DNA from: Eledone cirrhosa
Lineage: Eukaryota
Assembly (NCBI GenBank): GCA_964016885.1
Contig: OZ024749.1
Coordinates: 46,810,001-46,874,000 of the forward strand
Direction: 5' to 3'
DNA length: 64,000 bases
Shown: positions 1 to 64,000 of the stretch, piece by piece
Position numbering within the stretch: position 1 is the stretch's first letter
Layout of the letters: every line of letters starts with the position of its first letter
The notes under the pieces: model-generated
Told to the model about the DNA's origin: nothing
Seen by the model: only the letters and a program-made list of their open reading frames with translations
The model's database searches: none
Translations under genes and position numbers: made by a program

Positions 1-272
1 AACACACATACACAAACTCACAAACACATATAAATATGTGTGTGTATATAAATATGTGTATGTGTATTTGTATATTTATATATATATATACAAATATATA
101 TACATATATATATATATATGTATATCCTCAACAGAGGTCCGATGTGCCTTTGATTCCAGAGTCGGGACAGATCGATATAGATCGAACCGTGAGCTGATTA
201 ACAGCGAAACGTGCGTCACGAATCATTAAACATACTGAATATTTAACAAATCGTGCTGTTATTGTTATTATT

Positions 273-480
273 GGCGTTGGATTGGCAGTATCGGTAGATG
301 GTCGGACGCCATGCTTTGACGCATAGAGTTACAGACCTTGCCATTCTTAGTTCAAATCCCGCCGAGGTTAACTTTGCCTTTCATCCTTATGTGGTCGATA
401 AAATAAAGTACCTGTAATACACTGGATAATTGCTGGCCTTGTACCAAACGTAGAACCAATTATTATTATTATTATTATCA
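273..480 (+). mobile_element. tRNA-derived SINE with Meta-type core
   Basis: A box TGGCAGTATCGG, B box GTTCAAATCC, core GCCTTTCATCCT...GTCGATAAAATAAAGTACC, (ATT)n tail. Confidence 0.8.
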
Positions 481-1828
481 TATATACATATTTATATATT
501 AAGAGAGAGCGAGAGAGATAGATACTGAGAGATAGATGGATAATAGTACGAGATGAGATGGAAAACATCTCAGGAAAAATATGTTATATACTATCATTTT
601 AAGGATGTATCCTACGAAAGTGTAGATACTACCATTTACCTTGGTATTTTGCTCTTAAACGAAAATGTTCCAAATTTCATATAGTTTCCTTTATCGTTTG
701 AAATGTGTATATTTTATTTGCATGTGTATGTACATATATATACGTGTGTCTTAGTATATGTGGGTGTGTGTGCTTTTTGGAATGTACGTGAGTATATGCA
801 TGTGTACATGATAGAATGTATGTCTGTTGCTCTGTCTGTATTTTGGTGCGTGCGTTTTTATGTGGGTGCAGGTGTGTAGTATATAATTTTCGTTTTCCAT
901 TTTCTAATATGTTCTACGCTAGAACAGTTACACAATAACTGATGCGTATGTTATACAGTTCTCTGCAGTACTTCATACCAGTATATAGTTATATCTTCTC
1001 GGTCTAACAATGGAAACGAACAGTAGTTATATGGGCAACGGTGGAACCCTGAGTATTTATCATGATTTCCTGCTATCACCCATAAATTATATTTCGAAAT
1101 TGTTTCATAAATATTACCGAATATGTGTCTGGGTATACACAAGGGTAAACAAAAAACTAAGAGTTATTTCTCAATATAGTGCACACTAAAACAAAAGGAA
1201 ATAACAATGGGGAAAGTAAAATCGATCAGATTGCTTGAAACATAAACAAATATTTCACATATAATAAAAAAACAAATAACATATAATTGATACATTAGCA
1301 TTGAGTAAGGATGAATAAAACTAGCAATACATATACTTAAAGAGGATGATATTCGCCAAATATACCCCTGCATAGAACATACTGCTATATGTACATTTGC
1401 AATAGAGCTCACATTTTCAAGAACAATCGACCATATACATACCCAGGCACCCAACGCCAAATTATAATGACTTGTATAACTTTAAGTTTAACTTTATGAT
1501 CATCGTGTACCACTCGATGAACTTTAAATTATATGTTGTCACAAGAATTAATTCACTTTCAGTATAGAAGCAACATAATTTTGTTTACATCTACAAATCA
1601 GATGGATCTCATCGAGAGGTCTCGAATCTCATGTCTGAAAAAACGTTATTTACGGTCTCCAATTGTATTGTCAGACAAGATATTAAGTCTTCAAATATTC
1701 AAGGAATGTTAGGAATTATCACACTGATAAATGCCATAACGTAAACAACATTAGCAGTGACAATAGAAACAACAAAGACAGGGACATATATCATTACACT
1801 CAACCAACACAAAATTCACCAAAAAGTG

Positions 1829-2020
1829 TAATAATAATTGTTTCTACTTTTGGCACAAGGCCAGCAATTACCCAGTACATTACTGGTACTTTATTTTATC
1901 GACACCATAAGGATGAAAGGCAAAGTTAAACTCGGCGGGATTTGAACTCAGATCATAAAGGGGCGTAACTATATACTTCAAAGCATGGGGTCCGACTCTC
2001 TACAGATACTGCCAATCCCC
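1829..2020 (-). mobile_element. Same SINE, full length
   Basis: Reverse complement of the 273-480 element. Confidence 0.8.
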
Positions 2021-2190
2021 TAATAATAATTGTTTCTATTTTTTTGCATAAGGCCAGCAATTAAATCAGTTTATTACTGGTATTTTATTTTATCGACCAC
2101 GTAAGGATGAAAGGCAAAGTTAACCTCGGCGGGATTTGAACTCAGTCCGTAAACGAACGTAACAGTGTGCGTAACTGGTGTCCGACCCTC
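2021..2190 (-). mobile_element. Same SINE, tandem second copy
   Basis: TTTATCGACC..TAAGGATGAAAGGCAAAGTTAACCTCGGCGGGATTTGAAC. Confidence 0.8.
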
Positions 2191-3667
2191 TAATAATAAT
2201 GGTTTCTGGTTTACTAATGTTTAGTAAAGGGAAATTCTATGATAACGACTTCGCTTCTTAATTGACACTATATATGATCGCCTCGAGTAGGAATAATGCA
2301 ACACTGCATGTGAACGCACAATGCAGATGAACGTAAATAAATATTACAATTGACTTAATCCGTTGCAAAAACGATTCTCTCACCCAAGCATATCTATAGT
2401 TATACTATTAACGCTAATGAAGCACAGCAATGAAGAAATAACAATAAACTGAATTTGATGAACGTAGAGTTGATAGAAATCGAGCATATGTTTTAGAAAA
2501 TATGTGTTCATATTTTTTACATTTTAAATGTTATTAAATTTTGTAAACATTGGTCTCGTCCTCGGAATTATCAGAATAATTTTGACTACCACTGAAATAT
2601 CACTTCATATAATTTTAAATTAAATATAGATCATACACATAAACCTCTGTATAAACAGCAAAAAAAAAAAAGAATAATATAATATTATTATTGTTATCAT
2701 TTGAAACGTCCTTCGAATCCTGCAATGTTTCCATATCATACCGCGTGACACTTGAGGCAAGATGACACTTGGGGCAACATTTGATAATAGACTCATTGTA
2801 AATCAATTATCATAGAATTACGCTATAAGAGCGTAAACAATTTAAATACTTTGCAAAGAATTTAAAATGATAATACCGTTATCAGGACACAACCAGGTCC
2901 GGAGGTCAAATATAACTTATTTTAGTTACAGTAGCTAACACGTTCCTCTTATTTTTAAAATATACGATACAACTACTGTTTTCGTAACATGGTACAACAT
3001 TATACAATATTTATATTTATGGAATTTTAAATAGAAATGTAATGGAAGAAGTCAATCCTAACTTAAATGTAGAAACATCGCCTCAAATTATATTAAAGTG
3101 CGTTATTGTGTAAAGTGATTTCCTATGGTAACACATTAGTGTCATTAGGTATTATGCATTGAAGTACATAATTCGTACGAATGCAATGACATAAAGAAGT
3201 TAGAGTATAATGATATTAAGACAGGAAGAGATATTAATACATAACCAACATAACCCTTAAGAATCGGGGATTGATTTTGGCTGTATTTGCAGGGTAATGC
3301 TTATATTATTATTACCAGAAATAATGTTTGTTTTTAATGATTATAAGGAGAACACATTTGAGGAGAACGATCACATTTCACATGAGATGTTTTATATCCT
3401 GTAAACAATAATTCAGCAATTAAAGACCTTCGCCGTACTAGTATATATTCAGCTTCTTTTCCAGAGTAATTTCACTCATATTGAGTAGTATATTTATATG
3501 ACAAGTTGTCACAATGAAATGTAATTCCATTTTTCTAACGAAATATATTCCAATATATATATATATGAATCTATATAATTATTTAAAGGCGTAGGTTTAA
3601 ATGTTTGCTTTTGTAGCTACAAAGTGAAGATACTTCATAATAATATATACATACGTATATGCATATG

Positions 3668-3728
<61 letters not shown>

Positions 3729-4991
3729 GTCTGATTGTATGTATACTTGTATTTATTTACATATATGTGCTTGTGTAGGTGTGTAAATGTATGTGAAATG
3801 TGGTATTATAAAATATTTGCGTTATTTCATTTGATAGGGGAACTTTTCAATAGAAATGATTTAAGGCCTTGTTTGGTGGCAGCTACACACAAGAATTCAT
3901 TTTCTTCTGTCGTTTTAGCTATTTTTTGTAAAAATGATACATTGTGAAACAATATATATATTTCATGTATGTAAACACCACCGCTTTTGTTACAAGTTTC
4001 TTTTATAAATATACGCAACAAAAAGAGGTTTACAAAGTAATATAATGAAACAAACCAAACAACGCAAATAGCAACACAGAGCAAATCTAGAAAACTAACA
4101 ATAAAATATGTATGGAAAAAGGAAAGAATAATATTCATAATATATACGACAGTCTCTAAAATAATATATTTCGTGTTAATGTTTCTGTCCCTGAAATGAA
4201 TCAATGAATGTAAAGGAAACATTCGAAAAAGTAAACTTAGTTTTATGAAAAAGAAGTTATAAATAGTGCAAATGAAATACTTAATGAAAATACAAAAAAA
4301 TTACGAAATATTTTAAAATGAATATAAAATATTGTCGATGTTTGTTTAAGTATGAAATATTTTATATAGATATCTAAACTATAAATCTTTGTCTCTGATT
4401 ACTTTTTTTTTGTTTTTGCAATTCTGAAAATATCACCGAATACCAAAGGAAGATAAAAACAAATAATGATAGGGAAATGTATAATCCATAAATGTATAAC
4501 ATTTCTAGATTTTATTTAAGACTAAAGATGCTATCAGTTATAAAGTATTAGTAAATATATTTTCTTTAAATTATATGAAAAAAACAACATAATATATAAA
4601 TACATTCGCCATTACTCAACGTAACATTTTAGGAAACTCTTGGGTAGCTTCTCTCTATTTCTATCTCGATATTTATACGTATCTTTATTGTTTCAAATAT
4701 TATATTTATGAATTATTAAATGCAAGAATGAGCCTGCAAACAGTTAGAGACTCACCGAAGTAGCTAGCATAACAGGCAAAGCAACACATACCCACACTTT
4801 TATGCAAAATAAAACCCATGGTGAAAACACATTCACAAATAAATATATGCATACCTATTTGTATTTGTAAATTTATTATTTTAACTGAGCTGAGACAATC
4901 TAGTGTGAAACGTTAGTTATATAATGGAGAAACGCATATATACATAAGCTCACACACGTAAAACACAGGCAATCACTCACACACATACACA

Positions 4992-5044
<53 letters not shown>

Positions 5045-5975
5045 GGTATATATGTATGTATGTATTTATATATACATGCATATATATACATGCACACATC
5101 ACACACTTACACACCGCCATATACATATATATATACGGTATACATGTATGAATGTATTTATATATACATACATATATATACATGCAAACATCTATTAATA
5201 CCTTTTTATTAACCTCATATATTTAAACGCATCCATTGAAACAGCATTAACTCGAATTACGATACGAATTTAATAAGAAAATATTCTGATTCTGAAGGCA
5301 TATAATGACATTTCGATCATAATTTACGGTTATAATGTTGTGTAAAATTATTTTCAGAGTGAATTTGATTTGTTTCAGCATTTCGTTTTTCAGTGACTCT
5401 TCTTCAATTTAACAATGAAAGAATATTCAGTTAAACTTTTCAGAGAAAATAAAATATTTGATATTCATTTCGATGTCATGTTTTTAGACTGAACAATAAA
5501 TCGGATCTGTTAATTTATGTAGCTACCGAAATGTATTTTCTCGATATATGTGTGTGTCTGCAAACGTATGTGTCTATAATTAAGCCATCGTGTTGTAAAT
5601 GGCTGATAGATAATAGAGAGTGGGGAGTGAGAAATATTTTATGATTGATATTGATACATGCACACATGTATTCACTCATATACAGTGAACACAAGAATAT
5701 AGCATTGCTTCAATATATGCATTGTGCCCGCATGTATACAAAGCACATTTATGCATATCTCTCTCTCTCTATATATATATATGGCGTAACAAATTATCGT
5801 TATAGGTAATTCAATTAGAGGTTGTGAGTACTTTGCGTTGTTATGTAATGGAGATCGAGTGACGCAACTTCAAGCGATTAGCGACCTCTAGACTCACCTG
5901 ATCAATGAAACAATTGTCAATACCTGAAATAAAACCCCTTGTTGTACAGCCCACCATGTTACTCTTCATTCTTTC

Positions 5976-6027
<52 letters not shown>

Positions 6028-6800
6028 GGGGGGGGGGGGGTATATGTGTGTCTGTGTGTCTGTGTGTGTGTGTGTGTATGTGGGTCTGTCTGTCGGTGTG
6101 TGTGTCTGTCTGTATGTGTGACTATGTGTGTGTGTGCATATTTATCAATTGGTGATGTTAGCAATATATGTTCAGAAGATTATATTAATACACACATGAA
6201 CATTCCAGAATATACTTTCAAAGCTTTGACAAATATCAAATACCTAAATTAACACATTTAATATTATGAGAAATGTTTCATCGTCAGAGTTCTCTCACAA
6301 TATGAAAATATATTGTTAGTCCAGTAGTAATATATGAATTTTAACATACGTAAACATCATCAAAATTTACAAGTCTAAATGAGCGGCAGGAATAGCTCGG
6401 TTTTACTGTGTGTGTGTGTGACACATACACACATACACACGTATATATATATATATATTTACATACGCGGTAGTTATTTTGGCTCTCTGCTATCAGGTTT
6501 CGAATTTTGTAGAACGGAATTCCGTATTCGATAATAAGAAATATAGGGTGGCGGACTGAGTTTTAAAATATTGATTGCCAGGAGATGAAAGGGGCCCACC
6601 TACATATATAATGCTATACTTTTGTAGATGTCTCAAGGCAAAATCATCTGGTGTTCTTTTGGGAGAGTAACATATATATATGTTACTATCCCCAAAGATC
6701 CCTTTCCCTCCCGTTTTTCTCCCCCCTTTTTAAAAATAATTTTTAAAATGTTTTTCCCCCACTCCCCCACACATCCTTGGAACTCTCTTCCTGCCCACTT

Positions 6801-6840
6801 TTCTCCTGAGGAAGGGTTTATACCCGAAACGCCGTCCGCC
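6801..6840 (+). ncRNA. Hammerhead-like core without a local helix I
   Basis: CTGAGGA-agggt tt ataccc-GAAAC-gcc-GTC. The flanks ctc/cgc do not pair. Confidence 0.45.
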
Positions 6841-7062
6841 ACCGCCACTCTGAAGTGTGAAACTAATAATAATATGTGTACTGCCTCTTCCCTTGAGGTT
6901 TTTTTTTTGTTTTCTGTTTACTGTCTCAACTTGAACAAAAAAAAAATACATATATATATATAATTTTATTTTTTCAACTTGAGACAATAGTTTTTTACCA
7001 AAGAGCAAGACGATTGACAAGTCGTGCCCTAAATATGACTAATAGCTCTACGAAAGACATGA

Positions 7063-7425
7063 GCGTTACCACATCTTTTTAAGTTTGAATTTGAAAGTCG
7101 ATTTATAATTATTAATGTTCATTATACTTTTGTAGCTGTCTCAGTAGCGTAGCTGGAATAAGCATAGACGCTGGTGATCCTGGTGGGCAGTTCGATCATG
7201 GTCGGGAGTAGGGTTCCCGGTAAAACTTTTCAGTTTTTTTTCTATGGGATATAAAATAAAAACAGAAAAAAATTACATGTATCTTTTGCCCAGGATTGAA
7301 CCCAAGGCTTGGATCTCCACCATCTCTAGTACCTACCGCTAGTCTACTGAGACAGCTCCAACAATCTTATGAAAATTCATACTTATAACCTACTTTCAAA
7401 ATGTTCAATACAAAAAGATGATAAC
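7063..7425. mobile_element. Diverged inverted-repeat element with two convergent tRNA-like (A/B box) heads
   Basis: AGCTGTCTCAGTAG at 7134-7147 and inverted at 7344-7357. B boxes at 7190 (+) and 7293-7302 (-). Outer flanks are also inverted-similar. Confidence 0.65.
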
Positions 7426-7589
7426 TTTCTTAATGTTATCGCTCCTACTTAAGGTCGAATTCTAAATCATTTGGTGGTTCCATAAACTACTTCCTCGTTT
7501 TGTTTATCATCTATCTAGACTATATCCCAGCAATACATGTTTCATTTCTGTTGCACATCATTTCTCGACCCTCATATACCCCCCCCCCC

Positions 7590-7626
<37 letters not shown>

Positions 7627-7732
7627 TCTTTTTCTCGGTGATATTTGAATCATTGATTATACCTTATACCTATATAAATTTGTTTGCCTGTCAGATAGAA
7701 TTAAAGTTACAAGGATTGGCATTATATATATG

Positions 7733-7785
<53 letters not shown>

Positions 7786-7981
7786 CGCATGTGCTTTTAC
7801 AAATCCCTGCCTCATTCACACATTTGGCGCAGAGAAAAATACCTGTTGATAACGTGATATTCCTTGTTCGATCATTATACCAAACGCTTATAGTTTTAAG
7901 CAGACAGTATTATTGATTTAGATGTAATACAAACCCTGCATTTTGATTTTACCATCAATTACAATGGGTCCAGGTCGGTTA

Positions 7982-8075
<94 letters not shown>

Positions 8076-8398
8076 TATATATATGATTTTATCATTTATT
8101 TTGTTTGACCTGTTTATCTTGACTTGTTTTTTGGCTTCGGTGGTTAATGCCTTCTTGACCACTTTTTCAGTATTTTATTGCGTGTTAACATATATGTTTA
8201 GCTCTGTTATTTTAACTATAGAGCGCTTGCCAGTATAACTTTGATTTTACGTTTCGTTTCGCTTTTTCTACCGCCGAAATGCGATTCTCGCTGAATTTAT
8301 ATTGGTATATATAAATATACAGGAGTGCGTGTATATGTGTGCATGTAGATGTGTATATATGTATATTTATATATATATATGTGTGTGTATAGTCATAC

Positions 8399-8445
<47 letters not shown>

Positions 8446-8481
8446 TATAAAACTATATATGTATGTATATGTATGTATATG

Positions 8482-8549
<68 letters not shown>

Positions 8550-10046
8550 AGCTTTTTTTCACCATCATATATTTTGGTTTCTATTCCTTCCCTGGTGAAT
8601 TGGTTGGCCATATATTTTGCATAATTGATGTTATTTATTTAATTTTTATATTATTCTTTCTCTTAGGCTTCAGCTATTTTTGGAAAGCAACGCATTGGTC
8701 CCTAAAATATTACAGTGGTCATTGCAATACTACTCTGGGCTACTGCAATGCTACTTTGGCTCCTTGGGGGCCACTTGCAATTGGGCAACCTGGCAACCTG
8801 GCAACCTGGCCATTCCGCCACTGCAGATATGATATTAATACAACTGATTGAATAGAATGTTCTTAACTATGGTGTGTCTTACACCCACTTTGAGTTTAGT
8901 ATCTTCTTAGAATTCGTTCCTCTAATGATTTGATCTTTTGACTTCTTCGAACACGATTCATAGAAATATCTGACAGACCATAGGACCAACAACAGGGCAT
9001 AGTATACGTTCGTAATTCTCTGAGAACTTTCCGAATCGCATTGCTTCAGACACACGATTTAAACTAGTATGTCCCACTACGTAACCCAAAACGCCCTCTT
9101 AATTATATTAGTGGTCTCTGTTTGATTCTTATTACATTTACAACAGTATATACATTTATACTTTCAAGACTTCGTCTAATTAAATTTTGCTCGATCTTTC
9201 CTGTTCTCTAATCATCTGAAATTCTTCAACGCCTTTCTGAGAAACGAGACAAGAGTAACTTGTTATATATGACTTTCAAATCCGTATTTGATTAGGTATA
9301 CAATTAAAGTATTGTATACGAATGTGAGCAAATACAAATAAAGGCATTTTATCAACTAATGTCACTATGCGTCATTGAATTTTACTTACTACAAAAAAAG
9401 GTTATTATTATGGAGATGCGATTTGTATTATCTGTACCTTACCTTTGTTGAAATACAACTTGCAGGAGGTGGTGTCATTGAATGTTGAATTTAAAATGTT
9501 AAATGTTCACATTTCTTCTCTCATGAAAAATTGATTTGATTATAAATTGAAACAGAGCACACACTCAGCAATAAACTTATATATTTCCTATCAGTATGCT
9601 ATAGTCTTCAATTATACACCGTAATAGAACTATAATGATTTGGCAAAAAAGACATTCCGTATATATAAGCCATTAGATTTACGATCAGATAGTCGGCATT
9701 CATTATTAATTTATTATATAAATAGTGGCTCACCGATTGTTTGTGTTTAACAAAAGCAGCGAAAATAAAACTGTATTTTGTATATTCGGAGAGTGATCGA
9801 ATTTCAGCTCCCAATAATGATTGAATGATATTGTGATGTCATATTTGAGAAATGGGTGAACAGATTATAATGATTAGCACGTAATATTGACAGTATATAC
9901 ATACATATTCATTTATAATATAAATAATGTTAATTATAGGAATATGACAAAATGCTGTCTATATATGTGTGTGTATTTATATATATATATATATATACAC
10001 ACACGCATACACATACACACACACACACGTACACACACACACGCAC

Positions 10047-10127
<81 letters not shown>

Positions 10128-10907
10128 CAGGTAAAGAATATTTTCCTAAATTTTAAACAAGAATTTAAAGAGCAACACAAAAGAGTACTGAACACTAAAC
10201 ATATGATTGATAAACGCAGTAAAACTCAGAAAATAACACTAATGTTTCTATTAACACGCACTAAGTCAACCACTGTAAAATAATAGCCAAATATATATGC
10301 ACGTATATGCATTTATAAATATATAAATATCTATATATATCCATATATGTCTCTAAACAAACATAACATGACGCATAGCTGATTGCCAACAGGAAGAGTT
10401 ATACTGTCGACATACAGAATATAGTTAAACAATGAATCTGAATATAACTTTCTATTTGGTATATACGGCATATATATATGTAGATATGATTTCTCATAGA
10501 TACACATTATCATTTGGATACATGTGATACGATTAACTGAATATAAATATAGATGTAACCATATATATGCACACGCAGACAGGGAGGGAGGAGGATGACG
10601 AGAGAGAAAGAGAGAGAGGGTGAGAGCGAGAGAAAGAGAGAAAGCTAGAGCATGATATATGTTAGTGTGTGTATGGATGTATATATATATGTAAAAAATA
10701 TATATATATTTCAATTGAAATTGATGGTATATCGTCTTTAGAAAGACGTACGTTTTCAGACATCATGTCATTTCCGTCTTTTGGAGAGCGAAGCCAGAGA
10801 CGTCAGTAAATATCCAATATTCATTCGTATGGCATAGAAGAAAAAAGTCTGGGGAAATTGAAAAAAAATAACACACTGTGGTTGATCCATTCAAAACAAT
10901 CTTATTG

Positions 10908-10975
<68 letters not shown>

Positions 10976-11038
10976 GTGTGTGTGTGTGTGTGAGTGTGCG
11001 TGTGCGGGTGTGTATTTATATATATGCATACATGCAAT

Positions 11039-11088
<50 letters not shown>

Positions 11089-11549
11089 TTCACTTTCTAT
11101 TCATTTAAGAATAGGATTTTTCATCTGCTGTGATATATCTATTTACATTAGTGATTATTACGCCGTTCCTTTTCATAATTCATAGGCTAAAGTATTGTTC
11201 GGCCCTTCTTTATATCTATAGATGTATGATGGAATGTTTTGCTAGAAACATCTTTTATATAATTTTTTCTTCTATGCGTATTTAAGTTATTTTTGTCTTG
11301 GCATTATGTTCCTGACGTGTTATGTTTTCTTTATACTGATGGCGTAGAGGATCTTTATGTATATATTTTTTTCTGTCTCTTCTAAACTCGTTTGTTTCTC
11401 TCCATTCATATGGAAAATTACAGGGAGACATATTATTGTAACTATTGTATAGAAGTTATAATATTATGATTATGGTGATGATAATATTTAACTCTACTAC
11501 TACTACAACATCTACTACTACTGCTATTATTACATCTACTTATGATTAT

Positions 11550-11757
11550 TTTTGATTTAGGCACTAGGCTAACAACTTTAGGTGTGGGTGATTTCAATTA
11601 TATCAATCCCAGTTACTGGTGCGTTATTTTATCGACCCCGTAAAGATGATAGGCAAAGCTTGCCTCGACGGGATTTGAAATATGAACGTAAAGGGCCATA
11701 CCTCTAATTTCAAAACCATATTGTCCAATGCTCTACAGATACTGTCACTCTACCGTA
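11550..11757 (-). mobile_element. Same SINE, diverged
   Basis: TTATCGACCCCGTAAAGATGATAGGCAAAG...GGGATTTGAA. Confidence 0.7.
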
Positions 11758-13344
11758 CGTAATAATAATAATAATCTTTATAACATTTCCCTAGCAAACG
11801 ATTGCTTCAATTGAAGTATGCACGAAACACTTATTGCGTTTCAATGTTGTATATATATATATATATATATTCATCTTACATCAGGAGTTGATGCTCTTAC
11901 TAGGATAGTAACATTTGTATATTACCCTACGTCGTTGTCATTAATATCACATGTTCATCTCTCTGTATTTATCATTATTTTACATATTTTGGTACACATT
12001 AGATCGAATGCTTGATGAGTGGTGTACAACCCTCAATTATGTTGCTGTAAATTATAGTATTCACATCGCAGGATATTGTCATTTGATATATAGCATATTT
12101 TTCAAATTTCTCCATTTCTGCAACATAATGGATATTATAATGCTTATTTTTATGTTGACATATCATATATGAAGAGGGAACTAAATAATGTTCACCGTGT
12201 TCTTCCGTAAATATTTTGGTTCAAATTATGTTTCACCTTCAACGTGGAATACTGATTATATAGACGCTTTCAGTTTAAAATGGAAGGACATTTTATAGCA
12301 AACATCAATATACATAATTTTATTTGTAAAAAAAAACAGCTTCGTCTTAAAATATTTGGTACTATGATACAGTATCGCTTCTTATGCCTCATATCATATC
12401 CTAGATAATAAAATATTGGTATGGCCTCCGTATATTTACGTAGCTATCCATTAGAATATTTGCTGTTTCATCTCGACAATTCTTTAAGTTGTATAATCAT
12501 TTTAATTTCTATTATATGTCAATTCATTGAAACTATGAAATGAGAAGTTATTGTCAATCAAATTAAAATGTATATGAGACACTACTCATGTAAGGCTTCA
12601 TGTATGCATTCATTGATAATCGGCTTAGGCATAGAACATCACCATACACCTATAAACACATTTAACTGTTACTATATTTCCTTATTATGTTTATGTATAT
12701 TTTCTATTTTTCATTACATCGAATGAGGTAGGCTAACTCAAATATTAATATTTCATCTGATTTTTCTATTTATTACTGAAATAATACTTCCATTTCACTA
12801 TCATAAATACCTTTTTAATGCATTCAATTATATATATATATATATATTTAATACATTAACAGAGACAGTTTTAAGCAATACTCCGACCGACTTCCGTCTC
12901 ACTCAACAAACATTAGGATATACCTTAGTATAGTCCCAATTATACGTTTGGGGTGCTAACTATACGTATTTTGCTGATAGCCAGTTGTATTATTTTATAT
13001 GAGACCTATTTAAATATATAATGAGACATATCCATCTGCATTCTAAAAATTCAAGTGAAATAATTTCCTTACAACAATATTTATATCTGAATCGCATTAC
13101 TTATAAAAGAGTAAATGATAATTTTTCACTCAAAATCAACATTACACTGGAAGTTCTCGTAGACATGTTAGCAAAATAGTGACGGCTATAATCTTATAAT
13201 TCGTTTAGAAATGTCATGACATGGCTTTTGATGTTATCATGCACTAGGATTAACATATTATGCCATACACTTTGTGTACAAACACATATAATTATATGTA
13301 TGTATGTATATATGTATGTACACATATATACACATACACACACA

Positions 13345-13428
<84 letters not shown>

Positions 13429-13918
13429 AGTCCATTGTGGTTATGATGTATATTCATGTAAACACATTATGATTGGCAGTTATCTATCATCGACATAACG
13501 GGCAATACAGTTATGTCTGCATTCAAAATGTATATGATACAGACCGCCAGATGTGGACCTGTAGCACTTAACTACGTATGTTGAATATCAGTAATTAATG
13601 CTAGGTTTACGACATAACGACACAATTGTTGTAGAAATTAAGAACTGCATCTTACCCATAAACATTATTTAATGAATTGGAGTCCTAGACACGATCCTTA
13701 AACCATTTACATCTTTTGGGAGAATGTATGTCACCAAATCTAAGCAGAGGTTTCTGCTGCTAATCGGATTAATAATGTTTTTTTAATGATTAATTGGTTG
13801 TTATGGTTTGAATGTATGCTTAATATATTTAATCTAATATGTTTGAGGATATTGATAATTTAATTCCTAAGGCTCTAGATGATTATCCGCAGGTGCATCG
13901 AGTTCTAGCAACTTACCG

Positions 13919-14311
<393 letters not shown>

Positions 14312-14339
14312 TTATATGTATATATGTATATATATATAT

Positions 14340-14361
14340 GGTCCTTACCACATTTCCTTCG

Positions 14362-14364
<3 letters not shown>
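14340..14364 (+). mobile_element. 25-bp 3' tip of PLE family A inside (TA)n
   Basis: GGTCCTTACCACATTTCCTTCGTTA matches the family A terminus. Confidence 0.7.
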
Positions 14365-14414
<50 letters not shown>

Positions 14415-15669
14415 TATATATATAGAGATATATATATACGTATATATCAGATTCATATTTTGAACACAAAATATCAGGTACAATAGATAGTTGTAAGGTG
14501 GATTTTTTTGATTTTATTTATATGAAGTCACTAACTAGATTTGAAAGTGAACATTTCACTTAACGTTATAACAAGTAATTGCTAATTGCAATGATAAAAC
14601 TTAACTTAAAATGTTAAACTTCTTATTAAATTGCTTTTTTTACTAAAAAAAGGTAGGAACACAAGTAACTTCGTTCTAATGCATTTATTGAAAATTAAGA
14701 GACTTGCTGGGCTATATATATAAATGTATGCTTATACATCAGATAGAAACACAAAAATATCTAACACAGCTTAGGATATTATGAATGTCTCGATTCGAAC
14801 GAAAAAAAAAATTCTATCTTGTAGCAAATGTATAAATCACAATGCTTAAAATTATCATGGTTTGTCGTAGAATATCCAGATATCTAGCTCGAAACAGCAA
14901 GATATGATCATTATTTAAATAATAAATTCTTTGAGAAATTCTATTAAATGTTGTACTGTGAAATATATATGTGGAGCAGCTGCAATCAGACTCATAGGCA
15001 GACATGTTTAAGTGTTTGAAACCAACTTAAATTTCGAAAATTGAACAGTGATCAATATATACAGGAAAAATAAACATGAAGCATAAATGTTGGCATGATG
15101 TGTGATTAAATCACTAGACAATTTATAAATCATGACGTTAAACTCTGCTACATCACAAAGCATGAAATATGTGTAAGTCAAATCAGTACATTCCTGTGAA
15201 TATTATTTTAATCTCTTGTCATTTGTAATGCCCTACACTACTTTCCGAAGATCAATGTCATATTCATATAAACAGATTACCTTCAAAAGACATCTCATCG
15301 TCTTATGAATAATCACTCGAGGCGTTGTCTCATGTTTTCTGGTGAAAATCTTATGGCATGTAAGGATTCCCTATATACACAAACAAACTATCCTACACAC
15401 ACTCATATACATGTATATGTACGCATGCAATGCAATATGAAGTAAGAGAGACACAGTTGGTATTGATTTTATCTGAGGGGTGATGTTAGAAGATAACGAT
15501 AGATATTGTTGGACATGTAGCTATTATTAAATAAAAGAAACTTAACTGCAAGTTTACTTTCAATAGAATATATCACGACCTACACACACAAACACACTCT
15601 CATACACACAGAGAAATATACACACAGGCACCCATACATTCAAGCACAAACACACTAACATACACATAC

Positions 15670-15787
<118 letters not shown>

Positions 15788-16194
15788 CATGTGACTAGCG
15801 CAAATAGGGTATTGCGAAAATAAATAAAAAGGAACATAACCGAAAACATATAACGTAACTAAGCTAACCAGTAATTAGAGATTTGCAAATCCATGGATTA
15901 TAAGTATATAGAATGCTTACAATGAACTGCCAAGTGTATGAATAAGAAACTGTTTTTATATAGACTTAGATAAGTGAGAATTTGCGATCGTTTCCTTTTA
16001 AATCATTAAACATCAATCCTATCAAATACATGCCAGCATTTAGTACATTTTCCACATCATAATTTTAGGGGTTTTTTCATGTTTAAATATTGAATCTTTG
16101 TTGGTTTTGCTCGATAAGCAATATAGATGTGTCTCTGATTAATTGCCCGATATAAATACATATCATCTTGGTTCTTATTATAACTATAATAGTC

Positions 16195-16385
16195 GGGCGG
16201 GGGATTGGCAGTATCGGTAGAAGGTCGGACGCCATGCTTTGCAGCATATAGTTACGCCCGTTTATAGTCTGAGTTCAAATCCCGCCAAGGTTCACTTTGC
16301 TTTTCATCCCTACAGGCTCGATAAAATAAAGTACCAGTAATGTACTGGGATACTTTCTGGCCTTGTGCCAAATTAGAAAAATATT
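16195..16385 (+). mobile_element. Same SINE, full length
   Basis: A and B boxes, core and tail as in 273-480. Confidence 0.8.
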
Positions 16386-16776
16386 ATAACTAAAATAGTC
16401 TATATAATAAACAGGCATGTTTAAGTGTTTCAAGAAACCGCATACAATGAACGAATGTGCATATATATACGCTTTCAAAAGTTACAAACAGTTTTTTACG
16501 ATAAATATATAGAGAAGAATGTTCATGCCTTCTTCTTTGTTATGTTTAATTCATGAAATATTATTCAAACATTTATTAAAGTAAAGTACATTTCCATGAA
16601 ATGTCATACGACTTTAAGTGATTTGTTATCGATATTTTACCAATTAACATCATTAGTCCTAAACTAATTAATATCAGTCGAACATCGTTTGCACCTAATT
16701 ATTATTGATATTTTATGAATTTAAAATCAGGTTATTACTGTGTACAATGGCTGAGTACATTTACTTTCCACTCCAT

Positions 16777-16833
16777 TGCTGCTGCTGCAGTTGCTGCTGC
16801 TACTGTTACTACTACTACTACTACTACTAATAA

Positions 16834-16894
<61 letters not shown>

Positions 16895-16922
16895 GCTACT
16901 ACTACTATTACTACTACTACTA

Positions 16923-16954
<32 letters not shown>

Positions 16955-17003
16955 TTACTACTACTACTACTACTACTACTACTAATAATAATAATAATAA
17001 TAA
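16777..17003. repeat. Compound (GCT)n/(ACT)n/(AAT)n microsatellite
   Basis: Directly visible. Confidence 0.95.
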
Positions 17004-17004
17004 T

Positions 17005-17640
17005 GCTTTCTTTATTAACCACAAGTGTTTACATACAGTAGACATTAAGGACAGTACAGGACAATACATGACGGTACAAATGGGCATTTCTGCGTGTAAA
17101 AAGAAACAGAGGATTTAATAAAAATAACAATGAAACATTCCCCAATAGCGGGGAGACTTCCGAGGGACATTTGTGGAGAAAGCCCCTTAAAAGGCCACAT
17201 TACCTTGACCACCAGGGCAAGTGCCCTCTCCCAGTATTCCACCTTTAATTTACAGACACATACTTAGAGTAAACCCATTCTCTCGGGCTATACTTGCTTC
17301 TCTCACCCATCTTTCAACAAAATGCTGGGAAGAGAGCACTTCCCTCTCTACCCTAATTTTCCTTTTCAAATGAAATTTGAAAAAGTTAATCAGGGCATCA
17401 CCGAAGAGGTAAGTGCTCGTCTTCAGCCCTTTCAAACGTGTCCACCATACTATCTCTTTCGTCATGGCCACCAGACAGGTAAAAACTGCCTGCCCTTCCC
17501 GGCTAAAGGAAGAGGGCGGGGTAATCCTCACGATCGACTCAGCTGGTAGCTGGATTCGGTAGCACTGCCAGGCCAGGGTTTTCTGGAAGTTGTCCATAGG
17601 CCCCGGTCCAAAAGTCCTTCGGTAGAGATTGGCTAGTTGA
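17005..17640 (-). mobile_element. Tx1/L1-like non-LTR retrotransposon 3' fragment (ORF2 C-terminus 17250-17597 plus 3' UTR)
   Basis: LVAMTKEIVWWTR...LKRKIRVE...FVERW resembles Tx1 ORF2 ends. AATAAA on - at 17011-17016 lies just before an (ATT)n/(AGT)n tract. Confidence 0.7.
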
Positions 17641-17659
17641 TTTAAAATAAATTAACTTA

Positions 17660-17753
17660 TTTAGAGCACTAGAGTAAACTGTTGAGTGCTCTAAATCAGT
17701 TATAAACATTTATATTTGTCGGACTTCCAACAAATTAAATACCCCTACTACTT
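17660..17753 (+). mobile_element. Family D 3' tip with a small fold-back
   Basis: GAGTGCTCTAAATCAGTTATAAACATTTATA matches 30554-30585. Hairpin TTTAGAGCACT/AGTGCTCTAAA. Ends at TA. Confidence 0.65.
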
Positions 17754-19208
17754 ATATTTATATATATATATATATCATTGGATAAAGTTATGCGCAGTAT
17801 AATATAACAAGGACACGTTCTCTTCATCTTTATGTCTGTATGACACCGTTCATTCAGATTTTTGAATTCATGTATTTGTCAGGCAAACTTCTTATATATT
17901 TGTTAAGCTATTTTTATCGATACACCAATGACGACTTGTGTTTAGAAATCCGCATACGTTGACGTAAATAGCGGATAGTTGTAATTAACCTGAGTGACAA
18001 GTTTTGTGGTTAACACAAAATATATGAGTGTGAATGTAGTTATGTGTTTATGTATATAAGTTGTTTACATATGGCCATAAATGTGTGTGCACATGGCTAT
18101 TTCTATTGATGAATGTAGCTGTACATGTATGTTTTTCTATGTTTCTGTATATGTCAAATTATTTACTAAGATCTTTTGTAAATATATATATATTGCATCG
18201 ATATGTTCATGACATTTTTCTTGCTATTCAAGATTATGATGAATTATAGTCGGAATAATTTGAAGCAGGATATCTGTGGTTATGTCTGATTAATACACAC
18301 AATCACTGCATATTTATGTAATTGCAGTAGTAATCTATAATATTGACACCAGCCTGTATATATCTAAAAGAGTTTTACAACAGAATAGACGACAGGAAAT
18401 TTAAGTCGAATGAAAAACTAAAACTGAATAAATACAAAGTTTTTCAGATAATCTTCAGCTGATAATCTGACAACTTACTCACTTCCAATCAGTTTCCTTT
18501 GTTCCAACCGCGAGCAGTTTAGAATGCACTTTAAACAAAAACAATTATTCCATAGTGAATTGTATTCCTAGGAAGTTCTGCAACTATAGATTGTAAAGAA
18601 TTTTACAATTTTCAATTGTTGCTTCCTAAATTGCACTCATTATATCTAACGTTTATCAGAATTGCCAAAAAGCTATTAACATAATTTTAGTTTCTATGGG
18701 AAGAACAATGACATTCATCATGTAGAGTTACTTGCATGTTTTCGAAATAGGAGCTATATTTTTATCCACGTTATTTTACTTTACTTTACTTCTATGTATA
18801 TTTCAAATAAACATCATTTGTTATATGCATGTATGTCACTTTTATAATATATGTGTTTTGATAATCTGAAAAAAAACAAAAAAACTACATAATCAAAGTA
18901 TGGAATGCATAACAATAAGAATAAACTAAAACATAGATATATTACTTTATTGCGAAAATAATATTCGTTAAAACGAAATTGGGAAACAAGGAAATATATT
19001 ATATCAGCTATGACATACGTTTGTTTGCATTATTGATCTTTTTGCGATAATAATTTGCATTACGTATTTAAACATCAATTTTTCGTTTTTGCGAAATATT
19101 TTTTTATGAAATAATAAATATGGTGGTTGTTATGCTACTGCTTCTGGTGACGTTGATGAAGAAGATCATGATAAATATTACATTAATATAAAGTATAACG
19201 GGGGCGAT

Positions 19209-19286
19209 TTCTTCTTCTTCTTCTTCTTCTTCTTCTTCTTCTTCTTCTTCTTCTTCTTCTTCTTCTTCTTCTTCTTCTTCTTCTTC
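19209..19286. repeat. (TTC)n microsatellite
   Basis: Directly visible. Confidence 0.95.
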
Positions 19287-20009
19287 CTGTTTTTGTTGTT
19301 GTTATTGTTGGTGTTGTGATATTTGGTTCTGTTGTTGATATTATTATTTTTGTTATTATTTATATTATTATTATTAATCATGGGAGGTTCTTGTTTTTAA
19401 AGATGATTCCGGTGGATATATAAAACTAATATTTAACGCAAATAAAATTAATTTCAAATATATGATTAGTTTCAACATCTATTTGTACAAATATGTTGGA
19501 TAATGCTAATTATTGAAAATGATACAATATAATTTATTTTGCTTTCGCACCTGGTGTCATAATTTAGCGTAAGATGGACTAACATTGATATAGTCAAACG
19601 GTATATTACAAAAATACTTAATAACCATTTTAAGTGATGTTAAACCTTGTTCGTAGGTTGAGCTATTTCATATGATAGCTTTCTTGTCTATATGAATTGA
19701 CATTATCAAAGTTTTCCAAAACCAAAAGCATAGTTTCTTACACATGATAGCACAGCATTGGAGCTGGGGATATAATATCACAATAGTTTTAATTTGTAAT
19801 GTGCCGTATCACATTAAGAAATTACTTGCCAGCATTGAGTTGTTTAACCAAGATGTCGACTGGTCCACGTGGGTAGTTATGAAATCATTGGAGCTCCGTT
19901 ATGACATGCAGTGTGTTTAGACCATTTAAAACTGGAGAATCCAGAGAGAACGAGTGAGATATATAGAGAAAGAGAGATGGGAGAGACATACTGACAGTTA
20001 TATAGGAGG

Positions 20010-20140
20010 AATAAAGAAACAACTGTAATGCTGGTAATTAAGCTCGACCTCGGCAGGATTTGAATTAACGGAAAGCAGAAATGCGGAAAGAATAGCCCAA
20101 AACTGTCTATCCGGCTTACTAAACTCACTGCTAATTTAAT
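20010..20140 (-). mobile_element. Degraded related SINE
   Basis: TCGACCTCGGCAGGATTTGAA, the B-box/core junction. Confidence 0.45.
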
Positions 20141-20306
20141 TCCTTTGAATAATGCATTTACAATCATACTAAAACTGTTTGTTCTTGACATTCCCCGCGG
20201 TAAAATTGTATTTCCAGTTTACGAGATTAAACTCTAATATATATATATATATCAACTAGAAATTGGCGCATGTCTCTCGGACAAGACACCCTTAATTTAA
20301 TTTTGG

Positions 20307-20431
<125 letters not shown>

Positions 20432-22021
20432 TGTGTGTGTGTACATATATATATATATAAATATATATATTTGCATAAATCTAGTGATAATTATCATAAG
20501 AACTCAAATGATTTCAAGGATATGATATACTTATCATAATATTGTAGGTTTACTTATTTGAGTGTATCAGATTTGGATTTAAGAAAAGCAGCTGCCTTGC
20601 CTTCTAAAATAATCCAGAAGTATGTATAACACAATTGCAATCATTCTTCACAAATGTTTGATAGTCTGTTCAACAGAGTATTAATCTCAAGAACAGCATC
20701 ATCGATGAGCCTTTAATCCTTTTTGTTTTATATTTGTTGGCTTACATGAAACTCGTATGATCTTTATAGACGTATCCTTTGACACATGTTTCATCCTGCA
20801 TTTTGCTTTGAGTTGTGTGTACAATTGTGAAGAAATATGATGGAGATGTAAAAGGAGACAAAATAGAGATTACAAAATATATTGGTTCTTAATATGTGTT
20901 CTGTTCTGGGTTTATTTGAAGTTGATTCTCAAATAATGCGATAGATGTTCCCCAAACGTATAATGTGGGATTATATCCTATGAGCTATACAGTTTACCTC
21001 GGGCTCCTACAGGAAATATTCCACATAATTTTCTCTGATCTAATATGGAATCTATCTTGATGTTCTATGTATAGATGTATTATTCAGTAGCCTATTGAAC
21101 ATAAAGTTAGATAAAGTGTTGCTATTTGTTAGGTTTACATATTACATCAGTTGACATGCGTTCTATGAAAATAAAATCAGTATGCAATTTCCTTGGGCCT
21201 ATTGATCAATTTAGTTGCCGTAATGTTGTTGTTTCCACAGTAGATTTGAATAACGTCATATATATCGTATACTTAACAATAAGGTTATACATATATTTAC
21301 CTTGATTTGTTACTAATAAATATGTGTATATTATGCAGTAGCTAGATCATATTTTATTGTCTACGAATTTTGTTACGTTCAGTGCAAATTAATATTCCGT
21401 ACTCTTGTTTATATGATACACATGCTATCTATTGTTACTATCTTCCTAACGTATTATATAGTGATTCAAATGTCTTTCCTTTATTCCTATGAATAAATGA
21501 AACGTATAAGTTGTGTGAAAGTCAGAATGCAGAAACACATCTTGCTGTTAAACTTCGCACCAAAACAGATATAAAAATATACTGGCAAGAATCAAGAGAT
21601 CGAATTCTCAACCCGTTGTGTTCCATTTGGGCATTTGCTCATATGCGATTGATAATATATGATGCATTTTAATATCCAGTAATGGAACGGGCTTAATCAG
21701 TATCATTTTCCCGTCCCAAACTTTGTGAAATTTAGAAATATGCATTATAATAAATTTGAACTTTTGCATGGGTAATACAATGATGCAATTCATACATTAA
21801 ACATGTAGCCCACATTCAGTTCCATATTCAAAGGTGAATGATAAATTACCTATTTGATACTTGATGATATTTATCAAACATGGAATCCAATAGGACAATA
21901 ATATGAAGTGGATAATACATTTATGCGTGACAGTTTGTATATACTTCAGATGAACTTATATTAATGGAAAATCAAAATATAGAACTTATTATGATTGTTT
22001 ATATATTTGTTGATGTTATCC

Positions 22022-22170
22022 CAATGTATTACTGATACTTTATTTTATCGACCCCGTAAGGATAAAAGGCAACGTTAACATCGGCGGGATTTGAACTCAG
22101 ACAGTAAAGGGCCGTAACTCTTTGCTGCAAAGCAATGCGTCCGAGCCTCTAGTGATACTGCCAATCTACC
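22022..22170 (-). mobile_element. Same SINE (head plus core)
   Basis: Core, GGATTTGAAC and GATACTGCCAAT. Confidence 0.75.
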
Positions 22171-22180
22171 GGTTATATCA

Positions 22181-22292
22181 TATAATAATTGTTTCTCCTT
22201 TTGGCACAAGACCAGCAATTAACCAGTACATTACTGGTACTTTATTTTATCGACCCCGTAAGAATGAAAGGCAAAGTCAATCTCGGCGGGAT
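22181..22292 (-). mobile_element. Same SINE (5'-truncated)
   Basis: Tail and core up to CTCGGCGGGATT. Confidence 0.75.
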
Positions 22293-23428
22293 TGACTTTG
22301 CCAATCATATAATAATGATATTTATTTATCCTCAATATAATCAGTGAAGAGATGGAGGACAATGTATTCAACTTTATGGCACATCTACATAGTCATTCAC
22401 CATGCCAGAAATAGCAGCCACATGTCAGGCTCAAAATCATATATACAGACAAACACACCCACCAACACACATATATATAAGTATATATACATATACTGAC
22501 GTATATGCATGGTTGAAATACCCAAGGGTATTACCACTCTATCCATAGGATGAGATAAATATAAATAACTATAACATTGGCATTTAGAGCTTCTTTACTT
22601 TCTTTTAAATATAAACGCCAACGCAGGATTAATAACACTGATGGTACATCTTTCATCACTTTACTCATTATTCACCTTAAAACCAAATAATAATATATAC
22701 AACTAGTATTTCAGTGTTTTGTTAATGTCTGCACACTAAATGAATGCCAAATAAAAAAAGTTAATAACTTTCATTTTTGAAACTTTAACTTTGTGTTCCA
22801 CACACAAAACATAAACAAAAATACTACAACAGTTAACACTCGGGAATTATCTCTTTAATAGCAAACATCAAAGTTTCTTTAATTTTTCTGAATTTGAGAA
22901 ATATTGCCAAACATTTAGTCGTGAACTTAGAATTTAATCTAATACTTTCCACGTTCTTTGAAGAAATTTTCCGCAGATTACATTACATCTTACAATAAGA
23001 AAAAAATGCAGACTCCAAGATTCTGGTTTTCTTTTCCTGTTACTAAATAAGCTTACCAAGATTCTACTATTATCTGTTTGTTCTTCATGAATTATATAAT
23101 TTGTATTTTTTTCATGCCGCTGATGAAGCTTTTGTTGTCGTGGCTGCAATTAAGGATGTCGGTTATGCAGAATTGAATATTCCCGTGAACGGAGGATCAA
23201 TAAAATGAAAGGAAACAAGCACTTATCACGGGTTTTTTAATCTTAGTAAAATAATAAAAAAATTACAAGCACTACTTTGTAGTGATTGTTTGATGTCAAA
23301 TGCAGACATTTTAATCGGATATCTATAAAAAAACAAAGTTAAACAAATATAAGTGATTTTCTTTGAAGAGATCGGATATATATATATATATACATATGTA
23401 TGTATGTATGTATATATATGTGTATATA

Positions 23429-23525
<97 letters not shown>

Positions 23526-24816
23526 ATATATGTATGTATGGGTGTGTATTTATGTCTATGTATAGGTTTGTGTGTGTGTATTTGTTTGCATATCCGTGCG
23601 TGTTCAAGTCTGTGTCAATAATTGGATTAATTAGTGATATCTGAGTGTTGTTGCATAATGTACCGAAGTCTGTCCTTCATAATATTGTTCTGTTGAACAG
23701 AATACTTTCAGTATTAGGCAAAAACTGATATATTAAATGGTGTTGCATTTCTTTGTTGTTCTATTTTCCTTTTTGCTTTTTAGACATTGATTAGCTGCCG
23801 CTCGGAGAATCTAGAATGCAAAGCATTCATGCCGTTACCAATTTATTTTTTAGCGTTGCACAAGCTACATAACACAGCATTGCCTAATATGTCCCATTCT
23901 ACGAATTTGGGAAGTACTATATCGAAAGTTTAATTGCTATTTTTTTTTATTCATATATTTATGTAAGTAATTTATGCAAATACCTAGTGTTCATGCATCT
24001 AATGCTTTTCCTTTAATTTCCAAAAGGTGAAGGTGCAAGCTTCAGACTTTGTCAAACGTATGATCATAACGTTGAGAGTTTTATTCTAGGAAAAATAGTG
24101 AATTTTTTACATCATGTGCATCAACATTAATAACACCTTGCCCAATTTCAATCATCGAAAACTATGTCCTAATTATTCGATGTGGGTTAACCATGCGATG
24201 GTAATATATCGATCGAACACTTGAACTCTCAATCTCCTAACGCCGATTACATATGATACCAATGCTATACAGAGTCTTGATGTGTTACATAAAACATATA
24301 TAACTGATATACATATGTTTTCCTGTTTCTAGTCTCAATATAGAATGCGTAAATTGTAGTATCTATTTTTATAATGTGATGTATTGTTTTCCTCTAATAC
24401 ATACTTTCTAATTATGTGTTTGTTTACCTGTGTCAATGCCCTTGCATATGTCTCTTTTTTTCATTGATTTCATATTCACTGAAATTGAATTCGTGACATG
24501 AAATGTCTTATAATATAATATAATTTTCATATATAAACATAAAATGTGTTTGCTTTCAATTATTATGGGTTTATACAATGGAGAAGTATTTCGATTATCC
24601 AAATTTTGTTATTTTTATATATTTTTAATTTGGTTGTTCGTTGCATTTGTTATTCATGTGAGAAGAGACACCAGATTTTGAGTATTTCAAGGAATACTAT
24701 ATATCTGGTTATGCCATGCCCATTGCCAGAATGTTGCAGGTAATTAAGTATATAACTAGATCAATGTATCCACCCATCTCTGTGTGTTATTGACCACATG
24801 TAGGTATATGTAATTG

Positions 24817-24873
<57 letters not shown>

Positions 24874-24883
24874 GTATATATGT

Positions 24884-24920
<37 letters not shown>

Positions 24921-25098
24921 TTATAATTGAATATAACAGAAAAATGAACACAGATATATACATATATGTGTTCAAATCGCAAGGGAACAAATTCGCTAAG
25001 GTGAATATAATACTAACTATAGACAATAGGTTTTGCCTGTCTCAATTTAAGAAAAAATTAAGAAACTAAATACAAACCGGAATTGTGGTAACTACCAA

Positions 25099-25178
25099 TC
25101 TCCCAGACAGATTGGTGCTGTTTCGCAATACTAATTAATTGTGAATAGAAAAACCAAGACTTGCTCATCAGTGGGTGA
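25099..25178 (-). ncRNA. Type I hammerhead ribozyme (R3 copy 1)
   Basis: - strand: tcaccca-CTGATGA-gcaa...ttgc-GAAAC-agcaccaatct-GTC-tggga. Confidence 0.85.
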
Positions 25179-25607
25179 CAAATTAGCATCCTAGACACTT
25201 CTACGTATATTAAGCAACTGAATAGTGTGCTATATGTAATAACGCACATGGTATCTTAGCGTGTCTGACAAACTCACACCATTAAAAATAGCAGCCAGGT
25301 GTATTCGACATTGGAAATAGCTCAACAAATTAACGGAGCCGAATATCAAAGATATATATTGAGTTAGGAACTCAAAATAGGCTCTTACAATAAAATAGCT
25401 CTAAGAAAGAGATTTTTCCGAGCCGTATATTATAATTGAATATAAAAGAAAAACGAACACATATATATACATATATATGTTCAAATCGCAAGGGATAATA
25501 TTCGCTAAGGTGAAAAGTATACTAGCTATAGACAATAGGGTTTGCATGTCTCAATTTAAGAAAAAATCAAGAAAATAAGTACAATCCGGAATTGTGGTAA
25601 CTGCCAA

Positions 25608-25687
25608 TCACCCAGACAGCTTGGTGCTGTTTCACAATACTAATTAATTGTGAATAGAAATACCAATTTTTGTTCATCGGTGGGTGA
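25608..25687 (-). ncRNA. Type I hammerhead (R3 copy 2, CCGATGA core)
   Basis: tcaccca-CCGATGA-acaa...ttgt-GAAAC-agc accaa gct-GTC-tgggtga. Helix I is a perfect 7 bp. Confidence 0.75.
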
Positions 25688-25774
25688 CAAATTAGTATCC
25701 TAGACACTTCATATATATTAAGAAATCTTCTTCATTTTTTCTTAAATTGAGACAGGCAAATCCTATTGTCTATT

Positions 25775-26265
25775 AGGAAGAACAATATTGTTTTTCCCTT
25801 TTATTTTTTTCTCTTTTTTCTGGATTAGAAATGTTTAAAACAAAATATTTAACATTGTGTGTAGTATTAAGGTATTAGTTAATTTATTTATTAATTAACA
25901 CTGGCATTTATTTATTTATATATTTAATAATTGTCTATTACCGGTTTCAGCATTTTATGCATTATAAAAAGGGGTGGGGTTGTATTGGTGTAAAATGTTG
26001 GTGATGTTGAACATGTTAAGGAAATGGTGAAGAAAGAATAATGTTATTTACAAACAAGGTTTTTAAAGTGAAAAGTAAAAAGGAAAAAGGAGGTAATGTG
26101 GAACATGATAAGGTAATGGGAAATAAAAACAATAATATTATTTACAGGCATAGTTCTTGAAGATAAACAGCTCAAAATGTGTTATTATGACAAGAGTGCT
26201 TAGTTGTTCTATGACGGAGGCAAATGGTTGTCTGGGGTTTGATATGATTCCCCTTTTTAATACTT
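25775..26265 (-). mobile_element. Degraded PLE-type 3' UTR with an HHR remnant
   Basis: - strand: gcat aaa atgc-t-GAAAC-CG-GTA near 25935-25965. Pyrimidine-rich UTR. Confidence 0.4.
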
Positions 26266-26273
26266 ATTAATAA

Positions 26274-26316
<43 letters not shown>

Positions 26317-26320
<4 letters not shown>

Positions 26321-26575
26321 AGTTAATATATATTAATATATGATAAACACATACGTGTTTGTATTGTAAGAGACAAAGTTAGCTAGAATGAAATAAACTA
26401 ATTAAAAATGTTAATTAGTTTATTTCATTCTAGCTAACTTTGTCTCTTACAATACAAACACATATGTGTTTATCATATATTAATATATATTAACTTGTAT
26501 TTCACTGCTCGGAAATGCTTCTTTCTTTGAGCTGATTAATTGTAAATGACTTTGAGTTTAAACTCTAAATATAAT
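26317..26575 (+). repeat. Fold-back insertion in (TA)n: 89-bp arms with a 5-nt loop, plus a ~76-bp extension
   Basis: 26317-26405 versus 26411-26499 differ by one mismatch. Same geometry as the PLE ends, but no HHR seen. Confidence 0.75.
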
Positions 26576-27295
26576 ATAATATATATATATATATATATAT
26601 ATACATTTATTAATAATTATTAATTAATGCTATCGTGCAATGCCTGTGCGTGGAGATATTTTTTAAAGTGGGGAAAGACTGTGCACTGACAGTAACCATA
26701 ACCCGAAAAGAAGAAAATATCAACATCATCGGTAACTACTGAGCCGCATGTTTTATATCGGAGTTATCCCAGTTTCCTACTCCTAAAAGAATGCCCTGAC
26801 AAAGGATAGGGGTCCTTCACTCCCAGTGGTTTAACCGCGAGATCGGGTGTCCAACGCGACTGTGTACCCGCGCATATACATCCACCTGCACCCATGTAAA
26901 TACACATATATATAAACATATGTATGTACAAGTGTATATACATATTTACACACATTTGGGTGGCCATTTACTCTTATGAGTCATTCCGCCCCTTGTCAGG
27001 TTTTGTTTTTTATCCTGCAGGGTGTCCAAAATCACCCTCTTCACTAAGTACAGTTGGCGGGGTTGCCGGTTTAGTCGCCGACGATCCGAACATGCGACAG
27101 GTTGTACTGGGTTACATGTTACCAGTAGTATATATATATATATAAAAGCAGCCCAGCAGTATGGAGAAGATGTACAAGTATGTACATATATGTATATACA
27201 TACTTGTATGTATATATATATAGAGAGATATATATATATATATATAAGAGCACCGCACCCGTATGGATAAGATGTACAATATGTATATACATATA

Positions 27296-27354
<59 letters not shown>

Positions 27355-27368
27355 TGTACATCTTATCC

Positions 27369-27414
<46 letters not shown>

Positions 27415-28080
27415 TGTACATCTTATCCATGTGTGTATATATATATATATACATACATACTTGTACATGTTATCCATACGGGTGGTGTACTTTTTGCATG
27501 TGTAATTTTGGTTTGTGTTTACCCTACTTAATTATACATGGACCTCATTCAAAGAATTCCTCGGTATATACCCAATAGATTGGATCTATATACATACATA
27601 TTCATATCGTCTTTAGATATGCAAATTATGTTTGCTCATTAAGATTTTAAACTATCAACAGACAAGACAACAATCAGGGCAATAGTTTTTCTACTCAATC
27701 AAACTAAGTTTTAAGCAGGATATACTGTCAAAAAAGATGATTCATTTAAAAGAAACACAGCCAATATTTGTAACAAACAAGGACGCCTATGTATATTTTT
27801 TTCTGTCTGCACAATTTTTCCGAAAGAAATTGCCATACAATCCATGCTGATTCATCAAATCTGAGTTCAGTAATTTTCAATATTTATTTTTCGGTCTCTT
27901 ACCAGGCTAATTAAATCGTTTCGCGTAGATGTTTCAAATTAAAATACTATACCATGAGGTAGCAGACATTTGCTCCTAACACATACAAAAAAAAAACGTA
28001 TAATATTGTTGTCTAAGCTAACATGTCAGGGGTATATTGGACAGTGATATAAATACTCACAAAAGTATGTATATTTTACA

Positions 28081-28370
28081 CGGATCCCGTTCAGCGGTGA
28101 CAAACCCCTTGTCTGGGAAGCAAATTGCGGCGAAACTTTCTCCAGTCGCAACCTGGTGCAGTCTGCGACTGACGCGGGTACGGCTGCACGTCTGGCAGTG
28201 GATACTTATGGTGTCCTTGGCCCTAGGGCTACCTCCCTATTCACTACCAGAGGTGCTGAGCGGGCCAGCTGCAGGTGTGAGCCTCGCGAGTTGGAAAGAA
28301 TCTCCCAGCGCATCTCCCTTACCATTCTCCGGGAAAAGGCCTTCTGTATTCTGTCCTCCAGTGATGTAGG
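28081..28370 (+). mobile_element. CRE-like non-LTR retrotransposon 3' fragment (restriction-like endonuclease region, internally deleted)
   Basis: RIPFSGDKPLVWEANCGETF...SATDAGTAARL/AVDTYGVLGP...ISQRISLTILREKAFCIL matches the PW..GK.L.WD.TC.DT...AG.AA...AVET.G..GP...QRIS..I.RGNA pattern. The K..KY segment is missing. Confidence 0.75.
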
Positions 28371-28648
28371 GATGCCAGCACATGGAACTCATTTGGTCAC
28401 CACGCAGATTAAGACATATAACCTCTCATTTTCTGTTATGAGCAGTATCAAATGACTGAATTTTTTTCCATTTAACATTCAAAATTGTATGTGTAACGAT
28501 TCGGCCTCAAAACATAAGAAAAGGAAATTGAATATTGGAAGACGTCAATCAATCTGACTTACAATTAAATCTGGCTACACTAGTTCTCCGACAAACCCGA
28601 TAAATGTATTCAGGACTCTGTACGATATTATATTAGAAACATACACGC

Positions 28649-28738
<90 letters not shown>

Positions 28739-28740
<2 letters not shown>

Positions 28741-29070
28741 AAAGTTATATTTAAATTGTTGTGTTACAACTAGTAAATATTTATAACTGATATAAAAGCA
28801 CTCGACAAATATTTGGAGTATATTTACAATATTGAATAAATGGAAACTATATTTATAAAACCATATTTATTTCATTATATATATTTCAGGGATAACATAT
28901 TAACAATATGCTATGCCTTCCTCAGACAAAATACAATATAAACAGTTTTATAGATAAATAGATTCGACATACCGTAACAACATCTACTTGGGAAGGTTTA
29001 ATATGTTATCCCTGAAATATATATAATGAAATAAATATGGTTTTATAAATATAGTTTCCATTTATTTAAT

Positions 29071-29076
<6 letters not shown>
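28739..29076 (-). mobile_element. PLE family D 3' end with HHR and inverted arm (28998-29076)
   Basis: The arm is the reverse complement of 28824-28903. TA flanks. Homologous to 30250-30625 and 17660-17753. Confidence 0.75.
28868..28933 (-). ncRNA. Minimal hammerhead with palindromic ATAT loop III
   Basis: tattttgt-CTGAGGA-agg...cct-GAAAT-ATAT-ATA-atgaaata. Confidence 0.75.
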
Positions 29077-29111
<35 letters not shown>

Positions 29112-30050
29112 GCAGTCCAGCCGCATTGCCATAGCAACGAACATGTTTGGACTCAGGATATATATATATATGTTATTTGTAAGTGTGTGTCTGTGTGCTT
29201 GCGTTTGTACAATTATACATATGCAAAATAGATAATTGAGTAAGAGGTGCAGGTCAGTGAACACATTTAGTATTTATTTGTTTGGAATATATTGAGCTTT
29301 TACGTAGAGGATTTCTAATGTTCTCTTATATTTATTAGGCGAATTCAGAAGATTATTTGATGATGTGGTCTCTCTAGTAACCTAGCGGCTCAATTATTAT
29401 AGAAATTGTTTACATCAATAAACAAATGATAAGTATTTTGGATATACATAATTAAGCGCCATGACACGATTATCTAATGCGTTTCAGGTATTATTTTATC
29501 GATTTTAAAAATATCGTACCATCATTAATTTCCAATACACTATATTGAATGCCATAAGTGACATTTTACAGCACCTCTGATCAATAAACTATATCACCCA
29601 TTCGAGAGTATATAATGTTACATATTCAAACCCAACGGATTTAATTTATCATAACAACGACAGAGTGGTGGGAAGATAAACAAATATCTTATTTTCATAT
29701 TCAGATACAATCGGGTTATTTAGATAAATATCAAAACAAAAAAACAAAGGAGGAATTAATAGACTGAGGATTGTGATTTGTATTTTTATTCCTAAACGTC
29801 TATCAATTTAAATTGTAAAAAAAACTTATTTTAGATGTAAAATTCCGATATGTTGGAGACTGAGAGAAATCTAGTGAATGATTTAATAATATTCCGATTC
29901 ATTGATGTATAAGTCTAGAGAGAACATCAAAGAATGGCTCTCCAAACAGTGAACTATGACCGTTCAGTTCAGATAAGCGAAATGCGCACACATACATACA
30001 CACATATCACGCACAGCACACGCACATATATATATATTTACATATATATA

Positions 30051-30129
<79 letters not shown>

Positions 30130-30214
30130 AAATGACTATATATTCGAACACATGTATGTTTATATTAGTGGTTATCCCTCTTGTCTATTCAATTATAATT
30201 GAATATATACACAT

Positions 30215-30249
<35 letters not shown>

Positions 30250-30256
<7 letters not shown>

Positions 30257-30625
30257 ATATTAAGTAAATGGAAACTATATTTATAACAGCATATGTATTG
30301 TATTGTATACATTTGAAGGGTACCACATCAGATAAAATAAGATAAGAAGTGTATTTTAAAAATGTTGTCATAACCAAGGTATATATATATACCTTAACGG
30401 TTCAGATTTTCCTTGGATAGTCGTATTTTATCTGATGTTTGCGTACCAACATTTCGGTACCCTTGAAATATATATAATAGAATAAATATGGTTTTATAAA
30501 TATGGTTTCCATGTATTTAATACCATTGTATATTATACTGCAGAAAACTTGTCGAGTGCTCTGAATCAGTTATAAACATTTATATACGTTGAATTACCAA
30601 ATAATTGAATATCCCTTCCGCTTAT
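30250..30625 (+). mobile_element. PLE family D 3' end with a degenerate HHR and a diverged inverted arm (30250-30338)
   Basis: tattttat-CTGATG...GAAATATATATA-atagaata. The tail GTCGAGTGCTCTGAATCAGTTATAAACATTTA is shared within the family. Confidence 0.7.
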
Positions 30626-30630
30626 ATATG

Positions 30631-30693
<63 letters not shown>

Positions 30694-30801
30694 CGTATAA
30701 ATATATCGTTGGGTAAGAAATATAAGTACAAAGAAAATGTATATATGAGAGTATGTGTGTACTTGTGTATGTATGTGTGCGCATATGTGGGTGACTATGT
30801 G

Positions 30802-30841
<40 letters not shown>

Positions 30842-30877
30842 TATATATATGTATATATATATATTGATATATATATA

Positions 30878-30982
<105 letters not shown>

Positions 30983-31247
30983 TGTAATGAAGAGTTTAAG
31001 TAAAGTTTACTTACACATCATGAGAGCATTTGATTGAACTATGCCTATATAAGATCAATATCAGTATTTCCATGTACATATTTGAAACTTCTTTAATATC
31101 ATATCATTGCTCTTAGCGTATTTTCTCAACGTTATACCTATATCTGTGTACCCCAGTGATAGTCTATTTGTTACATGTATTTGTCCTTGTATGTGTGTCT
31201 GCGTCTATGGGTATTTGGTAGCGTGCGTCTCTGAATATGTTGATATG

Positions 31248-31334
<87 letters not shown>

Positions 31335-31355
31335 ATATATATATATATATCTATA

Positions 31356-31387
<32 letters not shown>

Positions 31388-31426
31388 CAATCCTCGGATT
31401 TTAGTCTTCACATTTATTATTATCAA

Positions 31427-31540
<114 letters not shown>

Positions 31541-32557
31541 TATTATCTGCATGTATCTACAGCAAAGTACGTAGTACATTTATTTGTCTCTTTTAAACAT
31601 ATTAACCGGCGGTGTGTGATGCAAACTTTTCAGAACTCCTGTCATATTATATATTCTATAATATGTAATATAAACACAGTGAAAGATAGAGGCGATTAAA
31701 TAGACCAAACGAATATATATCATAGATAAGTGTAATTTTAGCTTCCGTATATTTGACGTCGTCAAGTTTACAATTTAACAAAATTGCTTTTGTTCTATAT
31801 GTACAGGAAATACACCAAATTTCTTCAAATATTTACTTTGTTGAAGTGTTATGTAATGTGAACTAAGGGAAATGTAAATTTCAAAGAATTTACAAGAACA
31901 ATCATTGTACACATTTCAAAATTATTGGTAAACAATTGAAATGATGTGTATATAATTTGCCCTCTACAAGTCACGTATTCAAATATATTCACTTCAAATA
32001 ATCGTTTTCCAATCATCACAACTTTGTAGTTTTCCGACTTGGATGTTCCATTCTTTATAATCACTGTCTTCTCCTGCTATGTTTCTTTTTAGATATCTTA
32101 TTGAATATAATCTCTTGCAGCATCACAATAGAAATTTTAGCCTTAACCATTTTAATAGTTCTATATTTCTAGACAATGCACTTGACCAGTACTATCGGGG
32201 AAGGTGAATGTCAATTATGGCGATCCAACTACCTGATTTATACTTCCGTTTATCAATGTCGGAAGGGGACATGCTAAATAGGAGCCAACATGATCTGAAA
32301 TCCTTGCGTGGACAATTTGTCCGAGGTTAGTAGTCAACACCATACAAATCAACGCTTAATTTTAATTACCATTAAAGTTAAGGATTTGGTTTTCAATGTG
32401 AATATGCGCATCTATTTTGCAAGACTAAATGATTGATTGATGGCATTTAATATATTGAAATATATAGTTTATCTATAGTTCTGAAAATAATGAGGCTGCA
32501 GTAATTGATACATATGTAATTACGATATATATATATATCGGGGAGATATGCCTACCT

Positions 32558-32611
<54 letters not shown>

Positions 32612-32977
32612 GAATGCAAATAACTATGTGTATACTCTGGTAATGTATCTTAAATTGCCCATCGAGTGCGCTGAGATACAACCGGTAGTGGCATTGATAA
32701 ATATGCTGGGTTCGTCAACCCTTATTATATATATGTATATATATATATATATAAACAATTAAGTTAAAAATGTACATCCACATATGTATACTGAAATACT
32801 AGTATGCATATGAATACACACACGTATACATATGTAGATGTACCAAGTCTTTCACTGGTCACTTTATTGTGAGTATCCAGCTATTCTGTATGTAAACACA
32901 CAGACAAACCGGTTTTTAGAGTCATACTGGTTTTTGAGGAAACACCTTTCCTCTATTCTCCAGAAAGCCAGACAAGG

Positions 32978-33022
32978 AATATTGAACCAGTTTCGTTGTT
33001 GTTACAACTCATCAGCAATATT
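32978..33022 (-). ncRNA. Minimal type I hammerhead ribozyme (R1 copy 1)
   Basis: - strand: aatattg-CTGATGA-gttg taacaa caac-GAAAC-tg-GTT-caatatt. Helix I is 7 bp and helix II is 4 bp. Confidence 0.8.
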
Positions 33023-33443
33023 TACCTATCTACCGGCCTTTCTGGAGAATCGTAAAAGCACATATCGTTATATGCTTTTTCTATGAACATTAGTAGTGGG
33101 CAGACTAATTTGCATAGAGTGTGAGTACGTACCGGTTCAACGGAGACGATATAAACAAATAACGAAACGAAAATAAATTTCGTTTCGTTTGTAACTCACT
33201 TTTGTATGACTGACGCTTAAACAATTAAGTTAAAAATGTACATCCTCATATGTATACTGAAATACTAGTATGCATATGAATACACACACGTATACATATG
33301 TAGATGTACCAAGTCTTTCACTGGTCACTTTATTGTGAGTATCCAGCTATTCTGTATGTAAACACACAGACAAACCGGTTTTTAGAGTCATACTGGTTTT
33401 TGAGGAAACACCTTTCCTCTATTCTCTAGAAAGCCAGACAAGG

Positions 33444-33488
33444 AATATTGAACTAGTTTCGTTGTTGTTACAACTCATCAGCAATATT
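33444..33488 (-). ncRNA. Minimal type I hammerhead ribozyme (R1 copy 2)
   Basis: Same as copy 1, with the palindromic helix III ACTAGT intact. Confidence 0.85.
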
Positions 33489-33883
33489 TACCTATCTACC
33501 GGCCTTTCTGGAGAATCGTAAAAGCACATATCGTTATATGCTTTTTCTATGAAAATTAGTAGTGGGCAGACTAATTTGCATAGAGTGTGAGTACGTACCG
33601 GTTCAACGGAGACGATAAAAACAAATAACGAAACGAAATTAAATTTCGTTTCGTTTGTAACTCACTTTTGTATGACTGACACTTAAACAATTAAGTTAAA
33701 AATGTACATCCACATATGTATACTGAAATTTAATTTCGTTTCGTTATTTGTTTTTATCGTCTCCGTTGAACCGGTACGTACTCACACTCTATGCAAATTA
33801 GTCTGCCCACTACTAATTTTCATAGAAAAAGCATATAACGATATGTGCTTTTACGATTCTCCAGAAAGGCCGGTAGATAGGTA

Positions 33884-33928
33884 AATATTGCTGATGAGTT
33901 GTAACAACAACGAAACTAGTTCAATATT
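33884..33928 (+). ncRNA. Minimal type I hammerhead ribozyme (R1 inverted copy)
   Basis: aatattg-CTGATGA(33891-97)-gttg taacaa caac-GAAAC(33912-16)-TA-GTT-caatatt. Confidence 0.85.
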
Positions 33929-34216
33929 CCTTGTCTGGCTTTCTGGAGAATAGAGGAAAGGTGTTTCCTCAAAAACCAGTATGACTCTAAAAACCGGTGT
34001 GTCTATGTGTTTACATACAGAATAGCTGGATACTCACAATAAAGTGACCAGTGAAAGACTTGGTACATCTACATATGTATACGTGTGTGTATTCATATGC
34101 ATACTAGTATTTCAGTATACATATGTGGATGTACATGTTTAACTTAATTGTTTAAGCGTCAGTCATACAAAAGTGAGTTACAAACGAAACGAAATTTAAT
34201 TTCGTTTCGTTATTTG

Positions 34217-34257
<41 letters not shown>

Positions 34258-34260
<3 letters not shown>

Positions 34261-34495
34261 TGGAAACAAATGAAACGAAATTTCATTTAACACTCTTAGT
34301 ACGGCTGTTACTTAAATATAAGTATGGATACGTACATACATATATGTATACAGACGTACAAACGTATGCATATATATACATACATGCACAGATATATAAA
34401 TGTACGTATGGATATACCGAACATTTATTATAATGCTCGGTTGGTTGTTAAACAAACATCCCGAATTAAGCCGTACGCTAAACGATGCGAGAATC
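34258..34495 (-). mobile_element. Partial copy of family R2, next to the R1 array
   Basis: Matches 60130-60350: TGAAACGAAA, GTACGGCTGTTACTTAAATATAAGTATG, ACCGAACATTTATTATAATG, AAACAAACATCCCG, TTAAGCCGTA. Confidence 0.8.
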
Positions 34496-36409
34496 AAATA
34501 TTAAGCAATGTTTATTTATAATTTGTAGCAGGAGATACACTATTGATGTTGTCCTGGTAAATTAAGCTGTTTCTTGTCCTATGCTCATAAATACTTTTGT
34601 TTTGTAATAACACGCAAGTCACCATTTGACCAAGTGTTCAAATATAAATTTCCCTGTAAATTTGCGGATGATGTTTGAAGAATTTAATAAATCGAAGAAT
34701 TATTCGATGATAGTTTTTTTATTTTTGTTAATGAAGATTCAATTCAGACGTGAGAAAGAATAGTAAATATAATGAGTTGTTGTATCTATGTAAGTAAGCA
34801 GTATCATATGAAGGCGACGTGTTGAGTGTTTTTTTATGGAGGGTCTTTCTTTACGCAATGAGAATCCATCTCTTGTATATTAAACTCCATAATTAAAAGC
34901 CTCATCAATTCCTTGGATTTAATATTTTTATATTTTATTTGCTATTTTCCTGCTATTGGCAATGATTTCACCATTGTGTTCTGTAGATACAATTTTATCC
35001 GAAATGTTAAGCTATTAGACACACTTTAGTTTCAGTCCTCTGTTCCACGTAAATGAATGGCACTTAGATTTCTTATTTTTAAACTCCTGTATTCGTTGAA
35101 GACAGAAACTATATCATTTTAAATATATTTTTATGTTATAGTCATAATTTATCTGTCTTGTATTTAGTGAAGTATTCTAAATTGAGCTACATATTTTCAG
35201 GTTTCTGCTGTCTCGTATGTTTAATTAACTTAGTAGACAGTGAAAAATGTTATAAATATAACTCAATGTTTGAAGACCTACAATATTGATATCTGTTATC
35301 TCATTCCTTTCAATTAACCCTGTTTTAAATATTACTCTAATACGCCTGTATTACCAATTCCTAAACGTTTGTTTCATTATGTGTCTGCAGATTTTATTTC
35401 TAAATGTGTCTTTTATTGTGTAGTTCGCTTTTCAACGCTTCCTATGGTAATATATCCACTATTTCAAAATGACTTTGCATGATTTCCTAATTCCAATTTG
35501 ATATGGACAATGCCTGACAGTCCATTTGTAAAGGGAACGAATATCCTTCGCTTTAGTTGGTTTTACATTCAAGCTGGATTACTGAATATGTGAAAGTGGC
35601 TAAAGTTAGGTTTGCTGTTGCTTCTTCAAAATATTATTCAAACACATATATTGTATTGAAGGAAAAACCAATAAGATACAATTATTTATTTAAATATCAA
35701 AAGGAATTTCAGTACTAAACCCTCCTTTCTGAAACAATATTCGGGTATCATTTTGTTGACTAATTCATATGTACAATGCTGTATATGTGTGACGAAATCC
35801 TTTATTGACTATGAGGAAGAGCTTTGTGTTTTTTTTCCAAACAAGGATCATCTTTTGAAATTACAGGAACATGGCCGGGTATGGTTAAGTAATTTTCACC
35901 GATTACCATTACTAGAAATTTGTCAATTAAAAAAGTGTTGACTTTCTTTGACCAAGTAGTGAGCTCTCTTTGATGCCTTCATTGCCTAATGAGATACTTC
36001 CTGAAATATTTCTTGTTATACACCATGTAGGTAGATTCTATAGTAACCAACTCTGTTTTCAGGAGAAATATTCTAGAAAACTGTTTCTACAATTGGTGTT
36101 GCTGTCGTTATATATCTGATTGTAGTGCACTTTGTAGTGTTTTTACGTTTGGATTTAAATTAGAATGTGTGTAATATAATGCGTACTTATGTTTTTCGCT
36201 CTCGCTCAACGATATGTCTAGAAATTTCGACACGCATGTTTCTCTAAATTGAATTCTGTGTTCTGATAATATACTTTTGGGCACCTTCGTTCATGTGATA
36301 GCGAATAAACTTACTGGGCGATTGCCAGCACATCTTCCGGGTATGGATAATTAATAAAATAAAAACGATTAGAAATGTAATTCTATATATATATATATAT
36401 ATATATATA

Positions 36410-37019
36410 CATTGAGTATATGTTGGTTGCTTACCGACGTCATAGTATGCAGATTGGAGCACTCGACGAAGTACGCAGGTTGGTTTCGTTACTCCGGAGT
36501 AATGTAAAATAAAGTAATTAAGTCAAATATTTAAGATTTGGCTTCGTTTATTAAAGATGTACTGCTATTTATATTTCGGTGACAGCCATCATTGGCTGTG
36601 ACCTCTTCAGGCAGTTCGAATTGGTGTTGTAGAGACAGGTACACATGTTGTTAAAGTGTTTTACTCCGTCAATACTCCGATATGTCCAGCTCCTGGTTGG
36701 GTTGTTATTTCTCTGAGGAACAGGAATCATATGAATTCTAACAAACGAATTCCGGCGTCATAGGTCACTCTCTCATCCCATTGGTCAGTTGTGAGAACAT
36801 TCCTCAGTCAAAATTCTATAGAAATCCTTTTCTGAGGCAATCTGTTGTGGTTGTTTTTTTTTAAGTACAGCTGACCCCTCCCCCCCCCCACCATCCCCTT
36901 GTATTTATTGGTGTTAGGGGGTCAGCTGGCAGGTCAGACTTAGTTCTACTGCTGGTGTCTTTAGAAGAATGAGTGTGTGTGGGTAGGCACCCACACACAC
37001 TCATTCTTCTCAACACATC

Positions 37020-37020
<1 letters not shown>
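36410..37020 (-). mobile_element. PLE-type 3' UTR/end with an intact HHR and a terminal fold-back (36963-37010), flanked by TA
   Basis: HHR at 36561-36615. The GTCGAGTGCTC motif is shared with family D. Hairpin AGAAGAATGAGTGTGTGTGGGT/ACCCACACACACTCATTCTTCT. Confidence 0.7.
36561..36615 (-). ncRNA. Minimal type I hammerhead
   Basis: actgc-CTGAAGA-ggtcacagcca atga tggctgtcacc-GAAAT-ataa-ATA-gcagt. Confidence 0.85.
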
Positions 37021-37087
<67 letters not shown>

Positions 37088-39350
37088 CGTATAAATGTAC
37101 AATGAGATCATATTTTATTTTGGTACACCAGTGTTAGATATTGTTATTGCGTTATGTTTATTAAAGTGAGATGATTAATTTATCTGCTTATTTTCATTTA
37201 TGTAGAAGTTTGCGTACGCCATATTCTACCATAATATATTACAAAGTTCTAATTTCTAAATGACTGAAGCAATTACTCATTGGAATTGTACGTGGTATAT
37301 TCTTCACAGTGCAGTAAATCAACATGTGCAACACTTATTAGACCAAAATATGTACCTAGATAAATACGTATGCCATTTGTATGGAATATATTAACATAAG
37401 TGCCTATTTAAATATTTTGCCAATAGCAGCTTTTTATATAACTGGTAAACAATACACACGTTATATTCATTTACAATATCTGATAGGTTTAACCTATAGT
37501 TTTAGGATTCAAAGAGCTTATAATTATGTTGGCTTCTATCGCTTTGTATAGAAAACGAAAACTAAAATAACAGTTGAGAAAGAAAATCAATAATTACACT
37601 TGGATGTATTGCACATCACACGTGACTGCCGAAGAACTTCAGCTCTTACGCACTAGTTTATTGACAGTAAAAATCATATGACGCCTAATTGTTACTGAAC
37701 GTATCAACAAAATAGAGAGTGCCAAATAACAAGATAGACACATCTCAGGGGGTCAAGAACTCAAAACGGTTTCAATTCATTGCTGACAGATGTCCCTTCG
37801 TTTAACCCAATACTTCCCCTGAGAAAAGCAATGACAATATGCATACAATTTTCCATATCTATATTTATTGTATGTGGTTGTTTAACCTACAAAGAATTGA
37901 TTTACCAGGAGCTAACATCTATGTTTCTATATTGTTCTTTGAAATAAGTCTACATTTACGTCCCGCTTCTCTGTGTTTGTTCAATATCCAATGAATAGAT
38001 ATGTTATTCTCATTTGACAGCATAACATCAGATGTAAGTTATCTGCTAGTTACTAATCTTTCGAAAAATTTGTTTATTATATACCTTGATCAAAATGCTG
38101 TATTAAGGAGAATCCCTTGCAGTCCACCTACAAACTATGATTCCAATCATAAACTAATGCTGCCTGTAATATATGATGATCTGTGTGAGAGTTTCGATCT
38201 GAACGTTCACATTTATTAATCCTTTATTGGTGATTGGTCTTATCCTTTCAAAGCAATGATTCGATCGGGATTGATAATGTATCAAATATAATTTGAGATT
38301 GATTTACGTGTAACACTACGAGTACCATATTTCATTCATATCAAACCTACTCAGTAAATATTGTTTTCCTCCTATGCAGTAATTAAGCAGTTACATTCAG
38401 GCTAATCGCTTATGTTAACATTATAGCATGGGTAGGATACATCAGTTTAATATTTCATACATTATATTAACATTTTGTTTACCTTTTCAATTATCCTATT
38501 TATATAAAGAAAACAAACAAACAAACAAAAACCCGCAACCATTTCCTTAGATCTGTTAAACATATCCTATTGTATATTGTATTACTTCTCATGTAAATGC
38601 TCGATAATGTTTGTATATATTTCCAGGAATTCTCTTGTCACTCTTATCAGGGAAATATACCTTAACACTCTTTAGCTGCCCGTAAAATGAGGAAGAATTA
38701 CGAAGCATTGAATCACCACATACAATGTTGGATTCCAGAGATGATATTATATTCTATGCAAGGCTATTCTTGCTTCAGCACCTGTTAAATGAAAAGGTAT
38801 TCTGAATAATGAAATCGCATACGAAACCCATCATCAGAGATTTCTTTCAATATATTTCCACCGTTTTAAATAAAGTTATTTCCATTAACAAAATGCTAAT
38901 TAAATGGTTTTAGATTACGTCTCTAAGCCTGGTAGACAAAGTCATAAATTCCTTTACAGGCTGCAACGCTGCACTAGAATTCAATGCAACACAACCTAAT
39001 GTAAGCAACATTAAACTATACCAATCGATACGGTATTACTTAATTAACCCTGTACACATATATAGTAACCTCATTGACGCCAAGTCTTGTCAGAGAATGT
39101 GTAATAGTGTGCGGAGTTAATTAAGATAATATCGTAAAATTAAGAAATCTGAATATTTATGTTTGAAGAATGTATATAGTTGACACAGAGGTCGTTTCTT
39201 TAGTCGGCAAGTAAACCCTTTAATCATGAAAAAATATTATAACAGTTCAATGAGGAAAATTATTCAAGCCTGTCTCGGAATCATGTCTTTATATGTGATA
39301 CATGATGTTGCTTTCGTAACTTTGATCCTAGATGTATATATTTGAGTGTT

Positions 39351-39382
<32 letters not shown>

Positions 39383-39448
39383 TTCACACATACACATACA
39401 CCCCCCACCACACACACATACATATGTATATATATATATATATGTATG

Positions 39449-39480
<32 letters not shown>

Positions 39481-40013
39481 TGTGTGTGTGTGTGTGTATT
39501 CCCATATAAGAATATTATATATTTTCCTGAATTATAATTATTAGAAAGTTTCTGAATTTTAAAGATATTCGGTGTAATGAATATATTTGCTTTCTTTTAT
39601 ATTCCTCTTTGTATATTTATGAATGATTAAGCCAGATTACAAATAAATAAAGATAATTCGCGGAAAATATGAATATAACATGAATATTTTAGAGGCTAGC
39701 TTGTTTGAAGTCATCTCAAATTTTAATATAATAGTATTTTACAGACAGTCGGAATGCCGTGTTTAACTTAGGTTAATCTATGTTGAAACACCAGATTGAC
39801 TAAAATATGGTAACATATACAGAATATAATGTAATTTGTCGAAAGTTCTCTCGCCGCTGAGATTATCCGAGAAAATTTTCGACAATTATTAACATAGTGG
39901 TGAATAAATCTAACCGCATTAAACAATTTATTTGCTTTTAAGCCAGCATTTTAAGGAACTGACGCAATTGAGACATATTAGTCTACCTCACAGAAATATT
40001 ATACATTCACATG

Positions 40014-40077
<64 letters not shown>

Positions 40078-40096
40078 TTTATATATATATATATAT

Positions 40097-40830
40097 AACG
40101 AAGGAAATGTGGTAGGGAACCAGGTGGACCATAACGCACCAAAGTACTCAATACTTAGGGTAGTAGAGTGGGTAATAGGAATAAGTAAGACCCCGACGGC
40201 TGAGCTCAAGCCGTTTCGACGGCTAATTCTGGACTGAATGAAAATTTATTCTGGTATTTAAATAGCCGAGCTTATCAAGGGGTAATTCCATATATGGTCA
40301 AAGAGATAATCACCAAGATTGGTCACATCACAAGTTAGTAGTAAATCTGCGATGGCAAATTGGTGGGGGAAGGGGTAGCTAAACCTGCAGGTAGGAGAAA
40401 AAAGGGAGAGGGGTTGGAGTAGACCCATTCATGCGTTGGTAGTGCCGGCGACAGCTGGGCGTGAGGTCAAAGAGGATACTGGGGAGGCGGAGGGGGAGGA
40501 AGTCGAAACGGTAAGTAGAACAATGAGGGGTAAAACTATAAAAGATACTGAGAGAGAAAAAAAAAGCAAAATCTGGTTACTAAGACTTAAGTCTCTCGCT
40601 ATTGCTAGGCTAAAGAATACATAAATAAATAAATAAACAAATAAGTGAATAAAAGAATAGATGAATAAATTAAAAAAAATATATATAATGAAGAATAAAA
40701 AAATAAATATACTGGATGAACTACTGTTTTCTTGAGGTGAAACGTTGACGCTATTCATCCTGATTTTTTTTTATCTTTGGTTAACTTTTCAAGAGTTAAT
40801 TGATCCTAATCTGAAATGCAGATACAAAAA
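40097..40830 (-). mobile_element. PLE family A: longest copy (3' UTR, HHR and 3' end) abutting (TA)n
   Basis: The 3' end ...ACCACATTTCCTTCGTTA is shared with five other loci. HHR at 40190-40283. A weak FRLGS..N remnant near 40770-40820 may be an EN terminus. The 5' boundary is approximate. Confidence 0.7.
40190..40283 (-). ncRNA. Type I hammerhead with U3-A8 covariant core
   Basis: acccc-TTGATAA-gctcggcta...tagccgtc-GAAAC-ggct tgagctc agcc-GTC-ggggt. Confidence 0.75.
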
Positions 40831-40957
40831 CATATACATACAAATAATTGTATATCTCTCACTTTATCTTACTACACCTGATCATTGTTCCTATATGGGC
40901 AAACACTCAGAAGACACATAAACACATACACATACATTATATATAAATATATTCTTT

Positions 40958-41090
<133 letters not shown>

Positions 41091-41329
41091 AGTAAGAATG
41101 TTTTCAAAACAGCGAGCGGCTTTGAAATTATTATAAATGTAATCTATCGACGTATTTTGACTGAATAAATTATTTAGCCTGATAGTGGAGTTTAGAACCC
41201 TCTGATAAATGGAAAAAGATGAGTATTGACGTACATCAATACTCATATTTACTCAAAATACATACATATATATATATATGTGTGTATGTGCGTGCGTGTA
41301 TGTATATATGTATATATATATATATATAT

Positions 41330-41863
41330 GAAAAGTGTAATTTTCTACACAAAACGAAGGTTATAGAGAAAATTGAGGTTGGTAATGGCACATGGAATAT
41401 ATAAGAGACAGAATACTTTTTTGTGAAAAAACATAATTTTATAAGGTAAGGAAATAATAAAGGGTATACAAAATGACCGGTTTCGATGGGACTGCAAAAG
41501 CCATCTTTTCAAATGTTGATTAATATTAAGAAAAATTAATAATACGAAGAGTTAAAATTTGAGATTTGAAAATTCAAGTATAAAATTCATTGTGGGATTT
41601 CATAGCAGTTTTCATCTAGGTAGCAACAACAGATTGACTGCTGTGTCCCTTTCTGGTAGTGAATGAGAAGTTATTTGGGGTGTGGGTTATTTTATAAAGG
41701 TCAGATTTAGCAATCGTCAACTGGCCAGCTGCTGGTCATTGAGGGGGTGGAAGCAATATACATACACATATCTTCCTGTGGTGGGTAGGAGAGTGGAGCG
41801 TGATAGAAAGGGATTTAGTGCACTTACACCTATATATACACACATACCTTCATCCACACATAC

Positions 41864-41896
<33 letters not shown>

Positions 41897-41981
41897 TATA
41901 TATATACATATACACACATACATACACACACACATACATATACATACACACATACACACACACACACACATATATACACAT

Positions 41982-42038
<57 letters not shown>

Positions 42039-42103
42039 TATATATACATACACATACATCCAGATACACACATACATACACACACACACACACATATATA
42101 TAT

Positions 42104-42164
<61 letters not shown>

Positions 42165-42278
42165 TTTGTTATACCCTTTATTATTTCCTTACCTTATAAA
42201 ATTATGTTTTTTCACAAAAAAGTATTCTGTCTCTTATATATTCCATGTGCCATTACCAACCTCAATTTTCTATCTCTC

Positions 42279-42346
<68 letters not shown>

Positions 42347-42399
42347 GAGAGAGAGAGACAATTGAGGTTGGTAATGGCACATGGAATATATAAGAGACA

Positions 42400-42403
<4 letters not shown>
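41330..42403 (-). mobile_element. PLE-type family G: 3' end at 41330-41830, with an inverted copy at 42163-42280 and another fragment at 42360-42403, separated by microsatellites
   Basis: ATTGAGGTTGGTAATGGCACATGGAATATATAAGAGACAGAATA occurs three times, once inverted. HHR at 41469-41518. Confidence 0.7.
41469..41518 (-). ncRNA. Minimal hammerhead with U3-A8 covariant core
   Basis: caacat-TTGAAAA-gatgg cttttgcagtc ccatc-GAAAC-CG-GTC-attttg. Confidence 0.7.
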
Positions 42404-42468
<65 letters not shown>

Positions 42469-42525
42469 TATACTATATATATATATATATATATTGATAA
42501 TATATATATATATATATATATATTG

Positions 42526-42570
<45 letters not shown>

Positions 42571-43210
42571 TAAAATTACCATTCCGATCGGGATCATCAT
42601 AGCTATACACAAATAAACACATTCAAAGTAACGGTCAGACACTGTCACATACTTTATTGCACAATAAAGAATAATTTGAATTATTACAATAATCTGTTAC
42701 AAAGGAAGCCAAGAAAGAAGTAAATTCTGATGTATTAATTGTATTCATCATATGCAAATGCCACTGGAATAAGATAACATGCATTATAACTGTAGTTTGA
42801 TCAAAAGAATAATATGCTTCCACGCTTACTGATATGTCTCTAAACATTTTATAATCAAATATACGTAAAGAATAGCATAACTGAATATCGAACGTATTAA
42901 AAACGAATTCAAAGGCGCATAGCTTAAGCTGACAAGCATACAATGGAATATGATATATTTCTCAACAAAATGTAAATCATTACACATATTTAATGTTAAT
43001 CCCAGGCTAGTTCGCATGTGAAGGCTGGCATACTTGCTCGCTTAACTTCCCTCTTTCTCGCTATATACATTTACAAATAAACGAATAAGTAAAAATGTGT
43101 GCATATGTATATACACACACAGGCACACATACAAACATACACACACACCCCCAACACACACATATATAAATATATACATGTACATACGTATATATATATA
43201 TATATATATA

Positions 43211-43412
43211 TAGGAACCAGTAAGACCCCGACGGCTGAGCTCAAGCCGTTTCGACGGCTAATTCGTCGTGGTCTTACTGCTCGTAGCTCTTACGGGGTCG
43301 TAGCTCAGGCGTCGGGGTCTTACTGGTTCCTATTACCCACTCTACTACCCCAAGTATTGAGTACTTTGGTGCGTTATGGTCCACCTGGTTCCTTACCACA
43401 TTTCCTTCGTTA
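43211..43412 (+). mobile_element. PLE family A short copy with an inverted 5' arm
   Basis: 43211-43264 is inverted and 43302-43412 is direct relative to the family 3' end. TA flanks. Confidence 0.8.
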
Positions 43413-43430
43413 TATATATATATATATATA

Positions 43431-43951
43431 CAGAGTTCTAGAGTAACCAATCTTAAAGAGAGAGATGGAGATATTAGAGGAGATATGAGAGGAGAGATTG
43501 GTGAGTTAGTTAGGGTAACAAGATGGCTGCCAAGGGGCATATTTACCTTACTAATTAATGGTTGGTTTCAGGGGAACTAACTTCTCGAGAGAATAGAAAT
43601 TGTGGGTGTTTATAGTTAAGTGCTAATTTTTAATTTTGTTTTAATTGAGAGACAATGTAGTGGAGGGAACTTATAATTATCGAGTTGGTCATAGCAATTT
43701 AACTTATTAGCTACAAGTAAAAATGGAGCTACATGACTAAGTTGGGTAAATAATTCTATTGGCGAAGGAATTAGCCCTTCGATGTTGACAGCTAATGGTT
43801 ACCTCGGTTCTATCGTTAATCGGTAGAGGTCGGGATAGTAATATGCTTCCGTATTAGAGAGATCACAAGATTTTCTTCGTCCATTGAACGGTTGGGCCCT
43901 AGCCACGATATCCCATTTTAGTGGTGTTGAACGTTGTTTAATTTAAGGTTT
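43431..43951 (-). mobile_element. Second, different PLE fragment: frameshifted EN C-terminus (about 43739-43951) plus 3' UTR
   Basis: - strand translates to NLKLNNVQ../KWDIVARAQPFNGRRKSCDLSNTEAYY/INDRTE/ISCQHRR. It is homologous to the peptides at 48980-49236 and 53808-53947. Not in the ORF track because of frameshifts. Confidence 0.75.
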
Positions 43952-43955
43952 TTAA

Positions 43956-44573
43956 TGGAATAGCTTAGATAGGGCTAGACATAAGATAGGGAAAGCCACC
44001 TCATGGTACAACAACCAGAGATACCAGAGTGTCATGTTTGTGGACGCTAACCCTGGAGGGAAATTAGCTAACCCGTGTAGAAAGACCCTGAGAAAGACCC
44101 ACTTAAATATTAAGGTGGGAGAAAAGCCAGGAACTACCATAAAATCCCTGATCAGCAAAACCTACCCTTTTAAGAAAACCCACTGTACTAATAGGAAATG
44201 TATCATATGTAAAGTATGCCCCCGGATAAACTGTAAAACTAGAAACGTAGTCTATAGCATGAGATGTACACAGGGTACTTGCAGAAACATTACAACAACA
44301 TACATAGGCGAGACAGCTCGTAGCATAGGTGAAAGGATAGAACAATACTGGGGGGAACTAAAAGGACGAAAAAGCGGTCCAGTACTATACAAACATGCCA
44401 GACAACAACACGACGGTAACATAGACAACATAGAAATTAGAATAATATCTAAACATAGAAATGACCCAGCAGATAGGCAAATCAGACAGGCCAGTGAAAT
44501 GGAACTTAGAAGGCCAAGGCTAAAAAGAAATAATGAATGGAATAACAACAACACCCAAACAAGCAACACATGA
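43956..44573 (+). CDS. 5'-truncated Penelope-like element ORF: Cys-rich linker plus C-terminal GIY-YIG endonuclease
   Basis: Frame is open from 43956: WY...SVMFVDANPGG.LA, a CxxxxCxxC linker, NVVYSMRC...C...YIGETARSIGERI, KH...H and a terminal N..W. This is typical of PLE GIY-YIG domains. Confidence 0.9.
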   Translation, partial: WNSLDRARHKIGKATSWYNNQRYQSVMFVDANPGGKLANPCRKTLRKTHLNIKVGEKPGTTIKSLISKTYPFKKTHCTNRKCIICKVCPRINCKTRNVVYSMRCTQGTCRNITTTYIGETARSIGERIEQYWGELKGRKSGPVLYKHARQQHDGNIDNIEIRIISKHRNDPADRQIRQASEMELRRPRLKRNNEWNNNNTQTSNT

Positions 44574-44869
44574 CCTAAGATAAGCATAAATAAATAAATA
44601 GATACATAAATAAATAAATAGATACATAAATAAATAAATACATACACACGCACAATAACAACAAACACATATAAACACACACTAGTAAAGATGGAATACA
44701 TTAACCAATACACAGTCACCCAATCACGAACACGCATCAAATAAAACACTATACACACACGCAAACGCATTCGCAAAGAAGACAAAATAAAATAAACAAA
44801 TAAATAAATATATAAACAGACCAAATAAAGATGGCGTAGAAAACACAATGCAACGGGAGGAAACAATAG

Positions 44870-44912
44870 CACCACTGACGAAGTTGCAGATGTGCAACGA
44901 AAGAACTTTGAT
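44870..44912 (+). ncRNA. Degenerate minimal hammerhead in the PLE 3' UTR
   Basis: cacca-CTGACGA-a gttgca gatg tgcaac-GAAAG-aa-CTT-tgata. Helix I is imperfect. Confidence 0.6.
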
Positions 44913-45162
44913 AAACTATATATATATGTTTGTATCTATATTGTATCTGTATTATTTTTGACAGTTGGTCAGTCAATGGCAACATTGAGGACCGAATAAA
45001 TTAGATTACCGTTATAAAAGACACAGAAGCGAAAAGCGAAAACCAACCAAACAGTGAGTGTGTAGTGTTATTAATTCTGGCAATATTACACATATATGAC
45101 CCTCCCCAAGTATAAGAGTATTTGTTTCGACACACGATTTCATATCAAAAACCTGGCAAAAC

Positions 45163-45246
<84 letters not shown>

Positions 45247-45567
45247 CAATTTGAAATATTTGATAACTCTTTTTGCGGCTTAGCTGATGTAATGAAATTA
45301 TAAGATAATTGAATTCAACTAGTCGCAACCTTGTCCATAAGTTATATTTCCTTATGATGTTTAATGTCAATATAGTGTGTGCAACGAATGCATATCATAT
45401 ATCGTGAACAAAGAACAGTTAAATTTTAGCAGGATACGAACTCAAAGCAAAGAAGCAGGGACAAAGGTGTAACTTTTCCGATCCACATTTCTCCCTCTCA
45501 CATTCTCTCTCGACACCACACTCCATGTGTCTCTCTCTCTCTCAATATATATATATATATATATGCA

Positions 45568-45600
<33 letters not shown>

Positions 45601-45604
<4 letters not shown>

Positions 45605-45857
45605 GAAGTAATTCTGTCGGAAAATCCAGGAAAAAAGAGTGCTCTGTGTAGGTAACATAGCTTAATTGTTATGTAATAAACAACATAAGGCAATTATTCC
45701 ATTTACCAGTGGTTTCTTAAAAGCAAAAGATTTGCTTTCAATCCTCAGAATGAAAAAAAGAGACCAGGATTTTTTCATTCTGAGGATTGAAAGCAAAATC
45801 TTTTGCTTTTAAGAAACCACTGGTAAATGGAATAATTGCCTTATGTTGTTTATTACA

Positions 45858-45862
<5 letters not shown>
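45601..45862 (-). mobile_element. Short PLE-type 3' end with fold-back (arms about 45668-45758 and 45770-45861), inside (TA)n
   Basis: Near-perfect inverted repeat with an HHR in each arm and a ~67-bp unique left extension. Confidence 0.8.
45774..45831 (+). ncRNA. Type I hammerhead ribozyme (mirror copy at about 45698-45754, - strand)
   Basis: ttcatt-CTGAGGA-ttgaaagcaaaa tc ttttgcttttaa-GAAAC-cactg-GTA-aatgga. Confidence 0.85.
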
Positions 45863-45923
<61 letters not shown>

Positions 45924-47220
45924 AGTGTGTATGTATACATATTCATAATTTGCCTCTGTGCTTTACTGTTACAAAGCGGTCTTTGACGGCGTTTACCGGA
46001 TACACATGGATTGAACACTATTTTCATTTCATACGGATAATATGTTGTTTACGCTGCATCTCTATGTAATTTGGTTGCACGTTTTCATCTGATGTCTGAA
46101 TTGATGGTTATGTAGGAGTAATTCTTCACAGCATTTAAATTTTGCCGACTTTGAATTAAATTTTGCCGATTTTGAATTAAATCTTGTCTTGTTAACTATT
46201 CAATAAAACAGTTTGGCAATAATAACTTAGAACTATTGCCACATGATACTTTTCAGGTATTAATAATTGTCTTTGAAATGTTGCAATATAAAGTAAATAT
46301 TAAAAATATTAGTTGGCAAGAGACATATTCGAGTAGAATAATTTTACCGCAATACACTTTAATCCCCGTAAAATATATAATACACGCATTCATAATTTAG
46401 TAATTACACAGTAGTTCTCTTGAAACATACATCTGACAGATCTGGGCAACATATGAACTTGTTTTCTGCTTTTATTCCTGCCAAAATCAGCAAATAGACA
46501 CGTATCCGCTATGTTAGAACAACAATCCAAATTCGAAATTTGGTTTTAATTTTCAGCCAAGAAAGCCATAATATCGCTCGCTATGCAAATTAGGGTAATC
46601 AGTCTATGTATACTTTAGAGATTAGTATACCTTCTCAAGAGTTCTAGAGAGTAACAGAAGACGGATAAGTATTCTTGACAAAGGCAATTAAAGGCCCAGA
46701 AACAATATTGCCGTTTGTTTCTCTGTGTCACCCCAAGGATCGCGAGGGTCATCTAGAAAATATACTGAATTAAGTCTGTTTTCTTACAGACGAAACGAAT
46801 ATTATAATTAGGTGATACAAAACTCATGAATACATTCTAAGTATCCGCTATGCTATATCAAAAAGCTAAACTCTAATTTTATTTTTTATCGTATTTTCTT
46901 TACATAAATTCGAAAATATAATCAAATAATTAATAAACGGTAATGTATCGGTTAAATCCAACTCCCTGACATGGTAATGGTACAGTGTGTCACAATGTGT
47001 GTATCGATTGCCATAGTTATTATCATTTTATTGACTTTAATTATTTATTACTAACATACGTTGAAAATTAGCTCGACATTAGATATGTTCCTTGAAGTAA
47101 ATATGTATGCGATATCTGCATATATTATTCAGATTATTGCAAAAGAAATATATATGTACACATACATAGTCGTAAACATACACAAACAGACAGCCACATT
47201 TACAAAGACACACACACATT

Positions 47221-47298
<78 letters not shown>

Positions 47299-47408
47299 CA
47301 TATATATATATATATATATATCTTTCTCACCATATATATAAATATATGTATATATATATATAGATACACACACTCGAACACGCACACATATATATATATA
47401 TTTATTTA

Positions 47409-47462
<54 letters not shown>

Positions 47463-47981
47463 CATGTGTTTGTGTGTGAGTATGTGTGTGCGTGGGTCAA
47501 TTTGTGTGTGTGTATGCGTATATACATACAGACATTTCGAGAATATAATAACGATGTATAGGAGTCAAAATCACAAACAATTCCATTCATCGACCATCTT
47601 AACTCTCTTCTCTAGTTTTCTATTTCGTTCAGAGACTTTGACATTCAGGATATTGCATGCATGAAGCCTTTCAAATATGAACAGATCTTTTTTCGGATGA
47701 ATAGCGTTTATAGAAAACAATGTATAGAATATCCTCCTTTATATGAATATTAACCCAATAGAAATTTTCCAAATTGGGAAGCCTCGGAAAAATATGTAAG
47801 CCATTTATACAGACTATACACTTCTATTTCCCTGTACGATAATGTATCAAAAATATAAAAACATAAATACTTACAACGGTAAAACTACATAATGTTATTG
47901 TTTATTTATCTTTATTCCGTCACTTTCATATATATAGAGAGAGAGATTACATGAAACAAAGCTCTATTTAAATCATTTAGC

Positions 47982-48028
47982 TGCTTACAATTGTTTCTTC
48001 TAAACCGAGGTTTGGGGTCTTCGGAGCA
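47982..48028 (-). ncRNA. Minimal hammerhead-like motif with CCGAAGA core
   Basis: tgct-CCGAAGA-ccccaaacc tc ggtttagaa-GAAAC-AATT-GTA-agca. Confidence 0.6.
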
Positions 48029-48139
48029 ATTATCCATTGATTTTTTAAACATAGTTGACCTCCTTTTCAACACAAGAGACATATAGAAACATATGTATAT
48101 ATTGACCCACAGTCGGTTGACATCCATTATAATAATATA

Positions 48140-48186
<47 letters not shown>

Positions 48187-48979
48187 GTATAGGATTACCC
48201 AAGATGTAGTACTGGTTAATTACTACACTGGATATGGTTGACGTACGGTGAAAGGTTACTCTACGAGTTATGGAATTATTGTTGAAGAAACTTAGTTCCT
48301 GATCCTTCTGTATTCCGGAGTGTATATAAAGAATGAATAATAACAGGCAGACGTCAAAAAAGGTAATTTATTCCGTGTGCTTACAAATGTTTCCACGGTG
48401 GTACTACAGCCTAGTTATGCTATGTGCAAATTTACAAGTATTTACAGAACTCAAATATCCAATGCTGTGACCACTGTATCCTCAGAGCAGAATGGTAAAT
48501 TGTACAATGTAAATACCATTAAGTGGGGTTGTTGGGGATGATATAGTAGAAAAGGAAGAGAGAAAAGTAGGGGAGAGGGAGAGAGAGAGAAAGATATGCA
48601 GGGGTTAGAGAAGTAGGAGAGAGTGGTTTGTAGATGTCTTAATCAGAATGTTATGGTAGGGGTTTTATTATACTGGTTACTTTTGGAGAGATGCGTTGAT
48701 AGTTAAGGTCGGAATTATTTATTGCCCCAGAGGGCAGGTTCATAGATGTGGTGAGGGAGGTAGGCCAAAGGCGAGAGAGAGAGTGTGTAATGGATGTTGA
48801 GAGAGAGGTAGAGAGGGGACAGACTAAGTTTATGTGGTGAGTGAACTTTGGATTTGTAGTAGTAATCTATGAATTGCATTGGGTTACCATTTATAGTGAT
48901 AAGCAGTGTATTGTCTTGTAGTGTGGGGGAAGAGAAGATGGTTAGCAAGAAAGCGATGTTATAGTTACGGGTTCGAATG

Positions 48980-49236
48980 TTAAGTTATTTTATAGTGAGC
49001 GAATTTAGCTTTTAGTTTGTGGTTGCAGTATAATGATCGTTCAATTCTATCGTTAAGTAGTTTGTTTTGGGATATTAATATGTAAAAGAGTTCAAGGTTA
49101 CATAACCTGCAGTACTTCAATCCACTCCGATATGCACTTGCGCTGGAAAGTATATCCCATTTTAAGGTGAACTGTTGGTTGCGTTCACGGAGTTGCCAGG
49201 TCTTGTTGGCGAGCTTGGTTACAAAACACCGTTGTG
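48980..49236 (-). pseudogene. C-terminal fragment of a PLE GIY-YIG endonuclease (KW...CxxC..E...LNxRxE...CxH type, possibly Hydra clade)
   Basis: TKLANKTWQLRE...LKWDILSSASAY...CRLCNLELFYI...LLNDRIERSLYCNH. The N-terminal part of the track ORF (49237-49297) comes from the inverted arm. The clade assignment is from memory and untested. Confidence 0.75.
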
Positions 49237-49707
49237 AACTATAACATCGCTTTCTTGCTAACCACCTTTTCTTCCCCCACACTACAAGACAATACACTGC
49301 TTATCACTATAAATGGTAACCCAGTGCAATTCATAGATTACTACTACAAACCCAAGGTTCACTCACCACATAAACTTAGTCTGTCCCCTCTCTACCTCTC
49401 TCTCTACATCCATTACACTCTCTCTCTCTCGCATTTGGCCTACCTCCCTCTCCACATCTATGAACCTGCCCTCTGGGGCAATACATAATTCCGACCTTAA
49501 CTATCAACGCATCTCTCCAAAAGTAACCAGTATAATAAAACCCCTACCATAACATTTTGATTAAGATATCTACAAACCACTCTCTCCTACTTCTCCAACC
49601 CCTGCATATCGTTCTCTCTCTCTCCCCTACTTTTCCCTCTTCCTTTTCTACTCTATCTTCCCCAACAACCCCACTTAATGGTATTTACATTGTACAATTT
49701 ACCATTC

Positions 49708-49819
49708 TGCTCTGAGGATACAGTGGTCACAGCGTTGGATATTTGAGTTCTGCAAATACTTGTAAATTTGCACATAGCATAACTAGGCTGTAGTACCACC
49801 GTGGAAACATTTGTAAGCA
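49708..49819 (+). ncRNA. Type I hammerhead with a long helix II insertion (mirror copy at 48378-48489, - strand)
   Basis: tgct-CTGAGGA-tacagtggtcacagc...gctgtagtaccaccgtg-GAAAC-attt-GTA-agca. Confidence 0.8.
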
Positions 49820-49865
49820 CACGGAATAAATTACCTTTTTTGATGTCTGCCTGTTATTATTCATT

Positions 49866-50270
<405 letters not shown>

Positions 50271-50497
50271 AGAAACGAGTAGGACCCCGGTGGCTGAGCT
50301 CGAGCCGTTTTGACGGCTAATTCTGGACTAATTTTAGTCTGATTTTAGACTGATTTTAGCCCAGAATTAGCCGTCGAAATGGCTTGAGCTCAGCCGTCGG
50401 TGTCCTACTCATTCCTATTACCCACTCTACTACCCTAAGTATTGAGTACGTTGGTGCGTTATGGTCCATCTCGTTCCTTACCACATTTCCTTCGTTA
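50271..50497 (+). mobile_element. PLE family A short copy with an inverted 5' arm
   Basis: Inverted arm at about 50271-50331, direct part 50354-50497 ending CATTTCCTTCGTTA. Confidence 0.8.
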
Positions 50498-50554
50498 TTA
50501 ATATTAATTCAACATATTAACAAAATATATATTCTTTTGATCTATCTATATATA

Positions 50555-50684
<130 letters not shown>

Positions 50685-50727
50685 TGTGTATGTGTGTGTG
50701 TGTGTGTATGTGTGAATGCGCATGCTT

Positions 50728-51030
50728 TACTGGACTTGCAATTGAGAGGTTGTGAGTTCGATTCTCAGACATGGTGATGCGTTGTGTCCTTGAGCAAGAC
50801 ACCTTATTTGACGTTGCTCCAGTTTACTTATCTGTAGAAATGAGGTGCGACGTCACTGGTGCCAAGCTGTATCGGTCAGTGTCTTTCCATTGGTCAGTAT
50901 TAGTTGCGGGGAGAATGGAGAATAGTATGCATGGGCGACTGCTGGTCTTCCAAAAACAAATTTTACCCAGGCTTGTGCCTGGGAGGGAATATTTCTTCGT
51001 ACAGGACCATGGTCATTTGTGACCGAGTGT
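50728..51030 (+). mobile_element. Second tRNA-derived SINE family (V/CORE-like central domain)
   Basis: B box GAGTTCGATTC followed by TTGTGTCCTTGAGCAAGACAC. Confidence 0.7.
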
Positions 51031-51703
51031 CACAAAAGCAAAGATATATTTATATTAACTACCCACTTTAGCTCTCTCTCTCTCCCACACACATTCTTGG
51101 AAGAAAACGGATCATTTTCTGAAGTTATACATTTTATTTTGCCGTTAAAAAATGTTTTTTAAATTGTTAGTCAGGAAGATTGCCTGCTATCGGCGTCAGT
51201 GATCTAAGGAGCTGGTATATTTATCAAATTTATCCTCAAGAACATTAGGTCATGAACTCTATCTTAATATTTCTTGCATATTCTGCAACGTTGGCATACT
51301 TTTATTGAAACAAAAACATACATAACTAAAACGTATTTACTCTTAGTAATAGAGACAACGATAAATTATTCCAGCCTAACGGGTAGTAGAAGCTTAATAT
51401 CTACAATTTATTATATTAATAACTAACCTTGGTGTAATCGCCTTGCAAATCCAGCACTTACAAAAATATAATCTTAATCGTTGTATGATATTAATAGTAA
51501 TATATTATTGATTTGTGTAATGCTCTTTATATATATATAAATGTAAATATATGTGTGTGTGTGAGAGAGATGGTGGTGTTTCCGTGTGTGTGCAGTGTAC
51601 ATAGTTTGTTTAAGTCGTTCATATAACGTTTTGAAGACATAGCTGAGAGTTTAGAGCGAATAATTCGTGTTCATATGAATTCGGGTTGACTATCAATGGT
51701 CAC

Positions 51704-51847
<144 letters not shown>

Positions 51848-52511
51848 AGAGAGAGAGAGAGAGAGGGAGAGGGAGAGAGAGAGAGGGAGAGAGAGAGAGG
51901 GGGAGAGGGAGAGAGAGAAAGAGAGAGGGGGAGATAGTGAGAGAGAGAGAAAGAAAAAGAGAGATGGATATATCGTCACATTTTGTAAATAACTAAATCA
52001 TAAGGACGTTACTTTTTGGCGAGTATTTGTAAACAAAATGTTGCTCTGCTTTGCATACACGAATTCATAAGGATTCAGTATGAACTACTAAAAAGTGTTT
52101 TAAACTAATGCCTATCTGTCCCCTTTATGTAAGTCTCTAAATTTGTTTCGCATTCAATAACATTTACGGTTTTCAATGTAGATGATTTATATGCAATAAA
52201 TGGGAATTCGTAAAACAATAATTTCATATACAAATAATTGCACGTTTATATATGTAGCATATATGTAGCTTTTTGTAATAATTAATCAAAAGAAAGATGC
52301 ATGAACCATTACTTTTGAAGAATTGCTTATATTTTTATTCTAAATCCTAGTTTTAAATAATCACATATACATATAATCAAATATATATATCTATAGAAAA
52401 AAAAAGCACATGCACACACTTACATGGAATGTATGATTACAATATCCATAATGGTACATAAATATCTACGTAAATATAAACACAAACGACTGCTCACTCA
52501 CAAGCGCGTGT

Positions 52512-52605
<94 letters not shown>

Positions 52606-52711
52606 GCATGTATGCATATATACATATATATGAATACATATATATTTATTATATATATACACACTCAAACACACACACATACACTTTTCCATATATATAT
52701 ATATATGTATT

Positions 52712-52786
<75 letters not shown>

Positions 52787-53492
52787 AAGAGTGTGTGTGT
52801 GTGTGTATATGAAATAGTGTGTGTATACATCTATGTGTATAGAAGAGCGAGAGAAAGCGGGTGATACTGTGTGCAAGAAAGAGATTTTAAGGGTCTGTGT
52901 TTATTTCCAATATACATATTTATTGTGATTTATTTAATTGCTGCTTGTAGCAAAACGTAGAGGAGGAACTCTAAATTAAGGATTATGAAGTAATTTCCCC
53001 AATATTAAACTAAATTCATGTTTAAAAATAATTATTTGGAAGCCGACATTTTCCTCATCGTTTTTATATATTTATCTTTCGCTTAGTTTTTAGTGTTTAT
53101 CGTAATTATTCTAAACATAATCCCATAGAAATGAAATTGGATTTTTCTAGTTTCAGGTACGTTTTTCTGTTTGTTTATAACGAATATCAATAAAGTATTA
53201 TTAAAATTTTCTTCGTGAAATTTAATTTATATCATTTGCTTGGGAATTTAGTTTAACATAAAGTATAAATATTTTAACGTAGAGTGAGAAAACAATATCA
53301 ATTACAGCGGTAAATAATTAACTTGCACATAGCCTTGACAGGTTGAATAGGATACGTTCCGCAGTAACACCGTAGATTAATATAATCGCATATATACTTA
53401 CATACAGGTCCATGCATACATATTGACATGTAATTAAATAACGATATATTCATACTTATGCATACACTTACACTCCAATAGATAAATATATA

Positions 53493-53585
<93 letters not shown>

Positions 53586-53588
53586 TTG

Positions 53589-53740
53589 TATTAAGGATAC
53601 TATTTATGGTTATGTATATATTAAGACTTTTTATAGTTATATACATGTTAAACCCTAAACAGTGAAGGACAGTAATTAATCACTACCTTATTACCTTCTA
53701 TACATATATGTATATATAAAAGTAGAACACTGGAAGGTAA
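53589..53740 (-). mobile_element. Family F 3' tip
   Basis: TATTAAGGATACTATTTAT...GAAGG.CAGTAATT...ACTACCTTATTACC is shared with 54953-55032. Confidence 0.6.
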
Positions 53741-53770
53741 TATCCGTAGCGGAATATCCGTTTGGTAGGA

Positions 53771-54652
53771 ATAATACAAAATAATTCTACATTACATAAT
53801 TTACAAATTTGTAAATTATGTAATGTAGAATTATTTTGTATTATGAAATCCAAAAAGATTTTATTAAATAACAGAATAGAGCGATCGTTATACTGTAACC
53901 ATCGCTTAAAATCTACATTTTCATATTATAAATACTACCAGGATTGAACGCCTGCCTCTATCTCCGTTTGATTGTCAACATAGATATTAACATTCTTTAT
54001 TAGTCTTAATTCTATCAACTCTTCTATTATTTACCTTTTAATATAAACTGCTATAGATAAAATGAGATTTCTGATTTCTTGATTCAATTCCCTAATGCAT
54101 ATACCAGCTGGCTACTATATTGATGTTATTCAGTAGCAATCGAAATCTCCCCCTTCCCCAATTGACACTTTATAATTAATTGGTCAAGTAGAGATTAAAA
54201 TTGGCACTCCCAAAATTCTTATTTAGATTTACTCATGGTATTCTCATTAGAAACCCATTATATACTTGTTTAGCAGTAAATTAATTTACCATCTGTCATA
54301 TACTAACCCCTCTTTTTCTTCCTCTATTACTAATATAAATACTTCAATTTTTCTGATTTTATCCAAGTTATCCAAAATCTCTGAAGAAGTGACAACTGAT
54401 TATACATTTGCTATCGAATACTTGCTAACATTATATGATTACGCAAGCAGTGATACATAGGTATTCCGTCTGTTACAGAAACATATGTCAATACCTAATA
54501 AATCCTTTTTAAAAAAAGCACTTTCATTTTATATTCATCCTTTCTACATTTTCTCCGGAATATAATTCATACTCGTTGAGCTAACCTGCACGTACGCTGT
54601 TCATCTCTAACGTAACGATATATTATCACTACATTATTGATAACCTGAAATG
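53771..54652 (+). mobile_element. PLE 3' fragment related to 48182-49874, starting with a perfect 74-bp fold-back
   Basis: ICKLCNVELFCI...LLNNRIERSLYCNHRLK at 53808-53947. Palindrome at 53771-53844. HHR-like CTGAAGA(54381)...GAAAC-ATAT-GTC(54478-89) with a poor helix I. The 3' tail resembles the reverse complement of 48182-48320. Confidence 0.8.
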
Positions 54653-54701
<49 letters not shown>

Positions 54702-54951
54702 CGTATATACATATAATTAAATAATTGTATATACATAAATAAATACGTATATAACGCGCGCACACACATACCAAAAACAACGTCAACCAAAACACAAATA
54801 CACATATACACACACCCTACATTCGTACGAACGTGCATACTCACACAGACGCAAAACTCGTGTATACACATAACCAAATGCATATGTACCTGAATATATA
54901 ATATATACGCCATAACATATGCAATCAAATATACGTAAACATATATATATA

Positions 54952-55566
54952 ATATTAAGGATACTATTTATAGTTATGTATATTTTAAACTATAAACAGG
55001 GAAGGTCAGTAATTTATTACTACCTTATTACCAGTAAGATAAATAGCTCAATGTAAGAACATCAGTTGTTCTACAGAGCAGTTATATATAATTCACAAGA
55101 ATCAAAACTATGTTCAAAACATTATTCACTTACAATTGTTTCATCCAAACCTAGGCTTGGACCCTTCGGAGCCTTTTTTAATGCTTTTACATATAATTGA
55201 CCTCCTATCCAAGGCAAGAGACACACTTGCATGCTCTATGTATGACTAACGCATACACCATCTACTAGATCTGATTATCGGACTATTATCTTGCATTATC
55301 TGTGCATGTATCTACCGCATGTATCTTAATTTTAATTTTGATTCTAAATTTGAATTGGTATACAAATATAGTATAGTATAATATATGTCACTTCACTGTA
55401 CATGAATATATATATATATATGCATCTGTATGGCTCTTGCGTTGGATAGGAGGTCAATTATATGTACAAGCATTACAAAATGCTCCGAAGACCGCAAGCC
55501 TATGTTTGAATGAAACAATTCTAAGTGACTAAATGTTTTGAACATAGGTTTGATTCTTGTGAATTC
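54952..55566 (-). mobile_element. PLE-type family F 3' end with a diverged inverted arm; two HHR-like motifs (55128-55172 on -, 55482-55526 on +)
   Basis: Inverted repeats at 55090-55220 and 55434-55565. Motif gct-CCGAAG(G/A)...GAAAC-AATT-(G/C)TA-agt. The tail 54952-55032 matches 53589-53695. Confidence 0.7.
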
Positions 55567-55605
55567 TAAATATATATATATATTTATATAAATATATATA
55601 TATAT

Positions 55606-55735
<130 letters not shown>

Positions 55736-58700
55736 GGAGAGTGAGAAATGTATGTATGTGTATATTTATAATAGACATTTCATTTCATGGTCAGAAACTT
55801 ACCTAATACGAATTACGAATGAATGGTTCCATACTTTCAGGAATTCTGGCAAACAACTTTGATAAATGAAAGAATCACACTCGACAAGAAAATAGGTCCT
55901 ACATAATCATTTAGGGCGGAAAATTGTTTATAAAATGTCGATATAAATTCTCGTCACATATTATTCTATTATTACAGTTTCATGGAAGACATAGTATGCC
56001 TGACTGCAATTTCCTCTGCATAAGTTGCTGCATGTATATATCTACGTATGTCTGTGTGTATCTACGTATGTGTGTATATTTATATGTATGCATGTATTTA
56101 TGTGTATGTGCTTGTTTATTTGGGAAGATATATATTTTTTTCTATAATAATATATTTATTGTTTAATTTATCTTTCAATCTTACCGACGCTAAATATTTT
56201 ATTCTTTTGTTATTTATGTCTTCATTTTCTATCTAAATTATTTTTCCTTTCTTTGTTGTCCTGTTTATAATTATATTTTCCGCAATGTTCTAAGAGCTTA
56301 AATAGATTTATTTTATTCGTCTATTTATTCATAGCTTTGTTTTTTCATCTTAACATATACAGTAATGTAAATGTCTGGATTGGTACATTATTGTTTTTGC
56401 CTTATTAATTCTAAACTAAACCAATGTGTGCATCAAAGCTCAGAGCACATCTTTTCTTTATTCTGTGATTTAGCGTTAACATGTGATCAGACGGAGAATT
56501 CAGAAAAAAGAGAATAAATAAATATTAAAATGAGAGATTTGGAAATTTATTTGTCTTAAAACCTTTTCGAAGTTTTATTTTTCATGCAGGAATAGACATC
56601 TACAAGTATTATAATTACACCAACTCAACTTATAAAATATATAATTCAGAACATGAAAGTGTATTTTGTTTAAGTACATACATCATTTTGTTCTAGAATG
56701 CATATCTTGCATTAGCACTGACATGTTGTTAGAAAGTATTGTGTGCTTAATACACAGTAGTTAGATACACATTAAATGCGTAGAGGCATTTACTCATTCT
56801 GAGAACAGGACCTGCAATATATTTTCTATTAATTAAACATTCCTGTTTATTATTTCTCCATAATTGTTTTTATATGTTTACACCAACATGTATGTTAATA
56901 GAGTTGTATACATCTATTGTGATAGAAATACATTTCATTAAAATGATTAATTTTCGCCACATAGTGATATGATGTAGACTAAGTTCAATAAGTATAATGT
57001 GAAAATTAGTAGATATCTAATGCGGTGTATATATATATCAGTTATCAAAACATTGTTAGCTCTATCAGCCTACTAACAGACTTACTGAAATACATATGCG
57101 ATATTTCGCGGTTGCATACGAATGCAGACAACTGAGATTTTAGTAATATCCTCGTGTACAGTCTGCCGTCTCGATTTTATAGTTGTGGCCCAAATTTAGA
57201 ACAGAGTGAAAATATATTAACAAATATACCCGCAGATAATCAGTTTCCAACTCTTTTTTAAAACAATAAAAATGATAGATAGTGCTTTGTGGAAAATGGT
57301 ATCTTATTACATGTTATTGGTTATTAAAAGCATTCAAAATCAGATGTATAAGTTCGGTTAATGAAAAGATAAAAATCAACATTTGAAACCTAACTATTCC
57401 CTTGGTTTATACTTATTTCAAAGTTCAAAATACATTAAATCGTTTTTAAATATAAACAAGGTGTTATTAGATACGAGCTAGTGTCTTGCGTTTTCACTAA
57501 AGAATTGAAATATATATATTTTTTCCCATATCATGTGTGACTTTTACACGAAAATAGAAATCATGAACCACTGAATGCCAAGGTTCGATAGGGATGCGGA
57601 AAGACGTGGTCAGTTTTCACTCAACACATCTTTTGCTGAATGTGAATTCGACGCGCTCTCAAATGCTATGTTTGTAGAAGTGAAATTATAATTAAATAAA
57701 AAGAAAATTAGTATAATAAATGCTTTGGAAGAGGGAATAACTAAATATAATTAAAGAAAATTAAATCTAATTCATTATAGACTTATTTAATAGTGCAATT
57801 TTAATAGTAGATAAATCAATACTTTTTATGATGCAGCATATTATGGTTTAATATTCTATCACTAAATCATAGTTTCTTATTGTATAAGCGAAACATATAA
57901 AATATATTTAATAAGCTGATTCAGGTTCATAGATTTGTATCGTTTTAAGCGAAAACAGTTATGTCCCTACTCTTATTGAACAACCATGAAACAGATTGCT
58001 AGTTATATAAAGGTGAATTCATGCCACGCGTGATTGATTTTATGCTAATGTTCAAGATCTGTAATATATCCTCCGCCTCTTTGTCCCGCCTAACAAGATA
58101 GATAGGATATTGCCTCTGCGGACGGGTATGAGAGACATGCGGAATAACAACTACCTGTTTGCTATGTTATACGTGGTAATGGGATTATAACCCATATTCT
58201 TACAAAATGTGACTTACGTATGTATTATTGGACCAGATTCCATGAAATATTTACACTAATAAAACGCATGTAAATGGCGGAACGTGATGTCTGCTCTAAC
58301 CGCATACACTTACATTCTGAGCAATGAAAAACTGGAATAGATTTCACAGCATATGAAATTCAGAGGACATTACATATTGCATGTATGATTATTTAACGAA
58401 GGTGAAGGAACATTATGATAGTTGTCAATTTTATATACTAATAATTTCTTGTATATTTTCGTGATAAAATTATTTAATTTTACAGAAAATAAAACCTACG
58501 TCAATACAAAGCCATGGGCAATTCTTGTGATCTAAAACTCTGAAAACAAATGCAAGCCGATACCCTTCGTAACTTATTACGTAATAATATACTAAAATAT
58601 ATTTAAAGCTTTTATCCTAGCAGGTGTAAGGATTCTTCCATGCATCATGCATAACATAGATTAAAATAAAACAACATCTTACTCATCTAGATAAAATATG

Positions 58701-59679
58701 GTAAATGTTATGCGAGAAAAAAATGCAACTAAGGTAATCTGAATAAGTGAGAACTATATTAGTTATTCCACCCCGAATTCACAAATGGCAAAAATAAATA
58801 AAAAAAGCAAACACAAATCGAACGCACGGAACAGGACGTAGTGTCACGGGGAAATTCATCTGGTTTTGTACACATCAAAACAATAATGATTTCTACCTCA
58901 GACAATAAAATAATTATTCGTAATGCATTTAATGATCAATTATTTCCTTATATCCCCATCCCTCAACAACTCGGTGGCTTTCTTCCAAATTAACAAATCA
59001 AAGCTATAATGAGGTGTGCGGCGAGTGCCGTAAAACGAGTGGTCGACTCACATATTTCTGAAACTATATCACAGATGATATCTATTATTGGTTAAAATAA
59101 AATCCATTTCCTTTGCAATTTATTATGCTGTCAACGTGAATGAGTGAAATAAAATGCTATCAATGTGTGTTCATTTTTTCGCATATAATATTAATCCCAT
59201 GACTATATTCATGCGCTTGCTAGCAAACTACGTTTACTTTTCTTACAACAGACTGGTTGTTGAATGACAATTTATTAGTATCCGAATACAGCCTAATTAC
59301 AATTAAATTGCAAACTTTTAAAGCTATGACAAATTAAGTTGCCTCTGTAGTAAACGTCAAATTGACTGCAGTATAGTATCTTTGCGTTTCACAGCGTATT
59401 TTATTTTCAGTAGCAGTTCTCATTTATCTCTTAGGATCAAAAAGAATAAGAAACATCTGCAGAAATTGACATTAGATAACAAATTCATAATAATAAACTA
59501 CAATATGGAGGCAATTTAAGAGGTGTCGTTATTGTAGGGTTCAAGAATTTCATATATATTTCATATATAAGAAACATGTATTAATGAACTGTAAACCAAT
59601 TCTCGAATGAAAATATCACTGTCATAAAAACAACAAACTATTAAAGATAGTTTAAAAGGTACACATCTATATGCCACGT

Positions 59680-59856
59680 GAGGATATTGGATAGAGATTC
59701 GGACATGTTTTCCGGCATAGTTACGTCCCTTTAGGTTCTGGGTTCAAATCCCGCCGAGTTTCACTTTGCCTTTCATCCTTACGTGGTAGATGAAATAAAG
59801 TACCAGTAATGTACTGGATAAATGGTGGCCTTGTGACATAAGTAGAAACAATTATT
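59680..59856 (+). mobile_element. Same SINE
   Basis: GGTTCAAATCCCGCCGAG...GCCTTTCATCCTTACG...AAGTACCAGTAATGTACTGG...AGTAGAAACAATTATT. Confidence 0.8.
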
Positions 59857-59922
59857 GCCTTTTGAAAATGTTTATAAGAAACAATTGGAGTAATGCAATA
59901 TATATATATATATATATATATA

Positions 59923-60080
59923 TGACGAAGGAGTTGTGGTAAGGAATCACATGGAGCATTACGCACCAGAGTACTTAATACTTAGGTTAGTAGAGTGATT
60001 AATAGGACAATGTATGACACCGACGGCAGTGCTCATGCTGTTTCGAAGGCTTGACGTCTGCCGTCGGGGTCATACATTTT

Positions 60081-60084
<4 letters not shown>
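59923..60084 (-). mobile_element. Diverged PLE family A short copy with an inverted arm
   Basis: ACGAAGGAGTTGTGGTAAGG...CCGACGGCAG...GTTTCG, then inverted CTGCCGTCGGGGTC...TTCCTA. TA flanks. Confidence 0.75.
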
Positions 60085-60129
<45 letters not shown>

Positions 60130-60131
<2 letters not shown>

Positions 60132-60665
60132 AAAAAATGAAACGAAAATTCATCTCCCACTTTTAGTACGGCTGTTACTTAAATATAAGTATGTACACGT
60201 ACATACATATATGTATACATACGTACAGTAGTATGTATATATATATATATACACACATGCACACACATACATATATGTACGTATGGATTCACCGAACATT
60301 TATTATAATGTTCGGTGTGTTTGTAAACAAACATCCCGTATTAAGCCGTAGTGTCTAGCAACCATCGTTGCTCGTTTGTTCAACACTGACAAATGAACGC
60401 TGTACTAGTTTCAAGCTTATTAGCTATAGTCAGCAACGTATACCCTCCTGCCAGATTGTTGAACGTCTGAAAGTATATATTTTCCTTATGCATATTAACG
60501 GCTGAGTAGCCCAATTTGCATATCGAGTGGGTTAATCGGCCGGGTGCACCGAAAACGATAAACGGAAAAAATGAAACGAAATTGCATTTCCCACTCTTAG
60601 TACGGCTATTACTTAAATATAAGTATGTACACGTACATATATATATCGATACAGACGTACAGTAG

Positions 60666-60708
<43 letters not shown>

Positions 60709-60773
60709 GCACACACATACATAAATGTACGTATGGATTCACCGAACATTTATTATAATGCTCAGTGTGTTTG

Positions 60774-60777
<4 letters not shown>
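60130..60777 (-). mobile_element. Retrozyme-like array, family R2: about 1.5 tandem copies of a 434-bp unit, flanked by (TA)n
   Basis: GGAAAAAATGAAACGAAA at 60130 and 60564. HHR at 60397-60439, ATTTGCAT at 60514-60521. Colinear similarity to R1. Confidence 0.8.
60397..60439 (-). ncRNA. Minimal type I hammerhead (R2), G8 mutated in this copy
   Basis: - strand: acgttg-CTGACTA-tagc taataa gctt-GAAAC-TA-GTA-cagcgt. Confidence 0.7.
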
Positions 60778-60816
<39 letters not shown>

Positions 60817-60896
60817 ATATAAATATAAATATAAATATATATATATTATCCTTATCGAGCCCCTTTGTATTTTAGTGTTCTCATTTATTATTGTTA

Positions 60897-60946
<50 letters not shown>

Positions 60947-60947
60947 A

Positions 60948-60989
<42 letters not shown>

Positions 60990-60993
<4 letters not shown>

Positions 60994-61073
60994 AACGAGT
61001 AGGACCCCCACTCTACTAACCTAAGTATTGGGTACTTTGGTGCCTTAAAGTCCTTATCACATTTCCTTCGTTA
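60990..61073 (+). mobile_element. PLE family A very short copy with an inverted arm
   Basis: TAGGAACGAGTAGGACCCC followed by CCACTCTACT...CATTTCCTTCGTTA, between TA runs. Confidence 0.75.
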
Positions 61074-61413
61074 TATATATATATGTATATATATATATAT
61101 AATGATGAAAAATGGCGTGCTGTGTTGTTGCATTTGTCATTCCTATATGCTACCCCCTTCACTGTGACCTGTCAATTTCTCTTCCCTTACTGCTATCCCC
61201 TTTCTCTCTCCCCCTCTCCCTCCTTCTTCCTCTTACTTTCATTGACCCCCTCTGCTAGTCATCCTCTCTCGGCTAGCCTCTTCCTCACACATTCACTCAG
61301 TCACCCCCTTCTACTCACCCTCTCTGACATCCTCCAACGCTACATACACATAAACATCACCATAACAAGGCCGTCTACTACTACTACTACCACCACTACT
61401 ACCACCAGCACCC

Positions 61414-61481
<68 letters not shown>

Positions 61482-61482
<1 letters not shown>

Positions 61483-61763
61483 TAAATGTAGTCTCAGTCA
61501 TTGATGTTATTTAACTGGAATGTTTGTTCACATGAACGTCAAGCCACTACCTGTAGCCTCAGATATTCAGGACGTATCAGAGAGTTCTTGCTGTTCCCAG
61601 CAAACCTGCCTTTTCAAGTGTTCCAAAAAGGTGGTTAGACTAATGTTATTTAACCATTGTTGAAAAGTCTTAGAGATGGTACTAGTGATCATATAACAAT
61701 CGGGGCCACCTTGATGTTATGACAGTCCCAAATCCTTTTCAAATCCCATTTAAAATACTGTTA
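61482..61763 (-). mobile_element. R4/Dong-like RLE non-LTR retrotransposon 3' fragment between trinucleotide tracts
   Basis: - strand with frameshifts: KWDLKRIWDCHNIKVAPIVI*SL/TISKTFQQWL/KAGLLGTARTL*YVLNI, matching PVVIGALG...KA.LLGTARILR.VL. The short 3' UTR runs into (TAG)n. Confidence 0.7.
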
Positions 61764-61862
61764 TCTTCTTCTTCTTCTTCTTCTTCTTCTTCTTCTTCTT
61801 CTTCTTCTTCTTCTTCTTCTTCTTCATTATTTTTATTATTATAATTATTATTATTATTATTA

Positions 61863-61937
<75 letters not shown>

Positions 61938-61942
61938 CAGCC

Positions 61943-62006
<64 letters not shown>

Positions 62007-62033
62007 TAGTAGTAGTAGTAGTTGTAGTAGTAG
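61764..62033. repeat. Compound (TCT)n/(ATT)n/(AGT)n microsatellite
   Basis: Directly visible. Confidence 0.95.
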
Positions 62034-62625
62034 TATAAATACACTGATGTAAATATTATGGCAGCCTTGAAACAGTAGACGAATGATCATGGCCTTCGCT
62101 GCTTCGTAAAAGCAAATTATAATTTTTGAAAGCAGCGTCAAGTGTAATGTAAATTTTATGGCAGGAAAATTAAATAATGTTTCTATAATTTCGTTCAAGT
62201 TTTTCATCGGTATGCCGAAAGAGCGCAGCTGTTAGTTTTTAGATTAAAAAAAAATGTTTACTTAGAATCAGAGCTAGGAGAAAAGCTAATTAAAGGCAGA
62301 TCAACGAATGATATTTAAAATTTAATTTTCAGTTAGTGAGGTTTAAATGGTTCGGTCTTTTCTTTCGTTTTTTTTTTTTTTTTCATTTGTTCTCTTTTCG
62401 TTTCTGCTTTCATCTTAACGTTTTCTCTTCGTCGCTTTATTTACACTAATCTAGAAATTAGTAACTCAAATGTGAAAGGAAATTAACTGCACTTTTCAGT
62501 TTTCCATAATCATGTATACAAACATAAATACACATACATGCACACATAGACACACTCATGTATATATATATGTATGTATATAACTAAATATCTCTCTCTC
62601 TCTATATATATATATATACATATAT

Positions 62626-62719
<94 letters not shown>

Positions 62720-62823
62720 ATAATAATAAATTTGAAGACTAAAATCCAAAGAGGCTTCATAAGATCCCGTTAAGGGTGAAAGCAGCGATTATTTGCATAA
62801 ACTTTAATCTGTTAATTTAATGA

Positions 62824-62903
<80 letters not shown>

Positions 62904-63002
62904 TGAAATTAACTAATAATATAACCAAATAATCAGGTTGCCGTTCTACTTTCACATTAAGTCTGAATGTTTGAACTTTAAATCGATAACTGCTGAATCG
63001 AT

Positions 63003-63202
63003 NNNNNNNNNNNNNNNNNNNNNNNNNNNNNNNNNNNNNNNNNNNNNNNNNNNNNNNNNNNNNNNNNNNNNNNNNNNNNNNNNNNNNNNNNNNNNNNNNN
63101 NNNNNNNNNNNNNNNNNNNNNNNNNNNNNNNNNNNNNNNNNNNNNNNNNNNNNNNNNNNNNNNNNNNNNNNNNNNNNNNNNNNNNNNNNNNNNNNNNNNN
63201 NN
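63003..63202. other. Assembly gap (200 N)
   Basis: Run of N. Confidence 1.
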
Positions 63203-64000
63203 TTTGATGCTTTTAATATATTAATATCTCTAAATCATAATACCTTTAAGATTTCTTATAATATATATATATATACGTGTGTATGTATAGATATTTATAT
63301 ATACTTATGTACTTCTACATGTGTACGTCTATATGATTCTAATTTTAATTTTTATTTTAATTTTAATTTTAATTTTAATATTTGGAAATTATTTAATTCT
63401 TTTTTCTTAATTCTTTATTATTCTTCTAAAGCTAATTTTTCAATGTAGATTAATAACCATTAACTGTTTTTAGTAAAATGTATCCTATTCAGGATGATTT
63501 TTAAATATTGATATTTCTTTAGACTAAATAATTAATCCCACAATAGCGATTAATAAAAAGATCGTAGTTATCTTTCCGTCTTTCAATCATAAAAAACTTT
63601 TTTATACATAACTCCGTGAATTTAATTTAATTTAAACCTTATCAATTTTAACTACTTATTTATTTACATAAAATCAACATCCCTAGTAACTTATATTTGG
63701 AACAGACACCTATTTATTATTTTTTTAATTTATTTATTTATTAATCAACATCCCTCGTAACTCAACTATCCTTTTAATAAAAAAAATACGTATGCTATTA
63801 TTAAAATATATATATATATACATAGATATTTATATATAATAAGATAAATATTTCTCCATATAAATATAGACAAATGTCTGAATATATTTCCCTAAATTAA
63901 CGTTTAAGTGGTCTTCATTTTCCTCCTTCTTTAACGATTTTAGTTTGATAATTTATATAACTTCGTTAAATTAACAATATTCTGAAAACATTCTCAATGT

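Follow-up and report, generated by a model that had tools for sequence, protein, structure and literature searches.

A Young Hammerhead Retrozyme Family of Eledone cirrhosa Inserted into TA Repeats with the Two-End Geometry of PLEs

The window, a stretch of 64,000 nucleotides from Eledone cirrhosa (contig OZ024749.1, positions 46,810,001 to 46,874,000), has at 32752-34223 an element built from a 466-nt unit in two opposed arms. Arm A (32752-33729, ribozyme-sense on the minus strand) holds 2.10 units, which tandem-repeat analysis of the window returns as 2.1 tandem copies with 98% matches, and arm B (33725-34223, ribozyme-sense on the plus strand) holds 1.07 units in 499 nt that are 98-99% complementary to the arm A side. 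The arms overlap by the five nucleotides GAAAT (33725-33729), at phases 188 and 270 of the unit, where phases count from the first base past the predicted cleavage site (window position 33922), and (TA)n target runs flank the element at 32724-32751 and 34221-34257. An earlier note on this DNA had described these head-to-head units, their microhomology and the TA runs at both ends, and the sequence bears the description out. The 3' end of arm A lies at phase 233 (site A) and that of arm B at phase 302 (site B), both of them fixed sites. In arm B, site A (34149-34154) and site B (34221-34223) bound a "tail" of about 70 nt with a long hairpin (34149-34223, plus strand), and the two would be a pair of reverse transcription start sites.

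The unit has a GC content of 35% and a strong fold (z = -9.1, with none of 100 shuffles equally stable). As had been claimed, it has no open reading frame: when it is circularised, the longest stop-free frame is 60 codons and there is no ATG frame of at least 30 codons. The copies had also been said to differ by a few private substitutions each, and ten positions do vary among them in this private manner, while one further variant, at 34039 on the plus strand, is common to all three units (also at 32867 and 33333). The element is a real member of a new family within a known kind, the non-LTR retrozymes.

Each unit carries one type I hammerhead, in agreement with the earlier description, detected both as a match to Rfam Hammerhead_HH9 and by a core scan. 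The three are at 33873-33944 on the plus strand (core from 33891, predicted cleavage after 33921) and, on the minus strand, at 33428-33499 (predicted cleavage after 33451) and 32962-33033 (predicted cleavage after 32985). Their Rfam matches have E values from 3.1e-6 to 7.2e-6 and 37-39 bits, which is under the gathering score of 52. In the core scan all have an intact core, a stem I of 7 bp, a stem II of 5 bp and a stem III of 2 bp closing UA; loop III is palindromic (ACUAGU) in two of the three and non-palindromic (ACUGGU) at 32962-33033. Between families the hammerhead stems covary, being 88.8% paired over seven distinct, related rows (0/500 shuffles), and within the 466-nt family one stem II pair is T-A in 387 cores, A-T in 87 and mismatched in 2. 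The number of fixed changes in the ribozyme core, 0 observed when 2.9 are expected, is uninformative on conservation. Two further hammerhead cores, from repeated families, occur on the minus strand at 36566-36610 and 28876-28925. The Rfam miRNA matches in the window were rejected as microsatellite noise.

The 37-nt ribozyme core has 4,959 exact matches in the 3.0-Gb assembly, and a control has 0. One end motif together with TA is matched 1,875 times, which means at least 1,875 insertions on many chromosomes; the other end motif is matched 726 times on the forward strand, and its both-strand total of about 1,450 is an estimate, because the reverse count was inflated through repeated listing. 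The 466-nt family is young and has roughly two thousand copies. The earlier reading of a single, fairly recent insertion is thereby supported as an event at this place, but not as a singleton, since the element is one of about 2,000. Two sets of loci were studied. The first has 65 loci, 38 via similarity search and 27 from the first 100 core matches, and these 27 were not chosen by their ends; the second has 80 loci chosen for the B end out of 100 places listed, one record holding two insertions. An additional sample has 6 further loci of a young 468-nt subfamily. There are also a divergent variant subfamily and mosaic copies (L023, L189, L220, L256 and the clade around L086), which suggests template switching or recombination between related RNAs. 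An octamer-like motif, ATGCAAAT, at 33791-33798 on the plus strand is kept in three related families, but the 468-nt subfamily, which is very young, has three A>G changes in it. Its role is putative: it may be an snRNA-type promoter as in newt satellite 2, a resemblance for which a literature look-up gave no confirmation.

Consider now where the arms end. In the first set, 48 of the 113 ribozyme-sense arm ends fall at phase 227-233 (site A), 60 at phase 299-303 (site B) and 5 elsewhere, which makes 108/113 at one of the two sites; among the 27 loci unselected on ends the fraction is 43/44. The tail between the sites is 69-74 nt long in the 466-nt family. The two-armed insertions of this set are head-to-head with their 3' ends outward, and their arms divide the sites between them almost without exception: 41 of 42 pair A with B, one pairs A with A and none B with B. 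The other first-set loci comprise 4 with one odd end, 1 that is complex and 18 that are single-armed, several of the last bearing a tiny second arm. In the second set there are 46 AB insertions and 10 with a tiny opposite arm, with 0/56 BB; of the others, 3 have an odd end, 14 are single, 5 are cut by the fetched edge and 2 are complex. Independent choice of site is rejected with p about 1e-11 in the first set and 1e-20 in the second.

The inner ends, by contrast, are scattered. They are uniform in phase (Rayleigh p 0.27 in the first set and 0.10 in the second), those within 10 nt of the predicted cleavage site number 1/113 and 6/128, at chance level or lower, and all 90 of 90 arm junctions are distinct. 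Overlaps of at least 2 nt are found at 26 of 48 junction rows (two of which repeat one locus) and at 18 of 44. The statement that the arms start at different phases of the unit, if taken to mean arbitrary ones, was wrong for the outer ends, which are two family-wide fixed sites about 70 nt apart. The earlier note had further held that fixed ends of genomic copies would speak against its reading; the tabulated phases are fixed at the outer ends and scattered at the inner ones, and the fixed outer ends count in favour of PLE machinery, because a tail bounded by two sites is a PLE signature.

Outer ends run into TA at 100 of 113 in the first set, which supports the proposed targeting of TA by the inserting machinery. 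Of 47 inverted loci, 5 have target duplications of 12-17 nt, in targets other than pure TA; two of seven calls (L045 and L005) were judged spurious. One young insertion (L167, G000:C1:85313730-85314312) lies outside TA; its duplication, about 14-17 nt long, is clear and looks like splice-junction sequence. The use of two fixed sites, one per arm, likewise upholds the suggestion of PLE-type mobilisation, and we infer from the end geometry that synthesis is primed from both 3' overhangs of a staggered cut. That the priming is of the PLE two-site type is very probable. In L1 twin priming, too, two primers give two cDNAs and a head-to-head inversion joined by microhomology. The second L1 primer is used at variable internal sites, however, whereas here both sites are fixed and the arms can exceed the unit length.

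The likeness to endonuclease-positive PLEs extends to the tandem and 5'-inverted form, the two-start tail, the AT/TA target preference and the hammerhead (PMC8557442; PMC11167929). In the texts of these papers, tail, inversion and TA targeting are described by Craig et al. 2021 (PMC8557442), and Frangieh et al. 2024 report that the purified protein cuts and extends both strands in vitro, with synthesis beginning at two internal positions that correspond to the ends of the tail in the genome (PMC11167929). The family differs from such PLEs in that it has no ORF and up to about 17 pure units per arm, and in that its tail is about 70 nt, as against 30-40 bp in those accounts (PMC8557442; PMC11167929) and about 44-58 nt in local PLEs. 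Further, the in vitro start site is given as alike on both strands (PMC11167929), whereas the genome here follows a near-strict rule of one A and one B. The Chlamys elements such as MRC1 (PMC8557442) resemble the family as non-autonomous PLE derivatives with multicopy head-to-tail insertions, but hold 3' sequence in common with their partner, and their clade is reported there without canonical hammerheads.

Judged by what a sequence can test, the element has every feature of the metazoan non-LTR retrozymes. As their descriptions (PMC7229834; 10.64898/2026.07.22.740005) go, these too are non-coding repeats in tandem, GC-poor and strongly self-paired, each with a single type I hammerhead that has a weak helix III and a palindromic loop, and they are present in thousands of copies in genomes that also have PLEs; lengths are given as 170-400 nt (PMC7229834) and 51-972 nt (10.64898/2026.07.22.740005), against 466 nt here. 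What sets the present family apart is that it consists of dispersed two-armed insertions with two fixed ends, one per arm; the main text of the 2020 paper (PMC7229834) does not have the word "inverted", and the text of the preprint (10.64898/2026.07.22.740005) describes no fixed ends. A review states that retrozyme repeats show no motif betraying their partner (PMC7761336, in its text), whereas the ends found here point to a PLE. In that preprint Li, Clavereau and Pollet 2026 link retrozymes to PLE pLTRs by distribution and phylogeny; Xenopus retrozymes have a pLTR relative, and none was found here. The plant LTR retrozyme, with a type III hammerhead in LTRs and a 4-bp duplication, was rejected as a model, the present hammerheads being type I, the units tandem and the duplications 12-17 nt. 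The literature, as far as it was covered, holds no report of retrozymes with a fixed pair of ends, with A/B pairing or with footprints of editing, though supplements of these papers may show such copies.

The same TA run holds, at 34256-34476 on the minus strand, a 5'-truncated copy of an older 429-nt retrozyme family. It is a separate insertion and about 91% identical to other 429-nt copies (L099-L117). The 429-nt family has 2,111 candidates in the assembly; its unit is colinear with the 466-nt unit (295 of 480 columns identical), and its ends are homologous, at phases 219 and 275, and obey the same two-end rule. A third, more distant retrozyme relative lies at L146:7385-7688, and a short hammerhead element of head-to-head form sits in TA at 45603-45862 of the window; the offset between its ends is about 62-66 nt, and it has 1,706 candidates.

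A partner PLE with 3' sequence like the unit was looked for in the neighbouring PLE family, which has full ORFs of about 1,216 aa, in four other PLE families and in 13 further divergent 3' regions, and none was found; only TA-rich noise is common to them and the unit. These families and regions share the TA targeting and, where ends were seen, have two of them, about 44-58 nt apart in three families. The earlier statement that the inversion geometry ties the element to the neighbouring PLEs is accordingly right for geometry and wrong for sequence. Pfam named none of 7 PLE ORF pieces at its cut-offs, so the PLEs were recognised by their structure and by RT and GIY-YIG motifs visible in the sequence. 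In the window, 43956-45160 (plus strand) is a truncated copy of an abundant PLE, also at L061-L066, with an ORF of about 1,216 aa that has an Asn-rich insert, ends 58 nt apart and a hammerhead-like core that carries an extra base. A fragment of another abundant PLE family (L142-L145), whose 3' region has a hammerhead with a stem II extended to about 115 nt, is at 48980-49300 (minus strand). A family at L146-L151 has intact 900-aa ORFs, ends about 44 nt apart and CCGAAGA in place of CUGAnGA in its hammerhead-like core.

What was the template? Arms are longer than one unit in 81 of 113 cases in the first set and 83 of 135 in the second, and they cross the predicted cleavage site 221 times with a single indel. 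Such long arms and nearly scarless crossings exclude a single round of copying from a cleaved linear monomer. In some insertions, moreover, all units share a variant seen in no other locus examined. The 33-nt haplotype around 34039 has 3 matches genome-wide, all in the window element's own three units and so in both arms, and at 26 of 87 well-covered loci a variant that is absent from the other sampled loci is fixed in all units. The 468-nt subfamily, with 69 matches at 7 loci, has arms that reach about 17 units, and since nearly all these units are identical, this suggests that long arms were already present at insertion. Units are fully identical in only 4 of the 42 loci having at least three, and variants that recur periodically at L059, L087, L090 and L009 reveal that these arrays were duplicated later as DNA or copied from multimeric templates. 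Of the rolling-circle reverse transcription of an RNA of about 466 nt that had been proposed, what the data favour is the repeated copying of one monomer template. We consider it quite likely that one monomer was copied repeatedly, and somewhat less securely, though still probable, that it was a covalent circle.

Eight sequencing runs were matched to the unit as well. X1 has matches at very high depth and X4, X6 and X8 at low depth, and a Hi-C run from the same coded organism as X9 has 2 reads; the matches in 16 coded organisms may therefore stem from contamination and are not taken as horizontal transfer. One X9 contig returns on itself after 466 nt, as a tandem DNA array would also make it do.

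The changes fixed in all units of an insertion have a spectrum of their own. Counted on the RNA strand in the first set, 15 of the 26 rare insertion-fixed variants are A>G and none is T>C, whereas the 130 private variants include 15 A>G and 14 T>C, the private class leaving out ten loci with misaligned edges or mosaics. Rare-site variants new to the second set did not replicate the bias (7 A>G against 7 T>C of 46, many of them from one divergent subfamily), and the pooled rare-site counts are 16:7 with p 0.06. Changes were also counted on a tree made from the haplotypes of 81 loci, with the divergent variant as root and with its clade and the deepest branches left out. There the ratio of A>G to T>C is 45:17 among all 122 changes and 33:7 among the 72 on young branches; counting each distinct site once gives 23:7 (p 0.003). 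Where a branch comprises new loci alone, the ratio is 20:3 of 42. A tree built with the counted columns omitted gives 42:17, and for private changes the ratio is 33:41 of 334. Seven sites have A>G more than once, and the changes are concentrated in a single hairpin (336-345). Selection for pairing should raise C>T as well; A>G outnumbers C>T by events (p 0.004), and by sites at a borderline p 0.05. Mutation linked to transcription in the donor loci would bias towards A>G in the same way, and under this cause as under editing a change in one unit must spread to all units. The neighbour and pairing preferences characteristic of ADAR are not significant among the fixed A>G changes, and the window element's own unique variant is G>A. 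Our best reading of the bias is A-to-I editing of the template, with the chances about even that ADAR is its source; the text of PMC7229834 names editing among the possible causes of the heterogeneity of mussel circles. Private changes over all loci have 64 G>A against 32 C>T on the RNA strand, without any context preference seen for G>A, an excess that may be cytosine deamination of first-strand cDNA.

The strongest competitor to a monomer template keeps the two-site PLE priming and lets an uncleaved linear multimer from long homogeneous master arrays be copied, with re-expansion and homogenisation of the arrays at the DNA level and any circles as by-products. In the published in vitro system, as far as its text goes, unprocessed RNA is the main PLE substrate and hammerhead cleavage is unneeded for insertion (PMC11167929); local tandem amplification is proposed by Li et al., and the text of their preprint has only 1 of 9 Xenopus retrozyme dimers cleaved (10.64898/2026.07.22.740005). 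The periodic variant patterns fit such duplication, and the identical daughters at 7 loci fit one master, which a gap could hide: one 468-nt subfamily arm, at L168, breaks off at an assembly gap and is possibly such a long master. Yet the assembly offers no donor for the window haplotype, and the daughters never repeat one another's junction. At each of two young loci the arms add up to more units (19.8 and about 25) than the longest same-sense array of the same haplotype that is fully assembled. Homogenisation draws on private changes and would leave their spectrum unshifted, and A>G makes up 33/334 of these as against 33/72 of the young fixed changes. We therefore regard the multimer as unlikely, although it deserves to be taken seriously.

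Less likely again, and in our view improbable, is a linear RNA just over one unit long that is copied by precise template jumping between its terminal repeats, for which a circle would be unneeded. It predicts the same single-molecule signature and the same seamless concatemers, and there are enzymes of a suitable kind, PLE RTs being sister to telomerase (PMC8557442, in its text) and DRT2 being reported to make tandem cDNA off a non-coding RNA (PMC12039810). A fixed RNA 5' end should, however, pile the inner ends up at one phase, and no such pile-up is seen; the conserved, covarying hammerhead would be left without a role; and retrozyme circles are reported as abundant in other animals (PMC7229834).

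The unit might instead be the pseudo-LTR of an autonomous PLE and the copies its truncated tails, given that a tandem or inverted form with a tail is the usual PLE form in the account of PMC8557442 and that the genome has many more PLE families than those compared. This is very improbable, for none of 143 locus records has retrozyme arms running into a PLE ORF, as the earlier note had expected of an element unattached to a reverse transcriptase gene; in the two records with a same-sense PLE neighbour TA runs stand between, and truncation of a PLE cannot produce a series of as many as 17 pure terminal units. An origin of the unit from a pLTR is possible. An assembly artefact or DNA-only amplification (as a satellite, an extrachromosomal circle or a Helitron-like element) is hardly credible, since, hard to assemble as palindromes and long identical arrays are, the copies bear private substitutions, insertions of like architecture but different junctions are spread over many chromosomes, and the ends and target duplications are PLE-like, the ends being fixed.

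We are thus left with a retrozyme that was probably copied by a PLE RT/endonuclease from one monomeric, and probably circular, RNA at both cut TA ends. Its cycle may be pictured as follows. Tandem units would be transcribed, their hammerheads would release 466-nt monomers, and these would be ligated into circles. A PLE protein, perhaps as a dimer, would cut both strands of a TA repeat and so leave two 3' overhangs, which would serve as primers, the one at site A, the other at site B. Synthesis from each would then go round the template between 0.1 and about 17 times, after which the two cDNA ends would anneal through a few bases and be filled in. Changes on that RNA molecule, probably including A-to-I edits, would appear in every unit, and some arrays would be altered later by DNA-level duplication. 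The fullest version, a double rolling circle in which a PLE dimer primes at A and B on one circular RNA and ADAR edits enter every unit, is put forward tentatively, at somewhat less than an even chance.

That an animal retrozyme circle is the template of insertion, and that PLEs mobilise it, appear as proposals in the text of PMC7229834, and the origin of PLE tails and inversions is called undefined in that of PMC8557442. If the double rolling-circle reading is true, the family evolves largely by RNA editing, there is proof from the genome that the retrozyme circles of animals serve as the template for transposition, and PLE tails and inversions are explained as asymmetric priming from two ends. 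A family with about 2,000 young copies and a burst of seven near-identical insertions allows exact predictions to be made, namely a pair of start sites with one in use at either end of the break, concatemers copied off a circle, and RNA-level changes that all units have in common. Confirmation would provide a natural case of copying from circle to genome, in which RNA edits become inherited DNA.

Follow-up and report, generated by a model that had tools for sequence, protein, structure and literature searches.

A candidate internal octamer-TATA promoter in hammerhead-bearing repeats of Eledone cirrhosa

Hammerhead repeat families in the window

The window, by which we mean the whole stretch of 64,000 nucleotides of Eledone cirrhosa contig OZ024749.1 that was analysed, is AT-rich (GC 0.20-0.36), has many (TA)n tracts, and contains three related repeat families, designated R1, R2 and R3. 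R1 occurs as an array of 2.1 copies of a 466-bp unit at 32752..33729 on the reverse strand, with its outer end on (TA)n, and as an inverted copy of about 1.07 unit at 33725..34223 (+), which lies head-to-head with the array and has its 3' end, the common insertion end of the family, on (TA)n. Type I hammerheads were found at 32962..33033 (-) in R1 copy 1, where stem III has two base pairs, at 33428-33499 (-) in copy 2, and at 33873-33944 (+) in copy 3, with a predicted cut after 33921. They match the Rfam HH9 model at E 3e-6 to 7e-6, under the gathering score, which none of them reaches. The R1 cores at 33015 and 33481 stand in consecutive units with a 466-bp period; R2 and R3 each contain a single core, which is mutated and has decayed. 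R2 consists of about 1.5 copies of a ~434-bp unit at 60130..60777 (-), between (TA)n tracts, with its mutated hammerhead at 60398-60438. An R2-type, 5'-truncated fragment with neither octamer nor hammerhead lies at 34260..34475 (-), where it meets R1 copy 3 tail-to-tail at a (TA)n tract common to both. R3, at 46490..46895 (+), is an old, decayed relative with a hammerhead relic at 46675-46703 and a unit of ~339 bp, a length taken from a 49-nt repeat at 76%. Four ORFs compared with Pfam at curated cut-offs gave no match.

On the hammerhead-sense strand of all three families lies the octamer ATGCAAAT, the feature under study, at 33108..33115 (-), 33574..33581 (-) and 33791..33798 (+) in R1 copies 1, 2 and 3, at 60514..60521 (-) in R2, and at 46583..46590 (+) in R3. 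The first-pass annotation of this DNA had reported perfect octamers on this strand in the three R1 copies and in R2, and all four were located; the distances it gave, about 86 nt (R1) and 75 nt (R2) upstream of the ribozyme, agree with the 85 and 75 nt measured before stem I. From the end of the octamer to C3 of the hammerhead core the distance is 92 nt in R1 and 80 nt in R2. The annotation also held that the bases adjoining the octamer had diverged, but the single base on either side of it has not. The three R1 copies are mutually 98% identical and were therefore counted once.

Also found in the window were several other elements. A Penelope-like 3' end at 43956-44910 (+), near (TA)n, has a 205-aa GIY-YIG-like frame and a long AT-rich tail. 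The ORF (43956-44902) has an Atlas score of 0.97, with the family on 13-18% of cluster members, and behind it is a hammerhead core (44876-44902) with no octamer inside 1.7 kb; this region scored no homology against R1-R3. At 48323-49874, with one end on (TA)n, 644-bp inverted repeats (96%) flank a 106-aa frame (48980-49300, -) that by eye resembles the C-terminal portion of an endonuclease of Penelope type. Short head-to-head inverted fragments at 45665-45864 and 14178-14281, with a hammerhead-like core per arm and ends on (TA)n, belong to families other than R1-R3 and lack the octamer, and another (TA)n-flanked family is present in inverted form at 28829-29071 and 30257-30522, with a hammerhead-like motif at 28925 (-). 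Isolated hammerhead-core-like motifs occur at 6806-6829 (+) and 36574-36610 (-). A dispersed SINE-like repeat of ~200 bp is represented by at least seven pieces that are 70-93% alike, including those at 259-486, 1828-2192, 11606-11772, 16196-16406, 22016-22293 and 59704-59856.

Conservation of the octamer

Thirteen octamers occur in the 64-kb window, compared with 7.4 +/- 2.4 in shuffled sequence, a number reached by 2 of 100 shuffles. R1 and R2 are homologous along the entire unit (59% identity, 336 columns), and the longest run identical between them is an 11-nt hairpin arm, not the octamer. Shuffling of the R1/R2 columns produced a 10-nt identity run in 50% of cases, so the R1/R2 evidence alone is not significant.

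Variation within R1 was examined in sequencing run X1, in which 1071 contigs fell on the R1 unit, 459 of them at 99% identity or above, 436 at 95-99%, and the others in classes of 139 and 37. With 895 contigs at 95% or above, R1 is evidently young and abundant in that organism. These contigs have 11 variable sites per 466-bp unit, none in the octamer and two in the block at 33582..33615; three further stretches of 70-86 nt are likewise free of variable sites, and the invariance of the octamer within R1 is therefore uninformative. Four sequencing runs of the 24 listed were compared with one R1 unit, and the others yielded nothing in 12.8 million reads (X22), one contig (X12) and three contigs (X17), at depth under 14. 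Because the bulk of R1 was in X1 only, we do not read the many-organism listing as a sign of host range or transfer. A 50-nt hole over the octamer in X12 was considered as a transcript boundary and rejected, as it belongs to a single contig of depth 5 with one end at a variant site.

A profile built from R1 and R2 picked out a weak match at 46574-46681 (E 0.011), which proved to be part of R3. The R3-R2 alignment scored 271, against 194 +/- 9 in 100 shuffles. Since the octamer had helped to find R3, homology was retested with the 10-mer TATGCAAATT, which comprises the octamer and the base on either side, masked. In a comparison across 1016 windows R2 and R3 were then reciprocal best non-family matches, at robust z 6.6 and 6.2, R1 against R3 reached just 2.5 on the same scale, and the masked positions aligned exactly onto the R3 octamer.

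In the alignment of the three families, where 109 of 317 ungapped columns are invariant, TATGCAAATT is the sole invariant run of 10 columns, the next longest having 5. The probability of this was 0.0035 by column shuffle and 0.0044 by star-tree simulation, both nulls assuming independent columns, which the clustering of real constraint violates (in the hairpin arm 9 of 10 columns are kept), and the independent sequences number three (R1, R2 and R3), one of them decayed. Retention of eight given sites in R3 had P 0.006-0.01, given that 99 of 188 other columns identical in R1 and R2 were kept in R3. The octamer stood out when R3 was included, as part of the longest invariant run (P about 0.004), but not in R1 and R2 alone, so that the case for conservation beyond chance is owing to the third member, not to the R1/R2 pair. 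A role for the octamer as a start codon was rejected; the frames would have 15, 8 and 11 codons and are unconserved past the third codon.

Spacing of octamer, TATA-like element and predicted start

When the families are anchored on the octamer without gaps, a TATA-like element begins at +36 in R1, +35 in R2 and +36 in R3. Its positions are 33069..33072 (-) in R1 copy 1, 36 nt after the octamer, 33535-38 (-) and 33834-37 (+) in copies 2 and 3, 60476-79 (-) in R2 and 46626-29 (+) in R3. A CA follows, its A at TATA +29, +30 and +30 (R1, R2 and R3), and this A is the predicted start: 33043 in R1 copy 1 (CA at 33043..33044, -), 33509 and 33863 in copies 2 and 3, 60449 in R2 and 46656 in R3. So placed, the start would precede stem I by 11-21 nt and the cut by 59 nt in R1 and 47 nt in R2, with the octamer at about -73 to -66 and the TATA-like element at about -30. 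The indels among R1, R2 and R3 lie outside the octamer-to-start span, and the common -1 variant in run X1 (33510, C to T) retains a pyrimidine. The full geometry is present at five of five element octamers (three families) and at none of the eight other octamers in the window, with a background of 0.9-2% per position. For this geometry, which was picked out post hoc, a simulated null of matched homology gave 0.008 for the common TATA and 0.0002-0.0013 on adding the initiator. MAFFT shifts the part of R1 that follows the octamer to a different register, in which TATA and CA are misaligned across the three families. The TATA-like elements match the full TATA box weakly, at just 5-6 of 8 positions, in DNA that is AT-rich.

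In immunoglobulin V promoters the octamer lies near -70 and TATA near -30. Among the genes with the octamer as a POU-factor site are those for H2B, Ig and snRNAs (PMC1800861, PMC11564870), and a consensus octamer probe has the same flanking bases as the 10-mer here (PMC1800861). The arrangement resembles histone H2B and immunoglobulin V promoters, where an octamer upstream of TATA drives Pol II (genes: PMC1800861), but those promoters serve vertebrate protein genes, whereas here the module would lie inside the transcribed unit of a mobile RNA. It seems likely that the R1/R2/R3 unit carries an internal promoter of one type or the other, octamer-TATA or snRNA. On balance, and with modest confidence, we favour an octamer-TATA-initiator promoter for Pol II that is not of the snRNA type; promoter function, start site and polymerase are what we infer from motifs and spacing. 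The first-pass proposal that each unit has its own promoter, regenerated in concatemers, is one that the anatomy fits, and R3 and the fixed octamer-TATA-CA spacing add support to it; the snRNA label attached to it gained no such support, as set out below.

A snRNA-type promoter as in newt satellite 2, in which the octamer would be a distal element acting with a SNAPc-bound PSE, appears unlikely. It could take a compact H1/U6-type form, with the PSE between octamer and TATA, or an extended form, with PSE and TATA ~200 nt downstream. The octamer is conserved in R1, R2 and R3 as this would predict, the newt repeat is a precedent (as cited in PMC2220036), U6-type promoters likewise have TATA at ~-30, and TATAAT occurs 214 (R2) and 220 (R3) nt from the octamer start, compared with 217 nt in S. 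japonicum U6 (PMC5460494). However, four published PSE motifs (H1, U6 and 7SK from PMC1790723; S. japonicum from PMC5460494), which may differ from the host's own PSE, matched no better than shuffles in 24 of 24 tests, the strongest case being equalled by 9 of 60 shuffles. The 20 columns past the octamer are invariant at 7 of 20, which is the unit average, with no conserved block at the expected PSE place, the young family R1 is without the downstream TATAAT, and internal T runs would stop Pol III. A further PSE 10-mer had one match with two mismatches, at +145 in R3 only and so not common to the families, and comparison by eye with the Staf/SPH consensus showed nothing convincing beside the octamer. 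No snRNA gene in the window reached the gathering score. The octamer stands at ~-70 from the predicted start, compared with about -250 (-253) in S. japonicum U6 (PMC5460494) and -97 in human H1 (PMC7949045); in 7SK it is within 240 bp of the start. The lack of PSE-like matches beyond shuffles, the octamer near -70 and an upstream block that folds as RNA together weaken the snRNA label.

R2 (60300-60345) and R3 (46776-46820) have in common a well-kept block that ends in TATAAT ~200 nt after the octamer, and R1 retains the first part of this block without TATAAT. A downstream U6-like promoter (TATAAT at +214/+220) was rejected, as it fails in R1.

We consider it improbable that the motif is a chance survivor, that is, an ancestral AT-rich 10-mer still present in three lineages whose RNA comes from read-through transcription, with the hammerheads releasing monomers. 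About seven octamers per 64 kb arise randomly, three sequences were available of which R1 and R2 alone are not significant, and none of eight further hammerhead-like motifs in the window has an octamer inside 800 nt, all of which would agree with such a history, as would the retrozyme model, which in the Discussion of PMC7229834, as excerpted, requires no named promoter. Against it stand the probability of the run (P about 0.004-0.01) and the empty set of control octamers with the same geometry (0 of 8), and it would be an added coincidence that the best-kept run is the site of a known factor.

Hairpin, insertion ends and putative life cycle

Just 5' of the common insertion end R1 has a predicted 13-bp RNA hairpin (33627..33655, -; further R1 copies at 33161-33189 and 34183-34211). 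The hairpin is present in R1, R2 and R3 (46527-43 in R3), and in it R1 and R3 differ by a C-G to G-C swap. An enclosing stem with one compensatory change is likewise common to R1 and R2 but lost from R3. Upstream of the octamer, a predicted three-way junction folds in R1 (z -2.8) and, weakly, in R2 (z -1.6), and fails in R3 (z -0.9), so the hairpin alone is kept across families. The stretch 33582..33615 (-), which reaches from the octamer to the common insertion end at 33615, had been described as a second conserved block. It contains the insertion end, is predicted to fold as RNA together with upstream sequence in R1 and R2, and is partly deleted in R3, where most of it is lost; it is better read as an RNA hairpin region at the start of reverse transcription.

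Contigs of run X1 end on TA repeats at 33615 (at least 12), 33684 (at least 6) and 33689 (at least 2; 6 of 40 loose-end rows), and the first two of these ends match the window's own element ends at 34223 and 32752. R2, the R2-type fragment and R3 all terminate at the place homologous to the common insertion end. This common 3' end, which directly follows the hairpin and precedes the octamer by 34 nt, we read as the probable start of reverse transcription. With insertions ending ~34 nt upstream of the octamer, the promoter would be regained only by copies of at least a full unit. The Poseidon protein of anole cuts AT-rich DNA and starts reverse transcription at two internal stem-loop sites, for which it needs RNA on the 3' side (PMC11167929).

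These observations could also mean that the 10-mer was conserved as RNA, as part of the binding site of a Penelope-like reverse transcriptase next to its internal start, a possibility to which we give little weight. The 10-mer is 34-41 nt from the common insertion end on the 3' side, where Poseidon needs RNA (PMC11167929), and it is preceded by the hairpin in all three families and by the enclosing stem in R1 and R2. An RNA site would nevertheless leave an exact POU site with matching flanks (those of the probe in PMC1800861) unexplained; the TATA/CA spacing is fixed though the distance to the hairpin varies (a 16-column gap in R3), and the enclosing stem is lost in R3.

R1, R2 and R3 are best read as non-autonomous Penelope-type retrozymes, a refinement of a known kind of element rather than a new system. 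Like metazoan non-LTR retrozymes (PMC7229834; bioRxiv 10.64898/2026.07.22.740005), they are non-coding tandem units of 340-470 bp with one type I hammerhead per unit and a short stem III, occurring as dispersed monomers and dimers alongside Penelope-like elements in the same genome. The excerpts of those two sources drawn on here name no promoter (in the main text of PMC7229834 the word occurs twice, both times for T7), whereas the present repeats have a candidate promoter and a fixed putative start of reverse transcription. The Penelope promoter is internal to the element, and Penelope-like elements typically target (TA)n and show partial tandems as well as inverted copies truncated at the 5' end (PMC8557442). 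The insertion anatomy of R1-R3 fits Penelope-like mobilisation. The likeness extends to a partial tandem joined to an inverted copy truncated at its 5' end, to insertion at (TA)n, to two preferred ends and a hammerhead within the repeat and, on the present reading, to a stem-loop internal start of reverse transcription and a promoter within the repeat, and the cited portions of those sources describe no octamer promoter (PMC8557442, PMC11167929, PMC4209133). For octamer promoters in invertebrate retrozymes or Penelope-like elements we found no description in a search that most subscription papers lie outside, and in the relevant passages of PMC6466107 'octamer' refers to RNA multimers. R1-R3 differ from Penelope-like elements in having no ORF and in the distance between the two ends, 69 nt here compared with 30-40. 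Within the window no sequence link from R1-R3 to an autonomous element was found.

Newt satellite 2, the subject of work by Coats, Zhang and Epstein in 1994, reportedly has an octamer and begins transcription a little way ahead of the cleavage site. Internal promoters are known from newt and schistosome hammerhead satellites (PMC2220036), and newt satellite 2 shares with the present repeats a tandem hammerhead organisation and, on the reading favoured here, transcription by Pol II from within the repeat (cited in PMC2220036). The newt promoter is of the snRNA type with a PSE, whereas here no PSE was found, the octamer is ~70 nt from the predicted start and a TATA-like element lies between them.

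If the octamer-TATA reading is correct, a copy of at least two units would be transcribed from just ahead of the first hammerhead and through the second, and self-cleavage would free a monomer carrying the next promoter as RNA. The monomer would circularise or stay concatemeric, and a Penelope-like reverse transcriptase/endonuclease would nick (TA)n DNA and begin copying the RNA next to the hairpin, at a point ~34 nt 5' of the octamer. From that start the promoter would be copied last in one round and would end up 5'-most. These RNA-level steps follow the retrozyme model (PMC7229834), from which we infer cleavage, circles and a mobilising enzyme. In the R1 array (32752-33729) a candidate promoter module precedes each of the two hammerheads, the order being promoter, hammerhead, a full unit and then the other hammerhead, which makes the array a possible source locus: it could yield a 466-nt monomer, and single-unit copies could not.

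Were this cycle to hold, the promoter would be regenerated on the circle in an LTR-like manner and only dimers or longer copies would act as sources. The position of the promoter would then be tied to the life cycle, both to the set of copies able to serve as sources and to the reason for the location of insertion ends. Animal retrozymes are reported to be strongly transcribed, from a promoter that the cited excerpts do not state (PMC7229834; bioRxiv 10.64898/2026.07.22.740005), and the cited cases of internal promoters are newt and schistosome repeats. The prediction here is at the level of single bases: octamer, TATA, start at 33509/33863 and reverse-transcription start at 33615. More speculatively, animal retrozymes might have repeatedly adopted POU/octamer internal promoters, of snRNA type in the newt and of TATA type here, with the start of reverse transcription immediately 5' of the promoter, such that a full turn rebuilds the promoter ahead of the ribozyme; we offer this generalisation as a doubtful one.

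Viral and metagenome sequences were searched with octamer-free patterns, which gave 29 viral loci and at least 120 metagenome loci. Among the at least 120 metagenome loci listed, the octamer was present in none and an unrelated hammerhead-like motif in one, and the 149 viral and metagenome loci listed included no homologue beyond the pattern itself (best E 0.006). One metagenome contig (L038), profile-unrelated to R1-R3, has at ~601-750 (-) a long hairpin with perfect pairing and, after it, a minimal hammerhead-like motif.
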